This document shows positions 1 to 64,000 of a stretch of DNA of 64,000 nt, in pieces. Positions within the stretch are counted from its first letter, which is position 1. The number at the start of each line of letters is the position of its first letter. The notes under the pieces are model-generated. The model had not been told where the DNA came from and made no database searches. It saw nothing but the letters and a program-made list of their open reading frames with translations. The stretch is from a bacterium (GTDB taxonomy: Bacteria; UBA8248; JACPRG01; G963555815). The stretch is taken from NCBI GenBank assembly GCA_965218795.1, contig OZ244653.1, forward strand, positions 2,592,001 through 2,656,000, written 5' to 3'. The position numbers and the translations under genes are program-made.

Positions 1-587
1 GTGTCGCCGGTGAAGAGAATCCCTTCGTGCCGCTGATAGAGAAGACAAAGACCGCCTTCAAACTGAGCGGGGATGTGGTGAATCTCCAGTTCTCCGTCGA
101 GTTTCAAAACGTCTGCATCGAAGAGCTCGACGTTCGGGTACCCCACCGGCCAATCCCTGTCCGTTCCATGGATTCGGATGGGCGCGCGGAAGCGGTTCGA
201 GAACTCGTCCATCGCCCCATAATAGTGCGGATGGGAGAGGATGACGGTCCGGATCCCTCCCTTCGAGGCGACCCAGTCCTCCAGATCCGCGGTGAGCAGG
301 GGTTGCATGTCCATCAGGACATTCCCGTCAGGCCGCTCGATGAAGTACGCAAAGTGCCGAATTCCCAAGATCGGCTCGATGGAAAAACGCCAAACGTCCT
401 CCTCCAGTTGGAGGATGTCGGTTTGATGATGAAGGCGGACATCATCGGGACGTACGAACCGGTCCCGGTCGGTCAATGGATCCGGAACAAATCGATTCGC
501 GCACGTGAGGCACTCGGGCGGCTGGTCCGGGCCGACAAAAGTCCGGTTTCCGCAATACGTACAAATGAGTGGGATTACAGACATCAT
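1..587 (-). CDS. MBL-fold metallo-hydrolase with N-terminal CxxC...CxxC motif (runs off window edge)
   Basis: Manual minus-strand translation (not in ORF track): MMSVIPLICTYCG...ECLTC...GGIRTVILSHPHYYGAMDEF...GILFTGD; open frame to the edge. Confidence 0.75.
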   Translation of the reverse strand, partial: MMSVIPLICTYCGNRTFVGPDQPPECLTCANRFVPDPLTDRDRFVRPDDVRLHHQTDILQLEEDVWRFSIEPILGIRHFAYFIERPDGNVLMDMQPLLTADLEDWVASKGGIRTVILSHPHYYGAMDEFSNRFRAPIRIHGTDRDWPVGYPNVELFDADVLKLDGELEIHHIPAQFEGGLCLLYQRHEGILFTGD

Positions 588-626
588 TCAGCTATGTGAA
601 AAGCGGTGAAGCGGTCCTTGCGGACG

Positions 627-2618
627 TCAAACACCGGCCGCGGCCCTCTCCGGCCGTCCGCGCCCGTGGCGAGACCATTGAACCAGGAAGAGCCCTCCTC
701 CCACAACGGCCCCGGGAATCTGCCAGTATAGATTGGGCCCGATCATACCAATACCCGCGGCCAAGAACAGGATACGCCGGATGGGGTCCAGATGGACAAA
801 GGCGAAGTTTTGAATCGCCATGGACATGGATATCACTCCGCCCAGAGCAAACACAATTCCGAACGCCACCTTTCCGACCGATCCGATCAAAAGAAGCGAC
901 GGATCGACGACAAACATATAGGGCAGGAGGAAAGCGGGGAGCGCGAGCTTCATCGCTTCAATGGCCGTGGGCATGATGGGTGAGCGGGCAATGGCCGCGG
1001 CCGCGTAACTGGTGGGGGCGGTCGGAGGCGTGATCGCCGAAAATGCGCTGAAGAAGATAACAAAGAGGTGAGCCTGCGGAATCAGAATGTTTTCCGGCAA
1101 ACCCAGACTCTTCATCATCGTAATGAGGGCCGGGATCGCGATGCCGACCTGGATGATGTACGCCGAGGAGAGGGGCAGACCCATCCCCAGCACGATCGCG
1201 GTCAGCATGCAGAGAACCAGCGCGGCGAACAGGTTTCCGCCCGCGATATCGACTAACAGGCTCGAGAATTTCACCGCGACTCCCGTCAAGTCGAATATCC
1301 CGACCATGATGCCGGAGGTGATGATTGCGACGGCAACGATCACCGCCTGAAGGCTTCCCTGAACCAGCGCGTCCCAGATGTTCCGGAGACCCATCCGGTT
1401 CTCCCGTTTCCAGACCTCCAGGATCTCCTCGCGAGTGAGCCGCCCCCCTTTCCTGACCGCGGCTATCACGATATGCATGACCGCCCAGGCCCAGCAGACC
1501 CCGATGATGCCGGTGATGCACCGGACCACCGCGAAACCCGGACTGAACCCCGCGACAAGCAGGTAAACGAGAATGATCAGCGGCAAAGCCAGGTATCCGC
1601 GACTGAGCATGATTCTTTTGAGGCTCGGCAGCTCCTCCTTCGGCACAACCGGAATTTTCTCTTTTACGGCATAGATATGAACCATGATTCCGACGCTGAG
1701 GAAGTAGAGAATCGCGGGGAGAACAATCAGCTTCATGACCCGAGCGTATGGAATCCCCGTGTATTCGGCCATGAGGAAACCTGCAGACGCCATGACGGGC
1801 GGCATGATCAGCCCGCCTGTGGAGGCCGCCGCCTCCACTGCACCCGCCATGTAATCCTTGAATCCGATTTTCTTCATCATGGGGATGCTGAAAGAGCCGG
1901 TGATGACGGCGTTCGCCGTGCTGCTGCCCGATATCGATCCCATCAGCCCGCTCGACAGAACAGCCACCTTCGCCGGTCCTCCCCGGAGGCGACCCGCCAC
2001 CGCCGTGGCAAAGTCGATGGTGAACTGGCCAAATCCCGATTTTTCCAGAAAGGCGCCGAACACGATAAACAAAAAGATGAACGTGGCGGAGATGGCTGTG
2101 GGGAGGGCGAACAGGCCGTCGGGAAGGAAGTACTGGTTATCGATCACGAGGGAGGCCGAATAGCCTCCGTGATGGAATAGCCAGGGCAGATAGGGTCCCA
2201 CGAAGGCATAAGCGAACACCAGAATGGCGAGGGCCATGAGCGGCCATCCGATCACCCGCCGGCAGCATTCCAGGACGACTGCGATGGCCCCGAACGCGAG
2301 GATCTTCTCGTAGACCGCGAAGGTATCGACATGTCCGATATGCTCGATGATCCAGTCGTAGTGATAGAAGATGTATCCCATCGTGGTCCACCAGAAGAGC
2401 AAGAGCAGGATGTCGTGCCAGTGGAGTTTGCTCGACACCCGCTTTTTGGTCACCGCGTACGTCATCAGCGCAATCGTAAACATGAAAGTGACATGGATGA
2501 CCCGGTGGAGATAGGCTTCGGGCTGGCCGAAGAACCCCGTCCAGATATGGTAGAGGGAGCTGGCGACGGCGATAAGGCTCAGGAGGATCCACGCGGGACC
2601 TTCAAGTTTTCTTTGCAC
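627..2618 (-). CDS. TRAP transporter 4TM/12TM fused permease (TAXI-associated)
   Basis: 663 aa hydrophobic; GGPAKVAVLSS, SGSSTANAVITG, EAAASTGGLIMPPVM, SAITPP motifs; GTG start. Confidence 0.95.
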   Translation of the reverse strand: MQRKLEGPAWILLSLIAVASSLYHIWTGFFGQPEAYLHRVIHVTFMFTIALMTYAVTKKRVSSKLHWHDILLLLFWWTTMGYIFYHYDWIIEHIGHVDTFAVYEKILAFGAIAVVLECCRRVIGWPLMALAILVFAYAFVGPYLPWLFHHGGYSASLVIDNQYFLPDGLFALPTAISATFIFLFIVFGAFLEKSGFGQFTIDFATAVAGRLRGGPAKVAVLSSGLMGSISGSSTANAVITGSFSIPMMKKIGFKDYMAGAVEAAASTGGLIMPPVMASAGFLMAEYTGIPYARVMKLIVLPAILYFLSVGIMVHIYAVKEKIPVVPKEELPSLKRIMLSRGYLALPLIILVYLLVAGFSPGFAVVRCITGIIGVCWAWAVMHIVIAAVRKGGRLTREEILEVWKRENRMGLRNIWDALVQGSLQAVIVAVAIITSGIMVGIFDLTGVAVKFSSLLVDIAGGNLFAALVLCMLTAIVLGMGLPLSSAYIIQVGIAIPALITMMKSLGLPENILIPQAHLFVIFFSAFSAITPPTAPTSYAAAAIARSPIMPTAIEAMKLALPAFLLPYMFVVDPSLLLIGSVGKVAFGIVFALGGVISMSMAIQNFAFVHLDPIRRILFLAAGIGMIGPNLYWQIPGAVVGGGLFLVQWSRHGRGRPERAAAGV

Positions 2619-2779
2619 CTTCGGCTGCCTTATGGGAATCCAGAATTATTGAGAGCGCCGGGCCGCTATCGTGACCTGCTCATCGATTGATGTGCGGCAG
2701 ACCCCCATCCCGCTAACGTAACAGGCAATTGTCATAAAAACTCCCGCGAGTTTCGCAAATCCGGCACTCAACATCAACC

Positions 2780-2816
2780 AAAATAAAAGGGGACCGGCGC
2801 AGGTGCGCCGATCCCC
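2780..2816 (-). terminator. Rho-independent terminator after TAXI gene
   Basis: Hairpin ggggaccggcgca/tgcgccgatcccc followed by T-rich run on minus strand. Confidence 0.6.
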
Positions 2817-2845
2817 TCGCTGCCGAAGCGACTGCCCGGGGTTCT

Positions 2846-3802
2846 TTACAGAGCTCCGACCTCCTTCAGGTACTTCGTCAGGCCGGGATGACGCTTGGCG
2901 CCCAGGTCCTGCGCCGCGGCCTTGGCGTCCACCCTCTTGAAGTTCGGGTTGACCTTCCTCATGTAGTCGATGTTCTTATACATGGCCTTGGCCATTTTAT
3001 AGACCAGGTTGGTCGAAACCTTCGCGCTGGTGACGACGATCTGGTAGGTCTGTACGACCTGTACGTCTTTCGGCTGATCGTAAAACTGCTTTTCCAATGT
3101 CACCGGAACGAGGGCCGGCTGAACAGAGCGAATCTTCCGAACTGTGTCATTATCGAAGTTGAGAATCCGAATCGGCTTATGCGCCGCCAACTGGATGAGG
3201 GGAGCATACTGCCTCTCCCCGGGTCCCAGGTAAACGTCGATATGGCCGTCTTTCATCTGCGAAACCGCATCGTTGAAGCCCAGGTGCAACACCTTGGGAA
3301 AATCTTTGTAGGTCATTCCAAGGCCCTGGAGCATCTGCTTGTTCAACGCCTGGGCGGAAAACCGCTTGGGCATCGCATTGATCCGCTTTCCCTTGATTTG
3401 GGACCATTCAGTAATGCCGGAATCCGCCCAGACCGCCCAGACCATCATCTGGTTGTACTGAACCGCCGCGATTCTCAGGTCCTCGGTTTTCTTCCCCTTG
3501 AAGGGCCCTTTGTGCTTGAGAGCGTCGGCAACCGTCGAAGCAAAGGTCAGGCCCATCTGGATCTTGCCGCTTATCGAGTTCAGGGCGTTGGCCACGCCGC
3601 CGCCGATATCGAGCGTTACCTGGTCGCCGTAGTCGTCCTTCATCAGCTTCTGGATGGCGGTTCCGATGGGATACCAGGCGCCGCCGGGCTTCGAGACGCC
3701 GAACTTGAAGCTCTCCGCAGAAGCCGACGGAACCGTCCCGACCGCTCCGAGGAGAAGCGCCGCACAGAATGCGGCCAGACCGATTTTGAAAAACCTTCTC
3801 AT
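2846..3802 (-). CDS. TAXI-family TRAP solute-binding protein
   Basis: Signal peptide MRRFFKIGLAAF, GGAWYPIG, GGGVAN, C-terminal HPG; GAAGGAG RBS before ATG 3802. Confidence 0.92.
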   Translation of the reverse strand: MRRFFKIGLAAFCAALLLGAVGTVPSASAESFKFGVSKPGGAWYPIGTAIQKLMKDDYGDQVTLDIGGGVANALNSISGKIQMGLTFASTVADALKHKGPFKGKKTEDLRIAAVQYNQMMVWAVWADSGITEWSQIKGKRINAMPKRFSAQALNKQMLQGLGMTYKDFPKVLHLGFNDAVSQMKDGHIDVYLGPGERQYAPLIQLAAHKPIRILNFDNDTVRKIRSVQPALVPVTLEKQFYDQPKDVQVVQTYQIVVTSAKVSTNLVYKMAKAMYKNIDYMRKVNPNFKRVDAKAAAQDLGAKRHPGLTKYLKEVGAL

Positions 3803-3839
3803 TTTTCTCTCTCCTTCTTTCCCGTCATGGGTATGCACC

Positions 3840-5306
3840 TCAAACAACGGCCTTCTGTTGTTTCAAATCCTCGAAAAGCTCCTGATATTTCTCCCGCGTG
3901 GCATTTCGCACTTCATCGGAGACCCGGTTCATCAATGGATAATCCTTGTACCACTGGTAGTTTTTGCAGGCGTTGATGATGACCTTGGAATTCAGGTGGG
4001 TCTCGGGCCCCATTTTCAACCGGACGTCCGGCGGAATACTGGGGTCCAGGGAAGAACCCCAGGTCTCCTTGATGACGTCCATCGAGACATCGGGATTACA
4101 GCGGGTGACCACGGCCCACATCACGTCCTCCAGGCTCGTGATGTCAATATCGTCGTCGACCACGATGACGTACTTGATAAAGTAGGCCGTGCCCCTGGCG
4201 CCGGCGGCGACGAGTCCCGCCGACTTCGCGTGGCCCGCAAACCGCTGCCGGATGGAGACCACTGTCATGAGACGGCTCACCGGCTGCCAGACCCCCATGA
4301 CATCGGGAATTCCGGCCTTCTCCAACGCATCCCAGGTATCGGCCGCGAGCAGCGGAATTCCGGTGTAGGGACCGACCGGGGGCTTTAAGGGCGGAACCCC
4401 GAAGATGATCGGATCGTTCCGGTGGTAAATGGCGTCAATCTTCACGACGGGCTGGGGATGGGGGCCACCCGCATAGTAGCCCGTAAACTCGCCGAAGGGG
4501 CCCTCCATGCAATGCTCCACGTCCATGGGGGGAATATGCCCCTCCACGACGATCTCGGAGGTCGCAGGGAAGGGAAGTCCCGTCACGGGTCCTTCCACGA
4601 CCTTCAGCGGCTCTCCCCGCAGGTGACCGATGTAATTGAACTCGCTCTGGCCGTAGGGGAAGAAAAACCCGGCTGGAATCCAGGTCAGCGGGTCCTGGCC
4701 GAAGCTGATGGCCACCGGCACGCTCTCTCCCCGGGAGTGGGCCTTTTCCAGGAAGATGGCCGGCGTCTTGCCCGGAAGCGGCAGGATGCCGATGGTATCT
4801 TTTTTAAACACCATGTTCCGCTGGGTCGCGATGTTGATCCAGCCTTCATCGGGGTCTTTCATCACGACCATGTTTCCCGTCCCGATAAAGCGCCCCGGAT
4901 CGTTCTCATGCCATCGGGGAGAAGGGAATTTCAGGATATCGATATCGTCCCCTCGCAAAATGTTTTCGAACACGGGGCCGTCGGAGACGACCTTTGGGGG
5001 GACGGGTTCGTAGGCGGCCACCTTATCCTTCCAATACCGGAGGGCTTCCAGCGGCGGTGTGTCCGGATCGAGACCAAGCGCCAGGGCGTTGCGCCTGACG
5101 TTGGTCAGGATATTCGAAAGAACACGGTATCCCTTCTCGTGCCCTTTGACTTCGTCGAACAACAGGGCGGGGTGAGACTTGAGGTCGTCTTCAGCGATCA
5201 TCTCCGTCAGGGCCCCGATGTCCAGATCCCAATCGGCCCCGTCAATTCGATGAAGCTCGCCGATCCGTTCCACTTCGTTGATGAATTCTCGGAGGTCGTT
5301 AAACAT
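3840..5306 (-). CDS. UbiD-family (prFMN-dependent) decarboxylase
   Basis: DLREFI N-terminus, EGPFGEFTGYY, VIVVDDDIDI, WAVVTRC; start ATG 5306 (ORF track extends to 5330). Confidence 0.93.
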   Translation of the reverse strand: MFNDLREFINEVERIGELHRIDGADWDLDIGALTEMIAEDDLKSHPALLFDEVKGHEKGYRVLSNILTNVRRNALALGLDPDTPPLEALRYWKDKVAAYEPVPPKVVSDGPVFENILRGDDIDILKFPSPRWHENDPGRFIGTGNMVVMKDPDEGWINIATQRNMVFKKDTIGILPLPGKTPAIFLEKAHSRGESVPVAISFGQDPLTWIPAGFFFPYGQSEFNYIGHLRGEPLKVVEGPVTGLPFPATSEIVVEGHIPPMDVEHCMEGPFGEFTGYYAGGPHPQPVVKIDAIYHRNDPIIFGVPPLKPPVGPYTGIPLLAADTWDALEKAGIPDVMGVWQPVSRLMTVVSIRQRFAGHAKSAGLVAAGARGTAYFIKYVIVVDDDIDITSLEDVMWAVVTRCNPDVSMDVIKETWGSSLDPSIPPDVRLKMGPETHLNSKVIINACKNYQWYKDYPLMNRVSDEVRNATREKYQELFEDLKQQKAVV

Positions 5307-5417
5307 CACTTCATGACACCCCACATTCAAATATGTCAGTCAACCTGCAGACCCCTTCAGGGCGTGCCCCGCAGCTCGAAACCTTCCGGATTCAAAACTT
5401 CGAGGGCGAAGACTGGT

Positions 5418-5426
5418 ATTATAACA
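5418..5426 (-). promoter_or_regulatory. Extended -10 promoter element (TGTTATAAT) upstream of first ubiD-family gene
   Basis: Exact TGnTATAAT on minus strand in the intergenic gap. Confidence 0.45.
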
Positions 5427-5537
5427 AAAATTTCCGCTTACCGCCCAGGATCGGATCAGACGCCGGAACTCAACCGAACCGGTGAGTATCGGCGTACATC
5501 CGACTGTCCCCTCCACAGCCAACCAGGCCTCATTCCG

Positions 5538-6959
5538 TCATGCCGTTACACCGCGGCTCATCCTGGCCGATACATCGAGGTCTTTTAGAGAGATCGTACC
5601 CTGGCCCTGGGGAACTGTTCGCTCCAGATTCTCTCGTTCCTTCATCCTGAAGGTCGACGGTCGGCATGCGTCGATTCCGACCTTTCCCGCCACACGCTGC
5701 CATCGATGCCCCGGCGGGGCGATCTGAGGGAGGGCCACATCCATGGGATGGTTCCGGGTCCCCTGGATGACATGAAGATCAACAGCCGGGTCAAAGCGTG
5801 TCCCAAGCGCCCAAATAACCTCTTCCGGCTGATGGATGTCCACATCTTCGTCGACCGCTATCGCGACCTTCGGATGAAGGTACGCACTGCCCAAGGCGCC
5901 CATCAGGACATTCACGACTTCTCCCTCGTAGTGTGGAGTCATTCGGACCAGGATGACGAATTGGCCGCCGCAAGGAGCGCAATGGACGTCATGGACATCG
6001 GCATAGCCCCCCACCTCGCGGAGCCGCTCGTAGAGGTGGGCCTCCATCGGAAGACCGTTAAGGGACTGGTGCTCGACGAAGTTCGTGGATTGGCAATGAC
6101 GATAGATGGCGTCGCTTCGCATCGTGATGGCGGTCACCTCGAACACCGGATTGTCCCCCGTTCCTGACGCATACGAGCACTGAAACTCTCCGAAAGGACC
6201 TTCAGGTTTTCTGAGACCGGCCAGCAGTTTGCCCTCGATCACGATTTCCGCGCTCGCCGGAGCCACAAGGTCCACCGTTTCGCAGCGGACCATCGGGACC
6301 GGAGTCTCCAGGAGAGCGCCCGCCAGCTCGAATTCGTCAACACCATAGGGGACGGTCCAGTTGGTGGCCACGTCCACCAGCGGATGATGACCGATGGGGA
6401 CGGCCATCGGCATATCCTGACCCGCCGCCTCGTACTGCTCGAAGTGGCGGTAGGTGTGACGGGGAACCAGAAGCATCCCGGTATGATTGCGGTCCCGGAC
6501 CTCCATGCGGAGCATGGCGAGGTTCCCGATTCCGGTCTCCAGGTCACGCGTGTAATTCATGCCGGCGCCGATTGTGATGTTTCCGTCTTTCTCGGAATGC
6601 TTGATGATCGGGAGCCGGCCGAGGTCGACGTCATCTCCGGTCCGGACGATTTCCTTGCAGGGACCGTCATCCACAATCTCAAAAGGCACGAGACCCTTCC
6701 GGTACCGCCGAACCAACTCGGGCACGACGTCCTTTGGTTCGCACCCAAGCGCGAGGGCCTGGGCCCTTCGCCGGGTCAGCAGTTCACCGCAAACCCGCCA
6801 GTCGTCAAACCCCTTGATGCTCTCAAACAGGATGGGTCGGTCGGTCTGATCAAAAAGGGTCCCCATTTCCGTCGCGGGGTCCACAGGCGAGTGAATCACA
6901 TTCAGGAAATCGTCGGCTTCGAGCTCTTTCAGAAACGTCCTCAGATCCTTGTCCGGCAT
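5538..6959 (-). CDS. UbiD-family decarboxylase (second paralogue)
   Basis: DLRTFL, EGPFGEFQCSY, AVDEDVDI, WALGTRFDP, GKVGIDA; alternative start 7004. Confidence 0.93.
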   Translation of the reverse strand: MPDKDLRTFLKELEADDFLNVIHSPVDPATEMGTLFDQTDRPILFESIKGFDDWRVCGELLTRRRAQALALGCEPKDVVPELVRRYRKGLVPFEIVDDGPCKEIVRTGDDVDLGRLPIIKHSEKDGNITIGAGMNYTRDLETGIGNLAMLRMEVRDRNHTGMLLVPRHTYRHFEQYEAAGQDMPMAVPIGHHPLVDVATNWTVPYGVDEFELAGALLETPVPMVRCETVDLVAPASAEIVIEGKLLAGLRKPEGPFGEFQCSYASGTGDNPVFEVTAITMRSDAIYRHCQSTNFVEHQSLNGLPMEAHLYERLREVGGYADVHDVHCAPCGGQFVILVRMTPHYEGEVVNVLMGALGSAYLHPKVAIAVDEDVDIHQPEEVIWALGTRFDPAVDLHVIQGTRNHPMDVALPQIAPPGHRWQRVAGKVGIDACRPSTFRMKERENLERTVPQGQGTISLKDLDVSARMSRGVTA

Positions 6960-7762
6960 GGCTTTCGCTTTCGGGTGGGTTCGGGCTTCACGGGCGATCT
7001 CCAAATTGATGGATGCTCTCCCTCCCGGCTTATTCCCTCCGGCCTTTCAGGTGCACGATTCCCCCGCGCAGGATGTGGATGACCTTTCCGGATTCGTATG
7101 GGAAGACGGCTTATTCTGTCACATCCGAAATTTTGTTTTCCAGGACGATTGGTTTCCCGGCGGGCGGAGGTTTTCGGCTCCACTGAATTCTTGCCCCCTA
7201 CGGTGAATCCACATTGAATCCATAGGACCATTCTGATAGATTTCGATGATCGTGAGCGGGTCGGCTTGTCCATTCACCCAATCCCCTTGTGAACCAGACG
7301 GATTCCGCGCGTGACCTGACCCACGGGCGAAACACCTGCGTCGTACCGAAATCCCGGACCGGAGGTCTTCGCCGCGGAGCTCCCGGCGCCCTTGCGCTCC
7401 GAAGACCTGTCCCGAACTATCGCGGACGAAGCCGCGGTTACCTTCCGGGAAGAATCTCACCCCCGGGACTTGCTTGAAGGGGTAGAGACCACCTACGAAG
7501 GGCTCTTCCGCGGTGAAACGGAAGATTTGCCGGAGGGTGCGGGGGGGAACACATCGTGTTGGCTCTACGCACTTTCTTGCCTGCTCATCAAGCTGTCGGA
7601 TGGACATGCGCCAAAGACGCCAATTCAGAGAAAAATCCTCATCCGCGAAATGGCCGGCACGCAAGTACCCAAAAAGCGCATTCCGCTTTCAAACCCAAAA
7701 CACTCTTTTGAATTCAAGCGCTTCTCGCTTGGACTGATAGCAAGCGGCAAGGGGCAGCTCAC

Positions 7763-9190
7763 ATGTCGAAAGTTCTTCTCATCGGGCTCGATTGTGCCGA
7801 ACCGAGTCTGGTGTTCGATCAATGGGTCCGGGAGCTTCCCAACCTCCGGCGGCTCATGGTCTCGGGGGTCTACGGCCGTCTCCGAAGCTGCGATCCTCCG
7901 ATTACCGTCCCTGCCTGGGCCTGTATGATGACCAGCCGTGACCCCGGTGAACTGGGCGTTTACGGGTTCCGCAACCGCAAGTCCCACGATTACGGCGCCT
8001 TGGGGATCGCGTCGTCCCTCAGCATTCAACAGGACAAGGTCTGGGATATCCTGGGAAACGCGAACCGCGACGTCGTGGTCGTGGGGGTTCCGCCCTCTTA
8101 TCCGGTGCGGCCGGTCCACGGCAGCCTGATATCCTGTTTTCTGGCGCCGGGTCCCGACAGCCCGCACACGCATCCCCCGGAACTTCAGGCGGAAATCAAG
8201 GAACTTGTCGGCGAATACCTGTTCGACATCGAAGGATTTCGCACCGACGACAAGCCCGCGCTGTTGGAACGGATCTATGACATGACCCGCAAGCGGTTTC
8301 GCGTGGTCCGCCATCTGATGCAGACCAAACCCTGGGACTTTTTCATGTTCGTCGAAATGGGGACCGACCGAATCCACCACGGGTTCTGGAAGTTCCACGA
8401 TCCCGATCACATCAAGTACGAACGCGGCAATCCCTACGAAAACGCCATCCGGGACTATTACCGATACCTGGACGGAGAGATCGGTGAGCTCCTCTCCTGC
8501 GTCGGCGACGACACCACCGTCCTGGTGGTGTCCGATCACGGAGCCAAGAGAATGGAAGGCGGCATCTGCATCAACGAATGGCTGATGAACGAGAAATATC
8601 TTCGGGTGAAAAGCTATCCCAACCAGTTGACCTCTCCCGCCCAGCTGGAATTCGACTGGGAGCGGACGATGGCCTGGGGTGAAGGCGGGTACTACGGGAG
8701 GATTTATTTGAACGTGAGGGGACGAGAGCCGATGGGCATCGTCCCCAGCTACGATGTCCCGAGGTTCTGCGCCGAGTTGAAGGCGGGCCTGGAGGAGATG
8801 AAAGATGAATCCGGGAACCCGTTGGGGACCCGCGTCCTTTTCCCCCGTGAGTTGTATCGCGAGGTCCGGGGGGCCGCGCCCGACCTCATCACCTACTTCG
8901 GGAATCTGGACTGGCGATCCGTCGGCACGATGGGGCACCGGTCCATCCATACCCGTGAAAACGACACCGGCCCGGACGATGCCAACCACGACACCCACGG
9001 GATCTTCATCATGTCCCGAAAGCACAAATGGGAGGAAGCGTCGGAAGACGACGCGCCCGGCGCGCCACTCTCCGGGTTGACCTTGTACGATATCGCCCCC
9101 ACGTTGCTGCGCCTGTACGGCCTTCCCGTGCCGGAGGAAATGCAGGGCCGCCCCATACCGGAAGTCGAGGACCTGCCGTTCTTCGGATGA
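7763..9190 (+). CDS. Alkaline phosphatase superfamily protein (type I phosphodiesterase / nucleotide pyrophosphatase-like)
   Basis: LIGLDCA, PPITVPAW, GTDRIHH, VVSDHG, LYDIAPT motifs. Confidence 0.9.
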   Translation: MSKVLLIGLDCAEPSLVFDQWVRELPNLRRLMVSGVYGRLRSCDPPITVPAWACMMTSRDPGELGVYGFRNRKSHDYGALGIASSLSIQQDKVWDILGNANRDVVVVGVPPSYPVRPVHGSLISCFLAPGPDSPHTHPPELQAEIKELVGEYLFDIEGFRTDDKPALLERIYDMTRKRFRVVRHLMQTKPWDFFMFVEMGTDRIHHGFWKFHDPDHIKYERGNPYENAIRDYYRYLDGEIGELLSCVGDDTTVLVVSDHGAKRMEGGICINEWLMNEKYLRVKSYPNQLTSPAQLEFDWERTMAWGEGGYYGRIYLNVRGREPMGIVPSYDVPRFCAELKAGLEEMKDESGNPLGTRVLFPRELYREVRGAAPDLITYFGNLDWRSVGTMGHRSIHTRENDTGPDDANHDTHGIFIMSRKHKWEEASEDDAPGAPLSGLTLYDIAPTLLRLYGLPVPEEMQGRPIPEVEDLPFFG

Positions 9191-9247
9191 AACGCACGGA
9201 GGGTCTCAGCCCGTGTGGAGGAAGGCCTCCCGGCCGGATGATCTCGC

Positions 9248-10108
9248 TCAATCCTCCGCCGCGAACTTCATCAACTCCTCGACGACAATGTCCGGCCGCT
9301 CTTCCGCAAGGTAATGACCGCAGGCGTCTAGCCCGAAACCGCGTACGTCCTCCGCTTCCGCTTTCCACATCGAAACGACATCGAACGTTCCTCCCATTCC
9401 GCCATCGTTCCCCCACAAGCAAAGGATGGGCTCCCGAATCTTCAGGCCCTCGCTTTCCGAATCCAGTACTCGATTCTCGCCAAACATCGCCCTGTAGTAA
9501 TTGAATCCGCCTCGTAACGCATCCGGGGGCGAGTACGCCCGCGTATACTCTTCCAGACACTCGTCAAGAAAGGCGGCCGGGTTGTGGCACTTCGGTCGAA
9601 AAAATATCCGGAGGAATTCCCGGACCCGACCGTGGACGAGGCTCTCCGGAAGGTCCGGAACGGCATTGAAAAAGTAATGCCAGGCGCCGCGGGCGATGTT
9701 GGCGGAAAGATCGCGCAGGATCTGTCCGTGGGGGACGATGTCGAGAATCGCGATTCTCGAAGCTTCGCCGGGCCAGTCGAGGGCGAACCGCCTCGCAACC
9801 AACCCGCCCCAGTCATGTCCGACCAGACAGGGCCGGAGCAGACGCAGGGACCGGAGCAGTTCGCGGATGTCCGTCGAGACGGTCCGCATGTCGTAGCCGG
9901 AGTCCGGCTTGTCTGAATCGCCCATACCCCGCAGGTCGGGCGCAATGACGCGAAATCGCTCGGCTAGGGCGGGGATGACCTTCCGCCATGCGAACGATGT
10001 CTGGGGCCAGCCGTGAAGCAGCACCATGGGCGCGCCTTCGCCCGCCTCCAGATAGTGGAGACGGATACCGTTGACGGCCGCTGTCCTGCTTTCCGCCTGG
10101 TCCGCCAT
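9248..10108 (-). CDS. Alpha/beta hydrolase (epoxide hydrolase / haloacetate dehalogenase-like)
   Basis: LLHGWPQ, APDLRGMG, GHDWGG nucleophile, CGHYLAEE. Confidence 0.92.
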   Translation of the reverse strand: MADQAESRTAAVNGIRLHYLEAGEGAPMVLLHGWPQTSFAWRKVIPALAERFRVIAPDLRGMGDSDKPDSGYDMRTVSTDIRELLRSLRLLRPCLVGHDWGGLVARRFALDWPGEASRIAILDIVPHGQILRDLSANIARGAWHYFFNAVPDLPESLVHGRVREFLRIFFRPKCHNPAAFLDECLEEYTRAYSPPDALRGGFNYYRAMFGENRVLDSESEGLKIREPILCLWGNDGGMGGTFDVVSMWKAEAEDVRGFGLDACGHYLAEERPDIVVEELMKFAAED

Positions 10109-10332
10109 TTGTCCTCTCCCGGCCGGAGTCCCGGCCGGATTGTGCAGATTGGGGCCGATCTTACATTCAGGTTGTCAGTTTGTTTAATAGCAAAATTGAC
10201 ATTCGCAGCCTTGTCCGTCTACGGATATGCAGAAGTGAATTAAATCACTATTCTACAGCTAGTTATATGAATATACAAGAGCCGATTTCCGAGACAGGGG
10301 TGTGCTGAGCCGCGCAAGACTTATAATCCAAA

Positions 10333-10372
10333 TGATTCCCATATGGTTCCCATTGTGATATGCTGATTCCCA
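10333..10372 (+). repeat. Three 9-bp direct repeats TG(A/G)TTCCCA upstream of integrase (possible arm-type sites)
   Basis: tgattccca 10333, tggttccca 10344, tgattccca 10364; TATAAT at 10322. Confidence 0.45.
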
Positions 10373-10397
10373 GATACGAAACCATCGGGAGACCATC

Positions 10398-11570
10398 ATG
10401 GCCGCGCAGATCAAGATCAACAAACGAAACGTCGACGCCATCAGGGGCGACGGCTCGGACCGGTTCTACTGGGATGCCGACCTCCCAGGATTCGGCCTGC
10501 GCGTCCGCGCCTCGGGACGCAAGTACTTTGTCGCCCAGTTCCGCGCCAACGGCCGCCTCAGGCGCATGACGCTCGGCCCTCACGGCGCCGTCACGCCCGA
10601 GGCCGCGCGGCGGCGTGCCATGGCCGTGATCTCCGAGGCCAAGGGCGGCGGAGACCCGGCCGCTCAGCGGGACGCAGACCGCAAGGCAGCCACCATGAAG
10701 GTGCTCGGAGAGCGGTTCCTCGAAGAACACGTCTCGGTCCACTGCAAGCCGAGAACGGCCTACGAATACCGGCGTTCCGCGGAGCTGTTCATCGAACCGA
10801 AGATCGGTGCCCGCAAGGTGACCGAAATCCAGAGGAGCGACATCGCCGAATTGCACCACAGCATGCGGAAGACGCCCTACCAGGCCAACCGGACGCTGGG
10901 TGTGCTGTCGAAAATGTTCAACCTGGCGGAGATGTGGGGGATGCGGCCCGACGGTTCGAACCCGTGCCTGCACATCAAGCGCTACAAGGAGGAGAAGCGC
11001 GAGCGGTTCCTGAGCGCGGAAGAGTTCTCCCGGCTCGGGCGGGTGCTCGATGAGATGCTGGAGGACGGCTCGGAGACCCGTTCAGCGGTGGCGGCGCTCC
11101 GGTTGCTGATGCTCACCGGCTGTCGGCTGTCGGAGATCCAGAAGCTGCGCTGGGAGCATGTGGACCTGGAAGCGAACGAGTTACGGTTGCCCGATACCAA
11201 GACCGGCGGGCGGGCGGTTCCGCTGGCGCCCTCGGCGGTGCGACTGCTGGCTAGACTCCCCCGCGACGAGGAAAATCCCTGGGTGATCGCGGGCCGCAAG
11301 CCGGGCTCGCATCGCACCGATCTTCAGCACCCCTGGCGGCACATCCGGGCGCGTGCTGGACTCGACGGTGTGCGGATCCATGACCTCCGCCATTCGTTCG
11401 CTTCTCGTGCGCTGGCGCTTGGCGAGGGCCTGCCAATGATCGGAAAATTGTTGGGGCACACGCAGGTGCAGACCACGGCCCGTTACGCCCATCTCGCCCG
11501 CGACACCGTGAAGGCGTCTGCCGCCCGCATCGGGGACAGCATTGATCGGGATCTTGATGCGACAGAATGA
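10398..11570 (+). CDS. Tyrosine recombinase/integrase with N-terminal arm-binding domain
   Basis: WDADLPGFGLRV arm domain; LTGCRLSE, DTKTG, IHDLRHSFAS, LLGH, TTARYAH (R-K-H-R-H-Y intact). Confidence 0.95.
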   Translation: MAAQIKINKRNVDAIRGDGSDRFYWDADLPGFGLRVRASGRKYFVAQFRANGRLRRMTLGPHGAVTPEAARRRAMAVISEAKGGGDPAAQRDADRKAATMKVLGERFLEEHVSVHCKPRTAYEYRRSAELFIEPKIGARKVTEIQRSDIAELHHSMRKTPYQANRTLGVLSKMFNLAEMWGMRPDGSNPCLHIKRYKEEKRERFLSAEEFSRLGRVLDEMLEDGSETRSAVAALRLLMLTGCRLSEIQKLRWEHVDLEANELRLPDTKTGGRAVPLAPSAVRLLARLPRDEENPWVIAGRKPGSHRTDLQHPWRHIRARAGLDGVRIHDLRHSFASRALALGEGLPMIGKLLGHTQVQTTARYAHLARDTVKASAARIGDSIDRDLDATE

Positions 11571-11624
11571 TGTGTAGAAAGACCTGCGACAGCGAGGACG
11601 GAACGGTCTCCCCGACAAATACAA

Positions 11625-11935
11625 CTTAGATGCATCGAGCCGTTTTCATCGGCCGTAGAATCCTATTATCATATTGATATTATTGGATAATACACATACT
11701 TCCTGCTCTCGTCCGGAACCTGCCTTCTACAGTCTGTCATCAAAATGAAAGCGGATCCGTTAAAAATCCTGCGCATCCCGGCGAGTTCCTATCGGACCGT
11801 TGCACCTCCGTCCTCCAAAGTCCGACCCCGCAACAACTCGCTTACGGTTATGCTCCGGCACCCCGCAACGTTCATTCAGGAACCAGCGGTCCACGCCCCA
11901 TGACGGCGCCCGATTGGCGCCCGCGGCGCAGTCGA
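11625..11935 (+). repeat. Dispersed integrase-tail non-coding repeat, copy A
   Basis: Shares tatcatattgatattattggataa, atcaaaatgaaagcggat, cggaccgtt, cgcaacaactcgct blocks with copies at ~32.3, 34.1 and 46.8/47.9 kb. Confidence 0.85.
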
Positions 11936-12182
11936 CTACAGCGACGATGATCTTCTGAGCGGGGTGATCGCCGGCAGTCCGTTTCCAAGACGCGGATTAT
12001 CGTAACCAGCAGCCCCATCGAGTCTGGATGCTCCGCTTCTCCCGGTTCAACCTCTCACGTTCCGCCCGTCGTCACGGCATTCCGGTCCAGCCATTACGCC
12101 TCATCGTGTGGAGTTACTTAGAGAATTAGTAGCCGTTGCTGGTCTCGTATGAGAGCGGCATATACGCTGGACACTGCAGTCG

Positions 12183-12284
12183 CGAGGAGAATGGGAGAAC
12201 TTCGCGCTTGAGAACAATGTCGTAGTGGTGCGCTGGAAAGAGGTGCCAGACCTTTCAGAGATTGGGGACCGTACGATATACTAA
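12183..12284 (+). pseudogene. Short remnant resembling N-terminus of Mrr-associated restriction proteins
   Basis: Translates RGEWENFALENNVVVVRWKEVPDLSEIGDR then stop; similarity judged from memory only. Confidence 0.3.
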
Positions 12285-12418
12285 CTGATTACCAATAGGG
12301 GAATGCTGGCTTCAAGGATTGGTGGATCCTGGCGGTTCAGGAAGATCGAGATCGACCCATGGACCGAAGCGAACGCGGTCGGGCCGGATGACCCAGGAGA
12401 GCAGGCGGAGCGGAAACC

Positions 12419-15400
12419 ATGATGGTCCCAACGATATTCGAAACCTGCCGGCCACGCGCCGATGTTCTCAAGGGAGCGATTACCGAATCCGACTTCGCGG
12501 CTGATCTGGCCCAAGTCATCATCGGCAAGGGGAATGAGGAATATCTCGACCCGGTTCGGTTCTTCGCCAACACCTATCCCACGAGGGGCCTCAAGAACCT
12601 GCTCGCCAATGTGTGCCGGCGGCTGACCGGCGCGGGCGGTGAAGTCGCGTCGATTTTCCGTCTCGACACCTCCTACGGCGGCGGCAAGACCCACGGTCTG
12701 ATCGCGTTGTGCCACGCCGCACGCGGCATGAAGGGCGTGTCGAACGTCTCGGAGTTTGTCGATCCTTCTATTCTGCCGGAAGGCCGCGTCCGCATCGCCG
12801 CCTTCGATGGCGAGAACGCGGATCCGGCCAATGGTCGCAGGATGGAAGAAGGTCTTCTCGCGTACACCCCCTGGGGCGAGATCGCTTACGCGCTTGCCGG
12901 CAAGGATGGGTATGAGCGGGTGCGCAAGAGCGACGAAAGCCGCATCGCGCCCGGCGCCGAGACCCTGCGCGAGTTGTTCGGCGGCGAGCCGACCCTGATC
13001 CTGCTCGACGAGTTGTCGGTTTACCTGCGCAAGGTACGCAACCTCGAGGATGCCCGCGATCAGTTGACGGCGTTCCTGACCTCGTTGTTCAAGGCCGTCG
13101 AAAGCGCGCCTGAGGCCGCCCTCGTCTATACGTTAGCGATCGGCAAGGACGGACGTGCAACCGACGCCTATAACGAAGAAAACCAGTTTATCGCCGATCA
13201 CATGGCGGAAGCGGAGAGCGTCTCGGCGCGCAAGGCGACGCTGTTGAATCCCACCGAGGAAGACGAGACGGTTCAGGTGCTCCGTCGCCGCCTGTTCGAA
13301 TCCATTGACGAGGCGAAGATTCCGGCGGTTACGGATGCCTACCGGGCGCTTTGGGGAGCCAACGCGGAGTCCCTGGCGGATGATGCCGCCCGGCCCGAGA
13401 CCGTGGAGACCTTCAGATCGAGTTATCCTCTGCACCCGGAAGTTCTGGAAACCCTGACGGGCAAGACCGCGACGCTCGGCAATTTTCAGCGGGTGCGCGG
13501 CATGCTGCGGCTGCTGGCGCGCACGATCTCGCATCTTTGGGAGGAAAAGCCCGCGGACGCGGCCTCGATTCACCTTCACCATATCGATCCGGGCCATGAG
13601 CCGATCCGACAGGAGATCGTGACGCGTCTCGGGCAGTCCGCCTACGTGCCGGCCATCACCAACGATGTCGCCGCCGGATCGGTCGAAAAGAAGGCGCTGG
13701 CGCAGGAGATCGATGCCGCCCATCACGGCGGCCTGCCGCCGTATGCGGTCTACGTCGCCCGCACCATCTTCATGCACACGCTCGCCTTCAACGATCCGCT
13801 CAAGGGGATTTCGCCGGAGCTGTTGCGTTATTCGGTCCTCGGTCCCACGACGGACATCAGCTTTATCGAGGAAGCGCGCAAGAAGTTCATCGCCGAGTCC
13901 GCCTACCTTGACGACCGCCCCGTCGCGCCGATGCGCTTTCTCGTCGAGGCCAATCTGCGTCAGATTATCCGACGCGAGGAACGCCACGTCGATGCCGGGG
14001 AAGCGCGCGCCCACCTCAACGACCGCATCCGCCAGATATTCGGAGGCAAGACGTTCGAGACGGTATCTTTCCCCGGCGGGCCGTTCGACGTTCCCGACGA
14101 GGTCGGCGACGGCCGGCCGAAGCTCGTCGTCCTGGCCTATGACGGCGTGACCATCGGCGGATCCGTCGAGAACGTGCCTGAGTTGATCGAGCGCATTTAC
14201 GCCCGGAAAGGCTCGGAAGGCTCGGCCTTGCGGGTGCTTCGAAACAATGTGGCGTTCGTGGTCGCGGAGGACGCCCGCAAGGAGGAGATGCGCCGAAAGA
14301 CCGATTATCGTTTGGCGCTGCGGGAACTGAAAAAGCCTGAACGCCTCATCGATCTGGCGGAGCATCAGCAAGACCTGGTGCGCGAGATGGAGGCCCGGTC
14401 CGATCAGGAGCTCGCGATCGCCATTCAACAGTGCTACCGGCACGTTTTCTACCCGTCCCGCAACCGGGTCGGCGCAAGCGACGTCGATCTGACCCACTCG
14501 GCGATCGACATCCATTCCACCTCCGATCAGCCCGGCGCAGGTCAGCAACAGATTGTGCGGGCATTACGAGACCTCAAGAAACTGCGCCTGTCCGAGGACG
14601 AACCGGATTCCCCCGCCTATGTGCGCGATCGTACACCGCTCAAAAGGGGTCAAATCACCACGCTGGTGCTGCGCGACGAGTTCCGGCGCGATCCGGCCCT
14701 GCCCATCCTGATCGGCAACGACATCTTCATTCGCGGAGTACGGCGCGGCATCGAGCAGGGCGAATACGTCTACAAACGCGGAGATCTGTTGTTCGGACCG
14801 GGCGACCCGGCAGCCGGCATCATGATCGATGAGCAATCCGTGGTCTTCACCATGGCGTATGCGAAGAATGCCGGCATCTGGCCCCGGAAAAGGCCGGGAG
14901 AATCCGAGCAGCCGGCCCTGGAGGGCGAAAAGACAGACCAACCCGGCGAGCCGTCCCGCGGCGGACGAAGCGCGGGCTCCGGCGCGGAGCCGGTCGGTCG
15001 CCATTCTATCAGAGAGGCGCCAGGCTCGTTTACCGCCGAGGGCGTTCTTAAAGAGGCGCTGGTGAAGTTGTGGGAACAGGCCCGGTTCCAGAAAGTCGAG
15101 GCGATAGGCACCCTCGCAATCCGCATGTTCGAGGCGGGGGACGCCTTCCGGCTTCTCGGCGCCGTGGGCGCCGTATCCGGGGCGGACAAGAGCGTCGAGA
15201 TCACGGGCGGCTATGAGACCCGCGAGGGTGGATCGTTCGAGTTGGAGTTCCGAGGGCCGGTATCGGACGCCCAGCCGGTGAAGGAGTTTTTGGAGCCGCA
15301 GCTTCGCGACGCAAGTTCCAAGAACCTGGAGGCGGGGTTCGAGTTGACCTTTGCCGAGGGTCTTTCCATGCATGGCGACGCCGCGGAGAAGCTCACTGAA

Positions 15401-15463
15401 AGCCTTGCCCGGTTCGCGAGCGGCGCGGCCTACGTGTCGGCCACGGCCGAGGTCAAGACTTGA
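12419..15463 (+). CDS. DUF499-family AAA+ ATPase (BrxC-related)
   Basis: FAADL, FFANTYPTRGL, Walker A LDTSYGGGKTH, TPWGEIA, Walker B LILLDE, SYPLHPE, FQRVRGMLR. Confidence 0.9.
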   Translation: MMVPTIFETCRPRADVLKGAITESDFAADLAQVIIGKGNEEYLDPVRFFANTYPTRGLKNLLANVCRRLTGAGGEVASIFRLDTSYGGGKTHGLIALCHAARGMKGVSNVSEFVDPSILPEGRVRIAAFDGENADPANGRRMEEGLLAYTPWGEIAYALAGKDGYERVRKSDESRIAPGAETLRELFGGEPTLILLDELSVYLRKVRNLEDARDQLTAFLTSLFKAVESAPEAALVYTLAIGKDGRATDAYNEENQFIADHMAEAESVSARKATLLNPTEEDETVQVLRRRLFESIDEAKIPAVTDAYRALWGANAESLADDAARPETVETFRSSYPLHPEVLETLTGKTATLGNFQRVRGMLRLLARTISHLWEEKPADAASIHLHHIDPGHEPIRQEIVTRLGQSAYVPAITNDVAAGSVEKKALAQEIDAAHHGGLPPYAVYVARTIFMHTLAFNDPLKGISPELLRYSVLGPTTDISFIEEARKKFIAESAYLDDRPVAPMRFLVEANLRQIIRREERHVDAGEARAHLNDRIRQIFGGKTFETVSFPGGPFDVPDEVGDGRPKLVVLAYDGVTIGGSVENVPELIERIYARKGSEGSALRVLRNNVAFVVAEDARKEEMRRKTDYRLALRELKKPERLIDLAEHQQDLVREMEARSDQELAIAIQQCYRHVFYPSRNRVGASDVDLTHSAIDIHSTSDQPGAGQQQIVRALRDLKKLRLSEDEPDSPAYVRDRTPLKRGQITTLVLRDEFRRDPALPILIGNDIFIRGVRRGIEQGEYVYKRGDLLFGPGDPAAGIMIDEQSVVFTMAYAKNAGIWPRKRPGESEQPALEGEKTDQPGEPSRGGRSAGSGAEPVGRHSIREAPGSFTAEGVLKEALVKLWEQARFQKVEAIGTLAIRMFEAGDAFRLLGAVGAVSGADKSVEITGGYETREGGSFELEFRGPVSDAQPVKEFLEPQLRDASSKNLEAGFELTFAEGLSMHGDAAEKLTESLARFASGAAYVSATAEVKT

Positions 15464-15464
15464 G

Positions 15465-15944
15465 ATGGCGCGCCTGGAGAGAATCGCCCAGATCGAGACG
15501 CCGGACTCCGCGCCCCGGTACGAATTGCGGGTGCGTCGTCACGGACCGGCCGGCAGCGAGTATGAAATCTGGCAGATGCCTGCGACAGCCACGCCGCAGT
15601 TGACATCGGCGCTGCGCCTCGCGGGGCTTCGGGGCCGCAACCTCGAACTAGTCGAGCACCGTGTGCTGAAGCGGCTTTCGCAATCCGGCGTCAAGCCGGT
15701 CCAGAGCGTGGACATCAGAAAGCGCGGCTATGCGCTCAACGAGGATCTCGCGCTGACGTTGGGGCTTTTGTTCCGCGCGCTTGCTCCGATGCGCAGCCGC
15801 GACAACATGCGGGCGGTGGCTGAAGGCATCGAGGCCATGGGACGCGAGGAGGCCGCCTATTGGCTCGGCATGGCGATGCACCGTAAGAATCCGCGTCGGG
15901 TGCTGACCGCTCTGCGTTTCCTTCTGACCGAGCCGAAACGTTGA
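15465..15944 (+). CDS. Small conserved partner of DUF499 systems (DUF3780-like)
   Basis: ATG 1 nt after ATPase stop; C-terminal EEAAYWLG...ALRFLL; typical position in DUF499-DUF1156 operons. Confidence 0.65.
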   Translation: MARLERIAQIETPDSAPRYELRVRRHGPAGSEYEIWQMPATATPQLTSALRLAGLRGRNLELVEHRVLKRLSQSGVKPVQSVDIRKRGYALNEDLALTLGLLFRALAPMRSRDNMRAVAEGIEAMGREEAAYWLGMAMHRKNPRRVLTALRFLLTEPKR

Positions 15945-16002
15945 GCGGACGGGCCGGTATGCAAACGACACGGAACGGCGATATAATGGATGCTCAACAA
16001 CA

Positions 16003-16103
16003 CCAGACTCGTCATGCGATACGAACTGCGGGCGCGCAATCACGGCCCGGGCGACGCCGAGTACGAAAACTGGCAGATACTGGCGTCAGCGCACCGCAGG
16101 TGA
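16003..16103 (+). repeat. Degenerate partial duplicate of the 5' end of the 15465 gene
   Basis: MRYELRARNHGPGDAEYENWQI* vs RYELRVRRHGPAGSEYEIWQM at ~15515-15580. Confidence 0.8.
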
Positions 16104-16168
16104 TCCCGTGATACGCATTGCCGCGCCCATGGAGCTGCAATCTGGATTTGTAGGAGAGAACGGGTAAC

Positions 16169-16861
16169 ATGCGGATCGAGCCGGAGATAAGTGGCGTGAG
16201 CATCGTCTTGCTCGGACAGTTCACCCCGGCGATTTTCACGCCCGCTTGGTTCGCGCTGCACGACCTTCTGCCGAAGGGTGTTGCGGAAAGCGCGCAGTTG
16301 CAGGTTGCCCACCAGGGGTTGACCGTATTTTCCGCCGACTGGCTTCGCCTGGAGGTAACGCCCGATCGGTTTCAGGTCGAAACCTTGCTGGCGCCCCATA
16401 TCCGCGTGCGCGACTTCGTCTTGCGCGTGTTCAAGGAGCATCTACACCGTAGGCCCCTCAACACGTTCGGGATCAATCGGAACGTGCATTTCCGGGTAGG
16501 AGGCTTTGCTGAACGAGATCAAATCGGCAGAACGCTGGCACCGGTGGAGCCATGGGGAGACTTGGGGCAGAACCTCGGGCTGGACGGTGAGCACGGCGGC
16601 ATGAAGTCGCTGACGATGTCACGAATCGGTCCGGAAGGAAGATCAAAGGGCGATTCCATCAACATCATAGTGGAGCCCTCCATCCAAATCGGCGATGGAC
16701 GATTGGGGGTTTACGTCGCAGTCAACGATCACTACTCTATAGAGAGTTCCAGCCCCGAACCGGGCCAACGTTTGATGGAGTTGCTTGAGGAAAACTTCGA
16801 GGCCTCTCTCAAGAGAAGCGATGGCGTCATCGATCACGTCATGTCCCTGAGCGAGGGATAG
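16169..16861 (+). CDS. Hypothetical protein, cassette gene 1 (possibly TIGR04255-like)
   Basis: 230 aa, AGGAG RBS; SIVLLGQFTPAIFTPAWF, FGINRNVHF, VAVNDHY. Confidence 0.7.
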   Translation: MRIEPEISGVSIVLLGQFTPAIFTPAWFALHDLLPKGVAESAQLQVAHQGLTVFSADWLRLEVTPDRFQVETLLAPHIRVRDFVLRVFKEHLHRRPLNTFGINRNVHFRVGGFAERDQIGRTLAPVEPWGDLGQNLGLDGEHGGMKSLTMSRIGPEGRSKGDSINIIVEPSIQIGDGRLGVYVAVNDHYSIESSSPEPGQRLMELLEENFEASLKRSDGVIDHVMSLSEG

Positions 16862-16874
16862 GAGGTTTAGCTTC

Positions 16875-17591
16875 ATGCCAGTGGCGAGTCAATCTAGCGT
16901 AATACAAAGTGCCTTCGCGTCCGAAGTGCACGTCAATTCTGATGAGGAAGCCACACAATATATCGTTCAGGATGCGGACCAAGCCGTCCACTCGGCATTG
17001 AGGCATGGACCGGGCGCACTGACAACGGAAGTGCACGACCGGGATACGAAATCGGAAACCCTGCCGGCGTTCTTCAGTCGTGAAGTGGAGCAGGCCGTCC
17101 ACTCGGCATTGAAGCATGGACCGAGCACCCTGACAACGGAAGTGCACGACCGGGATACGAAATCGGAAACCCTGCCGGCGTTCCCTGGTCGCGAGCAGGA
17201 CAACGTCGGACTTGCCGACATCGTGCACCTGCCTCCGCCCCAGCCGCGTTGGACGCCTGCCGACACCCTTCACCCACTCCAGGAGTGGGAAGGATATGTC
17301 GTTGAGATCGGCGCGACGGACTTCATGGCGCGGCTGGTTGACTTGACGGCCGGCTCGACGCATGAAGAGGAAGAAGCGGTGATTCCTCTGGCCGAGATAT
17401 CGGATAACGACGCCGACAGGATATGCGCCGGTAGTATATTTCGCTGGGTAATCGGCTACCAACGCTCTCCGGCGGGAACGAAGAAGCGGGTGTCCTACTT
17501 CGTGTTCCGCGACCTACCCGCCATCACCGAGACCGATTTGCATGACGGTGAGGCGTGGGCGCTTGAAACCATCCGGTCGCTCGGTCTGTGA
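16875..17591 (+). CDS. Hypothetical protein, cassette gene 2 (repeat N-terminus, beta-rich C-terminal domain)
   Basis: GGAGG RBS; 37-aa tandem repeat; LQEWEGYVVEI...FMARLVDL...IFRWVIGY; stop overlaps next start (GTGA). Confidence 0.75.
   Translation: MPVASQSSVIQSAFASEVHVNSDEEATQYIVQDADQAVHSALRHGPGALTTEVHDRDTKSETLPAFFSREVEQAVHSALKHGPSTLTTEVHDRDTKSETLPAFPGREQDNVGLADIVHLPPPQPRWTPADTLHPLQEWEGYVVEIGATDFMARLVDLTAGSTHEEEEAVIPLAEISDNDADRICAGSIFRWVIGYQRSPAGTKKRVSYFVFRDLPAITETDLHDGEAWALETIRSLGL
16980..17183 (+). repeat. In-frame 111-bp tandem duplication (about 1.8 copies)
   Basis: gccgtccactcggcattga at 16983 and 17094; QAVHSAL(R/K)HGP..LTTEVHDRDTKSETLPAF twice. Confidence 0.95.
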
Positions 17592-18667
17592 CGGAGACGG
17601 GAACTCCGCCGGACAAAGGCGAGTTCGAACTCACGCTTTTCGGTCCCGGCTACGGCGAGAGCATCGTCTTGCACGTCGGCGGCGGCGTCTGGATCCTCGT
17701 TGACTCCTGCCTCGATACAGACGGAACGCCGCGATCCCTGAAGTACCTGGAGAACATCGGTGTCGATCCGGCTGAGGCCGTCGATCTGATCGTTGCGACC
17801 CATTGGCACGACGATCACATACGCGGAATAAAGAAACAGGTCGAAGTCTGCAAGAAGGCCGCTTTCTGCTGCGCCAGCGTGCTGTGCGAGAAGGAGTTTC
17901 TCACCGCTGTCGGCACCCTGAAAGACCGCCACCCCTCCGGCGTCGGCTACGGGCTGAGAGAGATTCACGGCGTTTTCTCGCGGCCTTCGCAAGTAGCGTC
18001 GAAACTGAAGCTGGCCATTGCCGACCGCCGTATTTTTTCTCAAGGCGCGTGTGAAATCTGGTCGCTTTCGCCCAACGACGCGAACTTCTTGAACTTCCTG
18101 AGAACCATCGGCCGCTTACTGCCCGCAGTAGGAAAGAGCAAGACGAGGATTCCAAGCCTTTCTCCCAACGATGTCGCCGTCGCGCTCTGGGTCAAGATCG
18201 AAGACATCGCGGTGCTGCTTGGTTCGGACCTGGAGAAGCGCGGCTGGATCGAGATTCTACAGAATCCGACGCGCCCGAACGGCAAGGCGTCGGCGTTCAA
18301 GGTTCCGCACCATGGATCGAAGAACGCTCACGAACCGGAGGTGTGGAAACGCATGCTGGCTCCCGACCCCTTCGCGGTTCTCACGCCCTGGCGCAAAGGC
18401 AGTCACACCCTACCGAGTCAACAGGATGTGCGGCGAATTCTCTCCTTCACAACGAACGCCTACGCAACCGCGAGGATGGATTCGTCCACACGATCTCCTG
18501 TGAGCAGGATCAAGATGGTGGAACGAACCATCCGGGAATCCGGTGTCAAGCTTCGCCGGCTTGCGATGTTACCCGGCGCGGTTCGACTGCGGAGATCACT
18601 CGGTTCGCGGACGCAATGGAAGATCGAGACGTTCGGAGCGGCGTGTCATCTTAAGAACTCCGCCTGA
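17588..18667 (+). CDS. MBL-fold (ComEC/Rec2-like) metallo-hydrolase, probable nuclease, cassette gene 3
   Basis: GPGYGES, LVDSC, THWHDDH, LLGSDL, KVPHHGS motifs. Confidence 0.88.
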   Translation: MTETGTPPDKGEFELTLFGPGYGESIVLHVGGGVWILVDSCLDTDGTPRSLKYLENIGVDPAEAVDLIVATHWHDDHIRGIKKQVEVCKKAAFCCASVLCEKEFLTAVGTLKDRHPSGVGYGLREIHGVFSRPSQVASKLKLAIADRRIFSQGACEIWSLSPNDANFLNFLRTIGRLLPAVGKSKTRIPSLSPNDVAVALWVKIEDIAVLLGSDLEKRGWIEILQNPTRPNGKASAFKVPHHGSKNAHEPEVWKRMLAPDPFAVLTPWRKGSHTLPSQQDVRRILSFTTNAYATARMDSSTRSPVSRIKMVERTIRESGVKLRRLAMLPGAVRLRRSLGSRTQWKIETFGAACHLKNSA

Positions 18668-18709
18668 CAATAATCAATCACTACAACACGTCGATGCGGA
18701 TTTGAGTCC

Positions 18710-21652
18710 ATGGTCGACACGCGCCTGATCGAACGCTGGCTACCCATCGCGGCTCTTGGCATCGAAAGCACGCGTGAACGGACGCCGATGACACCGTTCC
18801 CGGCCCCGAACCGCCTCCACGTCTGGTGGGCGCGCCGGCCGCTAGTGGCTTCTCGGGCGGCTATTCTGGCTTCCCTGCTGCCGGCCCATGCCGATCGCGA
18901 GAAGTTCCTGCATGTGCTGGGGATTCATGGGGACCCCGTGGCGGCGCGCAAAGCAATTGACCGAGCGCGAAGGACTGGGGTCCGTGTGGATAACCCTTAC
19001 GATTACAACCGCGCCTTCGGTTACTCTCCAAGCCAGGATGATTTGGAATGGCTTGAGTCAGCGCTTGGCAACCCACTAGACGATTTAACGGTTTTCGATC
19101 CGACCGCCGGCGGCGGAAGTATACCATTTGAAGCTGCCCGGACCGGCCTGTCAGCAATAGCGAATGACCTCAACCCTGTAGCCGCCTTAATATTGAGAGC
19201 CACAGTGGAATGGCCACCGTGTTACCCCCAAGAAGCCAAGAATGAATTCGAATTCTTGGCCGACAAGTGGCGTCACCAGCTCGAAAACCATCTAGCAGTA
19301 TTTTTTCCGCAGAAAGACATGCCAGATCGAATGGACCTGACCTACCTCTGGGCCCGCACCATCACCTGCCCCTATTGCGACGGCCTTGTGCCGCTATCGC
19401 CGAACTGGCGTCTTGCGCCTGACGGAACCGGCGTGCGGCTCAAGCCGCACCTTGCTTCCGGCCCAGGGGCCCAGGGCCGCGTCTGCTCGTTCGAGATCGT
19501 CAAGTCCGCCAAAGAACAGTCGTCCGGCACGGTGTCGCGCGGCGACGGCACCTGCCCCTATACCGATTGCGGTCGTGTGATAGACGGCGACGAAATCAAG
19601 CGTCAGGCCCAGGCTGGTCAAATGGGCGAGCAACTCTTTGCGGTCGTCTACAAGGAGCGCGTCGTAAAGACCTTGAAATCCGGAAAGCGGGGCAAAGACA
19701 AATGGATACGCGGCTACCGCGCGCCGCGGCGCGAGGACGACAACAGCGCCGAAATTCAGGCGAGGCTTGCCGAGAAGCTGCCCGAGTGGGAAGCGTTGGA
19801 CATCGTGCCGAGCGAGCGAATTCCCGACGGCAACAAAACCACGGAGCCACAACGCTACGGGATGAACATCTGGCGCGACCTGTTTTCGCCGCGCCAACTT
19901 CTTGGCCATGGCACGAGCGTCGAGGTCTTCCGCGAAATGCTCGACGCCGACCGGGCGGACGGCAAGCTGACCGAGGTTCGCCAGGCGGCGTATGGGTACT
20001 TGGCTCTGACGCTCGATACCTTATTGAACTACAACAATCGAGCTGGACGTTGGGACAATACGACAGGTCGAGTCCGCTCCATCTTTGACCGGCACGATTT
20101 CGCATTCGTATGGTCCTACGCGGAGATGGCGCCTCTCGTGTCAGGCGTAGGCTATGACTGGGCCATTGAAAAGACCACCAAATGCATCGACGAGCTCGTC
20201 GCGCTGATTCGCCCCGAAGCGAATGGCGACGGCGATCTGTTCAACGGCGCCGACGTGGCGGAAGACACCCCGCCGCCGATTACCATCACCTGCAAACCGG
20301 GCGACAGCCTCGACCATATCGAGGACGGCAGCATCGACGCGGTGGTCATGGACCCGCCCTATTACGACAACGTCATGTATGCCGAGTTGTCGGACTTCTT
20401 CTATGTCTGGCTCAAGCGTACCGCCGGCCATGTCTTCCCTGACCTGTTCCGACGCCACCTGACCGACAAGGACAACGAGGCCGTCGCCAATCCGGCGAGG
20501 TTCCAAGGCCAGAAGGGCGCGAGTGCGCTTGCGGGACGGGACTACCAGGACCGAATGGCGTCCATCTTCGCCGAATGCCGCCGAACCCTGAAGCCCGAGG
20601 GCGTGATGACCCTGATGTTCACGCACAAGGCGACCGGAGCTTGGGACGCCCTCACCAAGGGGCTGATGGAGGCGGGTTTCGCTATCACTGCGTCCTGGCC
20701 GATCAACACCGAGGCCGAAGGCAGCCTGCACATCAGGAACAAGGCGGCGGCCAACAGCACCATCTTTCTGGTCTGCCGCCCGCGCATCGGCGATATGGAG
20801 GCCGAACAGGATCTCTATTGGGAGGACGTGGAACCGCGGGTCGCCCAGGCGGTGCGGACGCGGGTCAAGGAATTCCAGGACGCAGGCATTGCCGGGGTCG
20901 ATCTGTATCTCGCCTCCTTCGGCCCCGCGCTTGAGGAATTCTCGCGCCACTGGCCATTGAAACGTGGCACGCCGCGCGAGGTTCCGGAGGAACGCCGCCG
21001 CCGGAGCCAGCATATCCTGTTTGAGGAGGAATGGGATCCCTACGCCACCACGCCGGAGGATGCGCTGGACGCGGCCCGGCGCGAGGTCAAACGCTGGCGT
21101 CTGGAGCAACTGACCCATTTGAAGGCGGATGCCGATCTCGATGCGGCCACCGCCTTCTTCGTGCTTGCCTGGGACGCCTTCAAGGCGCCGATGTTTTCAT
21201 ACGACGAAGCAAACAGGCTCGCCCGCGCCGTCGGTATCGATCTCGACAGCGACATCGTCGGCCGGATCGCGGAAAAGAAGGGCAGCGATATCCTTTTGTG
21301 GGACAGCGCGCGCCGCGCCGCCAAGGGGGCGCTGGGGCCGGCCGACGGCTCGCGCGGCATGATCGACGCCATCCATCATGCTGCCAACTTGGCCCGCGTG
21401 CGCTCCCTCGCCGCCGCTCAGAAAATGCTCGCCAACACGCGGGTGGACCAGGACCCGCGCTTCTTTGCGGCCCTTGAGGCCGTCCTTGAGGTTCTGCCGG
21501 TTTCCAAGGCCTTTACCGGCATTGAGCTCGAAGGCGATGCGGCGGCTTCGGGAAGCGACTTCGAGGCCCTCTACAACCTCGCTCGTCTCGCCTACGGCGA
21601 CGAGATCGACGAGCCGGAGCAGATCAGGCTCTGGCGGGACGATGATGCCTGA
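18710..21652 (+). CDS. DUF1156 adenine DNA methyltransferase with Zn ribbon (PglX-related)
   Basis: LHVWWARRPL, motif I DPTAGGGSIP, CPYC...CPYTDC, motif IV MDPPYYDN, YAELSDFF. Confidence 0.93.
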   Translation: MVDTRLIERWLPIAALGIESTRERTPMTPFPAPNRLHVWWARRPLVASRAAILASLLPAHADREKFLHVLGIHGDPVAARKAIDRARRTGVRVDNPYDYNRAFGYSPSQDDLEWLESALGNPLDDLTVFDPTAGGGSIPFEAARTGLSAIANDLNPVAALILRATVEWPPCYPQEAKNEFEFLADKWRHQLENHLAVFFPQKDMPDRMDLTYLWARTITCPYCDGLVPLSPNWRLAPDGTGVRLKPHLASGPGAQGRVCSFEIVKSAKEQSSGTVSRGDGTCPYTDCGRVIDGDEIKRQAQAGQMGEQLFAVVYKERVVKTLKSGKRGKDKWIRGYRAPRREDDNSAEIQARLAEKLPEWEALDIVPSERIPDGNKTTEPQRYGMNIWRDLFSPRQLLGHGTSVEVFREMLDADRADGKLTEVRQAAYGYLALTLDTLLNYNNRAGRWDNTTGRVRSIFDRHDFAFVWSYAEMAPLVSGVGYDWAIEKTTKCIDELVALIRPEANGDGDLFNGADVAEDTPPPITITCKPGDSLDHIEDGSIDAVVMDPPYYDNVMYAELSDFFYVWLKRTAGHVFPDLFRRHLTDKDNEAVANPARFQGQKGASALAGRDYQDRMASIFAECRRTLKPEGVMTLMFTHKATGAWDALTKGLMEAGFAITASWPINTEAEGSLHIRNKAAANSTIFLVCRPRIGDMEAEQDLYWEDVEPRVAQAVRTRVKEFQDAGIAGVDLYLASFGPALEEFSRHWPLKRGTPREVPEERRRRSQHILFEEEWDPYATTPEDALDAARREVKRWRLEQLTHLKADADLDAATAFFVLAWDAFKAPMFSYDEANRLARAVGIDLDSDIVGRIAEKKGSDILLWDSARRAAKGALGPADGSRGMIDAIHHAANLARVRSLAAAQKMLANTRVDQDPRFFAALEAVLEVLPVSKAFTGIELEGDAAASGSDFEALYNLARLAYGDEIDEPEQIRLWRDDDA

Positions 21653-21654
21653 CC

Positions 21655-24600
21655 ATGCTCGCGGGCCGCACATGGAACCTCAAATACACGCCCGATGACG
21701 GCGATCTCGTCAAGCTGTTCTACATCCCCGCGCTGGAGGACGCCGAGCGCTACGACCGGCTGACCGGATACTTCAACGCCCGCGCCCTGACGCTGGCGTC
21801 GCGCGGCATCGAGGGGCTTGTCCGCAACGGCGGCCGTATGCGGCTCGTCGCCGGTTGCACCCTGGAGCCGCCCGAGATCGAAGCGATCGAGAAAGGCGGG
21901 CAGCTTCGTGATGTCGTCGAACGACAATTGACAAGCCTTCCCCTGGCCCCACCGGATCCAGTCTCTTCCGACGCGCTGGCACTGTTGGCCTGGATGGTCG
22001 CGCGCGGCTTTCTCGATGTGAAGGTCGCCGTTCCCTGCGACGCCGAGGGCAAGCCGATCCCGGCGGATGGCATCTTTCACGAGAAGGCCGGCATCATCGA
22101 GGACCGTGGCGGCGACAAGATAGCCTGGACCGGCAGCCTCAACGAAACCGCCGCCGGCTGGCGGCACAACTGGGAGAGCATCAGCGTTTACACGAGCTGG
22201 GGTCCGGAACCCAAGCGGGTCGAGGATGAAGAGGCCAACTTCGCCCGGATCTGGGCCAACAGGGCGCAGCGCGTGATCGTGCTCGACGTGCCCGACGCCG
22301 CACGCCGGGACCTGATGCGGTTCATGCCGGCGAGCGATAAGCCCGCCCGCCTCAAGGACGAGGTTGAGAAGAAACCCGCCAAGCCTTCACCGGAGAAGCC
22401 CGAGGCGACGGAACCCGCGAAGCCGGTCACGCTCGAACCTGGCGATCTCAGAAGCCGCGTCTGGTCTTTCATCCAGCATGCGCCCACATTGCCGGACAGG
22501 GGCGATCGCGTGGGAGAAATGACCTCGGCGGTCACGCCCTGGCCGCATCAGGTGAAGGCTTTTGAACGCCTCTACAGCGATTGGCCGCCCAGGCTTCTGA
22601 TTGCCGACGAGGTCGGCCTCGGCAAGACCATCCAGGCGGGCATGCTGCTGCGCCAGGCTTGGCTTGCCGGGCGCGTCAAACGGATCCTGATCCTCGCGCC
22701 CAAGGCCGTCCTCGGGCAGTGGCAGATCGAACTGCGCGAGAAGTTCAACCTCAATTGGCCGATCTACGATGGCCGCAAACTGATCCGGTATCCTTCCCCG
22801 GCGTGGCATGGACGGAACGAGCGCGATGTGGACCCCGATCACTGGCATCGCGAACCCGTGGTGATCGCGTCGAGTCACCTGATGCGCCGGAGCGACCGCG
22901 CGGAAGCCCTTCTGAATAAAGCCGAACCGTGGGACCTAGTGGTGCTCGACGAAGCCCACCATGCCCGGCGGCGCGCCGCTGGAAGCCAGCAGGAGGGCGG
23001 GCCGAACGCCCTTCTCAGGCTGATGCAGGGATTGAAGGACCGCGCCCGGGGACTGGTATTTCTGACCGCGACGCCGATGCAGGTACATCCCATCGAGGTC
23101 TGGGACCTGTTGAACCTGCTCGGCCTGCCGCCGGAGTGGACCGCCAAGGCGTTTCTCGACTTTTTCGACGACATCGAGCAGCCGAACCCCTCACCGGAGG
23201 CGTTGGATCGCCTAGCTTGGCTGTTTCAGTCGGTCGAACGCGCCTACGGCGAGGTCGAGACGGAGGACGCGCAACGTCTCACCGTTCTGTCGAGCCTGAA
23301 GGTCAACAAGATTCTCCGTGCGCTGCGCAACAGCGCCAGCATCCCGCGCCGGCAGTTGGAAACGGCTGAGCGCCGGGCGGCGATCGAGATCATGCGGGCG
23401 CACACGCCGATTCGCCGGTTGGTCTCACGGCACACCCGCGAGCTGCTGCGCCGCTACTTCAGGGAGGGACTCTTAACCACGCCGATCGCCGACCGGCGGG
23501 TCGAGGATCGCTTTCTGGAGATGACGGTCGAAGAGCGGGCGCTCTATGACGCGGTCGAGGATTACATCGCCAGCACCTACAACCAGGCCAGCGCCAAGGA
23601 GCGCACGGCGGTGGGCTTCGTCATGACCATCTACCGCCGCCGTCTCGCCAGCAGTTTTGGCGCGTTACGAAATACGCTTCAGCGCCATCTCGACGCCATG
23701 GCCGACGGCAACCAGACGCAATCGATGGGTCTGGACGAAGACGCGCCGGACGATGAAACCACGGACGAAATCCTGGATGCCGATGAGATGGAAGAGCTGG
23801 AGCGCGAGGCCCTCGCCGCGGAGGAGGAGGCCGATATCCGAAGCCTTCTTGACCGTATCGGCCAACTGCCGCCGGACAGCAAGCTCGAAAGCCTGAAGAG
23901 CATCCTTCATGAGTTGCGCCGGGACGGCTACGGCCAGGCGATGGTCTTCACTCAGTACACCGACACCATGGACTTTTTGCGTGAAGAGCTCTTGAAGGAC
24001 GCCGATTCGAAGTTGATGTGCTTCTCGGGACGCGGTGGAGAAATACCCGCCGCCGATGGCTCATGGCGCCGGATCCGCCGCGACGACGCCAAACGGCGGT
24101 TCCGCGACCGCGAGGCGGATGTCCTGTTGTGCACCGACGCCGCTGCCGAGGGCTTGAATTTCCAGTTCTGCGGCGCCCTGGTCAATTACGACATGCCATG
24201 GAACCCTATGCGGGTGGAACAGCGCATTGGGCGCATCGATCGCCTCGGCCAGCAGAACCAGATCATTCGAATCGTCAACCTGCACTACGAGGACACGGTC
24301 GAGACCGACGTTTACCGTGCGCTCAGGAACCGGATCGGCCTGTTCGAGTCCGTGGTCGGACGCCTCCAGCCAATTCTCGCGCAATTGCCGCGCGCCATAT
24401 CCATCGCGGTATTATCGGGCGGCGGGCGCGAAGACGCGGACCGCGCCCTGATCACGGATACGATCGTGCAACAGGCGCGCGAAGCCGAGGGACGGGGTTT
24501 CGATATCGATGCAGTGACAGAGGACGATCTCGCCATGCCCGACCGGCCGTTGTCACCGGTTACCATGGAAGACCTGGACCGGGTGGTCGGATCGCCCGAT

Positions 24601-24834
24601 CTCATGCCGCCGGGGACCGATATCCAGCCCATGGGACATCGGGAGTACGGCCTGTTGGCTCCAGGTATGACCGAGCGCCTGCGGGTGACCACCGATCCGG
24701 AATATTTCGAGGAACATGCCGAAAGCGTGGAACTGTGGTCGCCGGGCAATGCGCTGTTTATCCCGCCGGAGTTCACAGCACCGACGGACGAACCGTCAGC
24801 CGATAAGACGTTGAAGGGTATCCTGGACGGCTGA
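21655..24834 (+). CDS. PLD/HKD nuclease domain fused to SNF2-family helicase
   Basis: FHEKAGIIED and GSLNET (PLD); ADEVGLGKT, DEAHH, LTATP, WNPMRVEQRIGRIDR (SNF2). Confidence 0.93.
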   Translation: MLAGRTWNLKYTPDDGDLVKLFYIPALEDAERYDRLTGYFNARALTLASRGIEGLVRNGGRMRLVAGCTLEPPEIEAIEKGGQLRDVVERQLTSLPLAPPDPVSSDALALLAWMVARGFLDVKVAVPCDAEGKPIPADGIFHEKAGIIEDRGGDKIAWTGSLNETAAGWRHNWESISVYTSWGPEPKRVEDEEANFARIWANRAQRVIVLDVPDAARRDLMRFMPASDKPARLKDEVEKKPAKPSPEKPEATEPAKPVTLEPGDLRSRVWSFIQHAPTLPDRGDRVGEMTSAVTPWPHQVKAFERLYSDWPPRLLIADEVGLGKTIQAGMLLRQAWLAGRVKRILILAPKAVLGQWQIELREKFNLNWPIYDGRKLIRYPSPAWHGRNERDVDPDHWHREPVVIASSHLMRRSDRAEALLNKAEPWDLVVLDEAHHARRRAAGSQQEGGPNALLRLMQGLKDRARGLVFLTATPMQVHPIEVWDLLNLLGLPPEWTAKAFLDFFDDIEQPNPSPEALDRLAWLFQSVERAYGEVETEDAQRLTVLSSLKVNKILRALRNSASIPRRQLETAERRAAIEIMRAHTPIRRLVSRHTRELLRRYFREGLLTTPIADRRVEDRFLEMTVEERALYDAVEDYIASTYNQASAKERTAVGFVMTIYRRRLASSFGALRNTLQRHLDAMADGNQTQSMGLDEDAPDDETTDEILDADEMEELEREALAAEEEADIRSLLDRIGQLPPDSKLESLKSILHELRRDGYGQAMVFTQYTDTMDFLREELLKDADSKLMCFSGRGGEIPAADGSWRRIRRDDAKRRFRDREADVLLCTDAAAEGLNFQFCGALVNYDMPWNPMRVEQRIGRIDRLGQQNQIIRIVNLHYEDTVETDVYRALRNRIGLFESVVGRLQPILAQLPRAISIAVLSGGGREDADRALITDTIVQQAREAEGRGFDIDAVTEDDLAMPDRPLSPVTMEDLDRVVGSPDLMPPGTDIQPMGHREYGLLAPGMTERLRVTTDPEYFEEHAESVELWSPGNALFIPPEFTAPTDEPSADKTLKGILDG

Positions 24835-24861
24835 TGCACCGGCCGAGTGTCGCTGGCGCGA

Positions 24862-27800
24862 TTATTCGAGATGATCCGACATGTGATCTGCGTTCAACAC
24901 TTTCCCGTTCTGGCGCGCGATAACGGGGCGTTTCGCATGCCGAACCTCGGGAAGCGGATCGTTCTCGGCACTTTCTACCCAGCGAGCAACGGCCGGATCG
25001 GCGTCGAAGCCATATCCAGCCATGGCCAAGGCCAAATGGGCGCAAGCCCAACGTAGCAACGGCACGTCGACGTCCGGATCATGGCTCCCATCGTATCGTA
25101 GCTCTTGTGCGAGATAGCCGAGCCCCTGCGATGCCAAGTCTCCGATGGCGTCTTTTTGCTCCGGACCGCCGTCTGAGAACACCCATCTGGCGATTTCAAG
25201 GGCTTGTCCAAGAGCTGCTTTCCGCCGCATGGCGATTATGATGCCGATTTCGCGAACCAGATCGACGGGCGGAGGCCGCAATTCGACCGCGGAATCGGGC
25301 ACACTCCGCAACCAGAACCACAATCCCCGCGCCGCATCTCCAGCCAAGCGGTCATCGTCGGACGCCAAGCCCATCCTCATCGACAGTACGATGTCGTCGA
25401 AGCGCCGCGGCAAGGCGTTGATCAGGCCAGCGGTAAGGCCCAGCCCTGCTATGTCGGATCTATTCAGCTTCTGGACTTTTTCGTACAGCCTTTCGCCGGC
25501 CGATTCCGAAATCCGGACTTCCAGGAGAACAGATTGCAGGCCGACAATGGCTTGCCGGGTCCTCCTATCTTCCTCTCCGAGGTAAATTGGTTGCGATATG
25601 CCCTGGTGTTCGAGTGAACGCGGTACCGGTGTTTCCGCCCACCGGGCGACTATATCTGCAAGATGGTCCCGCTCTGCTTCCGAGAATGTCAGAGGCCTCC
25701 GGTAAATTCTCAGGTTGGCTATGGCGGACCCGATATGCCAAAGAACATCGTCAAGAGGCGGTGTCTCTGCTTCAGCTGGGACTTCCACATTAAGCCACTT
25801 CTTGCGGAACCGTCGTTCAGCAATGCCCGGCTCTGGCTCAGGCGATAGTAGAAATGCCCAGTCATAGAGAGGCGTACCGCCGGGTAACCCGTTGTGATCG
25901 GCATAATCCTCGCCCCAAAGAGCTTGGGCGACCTCCGATTTTTCGGCATCGGTCAGCAGATTCTGAGCGGCCACCCAGGATATCCTGACCGACGCCTGCT
26001 TACGCGCTTCGTCGCCCGCACGTAAAGCGCGCACCAAAAAACTGACGATCTCTTGCCAGCGGTTTTCGTTGTCGGGTGTTCGGGGCGGCGGAAGGAGGTC
26101 GTTCGGCAGCAGGTGCCCGGGATCCGGGTATCGAGTAGTGAATAACGTGAACCCCTCCATTCCGGCGATCGGCGCGCTCAGAATGTCGAGGACGCGGCCG
26201 CTCTGTTGCTTCTCGGGTAAAGCCTCCCAGGACCGAGTCAGGATGTTCCGGACGGGGTTCGCCAGCCAGTCATCCCAGGTAAGTTTTCTATTTCCATACC
26301 AACGGAGAGCCTTGCTGAAGATGGATTCCGCCATTCCAGGCTCAAGGCGAACAACGAACCGCGACAGCGCCTCTATGGCCACGCGCAACCGCTCTGTCCA
26401 GAATACATTGCGCTGACCTGCGCCCGGGTCAGCGATTCGAGGCAATGCAACTTCAATCACGTCACCACAAATTTGTGCGAGATCCGTAACTGCATCGGCG
26501 TGCATGGCAGCTACGCGAGCGCGGGAGAGAATGAAATTTAGCCTGTCATCACCGTCGTAATTCGTAATACGAAGAACCAAACGCGCGGCCAGTTCGGGTT
26601 CATGCGGAGATAGCTTGTCCGCCGCCAGCCCCAAAATGTCCGAAGCCACAGCTACACCTCTGCTGGATGGAGGCAATCCCGCGATCTCCGCAAGACGGAC
26701 AACCCGTTGAGCGGCGATCCATTGGTTGTATTCGGTGTTCGAAAAGACAATACCGGGTTTCCGCACCACGCCGAGGTCGAAGGGTAGTAATTTCGTGTTT
26801 TTATCGCTACCTCTTATCGCTTCTGCATAGCGACGCTTTTCCATCAATGCGTTGCACTTCAACGGCGTCAGTTCCTCCCATCTACGCCAAAGTTCGGATG
26901 CATTGCCAAAGTCTTCCAGCTTCAATGCCGAGCATAGAGCCCAACTTTCGCGCGATGGGCCTACTACGCTCCGGTCGTCTCCCGGATTTTCCCGGATTGA
27001 CGCAAGCGCGGTCGCGATTAACTGCTCCGCGTCTTCATGCTGTCCCGTTTCGAAGAGAAGGGCGGATTTTCTCATCATCCAGACCGGATCGCAGTTTTCG
27101 GTATGCCAGTCCTCAAGCAAGCCCTCGACTTCCTTGTAATCGAGCGAATAGATCGCCCAGAGGCAGCGTTCGTGACGGATCCAATGGACAACGTCACGAT
27201 TGTCGTCCCGAAAAGGCGACAAGGAGTCGATCCGCCCGTCGAACGCATCGCGATCGAACCGCTGCCGCGCCGCCGTCACGAGTGCCAAAGCGATGATCAG
27301 CCATGCCTCGCGAACGATTGCCCAATTCGGCTTCGTAGTGGCCACGCCGCTAACCGTCCGGGTCTGGCAGTCGATCTCTTCCAAAACCGCCTGGGCAGCG
27401 GCTTCAAGCTCGGGAGAGATAGGCTCTAGCAGGATTTCCCGGCGCCAGACCAACTCGCGGATTGCGTTCAACCGATCCACCGGCTCAAGGTCCGGCAACA
27501 CACGCAGAATCAGAGGTTCCCATTTTTGAGTATTCCAACTCAGCATAAATCGCGCGTCACCGGGGACGGCCAGCCAACCCGGATACATCTTTCTGTTGTG
27601 ACTCCAGGTATCGAGGAGCTGTCGAATAGGCGCCAACAGGTCCGCCGATCCACCTTCGCTCGACGGTGCTTCCGGCTCGCCCTTGGGTTCGTTGGACATT
27701 ACCCTTTCAACAGGTTCAAGAAGTTCCGGATGTTGCGAACCTTGGGGCTTCGATGGAGACGGCCAGTTGGAAACGTCATACGGACGGCCATATTCAAGCG

Positions 27801-28671
27801 TGTGCAAGAGCCAGTCTGTCGAGTATCGATGACGAAGATGCTCCGGCCATTTTTCGGCCATGGGATGGCGGGAAAGGTCGATCGGGACGACGTTGCGGTC
27901 TTCGAGCATGCGGCGGCGGTGAGGAGAGAACTCCAGCCACCCCGCCAGATATATCTTCGGGGCCGAATGCCCCAAATTGTCGCGGACCCAACCCGATCAG
28001 TGCAGAAAATTAGGATCGTCGCCGGAGAAGCCGATCAGACAGAACACGGTTTCCATCATCGCCTGCTGGGCCGTGTTGACGAATGGAGCGAACTTGACCG
28101 GGTAGGTCCGGTAGTCCTCTTCCGTGAAAATAAGTGGAAAATGCGCGGGTACGGACCCATGCAGTTTGACGATGCGCGGTCTGGCGGCTAACGGAATTTC
28201 ATCCATGGTGCGCACGACGCTATAGGCGCGCTCGACCACGGAGGCATGTGTTCGCTCCAAAAGAGTATCCCAGTTGGTGGTGAATACATCGCGCCAGGGA
28301 AGACGCAGCAGCCGAGAATGCATGTCGCCGGGTTTGAAGTCATCGTCCCGGACCTGTTGCCCGATAAATCTGTGAAGATCGCCCCGCTTGAACGCGATGA
28401 CGTATTCCTGCGCCAGCCGGAGGAGACCGCTTGTTTCCGAAGTGGCAGCAATCGCGGATTGCCGGCGATCGTCATCGCCTTGTGGATACAGTTTGTCGCA
28501 CATCGCTTCGGCAAGGTCGCGCCATGTTGGTGGTTCGTGCGCATCTGGCCGGGTCTTGTCGGCGTTACTGCTGAAGCCGGCCCCTACCATGAGGGACGCA
28601 CCACCAGCCGACCGTTGCCAGAGAGCATCACGTACGTGATTGATGTGACTTTGATCAGGAAATGACATCAT
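24862..28671 (-). pseudogene. dsr1: Defence-associated sirtuin (Dsr1-like, SIR2_2 NADase) interrupted by one in-frame TGA
   Basis: VGAGFS, FTTNWDTLLE, VKLHGS, GFSGDDPNFLH[TGA]SGWVRDNLG; the 224-aa and 1037-aa ORFs are in the same frame (about 1269 codons in total). Confidence 0.85.
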
Positions 28672-28850
28672 CCGATACTCTCAATCCGACTTCGTAAATT
28701 TCAAATGCAATGCCATTGAACAACGATAACCGTTCTCCTGGCCAAATGCCTTAGGCGGTTATGGAAATCCGTCGGCGCGCTGGCCGCGGGGTTAACTCCC
28801 TCATCATAACCGGGCGTCCGAGAGACGCGGATGGTTGCTCACACCCGTCT

Positions 28851-29740
28851 GTGACCCGCTCCCACGAAGGCGCCCCCCTGAGTTAGTTCCGGGAGCATCT
28901 GAAGTCCACTGCAGGGGGGCAGACTCAGGGTCTGGGAACTAGGAAATCTGGCCTCTGGCGCAGGCGGCTGGTAGGCCAAGGCGCTGTGAGGCCCTCGCTG
29001 GTTGTACGCCCGCCTCCACCTCTCCACCAGCACCTGGGTTTCCTTCAGCGTCTCAAACACCTCCACGTTCAGGAGCTCATCCCTGAGCTTCCCATTGAAA
29101 CTCTCCACATATCCGTTCTCCCAAGGACTCCCGGCTCGATGGACAACGTCCTCACACCAACCGCCTTGAGCCAGTGCCTGACCACCCTGGCCGTGAACTC
29201 CGATCCGTAGCACATTGGGAAGGAAGCGCAGGTGGTGGCCATGACCGCCCGTTATCTGACCGGAGGTATCGGGGACTCCCCTGCCCACAAACAGCTCTGC
29301 CAACCGCTCCAGCACATCCTGGTGATTCATCCGTCTGGCCACATCAGTCCTCAGGCACTCCCGAGTGGACGCATCCAGGACAGTCAACAGCCCAAAGGCC
29401 CTTCCGTCTTCAGTCCGCTCATGCATCAAGTCGGAACTCCACACATGGTTCCGATGGGCCGGTCTCAGGCGAACACAGGACCCGTCATGGAGCCACAGTC
29501 TCCTTCGTTTCGGCTGTCTGGACGGAACCTTCAGCCCTTCCTGTAAAACCTTTCTACTTGCTTGGGGTTCACCTTCCACCCCTCCCAATGAAGCATGGCC
29601 GTGATTCTCCGGTAGCCGTACCGGCCGTACTCGCTGGCCAGATATACCATCCGGACCGCCAGTTGTGCCTTTACCTTGGAGATCTGTCGGACTCTTCGCT
29701 GGGTGGATCGAGCCTGTCCCAGTACGCGGCAAGCCCGAGG
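28851..29740 (-). mobile_element. IS3-family transposase remnant (frameshifted)
   Basis: RNHVWSSD, GSPWENGYVESFNGKLRDELLN, WRRAYN..PHSAL; broken frames. Confidence 0.85.
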
Positions 29741-29855
29741 AAACTTCCTGGCCCGTCGAAGAGGAGAGGAACCGTGATATGGGTCAGAGAGTGATTAGAA
29801 CCCGAGGTTCTTCTCCGAACATACGCGACCTGTCCCGGTTCAGGTGGAAGTCCAA

Positions 29856-30881
29856 TTATTCGCTCGCCGTGTTGTTAGCTCTCGCCTCAATGTGAGCGCA
29901 GCGGTCCATGAGCGCCTCGAACGTCTCGCCATCGTCGAGCAACATGCCGTCCGCCAGCATTCCGGCGTAGTCATCCGCCAGCGCGTCCCGCGCGGTTCCC
30001 ATGGGGACCAGTTGCAGATCGCCCGAAACCGCTGCCTCGTAGTCGATCCGGTTGCCGGCGGCGTCGTTCTCCGGGAAGAACATCGCCTTGTGACGAGCAA
30101 CAACGCGCGCCAGAGCACGGTCGGCCAACGCCGTTGCCGCGAAGCCTGCATCGTCCAGGCGCGCCAAGTCGTGCCAATGCCGAGAAAGGCGTTCACCCCG
30201 GGGCCTCTGCTGGCGACAGAAAACATGCGCGGCCGTGGCTTTCTCCCAGAAGGTGCGCTGGGCGAGCATGACCGTCGGGTGGGCCGTCGGAAACGCGAGA
30301 TCCGGCAGGAACCGCGCCGCATCGCATGTCACCGGCCGGACTTCATGGGGCTCGCCGGTCGAAAGCGCGCCGAACTCCACCATCACTTCCGGACGGACAA
30401 GACCGCTATCGTCGAACAGGGAGGAATAGCCGATCAGCACCCGGTCGTTGTCCGAGCGGACCCGGGCGGACAGCCCGGCTTGACCCAGGCCGTCCTCAAT
30501 GGCGGGCAGAGCCTGTTCATGGACCCAGGCCGCGAGGCGCACCCGGATCGCTCGCGTCCACCGGCGCTCCTGGCTGCGCGTCGAAGGGAGCGCCTCCTCG
30601 CCGGTGTCGGCGATCAGATCCGATGCCAGGGCCCGGATGTCGCAGGTAATATCGATATCTTCCGAAAACCGGTGGATCGCATGCCAAGCCTTGGACAGCG
30701 ACGTTCCGCCCTTGAATACCAGATCGTCGCGGAACGGCGCGTCGAACAGAGCGCGCAGGGCGCTGACGACCCAGATGTCCTTTTCCAGAAGATACGCCCG
30801 GCGGCCGCTCAAGCCTTCGGCGACTTCCAACGCATCGCGCCTGTCCGTGGACGACAGTGAATGGAACGAAGCTTCAGGCAT
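29856..30881 (-). CDS. abiEii: AbiEii/AbiGii-type nucleotidyltransferase toxin (type IV TA)
   Basis: LEKDIWV, LVFKGGTSLSKA, RFSEDID, RTFWEK, SRHWHD; start overlaps antitoxin stop. Confidence 0.92.
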   Translation of the reverse strand: MPEASFHSLSSTDRRDALEVAEGLSGRRAYLLEKDIWVVSALRALFDAPFRDDLVFKGGTSLSKAWHAIHRFSEDIDITCDIRALASDLIADTGEEALPSTRSQERRWTRAIRVRLAAWVHEQALPAIEDGLGQAGLSARVRSDNDRVLIGYSSLFDDSGLVRPEVMVEFGALSTGEPHEVRPVTCDAARFLPDLAFPTAHPTVMLAQRTFWEKATAAHVFCRQQRPRGERLSRHWHDLARLDDAGFAATALADRALARVVARHKAMFFPENDAAGNRIDYEAAVSGDLQLVPMGTARDALADDYAGMLADGMLLDDGETFEALMDRCAHIEARANNTASE

Positions 30882-31482
30882 GGGCGACCAGAGCGCTGAC
30901 GGGTTCCGCCATCCAGGACGGCATGGTCGCACGCGCAGCCGCCAGCTCCGCCAGATCCCCGCTCGACAGAAGGGGGGCGACTTGTGCCAGACCCTCGTCG
31001 ATCTCCCGGGGACCCAGCCAGGCCAAAGCCCTGATGGCGTTGCCGGCCGGGCGACCGGGCGCCATCAGTTGCCAGCGTGGGGCATGGCGCAGCCGTACCG
31101 TCAATGCGCCAAGTCGCAACTGCCGGTTGGGACCGGAGGTCAGGTAGACGGGGCGCACGGGTATCTGGGTGGTCAGCCCGAGATGGTTGGCCGCGGCTCC
31201 CCCGCAGGGGACGATGGTCTCTCCCCACAATGCCGAAAGCGAAGCGATCACCTTCTCGACGGCGGGTGGACGCGAACCGAACGGCGTCTCGAAAGGGCGC
31301 ATGTATACGCCCTGGCAGATCCGCATCAGCCGCCCCGAACGGGCGAGGCGCGACAACGCCTGATCCACGGCGGCGCGGTTCCCCGAGTGAAGCAGGGCGG
31401 CCGAGCACAACGGCTCGCCCTCTTCGAGGACGGCGGCATGTTCCATGATGTGTTTTGACAGGCTCGGCACGGCGTGCTCCAT
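30874..31482 (-). CDS. abiEi: AbiEi-type antitoxin (DUF6088 family)
   Basis: AVDQALSRL..G.L.RI.QGVY, AANHLGLTTQIP, YLTSGPNR. Confidence 0.88.
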   Translation of the reverse strand: MEHAVPSLSKHIMEHAAVLEEGEPLCSAALLHSGNRAAVDQALSRLARSGRLMRICQGVYMRPFETPFGSRPPAVEKVIASLSALWGETIVPCGGAAANHLGLTTQIPVRPVYLTSGPNRQLRLGALTVRLRHAPRWQLMAPGRPAGNAIRALAWLGPREIDEGLAQVAPLLSSGDLAELAAARATMPSWMAEPVSALVAHA

Positions 31483-31491
31483 CGACAGAAT

Positions 31492-31519
31492 TGTCAGAAA
31501 TTCAACTGATTTATTGACA
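31492..31519. promoter_or_regulatory. Imperfect inverted repeat upstream of abiE operon (probable autoregulatory operator)
   Basis: tgtcagaaat...atttattgaca. Confidence 0.5.
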
Positions 31520-31599
31520 TAACAAGAAGATATGACAACCCGGAAGCCTATGCAAGGGTTCGACGGTCCCGGTCCGCACCTCCCTTGATTCCCGGACCC

Positions 31600-32075
31600 A
31601 TGCCCTCACACTCGCCGCATCGCCAATGCCCTTCCTGCCAGCGTCCGCCATGGCCTGAATCGGCGGAAACGCCTGTAAAAATAGAGTGTTACGGCCATGA
31701 CCGGTTGCCGACGAGGCGACGAGGAGCTGAATCTTCGCTGGTGCGACACCGGAGACGATGCGATCAATCTGCCCGACGGCGAGACCGGCCCACGCGCGAG
31801 GCCGCTCGACGAGGCGGAGAGGACGCTTATCAACGCGCTGCCTGGAGAGCGGAGCTCGGATGGCTTTGTGTTTCCGTGCCATGCCCAGCAGCAGAACATG
31901 CTTCGGCTTCGCTGGCGGACGGTTTGCGCGGATGCCGCGGTTCGCGGCAAGCTTCGGATTCACGATCTGCGACACACTGCGGCCAGTCATGCGGTCATGT
32001 CCGCCGAGAATCTGCTGTTCGTCGGCAGGCTGCTCGGCCACCGTCGGCACCGAGCGCAGTCCATGCACGGCCCCT
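31600..32075 (+). pseudogene. C-terminal tyrosine integrase remnant
   Basis: TGCRR, LNLRW, LPDGETGPR, RIHDLRHTAAS, GRLLGHRR; no N-terminus, no catalytic Tyr region. Confidence 0.85.
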
Positions 32076-32236
32076 TCAGGGGCTTTTCCTGGGCGATTCA
32101 GGGGACCTTTTCGGGGGGGGGGGGGGCCACTTGTCATTCACACGATGCCTGCCCCTGGTCCATCAATCACTCCCCCCTTGAGGGGGAGTCGGCAAGGCAA
32201 GGGCCCGGCCCGCGGATCTTGCCGGTGGGGGGAGAC
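32075..32236 (+). repeat. REP-like palindromic repeat (copy 1)
   Basis: cactccccccttgagggggagtcggcaag...cttgccggtgggggg; near-identical copy at ~36765-36920. Confidence 0.8.
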
Positions 32237-32294
32237 AACTGCGCGCCTTCACGTGGCGAGGTGGCCTTTGCCGGTAATATATATAGATTCATTC

Positions 32295-32525
32295 TCAAGA
32301 GCCGTGAGATCTCGTTATCATATTGATATTATTGGATAAGTCATGTTTTTCCTGCTCTTCTCTGGAACCCGCATTCCATAGTCCGTAATCAAAATGAAAG
32401 CGGATTCGTTAAAACACACGCGCATCCAGAGGTGTTCCTGGCGGACCGTTACACCTTCACCCTAAAATAAAAAGTCCCACTCCGCAACAACTCGCTTATG
32501 GTTAAGTCCGGTGCCCGGTAACGCC
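32295..32525 (+). repeat. Dispersed integrase-tail repeat, copy B
   Basis: tatcatattgatattattggataa...atcaaaatgaaagcggattcgttaaaa...cgcaacaactcgcttatggtta. Confidence 0.85.
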
Positions 32526-32692
32526 TATCCACGAACCACCGGTCCGGTCCCTTACGCGCCGGAATACAGACGCGTACGGCGGATAAGTTTTTGCCATGGG
32601 AACACATCGCTGCATAGTCTGAAGGTGTCCACCAAAGCCGGGGCAACTCCGATATGGGGACACGGATTCGCCTGTCAAAGGAGGCGCGTTGA

Positions 32693-33220
32693 ATGAAATT
32701 CGTTTTGATTTCCGCATGTATATTCGTCCTTGCAACAATTTGTCATAGCGCCGCGGAACAGCCTTTGACCAAAGGTTACGTCAGGCGGCTTTTATCGAAC
32801 CCGCCTCGACATCAGGAAAAACTGAGACCGGGGACGCTCCATGGTTGCGTCCACATACCCGCCAGGGGCTTCTTCCAAAGACTCATGGTGGGTTCTGAAA
32901 TCACCGGAGAGAGCTGCTCCATCACCGTGAACCAGGACAACACCGCAAACGTCAGTTTCCTGGGAGATGACGCCATATCCCTGGTGAGCACGAGTACGGA
33001 GAGATACCTTACCGATATTTTTATCGGAGAATTGGGGAACGACCAGGTGCTCATCGTCCAGCATCATCGGGGCGAAGTCGTGTCGGTCACTCAGACTGTC
33101 TATGACAAAAACGGCGATGTGGTGTATGGCCGCTCCGGAGTCGGTGAATTCCTCAGGGAATGCAGTTTCGGAATGACGACGTCCGAAAGACTGGCCGGCA
33201 GAAAGAGGTGCAAAAAATAA
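32693..33220 (+). CDS. Hypothetical exported protein
   Basis: AGGAGG RBS, signal peptide MKFVLISACIFVLATICHSA, several Cys. Confidence 0.7.
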   Translation: MKFVLISACIFVLATICHSAAEQPLTKGYVRRLLSNPPRHQEKLRPGTLHGCVHIPARGFFQRLMVGSEITGESCSITVNQDNTANVSFLGDDAISLVSTSTERYLTDIFIGELGNDQVLIVQHHRGEVVSVTQTVYDKNGDVVYGRSGVGEFLRECSFGMTTSERLAGRKRCKK

Positions 33221-33341
33221 GGGAACCATATACTCGGCCAGCCGTTCGCCGATGAACGGCGCATCGCTCGCGGCGTGTTCCATCAAGGGCTTGTCGGTCT
33301 CGGCCGCGACCTTCGCGCGGCCTGCCCGATGCGCTCGTCCT

Positions 33342-33740
33342 TCATCCCGGCCCGGGCCTCGTGCCCCGCCTCCCGGATGAAGGACGGTTGAAGATAAAAT
33401 CGAAGCTCAACCAAAGGCTCTTGGAATACCGTAAAAAAAACACTGGAAACAGGACGCAAAAGCCAGCCCACAGCAAAAGTTGCCAGTTGAGCGAGATGCT
33501 TGTGTAGACATCGAGAATGAAATACCCGGCCAACGCAATCAGCGTGGTCAACCCGTAATTGATGTATATCGCCCCAACGCAGTACCCCATTTCCGGCTCA
33601 CAAGGGAGCCCGCATTCGGGACACTCCGGAACCATCGAGAACAGGGTGTGGTAGAGCCTTCCCTTCCCGCATCGGGGGCACACGAGCCGCAGACCCCGCT
33701 TCAGAATCGTCATCGCCCGCGACGGGTCCAATCTTCCCAT
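33342..33740 (-). CDS. DUF983-family Zn-ribbon membrane protein
   Basis: CPRCGKGRLY...CPECG, GYCVGAIYINY, two TM segments, YSKSLWL. Confidence 0.8.
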   Translation of the reverse strand: MGRLDPSRAMTILKRGLRLVCPRCGKGRLYHTLFSMVPECPECGLPCEPEMGYCVGAIYINYGLTTLIALAGYFILDVYTSISLNWQLLLWAGFCVLFPVFFLRYSKSLWLSFDFIFNRPSSGRRGTRPGPG

Positions 33741-34007
33741 TGCGTCAACATGCTCCTTCGGCTCGGAAAGCCGACCTCCCGCCATTCGAAGGAGGAAGCG
33801 CGCCCTGGAGAAGCGGCGCGACGCCGTCTCCCTACCAGCGGAGCGAGCCGCGAAGGGCTACGCCGTGTTCGGGCTCCTCATCGCCCGCGTCCTCCGCCCG
33901 GTCTCGCGGGCGGTCAGGATTCAGCCGCTGCGCGGGCTCAGGCGCATGGTGGAATAGGCCGGAGGCACGGTTGCGCTGTGCGGGTGGAAGGGGAGCCGGG
34001 ATGGTCC

Positions 34008-34235
34008 CTGGTCCGACACGGACCCGCCGGGATACGCGGGAGTTTTAATGAATCCGCTTTCGTTTTGATTACATGCTGTAACAGGCGGGTTCCGAACGGA
34101 ATTGGAGAAAATGTATATTTATAATCATATCAATATGATATGAGGATCTTACGGCTTATGAAAACGGCTCGATGTATCTGGGTTGAAAGGGCCGTGCATC
34201 GACCGTGCTCGATGCCGCCGGCGCCCGAGGCCTTT
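34008..34235 (-). repeat. Dispersed integrase-tail repeat, copy C (inverted) with integrase 3' stub
   Basis: Reverse complement reads catcgagcacggtcgatgcacggccc...catcgagccgttttcat...tatcatattgatat...atcaaaacgaaagcggattcattaaaa. Confidence 0.8.
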
Positions 34236-34297
34236 TCCTCCGCGTTCGAGAACTTTGTCGATATCGCGATTGTTGCGGATTCACAAGGAGAAACCCC

Positions 34298-34699
34298 ATG
34301 ACGCACGATGAGGCCCTGGCCTTCCTGAACGAGCAGCGCCATGGCGTTCTGAGCACATTGTTGGAAGACCGCAGGCCGCACCCCACGCCGATCATGTTCG
34401 ATTACCAGGACGGGGTCGTGGAAACCTCCATGACCTGGGATCGCGTGAAAGCCAGAAACCTCAAGCGAGACCCGAGGGCCACGCTTTGCGTGCTGCCGCA
34501 GGACAGGTTCCACCCCTATCTTTGCGTGGAAGGAGATGCGACGCTCGTCGAAGACCCCGATGGTCTGAAAAACCTCGACCTGTACCGGCGCATCACCGGA
34601 AAAGACCCGGATGATCTCGATGAATATCTACAAGCGATGAAAGATGAGAAACGACTCGTGACACGGCTGAGCGTCAAGCGTATGTATCCCCTCACCTGA
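34298..34699 (+). CDS. PPOX-class (F420/FMN split-barrel) oxidoreductase
   Basis: HGVLSTL, PHPTPI, KARNLKRDPRATLCV, YLCVEG; AAGGAG RBS. Confidence 0.88.
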   Translation: MTHDEALAFLNEQRHGVLSTLLEDRRPHPTPIMFDYQDGVVETSMTWDRVKARNLKRDPRATLCVLPQDRFHPYLCVEGDATLVEDPDGLKNLDLYRRITGKDPDDLDEYLQAMKDEKRLVTRLSVKRMYPLT

Positions 34700-34816
34700 T
34701 CCGGCGAGCCTGAAGGGGGGGACGGACAACAAACCCCGCCGCTCATCCGCGCTCACCCGGCCCTTGTTCCGTGCTATGGTTCGGAGCCAATTCATCGCGC
34801 AGAGGAGGACGTTTCC

Positions 34817-35134
34817 ATGGCTGTCACTGCAATCGTTCGCTTCACGCTTCCAGAGGGCAAGACCCAGGAGGACATGGCCGCGGCTTATGAGAAATCCGCG
34901 CCGCTCTACCGGGACGTTCCCGGCCTGGTGCGCAAATACTATCTGTTGTCCGAGGACGTGCGGACCGGCGGAGGCGTGTATCTCTTCGAATCGCGCGCCG
35001 ATGCCGAGCGGCTGTACGACGAGGCTTGGCGGGCCGGACTGCGCGAGCGTCTGGGAGTCGAAGCGAGTATCGAATACTTCGACTCGCCCGTCATCGTCGA
35101 CAACGAGGTCGGGGCCATTTCCACCGCATCCTAG
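34817..35134 (+). CDS. YdhR-like dimeric alpha+beta barrel protein (putative monooxygenase)
   Basis: VPGLVRKYYL, GGGVYLFESRADAE; GAGGAG RBS. Confidence 0.82.
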   Translation: MAVTAIVRFTLPEGKTQEDMAAAYEKSAPLYRDVPGLVRKYYLLSEDVRTGGGVYLFESRADAERLYDEAWRAGLRERLGVEASIEYFDSPVIVDNEVGAISTAS

Positions 35135-35159
35135 CGTGGTCGCAGAGCCTGCCGATGGT

Positions 35160-36689
35160 GGGGCTGTTGAAAAAGCCGGTTTCGAGACCGGGCGCATGCA
35201 GGATCACGTGGCGGCGGCCGCCCGCAAGTCTGTTCGGGGTGTGTGGGCGTGATGGACATGCAGCGGCTCTTGTCCGGCAACGCGGGCCGTCCAATTGGCC
35301 AATAGGATGGCAACAAGGGCGGCCCCAAGCCGCTTGAGATTGATCGCCGCGGCCGTCATGTAGGCCTGGACCTTCATGTTGTCGAGACCGCGCCGGACCG
35401 CGCGCCCGAGGCCGTGCCAGAGCTTCGCCTCGCCGTGGAAGCCTTCCGAACGCCAGAGGTGGCGTTGGTACAGGCGCCGGTCGTCCTCGCTCCATCGCGC
35501 ATGCCGGCGCCGCGCCCTGAGCAGCGCCGGATAGTCATGCGGAAGCACCACCTCCTTGTTGATGCGCGTCTTCGGCAGACACTCGCTCCGAAGCGGACAG
35601 CGCGCGCAGTCGCCGGCCCTGGAATGGAAAACCGCCCGCGCCCGGTGACCCGCAGGGGACGCAGGAGCTTTCCCCGCGGGCACTTCACGATGTTGTTCCG
35701 GGCGTCGTAGCGGAAGCGACGCAGGGGAACCCGGCTCCTGGGCGGATCTCTCCGTGCCGGGATGAGCGGATCAATGCCGCGGCGCTCCAGCCCGCCATAG
35801 ACCTGGGCGTAGGCATAACCGGCATCGGCCGTCACCGTCGCGATCTCCCGACCCGCGACCTCCCGAACCTCATCCACCTGAGCCTCGATCATCTCGCGCT
35901 CGTTCACCGCTCCCGTCGTCACAGAAACGTCCAGCACCACGCCTCTCACGTCGTCCACCGCCGTGTGCTGCTTGTAGCACGGCTCGAGCCGCCGGTTGCA
36001 CGCCGAGGTCGCCAGGCTCGGTCCGCATCGGTGCGGCTCACCTTCCTGGACTTGCCGCGCCGACCGCCTCTGTTCTTCTCCCCTTCAACCTCCTCCTCCC
36101 CGCGGTTCTCCGTCATCACCTCATCCACATGCCGCTCCACCAGGCTCTCCCAGCTGACATCGGCGCGGACCAGCGAGGCATCGATGTGCACAACCTCGGC
36201 CGTGGCGACCTTCGCCTCCAGGCAGGCCCTCACCGTGCGCTGGAATATCTCCCGGAACCGCCTCTCGCCCCAGCGCTGGCGGATCCGGGTCAGGCTCGAA
36301 TGGTCGGGCACACGCTCGTGCAAGCCATAGCCGATGAACCACCGGATCGCGATGTTCACCTGCGCTTCCCGCATCAGCCTGCGGTCGTGCACGATGCCCA
36401 GCAGCAGGCCGGCGAGCATCAACCGCACCGCCACCTCCGGATCGATACCGGGCCGACCGTTGTCCGGGCAATAGCAGTCCGCCACTTCCTCACGTAGCCA
36501 GCCCAGGTCGAGAACACGGTCCACACGCGCCAGTATGTGATCCTCGGGCACCAGCTGCTCAAGCGAGCCGGTGATGAATAACGCCATCTGATCCCGCCCC
36601 TTCCGTCCCAACATCTCGTGGCCTCCCTGTCTCAAGCACAAAATATCGATACACGGAATCACAGAACCAGGACTTTTTCAACAGACCCC
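35160..36689 (-). mobile_element. IS1182-family element, transposase frameshifted
   Basis: TIRs ggggctgttgaaaaagcc / ggactttttcaacagacccc; GRPGIDP, PDHSSL, HIDAS, ADAGY, CPRG, EGFHGEAK split over three frames. Confidence 0.9.
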
Positions 36690-36920
36690 TTGTCGGCAGG
36701 TTTTCGCCGGGCATCGGCGGCATCGAGCAAGGTCGATGCACGGCCCTTGCAACCCCGTTGCAAGGGCTTTTCACGGGCGATTCAGGGGTCTTTTTCGGAG
36801 GGATTTTCCACTTGTCATTCCCGTGGATGCCTTCCCCTGTTCCTTCAATCACTCCACCCTTGAGGGGGAGTCGGCAAGACAAGGGCGCAGCCCGCGGATC
36901 TTGCCGGTGGGGGGGAGAGA
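36690..36920 (+). repeat. Integrase 3' stub plus REP-like palindromic repeat (copy 2)
   Basis: gggcatcggcggcatcgagcaaggtcgatgcacggccc then cactccacccttgagggggagtcggcaag; matches 32040-32236 and 46750-46795. Confidence 0.8.
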
Positions 36921-36958
36921 CGGCTGTTCGGCTTGATGCGGCGGGGGGAGGCCCGAGG

Positions 36959-37891
36959 CTACTCCGCGTCTTTGGAATAGGGGCGCCCCAGGGCCTCAGG
37001 ATAGATGGACCGGCCCACCAGACCCGCCAGGGCAATGATGGTCAACACATACGGGATCATCAGGAGGAATTGATAGGGGACCTCAAATCCTTTGACTTGC
37101 AACCTCAACTGTACCGCATCCGCCACGCCAAAAATGAGCACCGCTCCCCAGACCCCGAACGGATTCCACTTACCGAAGATCACAGCCGCCAGGGCGATAA
37201 ACCCTCGACCCCCCGTCATTCCATCTGCAAACATCTTGACCTGCCCCAAGGAGAGAAAGCACCCTCCCATGCCCGCCAAGAGACCGCCCAGGATGGTGCT
37301 GAAGTAGCGGATGAAGGGGACGCTGATCCCCGCGGTGTCTGCCGCTCTGGGTTGCTCTCCGACCGAACGGATATTCAGCCCCAATTTGGTTTTGGCCAGA
37401 ACAAACCATGTCAACGGCACCAAAATCATAGCGATATAGACTAAGCTATTCTGTCGGAACAGGACTTCCCCCAGGAACGGGATAGAACTCAGGACGGGAA
37501 TTTCGATCGTTGGAAAAGACTTCACCAGGACAGGTTTCGGTGAAATTCCGAAGATCGAGCGAAAAAAGAATGTCGTCAGGCCCAGAGCGAGGATGTTGAT
37601 TGCCACACCGCTGACAATCTGGTCGGCCTGAACTGTAATCGACACAACCGCATGGATGAGCGCAAGGAAACCTCCCGCGGCCATCCCCACCAGCAGGCCC
37701 ACCCAAGGATTGCCGCTGTAATGAGCGCCCAGCACCCCTCCCAGCGCGCCCGCCAGCATCATTCCTTCCACACCGATGTTGAGGACTCCTGAGCGTTCGG
37801 CAATGGTCTCGCCCAGCGCCGCCAACAAGACCGGGGTGCTCAACCGGACAGATGCGGCGAACAAGAGAACCAGAAAGGCGAGCCCGTCCAT
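36959..37891 (-). CDS. ABC transporter permease (nucleoside/BMP-type, NupC-like)
   Basis: ERSGVLNIGVEG, ADQIVSG, GRGFIALAAVIFGKWNP; TGATG coupling with upstream gene. Confidence 0.92.
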   Translation of the reverse strand: MDGLAFLVLLFAASVRLSTPVLLAALGETIAERSGVLNIGVEGMMLAGALGGVLGAHYSGNPWVGLLVGMAAGGFLALIHAVVSITVQADQIVSGVAINILALGLTTFFFRSIFGISPKPVLVKSFPTIEIPVLSSIPFLGEVLFRQNSLVYIAMILVPLTWFVLAKTKLGLNIRSVGEQPRAADTAGISVPFIRYFSTILGGLLAGMGGCFLSLGQVKMFADGMTGGRGFIALAAVIFGKWNPFGVWGAVLIFGVADAVQLRLQVKGFEVPYQFLLMIPYVLTIIALAGLVGRSIYPEALGRPYSKDAE

Positions 37892-38961
37892 CAGCGGCGA
37901 CGCCTCCCAGCGAGTTGGCTCATGCGGAGAACCAGAAAGTTCGTACAGAGAATAAACAGTATGACCAGTCCCTGGAGACAATAGATGATGGCAACGGGAA
38001 CCCCGATGCTGCGCTGGACCATGTTTCCGCCGACGCGCAGCGCCCCGAAGAAGATGGCCGCCGGGACGACGCCCAGCGGATGCGCCTTGCCCAGTAGGGC
38101 CACGGCAATCGCGTCAAACCCATAGCCCGGGGAGATTCCGTCGAGAAGTCGATGATGGATTCCGCCGATCTCTCCGAATCCGGCCAACCCCGCCAATCCT
38201 CCACTGAGGGTCATGGCCCAAGTCACGTTCCGGGATACGTTGATGCCCCCGAACTCGGCCGCCTGCGGGTTGGACCCGACCATCCTGACCTCATAGCCTA
38301 GGGTCGAGTAATAAAGGAGGATGTATACGCAGATCACTGCGAATACCCCGACCAGAAATCCCGCATGGAGGCGAGTCCCCGAAACCAGGGTCGGAAGGAA
38401 GGCTTGCGAGGCGATTCGATCCGTCTGGGGGAAGAAACCGGAGGCCTCTCGCATGGGCTTGTCCACCATATAGCTCACAAGGTGGATGGCTACGTAATTC
38501 AGCATGATCGTGGTGATGATTTCGTTAGCGCCTGTCTTCGCTTTCAGGAAGCCGGTGACCCCCCCCCAAACGGCGCCGATGAGGGCGGCCGCAATGGCTG
38601 AGAAAAGAATCAGGAACCCCCCGGGCCAGGACGTAAAAGTCAGACCCACCCACGTGGCGGCCAATGCCCCCATATAAATCTGACCCTCGGCGCCAATGTT
38701 GAAGAGTCCGCACTGGAATGCGAGGGCCACACCGAGACCCGCCAGCATGAGAGGACAGGCCTTCGTGAGGGTTTCGGTGATGCCGTGAAGACTGCCGAAA
38801 GACCCGATGAACAGGAACTTGTAAGCCTCGATCGGGTTTTTTCCCACCAAAAGGATCAGTACGGCTTCAATGGCGAGGGCCAGGACGATTGCGATGACGG
38901 TCCCTGCCACCGCCGTAAAAGCCGAAGGGCTTTTTCCCCGAACGACGTCGATGAGCTTCAT
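37891..38961 (-). CDS. ABC transporter permease (nucleoside/BMP-type, NupB-like)
   Basis: FNIGAEGQ, NEIITTIMLNY, GYGFDAIAVALLG. Confidence 0.92.
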   Translation of the reverse strand: MKLIDVVRGKSPSAFTAVAGTVIAIVLALAIEAVLILLVGKNPIEAYKFLFIGSFGSLHGITETLTKACPLMLAGLGVALAFQCGLFNIGAEGQIYMGALAATWVGLTFTSWPGGFLILFSAIAAALIGAVWGGVTGFLKAKTGANEIITTIMLNYVAIHLVSYMVDKPMREASGFFPQTDRIASQAFLPTLVSGTRLHAGFLVGVFAVICVYILLYYSTLGYEVRMVGSNPQAAEFGGINVSRNVTWAMTLSGGLAGLAGFGEIGGIHHRLLDGISPGYGFDAIAVALLGKAHPLGVVPAAIFFGALRVGGNMVQRSIGVPVAIIYCLQGLVILFILCTNFLVLRMSQLAGRRRR

Positions 38962-38979
38962 GAGCAGCCCCAGGGCGAT

Positions 38980-40500
38980 TTACGCCGGCGCCTGCGACTT
39001 GGCCCCGGCCATCATCAAGCCGAGGTCCTGAACGTCGGCTTCTTGTTGACTCACCTCTCCGACAATCCGTCCTTCGTACAACACGGCAATCCGGTCGGCC
39101 AGGGAGAGAATCTCGTTCAGCTCCGTGGAAATTAACAAAATGGCCGTCCCGCGCCGGCGCTGGCTAAGAATCTCGTTGTGGACGAACTCCGTCGCTCCAA
39201 CATCCAGGCCCTGGGTGGGCTGCACGGCCACCAGAACCTTGGGTTGTCGCGTCAGGGCCCGGGACAGGATCACCTTTTGTAGATTTCCTCCCGACAGGTT
39301 CTTGGCAGACAAGTGGATCGAAGGGGTCCGGACGTCGTATTCCTTCACCAGCCGCCGGGCATGGACCTCCATCGCCCGACGACGCATGAGACCAAACTTG
39401 CTGAACGGAATCTGCCGGTGGGACTCCAGGATGAAATTCTCCAGCAGGGAATGATCCAAGGCCACGCCCCGATTCCTCCGATCGGCGGGAATGTGGGCCA
39501 CTCCCTTCTGGATGATCCGCTTCGGCGGGAGGTTGGTGATTTCCTCCCCTTGCACCAGGACCTGTCCGGACTTGGCCTTTCGCAGGCCGGTCAATACATC
39601 TGCCAACTCCGTCTGTCCGTTGCCGTCGACGCCGGCGATTCCCAGCACCTCTCCCGCTTTGACATTGAGGGAGATATCCCGGACCGCCGGCATGCCTCGC
39701 GCATCCTGGACGTTGAGTCCCTGAACCTGCAGCACCGGATCCCCCACCAGGACCGTCTCGCGATTCAGCCGAAACAGAACTTCCCGTCCCACCATGAGCC
39801 GGGCGAGAGAGCGCTCGTCGGTCTCCCGGGTGGCCAGGGTTGCAACCCGCTTTCCGTCTCGAAGAACGGTCACACGATCGCTTACTTGCATCACCTCATT
39901 CAGTTTGTGTGTGATGAAGATCATCCCATGTCCCTGCTCGGACAGGGATCGAAGCATCGAAAGCAACTCCGTCACTTCCTGGGGAACCAGGACGGAGGTG
40001 GGCTCATCCAGAACCAAGAGTTCCGCACCGCGGTACAGAGCCTTGACAATCTCAACCCGCTGCTGCTGCCCGACCGAGAGTTGCCAAACCCGGGCGCTGG
40101 GGTCAACCTGCAACCCCAGCCTCCGGGACAGTTTCAGGATTTTTCGTTCCGCACGGGCAAGGCCCAGCATGGGGCCACGGGGGGAGTGCGTGCCCAAGAC
40201 AACATTTTCGACCACGGTGTGTCGGGGCACGAGCATGAGGTGTTGATGAACCATCCCGATGCCCAGGGCGATCGCGTCGCTCGGAGACCGGAGCGTAACC
40301 GGTCTCCCCTGGAAGAGGATTCGGCCTTCATCCGGCTGGTGAAGCCCGTAGAGGATGTTCATCAGCGTGGTCTTACCCGCCCCGTTCTCTCCCAAAAGGG
40401 CGTGGACCTCTCCCGGTTTCACCATCAGATCAACGTAATCATTGGCCAAAACACCGGGAAATCGCTTGCAGATTCCTTCCATCCGTAACAGGTCGGCCAT
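38980..40500 (-). CDS. ABC transporter ATP-binding protein (tandem ATPase domains)
   Basis: GENGAGKT, LSVGQQQRVEI, LDEPT, GVDGNGQ, LSGGNLQK. Confidence 0.95.
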   Translation of the reverse strand: MADLLRMEGICKRFPGVLANDYVDLMVKPGEVHALLGENGAGKTTLMNILYGLHQPDEGRILFQGRPVTLRSPSDAIALGIGMVHQHLMLVPRHTVVENVVLGTHSPRGPMLGLARAERKILKLSRRLGLQVDPSARVWQLSVGQQQRVEIVKALYRGAELLVLDEPTSVLVPQEVTELLSMLRSLSEQGHGMIFITHKLNEVMQVSDRVTVLRDGKRVATLATRETDERSLARLMVGREVLFRLNRETVLVGDPVLQVQGLNVQDARGMPAVRDISLNVKAGEVLGIAGVDGNGQTELADVLTGLRKAKSGQVLVQGEEITNLPPKRIIQKGVAHIPADRRNRGVALDHSLLENFILESHRQIPFSKFGLMRRRAMEVHARRLVKEYDVRTPSIHLSAKNLSGGNLQKVILSRALTRQPKVLVAVQPTQGLDVGATEFVHNEILSQRRRGTAILLISTELNEILSLADRIAVLYEGRIVGEVSQQEADVQDLGLMMAGAKSQAPA

Positions 40501-40885
40501 GCTCTTTCCTCACAAGGAGAGAGACCCGCGTCGGCGAATCTCGCGAATTCGACCTACCTTGTGGCACATGGGGATGAACAGCTCATCGAGAACTCCCGTC
40601 CGGCGCATTCACCGGATGGGGCGGTCATGATAGGGTGGGTGTAGGTTGAGACGGATTTTGACGGTCTATTCGTCATGGTCAGGCCGGAATCGGCGCCGCG
40701 CCCAAGCTACAATCGATCGCTTCGTTTCCAAGCCCCATCCGACGAACTTTCACTTTGGTGCTTCGCGCGCGAAGGGCCTGCCAATTATACACAAAGGAAC
40801 GCAGACCACGATGCGGTAATTCCTTGGAAATCGGTTCCGGGCTCGGACTCGTCCACGGGAGCCGTCGGTTGGAGGAAATGACAGA

Positions 40886-42355
40886 ATGGGAACGTTGCTC
40901 ATCAAGCAAGCGCATGGGATTGATCTAAAGGCGCCATTCGAGTCGAGAGACATCTACATTTCGGGCGGGCGTATCTCCGAGATTGCGCCCGAGGTCCGGC
41001 GCCCTGCAGACCGCACGATTGAAGCGGCCGGAAAATTCGTGATCCCCGGCCTGATCGACGCCCACAAGCACTCTCACCAGGATTTGTTCAAGGGCTTGAC
41101 CGATAACATGCCCCTCGAGCCCTGGTTGGTCTTTGCCGTCCACTCTGGACGCGAGCTCAGCCCCCGTGAACTCTACGTCAGCGCCGCCGTCGGGGCACTG
41201 GAGGAACTCAAGCTGGGGACCACGGCCGTCATGGACAACCCCGGCTTCAACCCCTTTGAGTTCGAGCCCAACGTCGAGGCGGTGATCCAGGCTTATGTTG
41301 ATACGGGGATCCGGGCCGGCGTCGCGCCCATTTATGAGGATCTGGACATCTACGATTCCTTTCCCTTCCAGATACTGGATCCTCTCCCTACGGTTCCCAA
41401 ATTGGAAAGGGAGCGCCCCAAGCCTTCGGACTTGGAGCCGGCCTTGCGGGATTTTCTGTCCCGATGGAACGGATCGGATGATCGAATTCGGCTCTACCTG
41501 AGCCCCTCGGGGCCAGGGAGATGCAGCCGCGAGGTCTTGGAGCTCACCGTGGGGCTCGCCAAGGAGTTTGACGTCGGAATCCATTCGCACCTGCACGAGA
41601 CCAAGGCGGAAGTGATCGCAATGGGAAGCGTCTACGAGGAGACCGTCACGGAATATCTCCGCCATATCGATTTTCTCGGCCCCAACTGCTCATTCGCTCA
41701 CGGCGTCTGGCTGAACGATGCCGAGATCGAGACCCTCGCCGACACCGGGACCAGCGTCATCCATAGTCCCGTCAGCAACGCAAAGCTCGGGAGCGGAGTG
41801 GCGCCCGTGCAAAGGATGCGCCAGCGCGGGCTGAGCGTGGCATTGGGCACCGACGACGTGAGTTGCAACGACAATCACAACATGTTCGAGGTCATGAAGC
41901 TGGCCGGGCTGCTGCACAAGCTATACGGAAACCCGGCCGCCTGGCTGGGGGCGCGAGACGTACTGGACATGTGCTGGACGGGGGGTGCAAGAATTCTCGG
42001 GCAGCCTATCGGGGCTCTGGAAGAAGGCGCGCTGGCGGACTTGGTGATTCTGGGCGGATCGAACCTGTATCCCATGCCCAAGGAGAATTTCCTCACCCAA
42101 CTGGTTTTCAGCGAGTTGGGTTCATCGGTCGAGACCGTGATCGTTGGAGGGGAGATCGTTGTTGAGGGCGGAAAGGTTCTCACGGTCAATGAAGAGGATC
42201 TGTACCGCGAAGCACGAGAGATCGTTCAAAGAACGTACGAGGACCTTCCCAATCGGTCGAAGGCCCTGGAGCCTCACGCCGCCCTGCTTGAACGGATGGA
42301 TGAAGCCGTTCGGGGAGTTTCCCTGCCCTTTTCGAGAACCGTGGGCGGGGCATGA
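40886..42355 (+). CDS. Amidohydrolase family protein (AtzA/TriA/MTA-SAH deaminase-like)
   Basis: PGLIDAHKH, HSHLHET, FAHGVW, HSPVSN, LGTDD, GALADLV. Confidence 0.92.
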   Translation: MGTLLIKQAHGIDLKAPFESRDIYISGGRISEIAPEVRRPADRTIEAAGKFVIPGLIDAHKHSHQDLFKGLTDNMPLEPWLVFAVHSGRELSPRELYVSAAVGALEELKLGTTAVMDNPGFNPFEFEPNVEAVIQAYVDTGIRAGVAPIYEDLDIYDSFPFQILDPLPTVPKLERERPKPSDLEPALRDFLSRWNGSDDRIRLYLSPSGPGRCSREVLELTVGLAKEFDVGIHSHLHETKAEVIAMGSVYEETVTEYLRHIDFLGPNCSFAHGVWLNDAEIETLADTGTSVIHSPVSNAKLGSGVAPVQRMRQRGLSVALGTDDVSCNDNHNMFEVMKLAGLLHKLYGNPAAWLGARDVLDMCWTGGARILGQPIGALEEGALADLVILGGSNLYPMPKENFLTQLVFSELGSSVETVIVGGEIVVEGGKVLTVNEEDLYREAREIVQRTYEDLPNRSKALEPHAALLERMDEAVRGVSLPFSRTVGGA

Positions 42356-42552
42356 AGCCTGAACAACACGGCGCGCGGTCCGGGTGAAACGTAGGTCCGC
42401 GATCATCCTGGGGTCCCGGGTCCCGAGAGGTCAGTCCATACCTCCCGCTGCACCCGCCTCTACCCGGCTTTCATGGAGACCCCGCATACCGGAGCGGCCA
42501 CCCCGGATTCCCCGGCAGCGACGGGCTTGGACGTTTCCGAATGCCGCTGGCG

Positions 42553-43551
42553 CTACTTTTTCTTCGGCTTGTAGGGATACGGGATTTTCCCGGCTTTCAG
42601 CTCCTTGATGACTTCCACCACGGTGTCCTTGACCTTTTGCGGAACGGAGGCGTGGTAATTCGACAGCCCCCACATCCCTTCCTTGAAGCCATAGGACTCC
42701 ATCCCCGCTTTCAGGGTTCCCGCCTGATATCTCTCCACCACGTTCTTGAAGAAGCTGCCGAACTGGAAGAGGACGCTTTGCATAACGGCATCGGGTCCGA
42801 TCGAGCTCTGGTCTGTCATGTTGCCAACGGCCCTCACCCCCGCTTCCTGTGCGGCCTGTGCCGTGCCGATACAGGCCTCATTTGCGACGCAGTAAAGAAC
42901 ATCGATCCCCGCCTCGACCATGGCCCTGCTTTGTTCCTTGCCCTTGACCACGTCATCCCATGAGTTGAGGTAAATGGATCGGACCTGAGCTTTTGGATTG
43001 AATCGCTTAGCGCCGGCTTCATACCCGGCCAGCGTCTCCGCAATAATGGGATACGGAAAACCGCCCAGTGAGCCGATTTTGTTGGACTTGGTCATCATGC
43101 CGGCGATCACGCCCGCCACATAGCCGGCTTCCCATTCGCGTAGGGCAATGGACCCGAAATTTGGCTGTTTCGCCTTGAATCCAGCCACGATCCAGTATTG
43201 GGTCTTGGGGAACTGAGGCGAGATCTTTTCGGCAGCGTCTGTGAACTGCGTACCGTGACAGATGACGATGCTATAGCCCTTGACGCCGAGATCCCTCAAG
43301 ACCTCCTCGAAATCCGCCTGCTTAACGCTCTCCAGATAATCCATCTTCACGCCCGTCGCCTTCTCGGTCGCCTGGAGGCCCCGATAGGCCGCGGCATTCC
43401 AGGCCTGGTCCCCGATCACGCCGGGAAGGAGAAGCATGACCCTGGCTTTCTCCGCCGCCTCCGTCGGACCGGGGCTCCAGGCGGCCAATCCGCCCCAAGC
43501 CGTTAGCGCCAAAACGAGCAGCGTGGCGAGGAAACGCTTCCATCCCCTCAT
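42553..43551 (-). CDS. BMP-family ABC substrate-binding protein
   Basis: Signal peptide, DQAWNAAAYRGL, EAGYVAGVIAG, TKSNKIG, GFKEG. Confidence 0.92.
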   Translation of the reverse strand: MRGWKRFLATLLVLALTAWGGLAAWSPGPTEAAEKARVMLLLPGVIGDQAWNAAAYRGLQATEKATGVKMDYLESVKQADFEEVLRDLGVKGYSIVICHGTQFTDAAEKISPQFPKTQYWIVAGFKAKQPNFGSIALREWEAGYVAGVIAGMMTKSNKIGSLGGFPYPIIAETLAGYEAGAKRFNPKAQVRSIYLNSWDDVVKGKEQSRAMVEAGIDVLYCVANEACIGTAQAAQEAGVRAVGNMTDQSSIGPDAVMQSVLFQFGSFFKNVVERYQAGTLKAGMESYGFKEGMWGLSNYHASVPQKVKDTVVEVIKELKAGKIPYPYKPKKK

Positions 43552-44074
43552 TGTATGCCCTCCTCAAGGTCCACAGGGTCGACCGTGCATTCCCACCAAA
43601 TTTCAATCTTCAGGCAATTCTCAAAGACGGAATCCAAGGCTAGCCGGCGATGAAAAGAACGTTCTTCCCTCTCACCAAGCGCGGCCACCGGGCAGTTTTT
43701 GAGGTACAGGTTTGTGGAAAAATCTATTCAAATCTAAGATTAGACCGAGGCGATGAATTCTGTCAACTGAAGACGTGCGTGATCGATCCGATTGTCATAA
43801 ATGTTCAAGGGTTTGATTCTAGCGGTTGAGTGGTTCAGACTCGTAAATGGGCTTGTCCCTCGGGACCATGGGTCTGCGGCCGACCGGAGGCCAAAGAAAC
43901 CTTGTGCGGACTCAGTTGAGATAGAGAGATTTGACGAATACCCTGGGGTCGAACCCTGTAAACCCATGGCATCTATCGGAGGGAATGAAGGTTCGCCCCA
44001 TTTGTGGATGCCAAGGGGCAGCAGTCAAGCCGGGCCGTCCCTGTTCTTGGCCCGCGGTCTTGGGAGATTGGCGA

Positions 44075-46255
44075 ATGACCGTCGATCCGTTCACCTTTGA
44101 GATCGTCCGTCACAAGTTCATGCGCGTGATCGACGAGGCGGTCATTACGTTGAAGCACATCTCCGGATCCTCGGCCACGACGGAAGGTCATGACCTTCTG
44201 GTTGCTCTCTACCGTGCGGACGGGGGTCTTCTGATGGGCGTCTTTGGCTACCTGCACGCCCTGCCTGGTGCGGGCCAGGCCTGTCGACACGTCATAGCCG
44301 AGTACGCGGAAAATCCCGGTATCTACGAGGGCGACGTGTTCCTGTTGAACGACCCCTACGTCGCGGCGCTTCACAGTTCGGACACATATGTCATCTCTCC
44401 GATCTTCTACCAGGGGATGCTGGTCGCCTGGAGCGCGAATTTTATCCACGTGCGGGATATCGGCGCGATCAACCCTGGCGGGTTCGCTCCCGACTCCAGG
44501 GAGATATTTCATGAGGGCTTCATGTCCCCAGGGATCAAGCTGTTGGAGAGAGGGGTTCGCAGAAAAGATGTCTGGGAGACCATTCTCAACATGGTCAGGA
44601 CGCCGGAGGTGGTCGCTCTGGACCTGCATTCACAAATCGCCGCCAGTATTACCGCCCGAGAACGCATGGAGGAGCTGCTGGATAAATACGGTTGGGAAAT
44701 GGTGGACGCCGTGGCGCAGGGGCTGATCGACCAGTCCGAGTCGCTTCTTCGACAAAGACTCAGGGAACTCCCCGATGGGACATGGAGAACCAGACAGTAT
44801 CTGGAGACAGAAGAAAGGGTTTTCACCGTCAACTTGGCCATGACCAAGACGGCCGACGCCCTCCATTACGACTTTGCAGGCACGAGCGAACAGGCGTCTG
44901 TCGGATTCAACGCCACCTACTGGGGGACCTTCGGAGCCCTCTTCGCCCCTCTCTTCCCCTTGCTGGGTTACGACATGACCTGGAACGAAGGAATCCTCAA
45001 GCCAGTCACGATGGACGCGCCGGAAGGAAGCCTCGTGAACTGCATCCGCCCTGCCCCGAACTGTTTGGCGACCATCTCGGGAATCGAGATCGTGAACAAC
45101 GTGTCTCTCGAGGCGATATCGAAAATGCTGGTTGGCAGCGACATGTATCGCAAGGAGGCGACCGCGGTCTGGCTGGGGGCGCACTCGCCCATTACCGTCA
45201 GCGGCTACAAGGAGAACCGATACGTAATCGAGCAGGTGAGCGATGAGTTCGGGGGGTCGGGAGGGGCTCGGACCTTCAAGGACGGGATCGATTTCGGCGG
45301 GGAGATTCCAAATCCTCTCTCGAGAACCCCGAATATTGAAAGCGAGGAGGCCGGACTTCCCATTCTCTTTCTGTTCAGACGCATGCTGAGCGACTCAGCC
45401 GGTCCAGGCCGCTTTCGGGGCGGGATGACCGGCGAGTACGCTTTCACGGCCCATCGGGCCGAGGGCGGAAAAGTCGATGCGGTGCTCTATGGAAGGGGGA
45501 CCGAGTTCACTCAATGCCAGGGGTTCTCCGGCGGATACCCAGGGTCCAATTGTGGATACGTCATCATCAAAGGAAGCAATGCGAAGCAACGCCTGGAGGC
45601 GGAAGACCTCCCGGAAAGTCTGGAGGAATGGGGGGGCGCCCGGGAGTTCGTTTCATGGGGGACGTACGCACTGAAGGAAGGGGAGGTGCTCCATGCGTGG
45701 ATCATGGGAGGTGGCGGCTACGGCGACCCTCTGGAGCGGGAGCCCGCTCAAGTCAGAGACGACGTCCTTCAAGGGTTGGTCTCCCCCGACTGGGCGCAAG
45801 ATGTCTACGGGGTGGTCCTGACCAAGAACGGGGAGGTAGACCCGGAAGGAACCGAGAGGCTGCGGAAGGAGATGACCCGCCTGAGGCTCACGGGTTGGGG
45901 CAAGGCTTCATGGGTCAGGTCTCCGCAAACGGGATCGATTCCCGTGGTCGAGGGTACGCGGGATGTCAAGGACCACAACATCAGTGAAAACCTGAAGGCC
46001 GTTCAGAGTGAACTTGGGACCTCCATCCATTGTCGAAAATGTGGCCATGGAATATCCCGCATCGGAGACCCTTGGAAGGACTGTACCTTCGTGGTCCGGT
46101 CGTCCTTGGCGCGATCGGGCCCCTTCCGGTCAACATCCGGCCGATTCGAGATGAGACTCTATCTGTGTCCCGGGTGTGGACGTTCCCTGGATGTGGAAGT
46201 TTCCCTTCCGGAGGACGCGCCCCTCTACGATGTAGTGGTACCGACCTTTGAGTGA
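44075..46255 (+). CDS. Hydantoinase B/oxoprolinase-family protein with C-terminal CxxC...CxxC (acetone carboxylase gamma-like) domain
   Basis: MTVDPFTFEI, GDVFLLNDPY, HSSD, HVRDIG, DSAGPGRFRGG, GGGGYGDPLER; CRKC...YLCPGCG. Confidence 0.9.
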   Translation: MTVDPFTFEIVRHKFMRVIDEAVITLKHISGSSATTEGHDLLVALYRADGGLLMGVFGYLHALPGAGQACRHVIAEYAENPGIYEGDVFLLNDPYVAALHSSDTYVISPIFYQGMLVAWSANFIHVRDIGAINPGGFAPDSREIFHEGFMSPGIKLLERGVRRKDVWETILNMVRTPEVVALDLHSQIAASITARERMEELLDKYGWEMVDAVAQGLIDQSESLLRQRLRELPDGTWRTRQYLETEERVFTVNLAMTKTADALHYDFAGTSEQASVGFNATYWGTFGALFAPLFPLLGYDMTWNEGILKPVTMDAPEGSLVNCIRPAPNCLATISGIEIVNNVSLEAISKMLVGSDMYRKEATAVWLGAHSPITVSGYKENRYVIEQVSDEFGGSGGARTFKDGIDFGGEIPNPLSRTPNIESEEAGLPILFLFRRMLSDSAGPGRFRGGMTGEYAFTAHRAEGGKVDAVLYGRGTEFTQCQGFSGGYPGSNCGYVIIKGSNAKQRLEAEDLPESLEEWGGAREFVSWGTYALKEGEVLHAWIMGGGGYGDPLEREPAQVRDDVLQGLVSPDWAQDVYGVVLTKNGEVDPEGTERLRKEMTRLRLTGWGKASWVRSPQTGSIPVVEGTRDVKDHNISENLKAVQSELGTSIHCRKCGHGISRIGDPWKDCTFVVRSSLARSGPFRSTSGRFEMRLYLCPGCGRSLDVEVSLPEDAPLYDVVVPTFE

Positions 46256-46504
46256 CCCGGCCGCTTGAGACGGGGGCCTGCCCCTGCTCAGGTCAGGGAA
46301 TGGATTCCTGTTTGCGCGAGAATCCACAAGAAAAGCTTGGCTCGTCAAGCGTATCATTCCGTTTTTTTTACGTCATCCCGAGGCGGCCGCTACCGCCCGT
46401 GCTGCGCCAACCCTGACCCGAGGGCGAAGGGAAACGCGGCGTCTTCGAAGTTCCACTCAAGCGCTCGGACCGCCCATCGTCACGCCGCCCTCCAAATTTC
46501 TCAA

Positions 46505-46800
46505 GAACACGCACCGTTGATGCTTTTCCCGCCAGCGTCCGCTATCGCATGAAACGGCGGAAACGCCCGTAGATACAGAGCGTTACGGCCCTGACCGGTT
46601 GCCAGCGGGGCGCGAGGCGCTCCATCTTCGCCGGCGGACGGTTTGCACGGACGCGAAGCTCGGCAGGCTGCGGCTTCACGATCGCGCCACACCCTGGCCA
46701 GTCACGCGGTCATGTCCGGCGAGAACCTGCTGCCCATCGGCAGGTTGCATGGCCACCGGCGGCATCGAGCAAGGTCGATGCACGGCCCTTGCAACCCCCT
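46505..46800 (+). pseudogene. Degenerate tyrosine integrase C-terminal remnant
   Basis: Colinear with 31605-32075 (ccagcgtccgc..., ttacggcc.tgaccggttgcc, RLRLHD, GENLLPIGRL.GHRRHR). Confidence 0.75.
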
Positions 46801-46814
46801 TATGTGAGTAAGGA

Positions 46815-46969
46815 CGATCTTTCCAGCCGTGAAATCCTACTATCCTATTGATATTATTGGATAATATACAATCTTCCTGCTCTCGCTCAGAACTCGACTT
46901 CTATATTCCGTAATCAAAATGAAAGCGGATTCGTTAAAACTCCTGCGCATCCCGGCGCGTTCCTGTCGG
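46815..46969 (+). repeat. Dispersed integrase-tail repeat, copy D left part
   Basis: tattgatattattggataa...atcaaaatgaaagcggattcgttaaaa...gttcctgtcgg; continues at 47927. Confidence 0.85.
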
Positions 46970-47804
46970 GCCGAGTAGGCGGGGGCATTGCTGCGCCCCG
47001 CCCCTCACAGAGCCGAGCGTGCGCGATTGACGCACTCGGTTCCTCACCTGACAGGTTCGCTCAAGAAGGTTGTCCTTGATCCGCAGGTCGAGGAGTGTCC
47101 GGAGGTGGGAACCGTTCCGGATGTCTCCTCGCCTGTTCGGCTATCCACTGCTGTTTCGTGTACGTGTTGGTGGAACTCAGCGTTTCCTCCAGCGTTTCCC
47201 ATCAGTGGGTCTGTACAGGTGACGCCCCGCTTTCCTCCAGCGGGTCCCGATGGCCTCGGTTCCCCGCCTTCAGCGGTACTATCAGGGCGCTACGACTTCC
47301 TGCCCTTGCTTGTCCTTCGGCTTATTGTTTTCGCCAGCCGGCTCCGCGGGCGCCTGCCGGGGTTCGTGTCCGCCCTGGGGCGCTCCCGCCGCCGTGCAGG
47401 CCCGACGACGGGCCGGGGTCTTTGTTGTTCACGCTGGCCGTCCCCTTTCCAGCGTTCTTGCCCACGGGCAAGGGCAGGATCTCCCAGGTTCCCTGGCGAT
47501 CCATCCCGTGACTTTGCGCCGGTCCACGACCCCGGACGACCCGTCGCGCCTCGCCGTTAGCGGCGCTTCCGGTGCTGCCCCCGGCCGATTAACACCGAAG
47601 GCGTCGTCATTCAGACCGATTTCGAGGCTGCGCGACGCTTCATCACCTGCTGTCTACGCTTCACGACGGGCGTTGCCGCACGCCATGCAAGACTCGCTTC
47701 CGGCTGGCGGGTGCGCCTTTGCCGGGCGGGAGTCGAACCCGCTGGGTCGCTTCGAGAGGTTTCAGGTCATCTCATCCTCCTCTCCAGGGCTTCGCCTGGC
47801 GCAA
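46970..47804 (-). ncRNA. ORF-less group II intron (RT gene almost entirely deleted)
   Basis: 5' TTGCGCCAGGCGAAGCCCTGG at 47804; DV GGAACCGAGTGCGTCAATCGCGCACGCTCGGCTC (47043-47010); DVI ending CCTACTCGG(C); RT N-terminal stub LSSTNTYTKQQWIAEQARRHPER; 3' end ambiguous by 1 nt. Confidence 0.88.
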
Positions 47805-47926
47805 TAACCATTCAGTCGTGGGGTGAGATGGTCGCTGGGGCCGGAGGCAGTTGTTGATATTCCGCGGCGTAGTCGGTTTGGGCCGGTACTTTCCTGACCG
47901 CCATCAGCGCGTGACTGAATGCTTAC
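46970..47926. mobile_element. IS66-like MITE (about 123 bp without the intron) with 8-bp target-site duplication
   Basis: cctgtcgg at 46962-46969 and 47927-47934; ends G|TAACCATTCAGTC (split by intron) and GACTGAATGCTTAC. Confidence 0.75.
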
Positions 47927-48066
47927 CCTGTCGGACCGTTGCACCTCCGTCCTGCAAAGTCTGACCGCGCAACAACTCGCTCACGGTTATGCTCCGGCGC
48001 CCCGCAACGTTCTTTCAGGAACCACCCGCCCACGCCCCATGACGGCGCCCGATTGGCACCCGCAGC
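47927..48066 (+). repeat. Dispersed integrase-tail repeat, copy D right part
   Basis: cggaccgttgcacctccgtcc...cgcaacaactcgct...ccacgccccatgacggcgcccgattggc matches ~11792-11925. Confidence 0.88.
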
Positions 48067-48069
48067 TTA

Positions 48070-48722
48070 GTCTGGAGTGAGCTTCATCGTCACGAACCTG
48101 ACCGTTTGCCCTGAGGACGTGGTCCACTTCTACAATCAGCGAGGCACGGCGGAGCAGTGGATCAAGGAGGGCAAGCACGCGTTGAACTGGACGCGGCTGT
48201 CCTGTCACGGCTTTGAAGAAAACCAGGTTCGCTTGCAACTGTTTGCCTTGGCGTACAACCTGGCCAACTTCCTGCGGCGGCTGGCATTGCCGAGAGCGGT
48301 GAAGCACTGGTCGCTGACGACACTTCGGGAGAAGCTGATCAAGATTGGGGCCAAGGTGGTTGCCCACGCCCGGTACACCACCTTCCAGTTGGCTGAGGTG
48401 GCGGTGTCGCGGCAACTGTTCAGGGCAATTCTTGAGCGAATCCGACGGTTGTGGTTGCCGCCTCCGGTTCCGGACACCGGATAACGGAGCCGCTAGCCAG
48501 GAAGCTAAGTGACGTGGTGGAGACGGGGGATCAGTCTGTGCTGACCCGTAGTCGGGGCGCGTTAAGGGCAAGAATTCCAAGGAGTTTTGACCCGTGATGA
48601 CCCTCAGGCATACAAACGAACTGAAGCTCCCCGAAAAAGTCTTGACATTGTGCTCAAAGTCTGACCCGATAGAAATACGTCTTGTCAGAAGTATGATTTG
48701 GCAGGTCATCTGGGAAATCCCG
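48070..48722 (+). mobile_element. IS1380-family transposase 3' fragment with right end
   Basis: FIVTNL, FYNQRGTAEQWIKEGK, NQVRLQL, LAYNL, LREKLIKIGAKVV; end catctgggaaatcccg. Confidence 0.85.
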
Positions 48723-49063
48723 ATTTATAGGAGTTAAAAGTTAGTCCCATTTCGGGGGCTGAGGTGTTTGGAGAATACTTCAAATTTTATTAGGATGATC
48801 CTAGGATGCAGCATGTTGGAATGTGAGACCTGACCTCTGTCTGATGCCGCTTAGAGCGGGTTAGCCGCCTGTGCCCAGTACCTGATTAGCCGTTGATGGG
48901 GCAATTCGGAAGGTTAGGGCCAAAGGTCGGCTTGCGGGGATTCGAAAGTTTGTTGACTGCTCTGGAGGAAGGAGTTGAAATTCCCTAAAAGGTCGATGGG
49001 GCTGGGCATGCTCTTCATCAAGGGTTGAAGTAGGAAATCCTGGTTAATGTTGACAAATCTATC

Positions 49064-49092
49064 GTGACAGAAGTCCGGAACCGCGGTATGAT
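49064..49092 (+). promoter_or_regulatory. Putative sigma70 promoter
   Basis: GTGACA-17 nt-TATGAT upstream of 49285 gene. Confidence 0.4.
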
Positions 49093-49284
49093 GGCAATGT
49101 TTTTTCAAACCTAAAAAGGAAACTTCATGAATTGCGACTCAGGAGCGGACCATAAGTGCCGTTCAAAATGACCCAAGCATGGTTCACCAATATCCCATTG
49201 GCGGCTACAGGATTCACCTAGAAAAGGGGGCGCTTCATTGCTCTTTTGCCTCAGCGGATGGAGGAATGAAGGGAGGGAAACAAA

Positions 49285-50331
49285 ATGAGATTTTGTGGGA
49301 ACTCAATTTTTCGGACGGCCATCTTGTTGGGGGTACTCTTGCTGTTCGGTGCTCTCCCAGCGCGTGCGGAGATGACCGAGCTTCACTATACGGAGAACTG
49401 GGTCCTGGGGGCCGAACACATCGGCGATTTTACGGCGCTGGCCAAGGGCTTCTACGAAGCGGAAGGGCTGAAGGTCAAGATCACCCGGGGCTATGGATCG
49501 GCGGACGCAGTGAAGCGTGTTGCTGCAGGGGCGACTAAGATCTCCCGCTCGGCGGCAGAATCGGTAATCTCCGGCCGGGCGGCGGGTGCCAAGATCAAGA
49601 TCATTTTTGTCACCTTTCACAAGGGACCCTACGCAACTGTTTACTTGAAAGGGAAAGGGATCTTACGGCCAAAGGACCTGGAAGGACGCAAGATCGCCCA
49701 AACAGCGGGGGCCTCCAGCACGAAGTTGTGGCCGGCCTACGGCAAGGTCGCTGGATTCGATGCATCGAAAATCGTCAACATCTACATGGGAGGGGCCGCC
49801 TACGTCCCGAGCTTGATCGCCGGAAAAGTGGACGCCACATCGGCATGGCTGGTGAACCTCCCCGCCTACGAAAAAGCGGCAGCGCAGGCGGGATTGACGG
49901 GTAAGTTGGGAACCTTCCTGTGGGCGGATTATGGCCTGCAACTCTATGGGTCGGTGGTCATTGCCTCCGACCAGGTCATCGAATCTGAATCCGATCTGGT
50001 CCGTCGCTACACACGCGCCGCCATGCGAGGATACACATACGCCATCAATCACCCCCAGGAGGGAATTGACGCCTGGATGAAGCACAACGTGGGACGAGCG
50101 CGGGAGGTCATCGAGGGCGAGTTTCGGTTGGTGTTGAAGCTGACCTTCGACGAACGGTTTGAGAAGAACGGGTTGGGCTACGCAGACCCGGGCAAAATGA
50201 AGAACGCGGTCGCCTTGGTCGATAAGTACCTTGGATTGAAGGAACCCTTGAATCCGCGGGACACCTATACCCACGATTTCATCAAGGCAACCCCTCGGAA
50301 GTGGCGTTTTCCAAAGCGCCCGAAGATGTGA
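49285..50331 (+). CDS. ABC substrate-binding protein, NMT1/THI5-like (orphan)
   Basis: Signal peptide, AKGFYEAEGLKV, GYGSADAVK, PKDLEGRKI, LIAGKVDA, YGLQLYG. Confidence 0.88.
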   Translation: MRFCGNSIFRTAILLGVLLLFGALPARAEMTELHYTENWVLGAEHIGDFTALAKGFYEAEGLKVKITRGYGSADAVKRVAAGATKISRSAAESVISGRAAGAKIKIIFVTFHKGPYATVYLKGKGILRPKDLEGRKIAQTAGASSTKLWPAYGKVAGFDASKIVNIYMGGAAYVPSLIAGKVDATSAWLVNLPAYEKAAAQAGLTGKLGTFLWADYGLQLYGSVVIASDQVIESESDLVRRYTRAAMRGYTYAINHPQEGIDAWMKHNVGRAREVIEGEFRLVLKLTFDERFEKNGLGYADPGKMKNAVALVDKYLGLKEPLNPRDTYTHDFIKATPRKWRFPKRPKM

Positions 50332-50618
50332 CCTTTTGGGCAGTGCCTAATTCCTTAAGAATCAATTTTTTCAAGGGGGATGCGTATTTCAACCTGCCGT
50401 TCCTGCGTCTTGAAGTCCGCGACATCCGCCTCATCTGGTGCCAAACCTCTTACAATCGTTTTGTATAAAACGTCTTGATAGTGTGCGAGCCCGCGCAGGC
50501 CACATTCATCCTTCGTTCACCTTTTCAGTTAAGACTACGGTCTGGCCCTACCTTCCGCAGACTCACTTTCCAACAATATCCTCGCCGCCGCATTTCGTTG
50601 GATCGAAGTGCACGCCTT

Positions 50619-50822
50619 CTACGCGGATATCCCTGAGGGACAGCCTCCCCATCGGAGGAATCCAGCCAGAAAGGTGCTTTTTCCCGATCCGGACGCACCC
50701 AGCAGTGAGATCACGTCGCCTTCGCGGGCATCCAGGGTCACGCCCTTGAGCACTTCTTCGCTACCGAAGCGCTTGTGCAGGTCGGATACAACCAGGGCAG
50801 AGGTGTTCGTTGCGTCATTCAT
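50619..50822 (-). pseudogene. N-terminal fragment of polar amino-acid ABC ATPase (HisP-like)
   Basis: [17 protein letters not shown]...[12 protein letters not shown] then unrelated sequence. Confidence 0.8.
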
Positions 50823-50974
50823 TTTGATGAGAGGCGTCAGTCCGGAACGTCATGCCGAATGACCCCTTTCTTTCGGAGATACCAAAGTCTTCTCCCTATG
50901 CGGTAGATGGGGTCCCCCGGAGGGTATGTCTTTTCCTCCGGCTCGCCGCTCCGGGAAGCACCGGGGACGGCTCA

Positions 50975-51185
50975 AGCCGGCCGATGAGCGTTGCGCGCCG
51001 CACGCGGCGTTGCCTTCGGGGCGGACCGCTCGAACTCGCGGGCCAGTTCCGCGGGCGTGCGGCCCGAGCGGACCAGCTCGACTATCTGACGCCGCTACTC
51101 CGGCGCGTAAGGGGAATGAGTTTTCGACATCGGAACACCTCCTGCCCACAGTCTGAAAGTGTCCACCATATCGGGGCCAAATCCA
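50975..51185 (-). mobile_element. IS3-family left end with orfA stub
   Basis: Minus strand tggatttggccccg..gtggacactttcagactgtgggcaggaggtgttccgatgtcgaaaactcattcccc, same end as 51918 and 63587. Confidence 0.75.
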
Positions 51186-51420
51186 GCCGTGCCGCAATCG
51201 AGGCAGGCCGTGCATGGCATCGGCCGCACGCGACATCGCCGGTGCGGCGGAAGGCGCCGCGCTCGGCGTCTGACGATGGTATGAGCCCTATGACCCCGGT
51301 CAAGGTCAGGCAGACTCTTGGGACTAATTGGAAAGAAATGGACGCGATATCAGCCGCTTGGTCGCGTGGAACTTCGGAGCCCAAAGGGGTAAAATATATT
51401 CTTAAGGAGGAAATATCATT

Positions 51421-51900
51421 ATGGGAGCCGAACTTGACCCGGCAGAAATCCAGCGGATGAAGGACGAAGCACACGAAGCATGGAAGAAGGCGCTTGATGA
51501 GCTCCGCCGCAGCCACTCAAAGGTGGCCGCGGCGGCGGCTGCCGCAGTGGGCAGCACCCTGGGTGGCGCGGCATCGTTCACCGCCCTCTACTTCGGGGGG
51601 GCGGTCGTAGGCCTGTCGGCCGCCGGGCTGACCTCCGGGTTGGCGGTAGCAGGCGCTTTGGTCGGTGGCGGAATGGCTGCCGCAGTGTCCGTCCTGGCAG
51701 CGCCGGTGGCCATCTTTGGGGTTGCTGGCTATGCCATCGCCAAGAAACGGAGGAACGCAAAACTGGCGGCGGCGCTGGGCAGAGCGATTGCGAAGCTCTA
51801 CAAAATCCAAAAGCGACTCATTGGGAACGCCGAGCACTTCCGCGAGGAGTTGGCCGAGATCAAAGCTTACATCGACCAACTTACCCTCCAAATGCCGTAA
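51421..51900 (+). CDS. Hypothetical membrane protein with Gly/Ala-rich hydrophobic core and C-terminal coiled coil
   Basis: AAGGAGG RBS; GLSAAGLTSGLAVAGALVGGGMAAAVSVLAAP. Confidence 0.8.
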   Translation: MGAELDPAEIQRMKDEAHEAWKKALDELRRSHSKVAAAAAAAVGSTLGGAASFTALYFGGAVVGLSAAGLTSGLAVAGALVGGGMAAAVSVLAAPVAIFGVAGYAIAKKRRNAKLAAALGRAIAKLYKIQKRLIGNAEHFREELAEIKAYIDQLTLQMP

Positions 51901-51917
51901 GACGGACGCAAGACGAT

Positions 51918-52844
51918 TGGACTTGACCCGTTTTTGTGGACACCTTCAGACTGTGCGCAGGAGGTGTTCAGATGGCAAAGACTCATCCGCCTTACGCGCT
52001 GGCGTACCGGCGCCAGATGGTCGAACTGGTTCGCTCGGGCCGCACGCCCGGGGAGCTGGCTCGCGAGTTCGAGTGTTCCGCTTCGGCGATTCGCAACTGG
52101 GTACGCCAGGCCGATCGGGACGAAGGCCGTCGTGAGGACGGTCTGAGGAGCACGGAGCTCGAGGAACTGCGACGGCTTCGTCGGGAGAATCGCCAGCTTC
52201 GCGAGGAACGGGAGAGCCTACAAAAAAGCTACGGCTTGGTTCGCACGGGAGACCGGCTCGGTACGGGCAAAGTGTTCGAGCTCGTGAGGGCGAATCAGGC
52301 CCATCATCGGGTAGCCACGATGTGCCGGGTGCTGGGTGTCTCTCCCAGCGGGTACTACGCGTGGCGAAGCCGTGGGCGTTCGAATCGTGCGAAGCGCGAC
52401 GAGGAGTTGCGGGGCACGATACGGACCATCCACGATGCCTCTGGAGGCGCCTACGGGGCGCCTCGGGTGCATGCCGAGCTGGTGGCCCAGGGATGCCAAG
52501 TGAGTCGCAAACGGGTAGCTCGCCTGATGCGCGAGGCGGGATTGGCCGGGGTGAGCTGACGCCGAGGCACGGGCACCACGCGCGTGGACCCGAGCCATCG
52601 TGCGATCCCGGACCGGGTCGAACGCCAGTTCCAGGCCGATGGGCCGGACCGGCTTTGGGTGGCCGACATCACCTACGTGTCGACCTGGACGGAGTTCGTG
52701 TAGCTGGCGGTCGTGCTCGACGTGTTCAGCCGCCGGGTGGTGGGATGGTCGATGGCCTCCCATCTTCGTACCGAACTGGTGCTCGGGGCGCTGAACATGG
52801 CGTTGGGACAGCGCCGCCCCCAAGGGGTCGTGCATCATTCCGAC
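51918..52844 (+). mobile_element. IS3-family element, inactivated and truncated
   Basis: IRL tggacttgacccg; orfA MAKTHPPY; orfB SPSGYYAW, YGAPRV, WVADITY, VVGWSM, HHSD; premature stops. Confidence 0.9.
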
Positions 52845-53522
52845 AGTGAGTATGTGAGGGCCGGTTACCTGAGGTGGTCTGACCCGTACCGCGAGTAACG
52901 CATTTAGGCTTGTAGGGCCGGCCGCCCCTGGGTGGCTTGACCCACACTCTGATTGACCGTGGTGTCGTTCCCTGGACTTGTCGGCCACCCAGGGGCAACC
53001 GGTTGAGGTTCCGACCTCGACCGACATCGTGACCTGATGAGAGCCTGGCCCAAGGCGTCCCTTCCCTGTCGTGTCCAAGATCGGCTGAGTTCGGTTCCAT
53101 CCCCTTCACTCACCATAGACGAGGAGGCGGAGATGGCGAACGCGATCGCTGAGGGCACCCAGATCATCGGGGGCGTCGATACCCACCAGGACCTGCACAC
53201 CGCTGCCGTCGTGGACCTCGATGGAGCGGTACTCGGCACCGAATCGTTCTCCACCACCCGGGCCGGCTACCGGGCGATGCTTCGCTGGTTCCGGTCTCAC
53301 GGGGAGTTGCTTCGCGTAGGGGTCGAATCCACGGGGACTTACGGGGCTGGCATTACCCGGCATTTGGCCTTGTCCGGCGTGCCCGTGCTCGAGGTGACCG
53401 GTCCGGACCGGGCCGGGCGAAGAGCCAAGGGCAAGAGCGATGCCCTGGACTCGATCGCGGCGGCTGAGGCGGCTCGAACGAAAATCCGGGTCCAGGTGGC
53501 CAAAGACCGTTCCGGTGCCGTG
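52845..53522 (+). mobile_element. IS110-family element left part: non-coding end plus N-terminal DEDD transposase fragment (ATG 53133)
   Basis: IGGVDTHQDLH, VGVESTGTYGAG, GKSDALDS; truncated at 53522. Confidence 0.85.
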
Positions 53523-53594
53523 TGGATTTGACCCGCTTCGGTGGACACTTTCAGACTTTTATCAGGAGGTGTTCACCAGAACGGGGCAACTCCA
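53523..53594. mobile_element. 72-bp IS3-derived miniature element (two TIRs only)
   Basis: tggatttgacccgcttcggtggacac ... gtgttcaccagaacggggcaactcca; TG...CA ends. Confidence 0.8.
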
Positions 53595-53771
53595 TGCACC
53601 GGGGATTTCCCGGCCGCAACGACGATGCGCCTCAAATGAATTCCGATCGCGCCGGAAGCCTCCGACGGAGCGGAGGAATGTAAGGCAATGATTGACAGCC
53701 CCGCCTTCTCCCGCTACCTTTGGACCGGGCGGTGATGACGCGCTCGATTCCGATCTGGAGGACCGTGACCG

Positions 53772-54110
53772 ATGAGCGAAAGGAACCCGGCCGTGGGCCC
53801 GGTGCATCCGGGAAAACTCCTGCGCGATGATATTCTGCCCGGACTTGCGATGAGCAAGACGGCGGTGGCGGATGCCCTGATGATATCCCGGCAGACGCTT
53901 TACGACATCCTCAACGAGAAGCAGCCGGTCACCGCCGGAATGGCCGTGCGCTTCGGCAAGCTGTTCGGCAACGGCGGCGCCTTCTGGGTCAATCTGCAAC
54001 GCAACCATGATCTGGCGCGCGCCGAGCGGACGGTGGACGTTTCCGGGATACCGACACTGAAGCGTGTCCGGCTTCGCGGTTCCAGTGCGCGCAAGGCGGA
54101 CCGGTCATGA
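53772..54110 (+). CDS. higA: HigA-family addiction module antitoxin (orphan)
   Basis: HPGKLLRDD, HTH ISRQTLYDILNE, VTAGMAVRFGKLFG, FWVNLQ. Confidence 0.9.
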   Translation: MSERNPAVGPVHPGKLLRDDILPGLAMSKTAVADALMISRQTLYDILNEKQPVTAGMAVRFGKLFGNGGAFWVNLQRNHDLARAERTVDVSGIPTLKRVRLRGSSARKADRS

Positions 54111-54345
54111 TGCCGCCGGAGAACCGCGCGCTTCAGGCCATCCTGTTTCATCTCACGTTCCGGCATTCGGACCTCGCCCCGTTCGGGCTGGTCGAGTACC
54201 GCGGCGAGGACGAGGGCACGGACGCCGGGACGGGCATGTCCCATGCCTGGCGCAAGAGCGCGTTGTTCGACCGCTTCCTGGGTTTCGAGGTCCGGCTCGA
54301 AGGCGCCGGCGCGGCGCGGTACTGATGGGCGCGCTCGGGGGACCG

Positions 54346-56163
54346 ATGACAGCCGCGCGCCGGGTGCTCGGGGATGTGTTCGGGTTCGAGGGGTTCCGCC
54401 CCGGCCAGGAAGCGGCCATCGAGGCGCTGCTGGCGGGGCGCAACGTGCTCACGGTGATGCCGACGGGATCGGGCAAGTCGCTGTGCTTTCAGATCCCGGC
54501 CCTGATCATGGAGGGGCTCGCTGTCGTGGTGTCGCCGCTGATCGCGCTGATGCGGGACCAGGTCGCCGCCCTGCGGCTCGCGGGCGTCGCGGCGGACAGC
54601 ATCAACTCCGCCAACGACCGCGGCGACAACATCGCCGTCTGGCGCCGGGCCGCGGCGGGAGAGACCCGTCTTCTCTACATGGCGCCGGAACGGCTGATGA
54701 CCGAGCCGATGCTGGCGGCGCTGGCCCGGCTGCCGGTGACGCTGTTCGTCATCGACGAGGCGCATTGCATCTCCCAGTGGGGGCCGGCCTTCCGGCCGGA
54801 ATACGAGGACCTGTGCCGGTTGCGGGACCTCTTCCCCGAGGTTCCGATCGCCGCGCTGACGGCGACCGCCGATGAAGTGACCCGCGAGGACATCGCCGAT
54901 CGGCTGTTCGGGGGCCGGGTGGAACCCTTCATCCTCGGCTTCGACCGTCCGAACATCAAGCTGTCGGTGGAGATGAAACGCGAGTGGAAGCGGCAGTTGC
55001 TGAGCTTCATCGCGCGCCATGAAGGCGAGAGCGGCATCGTCTACTGCCTGTCGCGCAAGAAGACGGAGGAGACCGCCGCCCTGCTGGCGGCGGACGGAGT
55101 GCGGGCGTTTCCCTATCACGCGGGCATGGAGAAGGAGGACCGGGAGGCGCACCAGAACGTCTTCATGACCGATCCGGGCGTCGTCATCGTCGCCACCATC
55201 GCTTTCGGCATGGGGATCGACAAGGCGGACGTGCGCTACGTCTTCCACACCGATCTGCCGGGCAGCATCGAGGCCTATTACCAGGAGATCGGCCGGGCCG
55301 GACGCGACGGCGCGCCCGCCGAGGCCCACATGCTCTATGGGCTGGCCGATATCCGCATGCGGCGGCAGTTCATCGAGGATGAGGATGCCGGCGCTGAGCG
55401 CAAGCGGCGCGAGCACAAGCGGCTCGACGCCTTGCTCGGCTATTGCGAGGCGCCGTCCTGCCGCCGGGTGGCTCTGCTCGATTACTTCGGCGAGCGGATC
55501 GAGCCTTGCGGCAATTGCGATGCCTGCCTCGACCCGGCCGAGCGCGTCGACGGGACCGAGGATGCGCAGAAGATCCTGTCGGCGGTCTACCACTCGGGCG
55601 AACGGTTCGGCGCGGCGCATGTGATCGATATCCTGCGCGGGACCGAGGCCGAGAAGATCGTGCGCGCCGGTCATCACCGGCTGCCGCCCTTCGGAGTCGG
55701 CGCGGCGCGCGGCAAGAACGAATGGCGCTCGCTGATCCGCCAGATGGTGGCGACCGGGTTTCTGCGGCTCGACATCGCGGGCTATGGCGGGCTCGCGTTC
55801 ACCGGCAAGGGCCGCGCCCTGCTGGGGGGCGAGGGCGAGTTCCACTACCGCGAGGACACGGTGGTTGCACGGCCGTCCGCGGCGCCGCGCGAGACGCGCG
55901 GGAAAGAACCCGAACATCCGCTCAGCGACGATCAGGCGACGCTGCTGGCCGTGCTCAAGGCGTTGCGACTGCAACTTGCCAAGGAGCGCGGCGTACCGGC
56001 CTATATCGTGTTTCCCGACCGCTCGCTGATCGACATGGCGCGCCGGCGCCCGCGCACCGAAGAGGAGTTCGCCGAGGTCAACGGCGTCGGAGCGGCCAAG
56101 CTCGAGGCGTTCGCGGCGCCGTTTCTGGCCGCCATCGACGGCGCGCTGTCCGATGCGGGCTGA
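54346..56163 (+). CDS. recQ: ATP-dependent DNA helicase RecQ
   Basis: FRPGQ, MPTGSGKS, DEAHCISQWG, ALTATA, YYQEIGRAGRDG, Zn CRR..CGNCDAC, RQC and HRDC; alternative start 54325. Confidence 0.95.
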   Translation: MTAARRVLGDVFGFEGFRPGQEAAIEALLAGRNVLTVMPTGSGKSLCFQIPALIMEGLAVVVSPLIALMRDQVAALRLAGVAADSINSANDRGDNIAVWRRAAAGETRLLYMAPERLMTEPMLAALARLPVTLFVIDEAHCISQWGPAFRPEYEDLCRLRDLFPEVPIAALTATADEVTREDIADRLFGGRVEPFILGFDRPNIKLSVEMKREWKRQLLSFIARHEGESGIVYCLSRKKTEETAALLAADGVRAFPYHAGMEKEDREAHQNVFMTDPGVVIVATIAFGMGIDKADVRYVFHTDLPGSIEAYYQEIGRAGRDGAPAEAHMLYGLADIRMRRQFIEDEDAGAERKRREHKRLDALLGYCEAPSCRRVALLDYFGERIEPCGNCDACLDPAERVDGTEDAQKILSAVYHSGERFGAAHVIDILRGTEAEKIVRAGHHRLPPFGVGAARGKNEWRSLIRQMVATGFLRLDIAGYGGLAFTGKGRALLGGEGEFHYREDTVVARPSAAPRETRGKEPEHPLSDDQATLLAVLKALRLQLAKERGVPAYIVFPDRSLIDMARRRPRTEEEFAEVNGVGAAKLEAFAAPFLAAIDGALSDAG

Positions 56164-56214
56164 GCGCCGGCTCCCTGGAACGGGGCCGGTATTGACGGTG
56201 AAGACCGGCTTGCC

Positions 56215-57077
56215 ATGACCGATCAGATCGTCATCACCGAAAAATCCAGCCAGGCGAAGGATGTCCGCGCCGCCGTCGGGTCCCGTTACGGCGCCGTTCT
56301 CCCGGCCGAGGGCCATCTGCTCGACTTGGTCGAGCCGGAGGATGTGAACCCGGCCTGGAAGCGCTGGTCGGCGGTGATGCTGAGGCCCGAAGGGGCTCTA
56401 CGGCACCAAGCCGGCTTCGGGCGGCTACAAGGCGGCGCCAAGCGGGTTTGGCTCGCCACCGATTGCGACCGTGAGGGGCAGCTCATCAGCCAGGAAATCC
56501 TGGAGCATTGCGGCTATCGCGGCGAGGTCCTGAGGGTGCTGTTCACCACGCAGGACGCGCAGACCATCCGCGAGGCGTTCGGTCGCGCCCGACCCAACAG
56601 CGAACACGCCCGCCCCGGCTCCACGACCTGCCCTCGCCGCAGAAGCTTTGCAGCGCCCTGTTCGGCTGGTCGGCTTCCAAGACCCTGGAGGTCACCCAGG
56701 AGCTCTATGACGGCGCGGGTAAGAAGATCCTGACCTATCCGCGCGCCGAGGTGCGCTGCCTGCCGGAGAGCGCGATCGCAGACGCACCGAAGATCGTCGC
56801 CGGGCTGCAAGCCGGGAAATCCTATGGCGCCATCTCCGGGCCGTCGCCGCCGGCGACCCGCAAGGGACAGAACGGCAGCTTCCACGACAAGGGGCTCGAA
56901 GGCGCGAGCCATCACGCGGTCATTCCCAACGTCAACACGATCGTGGATCTAGGCGATATCTGGCCGCGCCTGTCGGGCGACGCGAAGAAGCTGTTCGACG
57001 CCGTCGCGCGTCCGGTTGTTTCAGGAAGACGCGCGGGTCATCGACTGCGGCAAGGGCCGCGCATTTGCCCAAATTAA
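56215..57077 (+). pseudogene. topB: DNA topoisomerase III (type IA), internally deleted and frameshifted
   Basis: ITEKSSQA, AEGHLL, ATDCDREGQLI, QELYD...TYPR, HHAVIP; far shorter than full length. Confidence 0.85.
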
Positions 57078-57182
57078 AATGGTCCATGGCCCCAAAGAAT
57101 TGCGTTTCACAACTCGTGTGAAGTACGCTTATCCTTGCAGGCGATCAAATGGACAACGATTCCTGTTCGAAGCTCCGAGACC

Positions 57183-58073
57183 ATGACGCCCCTTCCACCG
57201 CTTGAATGCCTGCGCTTTTTCGAAGTCGCGGCCCGCCGCGAGAGCTTCGCCAAGGCGGCTGAGGAGCTCAACGTCTCCTCGTCGGCCGTTGCGCACCGCA
57301 TCAAGGTACTCGAAGAGCATCTCGGTGGCGCGCTGTTCGAGCGCGGTTATCGCGGCGTCCGCCTGAACGGGCGCGGCAAGGCGTATCTGAAGGATGTCCA
57401 GCGCATTCTGGCCGAGGTCCGGGTCGCCACGGAACGCCGCCGCGGCGATACCGGGACACAGCGGCTGAAACTGGTTTCGGTCGAGGCCGTGGCCGAGAAG
57501 TGGCTCATGCCGAGGCTCGCGAATTTCAAGCTGTCCCACCCCGGCGTCGTCATCGAGTTGGAGACCAACCATCGCGGCGTCGACCCGGCCAGGCGCGATT
57601 TCGATTTGTGGATCGCCTATGTGGGCGAGACCGCTGCGCCGCGCCCGGAGGGGCTGTTCGAGGAGACGCTGTACGAGGAGGACCTGCTTCCGGTCTGCAG
57701 TCCGGCCCTTATCGAGGCGCGCAGAAGGCCCGTCGCCCCGGCCGACCTGCACGGCTGGCCCCTGCTGTACGATCTCGGATGGGACACCGACTGGCCGTAC
57801 TGGTTCGCGCGCCAGGGCGCACCGTCGCCGGACCTGTCGCGGGCGTCGGGCTTCCGCCTCTACAGCATGGTGGTCGCCGCCGCCGTGGAGGGCATCGGCA
57901 CGGCTATCGGACACTCGCGGGTGATCGAGCAGGAGATGGAACGGGGCGCGCTGGTCCCTGTGTTCGACCGGCAGGTCGAAGCACCCGCGCGGTGCTGCCT
58001 CATCACGACAGCCGACTCGAGGCGCAATCCGGGAGTCCAGGCATTCCGGGACTGGATACTGAAGGAGGCTTGA
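57183..58073 (+). CDS. LysR-family transcriptional regulator (GcvA-like)
   Basis: PPLECLRFFEVAARRESFAKAAEELNVSSSAVAHRIKVLEE, WLMPRL, PVCSP. Confidence 0.93.
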   Translation: MTPLPPLECLRFFEVAARRESFAKAAEELNVSSSAVAHRIKVLEEHLGGALFERGYRGVRLNGRGKAYLKDVQRILAEVRVATERRRGDTGTQRLKLVSVEAVAEKWLMPRLANFKLSHPGVVIELETNHRGVDPARRDFDLWIAYVGETAAPRPEGLFEETLYEEDLLPVCSPALIEARRRPVAPADLHGWPLLYDLGWDTDWPYWFARQGAPSPDLSRASGFRLYSMVVAAAVEGIGTAIGHSRVIEQEMERGALVPVFDRQVEAPARCCLITTADSRRNPGVQAFRDWILKEA

Positions 58074-58354
58074 ACCGGCCGCCGGGGAACAGGACGACGG
58101 GCTTCGTTTCAGGCTGGACGGGGTCGTGAAGCGCCACTCCGCGCCGCCCCGGCGGCACCTCCCCGTCGACGCTCGTGTGAGACATGCTGATACTGGCAGC
58201 TGAATACGATAGCCTTCTGTCCAGTTCAGGGTAGCTCCATAAGCTTGGTGAATAAGCGGGGACTTCTCTTATTCCACGAGACGTTCGCAATGGCCCGGCA
58301 TGTGTGTGTCGGGAAATGGTGTCAACACGTTGATTTGAAAAGAGGCACTTTCTA

Positions 58355-59689
58355 ATGGGGATCGGAAAAATTCATGTTAAGGCCGCGCTGATCGGTGTGG
58401 GCACTGCGATCATCCTGGGCGTTGCGTCGGTCAACGCCGCAGAGATCGACGAGTTGAAGGCGCAGATTGAAGCTCTTCGTGAACGGCTGGCTCGGCTCGA
58501 GGCCTCGCAGAAGCAGGCAGAACTGAAGATGAAATCAGCCGCCTCGGCGAAGGCTGTGGTCGCCGGGAACCGCCCCGGTTCCTGGAAGGTACCGGGGTCC
58601 GACACCTCGCTCTCTTTTGGTGGCTTTGTCAAAGGCGATACGATCTACGACACCCGCAACAATCTCGGCCCCGCCTTTGCTGTCGGTAAAATTGAGCTTG
58701 ATGGCGCCAAATCCGACAGCAAGGACGGGAGTTTCACTTTCCACGCCAGGCAGTCGCGCCTCCGGTTCGACAGCCATACGGCCACGACATGGGGGCCTCT
58801 GACCACGCGGATCGAAACCGATTTCTTCGGTGGCGGCAATGTCCTCAGGCTGCGCCACGCCTATGGCGCGGTCGGCGGAGTGCTCGCGGGGCAGACCTGG
58901 TCGATTCTCATGGAAGAAGACACGTTTGCCTCGACGGTGGATTCCGAGGGACCGGTAGGAATGATCATCTCCCGCAAGCCCCAGTTCCGGTATACCCAAA
59001 ACTTGGGGAAGAATCTCACCGGCCAGATCGCGGTCGAGATACCCAGCGGTACGATCCTGCAGGCGAAATTGAAAGTCGATGACGATGATGACGATAGTGT
59101 TCAAACGTCGGACTCGGGTGACCGGATGCCGAATTTCCTGGCGGCTTTGCGTTACCGGCCTGGCTGGGGCGCTGTCAATTTGAGCGGTGTGCTGCGCGAG
59201 GTCAGTACCGCGGACGACAGCCTGGTCGTCTACGGATTCCATGCAGGCGCGCATGTCAACGTAGCCGAAGGCACCAGGCTGATGGCGACGGTCAACATAG
59301 GCAGCGGCATAGCGGGCTACCTGGTCGGTGGCGGAGCCATCGCGACCTTGAAGGACAGCGGGCTCGAGGGCCAGGCCATGATGGGCGGGTTCGTCGGCAT
59401 CACGCATAGGTGGACCGACAGCTTGCGCTCGGGCCTCCATTACGGATGGGTCAACCACGACACCAATAACGGGTTGGCCGCCAAGGCTGCGGCAACGGAG
59501 AACGCCGAGTTGCGGTCGTTGCACGCCAACGTCTTCTGGAACCCGGTACCGCGGCTCACCGTCGGACTGGAGTTCATGCACGGCTGGCGCGAGGCCAACC
59601 CCCAGGTCGACGGCAAGGTGGTCGACCCGACCAAGACGACGGACGGCCAAGCCTCGCGCATCCAACTCGGCATGAAGTATGACTTCTAG
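58355..59689 (+). CDS. DcaP-family trimeric outer-membrane porin
   Basis: Signal peptide, coiled coil, GGFVKGD, ARQSRL, IETDF, LRLRHAY, LAGQTWS, C-terminal YDF. Confidence 0.88.
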   Translation: MGIGKIHVKAALIGVGTAIILGVASVNAAEIDELKAQIEALRERLARLEASQKQAELKMKSAASAKAVVAGNRPGSWKVPGSDTSLSFGGFVKGDTIYDTRNNLGPAFAVGKIELDGAKSDSKDGSFTFHARQSRLRFDSHTATTWGPLTTRIETDFFGGGNVLRLRHAYGAVGGVLAGQTWSILMEEDTFASTVDSEGPVGMIISRKPQFRYTQNLGKNLTGQIAVEIPSGTILQAKLKVDDDDDDSVQTSDSGDRMPNFLAALRYRPGWGAVNLSGVLREVSTADDSLVVYGFHAGAHVNVAEGTRLMATVNIGSGIAGYLVGGGAIATLKDSGLEGQAMMGGFVGITHRWTDSLRSGLHYGWVNHDTNNGLAAKAAATENAELRSLHANVFWNPVPRLTVGLEFMHGWREANPQVDGKVVDPTKTTDGQASRIQLGMKYDF

Positions 59690-59865
59690 ACGGCCGCCAG
59701 GCGAGTACCTCAATTTCTTTGAAAAAGCTGGCCCTCTGTCCGAGAACCTCCCTCGCGATTCTGATTCTGGAATCGCTGGACGGAGCAAGGTTTCTCCCCG
59801 TGTGGGTGACGTACCCGGAGTGGGCGGTTTTTATTCCGCTGCGGGCGATAATGCAGGGCTTGCAG

Positions 59866-59886
59866 TGTCCGGTAAATTGCCGTACA
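59866..59886. promoter_or_regulatory. Palindromic operator of DUF1778-GNAT TA operon
   Basis: tgtccggtaaattgccgtaca inverted repeat immediately upstream of RBS. Confidence 0.6.
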
Positions 59887-59913
59887 TTGAAAGGAGGCAA
59901 AGGAGATAAGACC

Positions 59914-60225
59914 ATGCTGAACTTCCATGACTGTGCGGCTGCCATCGACGAGCCGAAGACGGCACGCATGGAACAGCGCACCAAACCGCACGTCAAAGCA
60001 CAGATCCAACAGGCGGCGGCCCTGCTCGGTGTCGACGAGACGACTTTCGTGACCAGCGTCGCGCTGGAGCGTGCCCGGATCACGATTGCCGATCATGAGC
60101 GTACGGTTCTCTCAGCCGAAGACCGTGATGTGATCCTTGCCGCCCTCGATGCACCTGCGGAGCCAACCGATGCGTTGCGTGAGGCAATGGCCTTGCACGG
60201 AGCACGGGTGGCGCATGGCGGCTGA
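59914..60225 (+). CDS. DUF1778 RHH antitoxin (AtaR/TacA-like)
   Basis: ARMEQRT...IQQAAALLGVDETTFV, LSAED, LDAPAEPTDAL. Confidence 0.88.
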   Translation: MLNFHDCAAAIDEPKTARMEQRTKPHVKAQIQQAAALLGVDETTFVTSVALERARITIADHERTVLSAEDRDVILAALDAPAEPTDALREAMALHGARVAHGG

Positions 60226-60769
60226 GACCGCTCTCAATCCGCAAGGGGTATCCATTGAGCCGCTCGACCCGCAAAAACACGATCGAGCGGCCTTCTCCTG
60301 TGGGACCGACAGGCTCGACAACTTTCTCAAACGCACCGCCAGGAAACACCAGGCGGGAGACTTCACGCGGGTCTGGGTTGCTACGGAAGGGGGGAAAGCC
60401 GCAATTCTCGGTTATTACGCGCTGAACGCTCATTCGCTCGAAGGCGACGACCTCCCGGCTAATCTGATAAGGAACGCGCCCCGGTTTGGCGGTATCCCGG
60501 CCGTCTATCTCTCGATGATCGCAGTCGACCGTCGCCATCAGGGCCAAGGCTTCGGACGCATTCTTCTCGCGGACGCATTGAACCGCGCGGCAGCCGCTGC
60601 TGATCAGATCGGGTTGAAGGCCGTGATACTCGATGTGATTGAGGATGGTGGCCCCGAGATCACGGAAAAACGCCGTGCGTTCTACGCCGCCATGGGGTTT
60701 CAGTCGTTACCGGCGCGTCCGCTGAGAATGTTTATCAGTATCGAGACGGCGCGCCGGGCTCGGACCTGA
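60215..60769 (+). CDS. GNAT acetyltransferase toxin (AtaT/TacT-like)
   Basis: HDRAAFSCG...LDNFLK, GYYAL, PAVYL, AVDRRHQGQGFG, FYAAMGF. Confidence 0.9.
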   Translation: MAAETALNPQGVSIEPLDPQKHDRAAFSCGTDRLDNFLKRTARKHQAGDFTRVWVATEGGKAAILGYYALNAHSLEGDDLPANLIRNAPRFGGIPAVYLSMIAVDRRHQGQGFGRILLADALNRAAAAADQIGLKAVILDVIEDGGPEITEKRRAFYAAMGFQSLPARPLRMFISIETARRART

Positions 60770-60809
60770 TGACATGTCCAGCACTGTCAGCGCTACTTTT
60801 GGCATTCGT

Positions 60810-60960
60810 CGAGAAGGTGTCTGGACCCCGCAATAGCCCGGATGCTCGCTCTCGAAGGCACCGTGGGCCTCCTTGTTCGCCTTCAGGCGCTTGTTCATGT
60901 TCTCCAGGTCGTGGCGCTGCCACACGTAGCGCACGCTTGCCAGCGATTCGTCCGCCACGA
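60810..60960 (-). mobile_element. IS481-family transposase remnant
   Basis: VRYVWQRHDLENMNKRLKA...EAHGAFESEHPGYCG; a C-terminal piece (LQKNLDKYLKFYNIERPH) lies at ~61715-61790. Confidence 0.7.
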
Positions 60961-61145
60961 ATTTTTTCCAGAGGAACAACTCATTGGTCATCTTATCGTT
61001 CCACCGATGAGCTTTCCCTCGTCTGCCTGCGGACAAACGTACCCCTCCTCCCGGCTAAGCGGTTGACATTCGAGTGGAACCAACAAGATGAAACTTCCCG
61101 CCAGATTGTAAAAAGCTCTGAAAATGGAGGCTCACGATGCTCTTT

Positions 61146-61697
61146 TTAAGACTCCTTCTGGGCGGTGGCTTCGCTGACGGGGGATTTCTGGGACGGCTCC
61201 CCTTCCTTTCGCTTCGGAGAGGAGGTTGCAGCGGGTGAATTTCTCAAGGTCGATCCGCTTTCACTGCTCATGTCCACTGAGCCTTTGAGCTTGGCTCCAT
61301 CGGCCACGACGATTCGAGGGGCCATGATATCTCCCGTCATAGAACCCGATTCTGTAATTTCGACCTTCTCTTTGGCGATTAAGTTTCCTTCCATCCGGCC
61401 TATGATCGTCATGGTCTTTGTTATGACTTCGGCGGATATATTGCCGGTTTCTCCTACTGTCAGGTGGTGCTCCTTCAAACTGATTTTTCCTTCGACCCTG
61501 CCTTCGATGGTCAGATCTTCACTCCCCGCGAGTTCTCCCCGGACGACGAAGGTCTTTCCGATTTTAGCCTGAGGACCCCTCGCAGGCACGGAAGTCATGG
61601 CCGGTGGAGATTCCGTGGACTCACCGTCGGTGACGGACAACACGGAAGGCTGATCCGGCGCCTCATCCGGGCTTGATGATTTTGACCACATTTCCAT
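61146..61697 (-). CDS. Bactofilin (polymer-forming cytoskeletal protein)
   Basis: IGKTFVVRGEL..SEDLTIEGRVEGKI, GSMTGDIMAPRIVVADGAKLKGSVDM. Confidence 0.92.
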   Translation of the reverse strand: MEMWSKSSSPDEAPDQPSVLSVTDGESTESPPAMTSVPARGPQAKIGKTFVVRGELAGSEDLTIEGRVEGKISLKEHHLTVGETGNISAEVITKTMTIIGRMEGNLIAKEKVEITESGSMTGDIMAPRIVVADGAKLKGSVDMSSESGSTLRNSPAATSSPKRKEGEPSQKSPVSEATAQKES

Positions 61698-61869
61698 AGG
61701 CTCCCTTGAATTCGACGGTGAGGGCGCTCGATGTTGTAGAACTTCAGGTACTTGTCCAGATTCTTCTGGAGCATCTCCACCGAACCATACAGCTTTATAT
61801 CGACGCCTCTCGGTGGTAAGGGTCGATTCGGCGTGTCTGGCTCGCAGGTTGCAGCTTTCTATCCGGTCT

Positions 61870-62130
61870 GTTGGTGCAGGACTTTTGCCTGCTGGCCCTC
61901 GCTCTTGATCGCGACCGTCCTGACGCCAGGCTGCTGCACCGCCGTCCAGAGCGCACGCGCGTCATGTACATCGCTCTTGTTGCCACCCACGAAGGGTCTG
62001 ACCCTCTTTGCCGGCAGGAGCTTGACATCGTGGACCCAACTCCCGTAGTCGGCGCACCCAGTGCTGCGAGCCGCCGCACACCTCCATCGCGAACCCGGTC
62101 GCCAGCACCGGCGGAACCGTCCACGGGAGT
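61870..62130 (-). mobile_element. IS110-family transposase remnant
   Basis: Manual translation AMEVCGGSQHWVRRL / HDVKLLPAKRVRPFVGGNKSDVHDARALW, frameshifted. Confidence 0.75.
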
Positions 62131-62791
62131 CACTATTTTATCGAATCCGTGTAAGTGTTAAAAATCAAAAGATTTTGTGCAATGGCCAAATTAAACTTGG
62201 TCATTGCTCCGCCTGCAGAGACGTCCCGCAAACCGCATCGACGCACCCTTCCGGTATCCGTCCGCTCCCCCCGAACCATGCAGACCCTCCTGCCCACAGT
62301 CTGAAAGTGTTCAGTTGTCGAAGACTCATTCCCCTTGCGTGTCGGAGTACCGGCGCCAGATGGTCGAACGGGTCCGCTCGAACCGTCCCCGGTCCTTCCC
62401 GGATCGGCGAGCCGAAGGTCCAGAAATACCCTCACTCAGACGTGGGGGCAGGTCCACCGCGCGTTCCATCCCGCATCGCCGTCGAGAGCCCCCGCAACGA
62501 CCTCAGCACGGGCTGCCCATTGGCCCAAATTGAATTGTCCCATGGCCCAAAATCTTTCCATTTCACAACCCGTGTGAGACACGCTTACCCTACCAAGGTG
62601 CTCAAACTCTGGTTGGACACGCTTGAAGCTCCGGTGCTTGCCGGAGCGGCGAGCCGGAGGGAAAGACACCTGACCCTATGGACCGGTCTTGGGGAAGGCT
62701 TTACGTCCACCGGCTATCGTCGACCTCCGGGGCGGGGGACGACAGCCATCTACTGTCTACTGATTCTCTAAGTAACTCCAGGAGAATAGCG

Positions 62792-63586
62792 ATGCTGCTT
62801 GTTGCAAGAGCAGTGGGGCGCGTTTCATATGTTACGGCACTTACAATGCTTCTCGCGTTCGGAGTCCTGCCTGCTGAAGCCGACGAATCGAGACTCTGGC
62901 CCGCCTTTGATCGCCCCGGTGTTTCGCTGCTGTCCGGAGTGCAGAGGTGTGGACCTGCCCTCAACGACGGCTTGTCGGAGGGCTCGCAATGCCTGACCGG
63001 CTGGGCGGTGAATCAGCTCCTGCTCGATGCAGCGGTCCGTTTTGCGACCGAGCAGGGCCGAGCAATGTTCGGCGAGCATTTCCGTATCGTCAATAGCCTG
63101 AGCTACTCGCCGGACGGGAGCGGGCTGGGCGGAGGGCTTGACGTCGTCTTTCCATTTGCGTCGTCGACATTTCTCGGCGCCGCGCCGTCTGAGTTTAGCG
63201 CCTTCTTCCTGCAACAGGGTATGACGCGCTGGGTCGACGACCGCGGGACCGACCGAAACGACCTTCGCTTCGGCGCTGTTCGCCGTTTCGGCCTGTCCGA
63301 AGAAGGCGCGGCGCCCGGCATTCTTGGCTTATCCACCTTCGTCCAGCAGAGCCTTGAGTTCGAACACACGCGACTCGTAGCCGGCGCCGACTATGCCGGC
63401 AAGTGGGGACGGGGGTCGCTCAACCTGCTTTGTCCCCACGACGGGCTGGCGACCTGATCATATCGGGTACGAAGAGCGCGCACTTGCCGGAATCGAGCTT
63501 GGTTTAAAGCTGAACCTCACCACCACCTTGTCCATGAGCACGGCGATCGGCCAATGGGAAGACGATGACGGTCTCGGCGGCTGGTC
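62792..63586 (+). pseudogene. Inverse autotransporter (invasin-type) beta-barrel gene, frameshifted near 63430 and truncated by IS3
   Basis: Signal peptide; LDVVFPF, FFLQQG, NDLRFG..RRF, LGLSTF, HTRLVAGADY, VPTTGW...YEERAL.GIEL. Confidence 0.65.
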
Positions 63587-64000
63587 TGGAGTTGACCTGT
63601 TTCAGTGGACACCTTCAGACTGTGCGGAGGAGGTGTTCCGATGGCGAAAACTCATTCACCCTACGCGCCGGAGTACCGGCGCCAGATGGTCGAGCTGGTT
63701 CGCTCGGGCCGTACGCCCGGGGAGCTGGCCCGGGAGTTCGAGTGTTCCGCTTCGGCGATTCGCAACTGGGTGCGTCAGGCCGACCGGGACGAAGGCCGTC
63801 GTGAGGATGGTCTGACAAGCGCCGAGCTTGAGGAGCTGCGACGGCTTCGTCGAGAGGTTCGTCAGCTTCGCGAAGAACGCGAGATACTGGCAAAAGCTAC
63901 GGCTTGGTTCGCTCGGGAGACCGGCTCGGTCCGGGCGAAGTCCTCGAGCTCGTGAAGGCGAATCAGGCCCATCATCGGGTGGCCACGATGTGCCGGGTGC
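63587..64000 (+). mobile_element. IS3-family element (IRL, orfA 63641-63955, orfB runs off edge)
   Basis: tggagttgacctgtttcagtggacacc; MAKTHSPYAPEYRRQMVELV...EEREILAKATAWFA; very similar to 51918 copy. Confidence 0.92.

Follow-up and report, generated by a model that had tools for sequence, protein, structure and literature searches.

Group II introns that use the inverted repeats of insertion sequences as targets and group II introns without an open reading frame (ORF) have both been described. The natural target of RmInt2 is the inverted repeats of ISRm17, which provide two sites per element, one per replication strand; recognition through EBS2 and EBS1 was tested for this intron, and the protein of RmInt1, the founder of its intron group, lacks both DNA-binding and endonuclease domains (PMC4615759). 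According to the same source, Sr.md.I1 of Sinorhizobium medicae lies inside an ORF annotated as an IS66 transposase (PMC4615759). The ORF-less TeI3 introns of Thermosynechococcus elongatus were traced to one ancestral deletion with N- and C-terminal gene remnants; their EBS/IBS pairing is still good, and the proteins of related introns mobilised them in trans (Mohr, Ghanem and Lambowitz 2010, PMC2882425). The consensus ends of group II introns are GUGYG..AY, while UHB.I2, a gene-carrying group IIB intron beside an integron attC site, has the ends 5'-UUGCG..GU-3' (PMC7923331). Insertion sequences targeting repetitive extragenic palindromes prefer dispersed intergenic repeats (Tobes and Pareja 2006, PMC1525189). 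It was also proposed, for RmInt1 and ISRm2011-2, that introns restrain insertion sequences (PMC5894124).

The locus described here lies in a window of 64,000 nucleotides, which is the whole stretch of DNA that was analysed. By analogy, its composite may be regarded as a further case of an already known kind, namely introns in the inverted repeats of insertion sequences and ORF-less introns. Both RmInt2 and the window intron target such inverted repeats, but RmInt2 carries its own gene, whereas the window intron is ORF-less, has a miniature element (MITE) as host and lies one base from the tip of this host (PMC4615759). Moreover, ISRm17 is assigned to the ISNCY family (PMC10194956) and not to IS66. 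Sr.md.I1 is tied to IS66 as the window intron is, although it lies in the transposase gene rather than in a terminal repeat (PMC4615759); a 72%-identical relative of the window intron on a Bradyrhizobium plasmid also lies under a coding sequence annotated "IS66 family transposase". As with the TeI3 introns, the ORF-less copies here share deletion blocks, two in number. However, the TeI3 introns coexist with driver proteins and have diversified their targets, whereas the window genome is without any such protein and the window lineage keeps one target, the IS66 terminal repeat (PMC2882425). UHB.I2 and the window intron have the same U1 and second-last G, a likeness by boundary letters only, and they differ in that UHB.I2 is attC-adjacent with a gene while the window intron is ORF-less in a MITE (PMC7923331). 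The palindrome-targeting insertion sequences and the IS66 lineage of the window with its MITEs both prefer dispersed intergenic repeats. The repeat of the window, however, is about 0.5 kb long, is not an obvious palindrome and has no Rfam match, and the IS66 family is unmentioned in the parts of PMC1525189 on which this comparison draws. In a literature search whose reach excluded most subscription journals, no description of an intron in IS66 terminal repeats was found, nor was any match joining group II intron, MITE and ORF-less.

Anatomy of the locus

The locus is a three-layer stack, in which an ORF-less group II intron lies in a 123-bp IS66-type MITE and the MITE lies in a dispersed repeat of about 0.5 kb. 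The outer layers are as follows.

46808..46969, plus strand: dispersed repeat copy C, left part, ending at the insertion hot spot ...GCGTTCCTGTCGG (repeat family D1; BLAST and copy alignment)
46829..46857, plus strand: putative promoter-like site GTGAAA-17-TATTAT with TG (consensus scan; 1 found vs 0.3 expected)
46962..46969, plus strand: target-site duplication, left copy CCTGTCGG (direct reading; the same 8 bases at 47927-47934)
47805..47926, no strand assigned: IS66-type MITE body (95.8% identity to C1:1973682-1973801 and 85.6% to C1:166708-166818)
47927..47934, plus strand: target-site duplication, right copy CCTGTCGG (direct reading)
47927..48072, plus strand: dispersed repeat copy C, right part (repeat family D4; 90% identity to copy A, 11788-11933)

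When 46970-47926 and one CCTGTCGG were taken out, the remaining sequence aligned without interruption to copy A (window 11634-11933) as well as to other copies, as the sequence-only reading had claimed. That reading had also given the duplication as 8 bp. A length of 8 bp is possible, but so is 7 bp, because the G run at 46968-46970 leaves 1 nt ambiguous; if 46969 is the tip of the MITE, the left duplication is only CCTGTCG (46962-46968). The right part of copy C ends at 48072, where it is interrupted by a transposase fragment, and the ORF at 48077-48484 matches positions 307-433 of 435 of DDE_Tnp_1_4 with 144 bits. The layering is not a chance arrangement, because of the Rfam E-values given below and because each layer recurs elsewhere. 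The surroundings of the locus consist of integrase and transposase debris.

Dispersed repeat and insertion hot spot

The dispersed repeat was found by BLAST at about 21 loci of the genome. Its preferred insertion spot is CCCTGTCGG. Eighteen repeat copies extend this far, and 7 of them carry an IS66-type end or the composite there. In relatives, a flank matched the same dispersed repeat in six of the seven full composites examined. The promoter-like site lies inside an AT-rich core, TATTGATATTATTGG, which is conserved among copies, and it is directed away from the intron sense strand. The repeat matched no Rfam family and nothing in the plasmid collection, and when 17 copies were folded together with RNAalifold, neither strand showed a clear conserved structure. 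A small ORF from the conserved ATGAAAGCG was not retained in the other genus when read by eye. Copy A directly follows a tyrosine integrase gene; the other repeat copies are not adjacent to integrase paralogues.

MITE and its IS66 parent

Once the intron is left out, the insert measures 123 bp and has the ends GTAACCATTCAGTC... and ...GACTGAATGCTTAC, and its 123rd base, the tip on the intron side, is either 46969 or 46970. The terminal inverted repeats (TIRs) start with GTAA (GTAACCATTCAGTC / GTAAGCATTCAGTC). IS66 ends begin with GTAA, which was seen here only for a full-length element of genome G033 (L024:1910-5241). This element encodes DDE_Tnp_IS66 (181.8 bits) and has the ends GTAACCGTTCGGCGACAGGGTGAT; over the first 30 bases, 16-17 are the same as in the MITE end. 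Its duplication is 8 bp if the intron ends in ...GGC, and 7-nt spacers also occur, while the composites in relatives L007, L009 and L023 were without clear duplications. The canonical tnpA/tnpB accessory genes were absent from the two long ORFs of this parent, which were the only ones scanned. As its second ORF matches DruA (PF14236, 129.5 bits) instead of TnpB, the parent is a non-canonical IS66-family element.

In the window genome, an intron-free MITE at C1:1973682-1973804 is 95.8% identical over 120 bp and has an unambiguous 8-bp duplication, CCCTGGCG. A second and more distant intron-free MITE is present at C1:166701-166823. Overall, three complete copies of the family and further ends were counted in this genome; the copies lie at independent sites and occur in both orientations. 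Related ends had been expected to exist if the insert was an IS66-like MITE, and they were found in this genome as well as in relatives; together with the GTAA ends, the intron-free copies and the full-length IS66 element with like ends, they bear out this identification. Homologous 123-bp MITEs in another genus carry the intron in the other end. Thus, given these opposite-end homologues and the intron-free MITEs with the same interior, the MITE predates the insertion of the intron.

Intron ribozyme and its lost gene

The following features were assigned within the intron.

46970..47804, minus strand: ORF-less group II intron, 835 nt, 5' UUGCGCC... / ...CCUACUCGGC 3' (Rfam and relative alignments)
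46970..47044, minus strand: domains V and VI, with the bulged branch-point A following CCU in CCUACUCGG (RF00029 match)
47112..47201, minus strand: intron protein remnant, first 30 codons only (tblastn with the 449-aa protein of L007, residues 1-30, 96.7% identity)
47520..47735, minus strand: domain 1 core (RF02005, group-II-D1D4-6; 114.8 bits, E 8.9e-32, model 1-225 of 225)

An intron of about 835 nt, about 1 nt inside the left end of the MITE, had been proposed. Its position stands, and its size was refined to 834-835 nt: the length is 834 nt if 46970 (the last C) is the terminal base of the MITE, and the 3' end is 46970 or 46971 (...CCUACUCGG(C)). The proposed group II fold was recovered by Rfam. 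The RF02005 score lies above the gathering score of 49, and RF00029 spans its whole model at the expected place and strand with 35.2 bits (E 1.2e-4), which is below its gathering score of 40. A by-eye reading that placed domain V on the plus strand was ruled out by the Rfam alignment and the relatives, which put it on the minus strand with an AAC triad.

The window intron aligns over its full length with ORF-less copies of other genomes at 87-89% identity, and with ORF-containing copies of other genomes at 90-93% across their ribozyme portion. The canonical triad of domain V is AGC (or CGC). The window intron departs from the canonical consensus in its triad, AAC and not AGC, in its 5' end, UUGCG and not GUGYG, and in its 3' end, GC and not AY. 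The UUGCG...GC ends and the AAC triad were present in the window copy and in all relatives aligned, and AAC with a ...CGGC end is also found in a plasmid intron of Rhizobium whose ltrA gene is annotated; RF00029 gave 45.7 bits for this intron. As these traits are clade-wide and include copies with intact genes, they need not signal decay. Moreover, domain VI of the window copy shows a compensatory change, UGAG/CUCG vs UGGG/CCCG.

The intron had been described as ORF-less, and of the 449-aa protein encoded by a relative it retains just residues 1-30. When this protein was used as tblastn query, the rest of it gave no other match at a meaningful E-value in the 5.17-Mb genome, and the two small ORFs within the intron had no Pfam match. 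The full-length relative is about 2.0 kb long and encodes the 449-aa reverse transcriptase (RT)/maturase (TIGR04416, 355 bits), in which no endonuclease domain was matched. Two deletion blocks were identical in all four ORF-less copies compared, one of which is merely 72% identical. The intron is a deletion-derived ORF-less form, with no protein, a remnant of one and a full-length relative that has the gene.

On the minus strand, the predicted ligated exons would read ...GAAUGGUUA joined to C(C)CGACAGG. The public reads, from four runs, were contigs of metagenome-like samples and gave no evidence of splicing. Contigs of RNA libraries matched parts of the intron at 90-98%, and their source may be relatives or DNA. 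Contig joints omitting 834, 835 or 836 bases had just 22 bases on one side, and the paralogous intron-free MITEs fit them equally.

Target recognition and site specificity

The elements of target recognition were located as follows.

47586..47591, minus strand: EBS1 UAAUCG in a hairpin loop of domain 1, pairing with exon -6..-1 UGGUUA (6 pairs, 2 G-U)
47614..47619, minus strand: EBS2 UCGGUC in an internal loop of domain 1, pairing with exon -13..-8 GACUGA (6 pairs, 1 G-U)
47805-47810 and 47812-47817, minus-strand reading: IBS1 and IBS2, respectively, inside the MITE body

EBS1 and EBS2 were expected to match the TIR sequence if the intron targets it, and 6 + 6 pairs were found, all of them in the terminal repeat of the MITE. 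With free registers, both pairings were met by 1217 of 200000 random 14-mers (0.6%). The placement of the EBS loops is supported by the second intron of the genome, in which EBS1 lies in the corresponding loop and is a perfect complement to its own exon. EBS1 and the exon covary in relatives, UAAACG occurring with CGUUUA in L011 and UAACCA with CGGUUA in L009, and EBS2 matches the GACCGA of relatives perfectly.

The 5' exon is visible in 13 related copies, which come from nine genomes (G000 and eight of another genus). All of them lie at ...GAAYnnTTA/UUGCG, where the slash is the junction, one base inside an IS66-type terminal repeat. The 3' junction was ...CGG/CC in each of the eight related copies where it was visible. 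The related introns occupy either end of the element, in full-length IS66 elements as well as MITEs; the homologous MITEs of the window and L007, for example, carry the intron in opposite ends. Two introns of G033 have 2 differences in 808 positions, and their hosts are a full-length IS66 element and a MITE with a different repeat variant, which points to movement of the intron independently of its host. The common position of the 13 copies and the EBS pairing lend strong support to the proposal that IS66 termini are the target of the intron. By a strict pattern, 35 of 44 IS66-type ends in five genomes were empty. Endonuclease-less introns are expected to be co-oriented with fork movement. Both intron copies were so oriented by GC skew (n = 2, the skew being nearly flat at the window).

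Missing enzymes and proposed history

The composite had been suggested to need RT and transposase in trans. Accordingly, no RVT_1 match was found in the genome, which is a single 5.17-Mb contig, and IS66 transposase is present as decayed fragments only. An identical homing target at C1:1973781-1973804 is unoccupied. Given the lack of RT, the fragmentary transposase and this empty site, the composite is stranded, and at the DNA level it is most likely inert, as judged from the genome sequence. A truncated second intron copy at C1:1997737-1997909 is 100% identical over 173 nt and has the same junction in a different repeat copy (83% identical). Such a copy implies recent movement or recombination, which is hard to reconcile with a long-dead element unless the loss of the enzymes is itself recent. 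The intron lineage was detected in 12 of 23 genomes of genus g7 vs one of six in the window's own family, the latter with a 109-nt piece only.

The locus is very probably a fossil stack of three site-specific mobile elements, in which the intron retrohomed into the tip of the IS66-type MITE and is now stranded. What was observed directly is the anatomy, the EBS-IBS pairing, the recurrence of the site in relatives and the lack of both enzymes, while retrohoming as the entry route, the order of events and the present inactivity are what we infer. A 123-bp MITE of an IS66 lineage would have inserted at CCCTGTCGG of the repeat with a 7-8-bp duplication. An intron lineage with an endonuclease-less RT/maturase would retrohome into the outer TIR end of one IS66-family lineage. 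The target would be 5'-GACYGAAYGGUUA^C, so that the intron sits between the second-last and the last transposon base, and the ribozyme would find it via EBS2-IBS2 and EBS1-IBS1 pairing. As the recognised sequence lies wholly within the transposon, each element has two sites regardless of its surroundings. The RT/maturase needed by the ORF-less intron would come from a full-length relative, and the MITE would require an IS66 transposase.

Among the alternatives, it is possible but unlikely that the ribozyme is dead, i.e. inert litter from a horizontally transferred island that was never mobile in this genome. The non-canonical ends and triad, the absent RT with an identical homing site left unfilled, the rarity of the lineage outside genus g7 and the debris around the locus would agree with such an origin. 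However, the non-canonical traits are shared across a clade with intact genes and many copies, and domain VI changed in a compensatory manner. Moreover, this genome has a second, differently flanked intron copy, and the several MITE copies lie at independent sites in both orientations.

Movement of MITE and intron together by the IS66 transposase, with the intron as a passenger and its shared position as the result of one ancient insertion, is quite improbable. The exact junction (repeat, one G, intron 3' end) does occur elsewhere at C1:1997737-1997909, where identity starts with it, and tandem arrays of element plus intron are found in G033. On the other hand, the tip base is separated by 0.8-2 kb from the rest of the TIR, which would leave the transposase without a normal end, and near-identical introns reside in hosts as unlike as a full-length IS66 element and a MITE with a variant repeat, and at either end. 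The EBS-IBS covariation would not be expected of a passive passenger, and the predominance of empty ends also speaks against it.

There is very little likelihood that a full-length IS66 element was the first host of the intron and that the MITE arose later by internal deletion of this intron-bearing element. Full-length IS66 elements with the intron in a TIR in relatives and the decayed IS66 fragments in this genome would fit such an order, but the two intron-free MITEs at C1:1973682-1973804, with the same interior, and at C1:166701 do not, and neither do the homologous 123-bp MITEs of another genus with the intron at the other end. Finally, although the 123-bp segment is always at nearly the same repeat spot in this genome, the idea that it is a variable internal module of the repeat and not an insertion can practically be dismissed, since direct duplications flank it, it occurs in both orientations, it shares GTAA...TTAC ends with a transposase-encoding element, it is absent from most repeat copies, and a public-run contig joins 46961 to 47927 with 1/146 differences in the right flank, the last point being weak with 22 bases on the left.

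Implications of the nested elements

The locus carries a lesson for annotation, as what appears as an insert of about 1 kb in a repeat can be two nested non-autonomous elements whose helper enzymes are both absent from the genome. The intron also represents a ribozyme lineage that naturally has U1, a G in the second-last position and the AAC triad, and it is thus usable for studying the limits of group II catalysis. The locus provides a clean comparative case of mobile elements parasitising each other, with the intron site inside the TIR and a transposon that prefers one spot of a repeat. Only tentatively, this may be extended to a conserved chain of parasites in at least two bacterial families. 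The promoter-bearing repeat would be the landing pad for a DruA-carrying IS66 lineage and its MITEs, and the IS66 tip would be the sole home of the intron with U1, second-last G and AAC, whose ends would have co-varied. As the intron splits the tip base from the rest of the TIR, it would cap and silence the transposon end, and in the sampled genomes such a cap would be present on roughly one of every five ends. The system would also allow testing whether such introns restrain insertion sequences.

Structure and boundaries of the nested element

The sequence-only reading had proposed a group II intron inside a MITE that itself lies inside a dispersed repeat, and this nesting was confirmed. When the intron was subtracted, the insert at 46970-47926 was reduced to a 123-bp element with the ends GTAACCATTCAGTC... 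and ...GACTGAATGCTTAC, flanked by CCTGTCGG at 46962-46969 and 47927-47934. Removal of the insert and one duplication copy restored an uninterrupted repeat, which aligned contiguously with another copy, copy A (window 11634-11933), and with further repeat copies. The intron and two intron-free MITEs on the window's contig (C1) are as follows.

47804 (5' end, UUGCGCC...) to 46970 or 46971 (3' end, ...CCUACUCGG(C)), minus strand: intron, from sequence reading
C1:1973682-1973804: intron-free MITE, 95.8% identical, duplication CCCTGGCG
C1:166701-166823: intron-free MITE, from sequence match

RF02005 (group-II-D1D4-6) was the sole Rfam match above gathering score in the window (47735 to 47520, minus strand, 114.8 bits, E = 8.9e-32). 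In a permissive Rfam scan, RF00029 (domains V-VI) was matched at 47044 to 46970 with 35.2 bits (E = 1.2e-4), below its gathering score of 40; the full model was covered, and both location and strand were as expected.

Set against the intact MITE, and with the duplication taken as 8 bp, the intron has 834 nt and ends ...CGG. In the 835-nt reading, the intron ends ...GGC, the MITE tip is 46969, and the duplication is 7 bp; 7-nt spacers also occur between tandem elements. The C after CGG was found in eight of eight copies despite differing flanks, and the RF00029 alignment reaches 46970, so that two bases follow domain VI, as is usual. Moreover, the element in the related genome G033 has an 8-bp duplication (AATGCTCC) only if the intron ends ...GGC. 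On these alignments, 835 nt appears preferable.

All aligned relatives, among them an ltrA-annotated intron from a Rhizobium plasmid (domains V-VI, 45.7 bits), shared a 5' UUGCG, a 3' GC, and a domain V triad AAC opposite C or G. In group II introns, the first nucleotide interacts with the second-last; if this applies here, U1 and the second-last G would represent co-variation. Domain VI of the window copy carried a compensatory pair (UGAG/CUCG versus UGGG/CCCG in relatives). An intron with UUGCG..GU ends is on record (PMC7923331).

Specificity for IS66-type terminal repeats

Intron matches were obtained in 15 of 61 related genomes, including the window's own and 12 of 23 from g7, a genus of another family. 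Among six genomes of the window's own family, a single one had a match, and this was a 109-nt piece. The earlier interpretation that the intron targets IS66 termini held: in 13 of 13 copies with a visible 5' exon (the window's and 12 others, nine genomes; L008, cut by a contig end, was left out), the start UUGCG was preceded by ...ATCACC(8 nt)GAAYnnTTA in an IS66-type repeat, with which the exon-binding sites (EBS) pair. All eight visible 3' junctions read ...CGG/CC, followed by unrelated sequence.

EBS1 UAAUCG (47591-47586) pairs with UGGUUA at exon positions -6 to -1, and EBS2 UCGGUC (47619-47614) with GACUGA at -13 to -8. The loop assignment is supported by a second intron in the same genome, whose homologous loop, UCCCAG, perfectly matches its own exon CUGGGA. 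As a chance control, both pairings were found in 1217 of 200,000 random 14-mers with free registers. EBS1 tracked the exon in some relatives (UAAACG/CGUUUA in locus L011; UAACCA/CGGUUA in L009), and one or two mismatches were present in L006, L013, and L019.

One host, in G033, was a full-length element bounded by GTAACCGTTCGGCGACAGGGTGAT; it encodes a DDE_Tnp_IS66 transposase (181.8 bits), and its second ORF matches DruA (129.5 bits). Other hosts were 123-bp MITEs homologous to the window's, and the one in L007 carried the intron in its opposite end. Two G033 introns showed 2 differences in 808 bases; one lay in the full-length element, the other in a MITE whose repeat is of another variant. 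Such near-identical introns in unlike hosts argue that the intron moves independently of its host element. Under a strict pattern, five g7 genomes contained 9 occupied and 35 empty ends, and the reversed pattern gave 0 matches.

The L023 MITE holds its resident intron at one end. At its other end (about 1370-1380 in reverse complement), the tip reads G-CCGGGTAA-TAACCG; these 8 bases match the intron's last 7 and first 1 bases and look like a lost-intron footprint. The second ORF of the G033 element, which stands after the transposase, is listed below.

L024 (G033:C1:2287500-2294500) 1992-2858, minus strand: DruA-like ORF, 289 aa, PF14236, 129.5 bits

PF14236 is DruA of the Druantia defence system, and the usual TnpA/TnpB are not encoded by this full-length element. 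Decayed tails of the ORF were located in the window's genome at C1:2197153-2197693, 1926340-1925819, 2245487-2244944, and 174896-175132.

Loss of the intron gene and state in this genome

A 449-aa protein encoded by a full-length relative matched TIGR04416 (group II RT/maturase, 355 bits) and RVT_1 (120 bits), and a domain profile search found no endonuclease domain in it. Using this protein in tblastn, residues 1-30 alone were matched (window 47201-47112, 96.7% identity), and the rest of the 5.17-Mb genome yielded nothing credible. A whole-genome search likewise gave no RVT_1, while the same search was positive in three control genomes. Compared with the ~2.03-kb full-length intron, four of four ORF-less copies (window, L005, L006, and L023, the last just 72% identical) lacked the same two blocks (about 698-1143 and 1185-1930) and kept the ~41-nt island between them. 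These identical blocks point to a single ancestral deletion followed by spread, as is described for TeI3 introns (PMC2882425). In two g7 genomes, the RT gene of a full-length copy was interrupted by serine-recombinase zinc-ribbon (PF13408) sequence, according to domain matches.

L024 408-1823, plus strand: interrupted RT gene; the open frame passes from PF13408 into the C-terminal part of RVT_1
L012 2629-3666, minus strand: interrupted RT gene

In the window's genome, the IS66 transposase persisted as fragments only, with four decayed pieces of the element left, and the homing site at C1:1973781-1973804, identical to the window's, was empty. A second, truncated composite copy (C1:1997737-1997909) contained the final 173 nt of the intron (172 nt if the MITE tip is 46970) at 100% identity; an identical junction linked it to a repeat copy just 83% identical, and unique DNA followed. 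This copy shows a single recent event, by homing into a different resident MITE or by composite movement, that would predate helper loss. From GC skew, both intron copies were co-oriented with fork movement (n = 2, skew nearly flat at the window), as is expected for endonuclease-less introns (PMC4615759, PMC5894124).

The second group II intron, also without an RT gene, lies outside the window at C1:3969743-3970890 (L001 1468-2615), with a canonical GUGCGCC start, an RF02005 score of 156.9 bits, and a domain V-like hairpin seen by eye near 3970820. A separate RF02003 (D1D4-4) match (53 bits) 100 nt further on suggests nested or tandem intron pieces.

The dispersed repeat as an insertion target

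About 21 repeat loci were found in the window's genome, of which 18 reach the spot CCCTGTCGG; at that spot, seven of these 18 carried an IS66-type end or the composite, in either orientation and with one-base offsets. IS66-type elements or MITEs also stood in tandem, head to tail, separated solely by 7-8 duplicated target bases, which would be the outcome expected if a regenerated target is hit again.

Window 11622-12108, 32283-32463, and 46808-48072: dispersed repeat copies
C1:1926319-1926354 (to 1926364): tandem elements
L009 about 1355-1385, L019 about 1365-1385, and L024 about 1895-1915: tandem elements

The repeat was present in 22 of 61 related genomes (18 of 23 in g7) and flanked six of seven full composites examined from relatives. 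It matched no Rfam family and nothing in the plasmid collection. One promoter-like site was predicted in its conserved AT-rich core, on the plus strand, antisense to the intron. That insertion sequences can land in intergenic repeats of the dispersed type is already known (PMC1525189).

The ~0.5-kb repeat has a modular make-up: many of its copies end at CCCTGTCGG, and it is surrounded by mosaics of other short repeat families, such as one whose ~60-nt unit is present at least 15 times. A DDE_Tnp_1_4 transposase C-terminal fragment (window 48077-48484, plus strand; profile positions 307-433 of 435) adjoins the truncated right end of the composite-bearing copy, adding to the mobile-element debris at the locus. 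Copy A lies between a tyrosine integrase gene (10398-11570, plus strand), of which the genome holds many paralogues, and a DUF499 protein of 1014 aa (12419-15463, plus strand), surroundings that look island-type.

Comparison with known systems

Both inverted repeats of ISRm17 are homing targets of RmInt2 (PMC4615759); ISRm17 is classed as an ISNCY element in PMC10194956. The intron Sr.md.I1 lies within the ORF of an IS66 transposase (PMC4615759). In the part of the literature that was searched, no description was found of an intron lineage that targets the terminal repeats of IS66. It is established that ORF-less introns can be driven in trans (PMC2882425). The composite is a well-resolved example of already known kinds of element.
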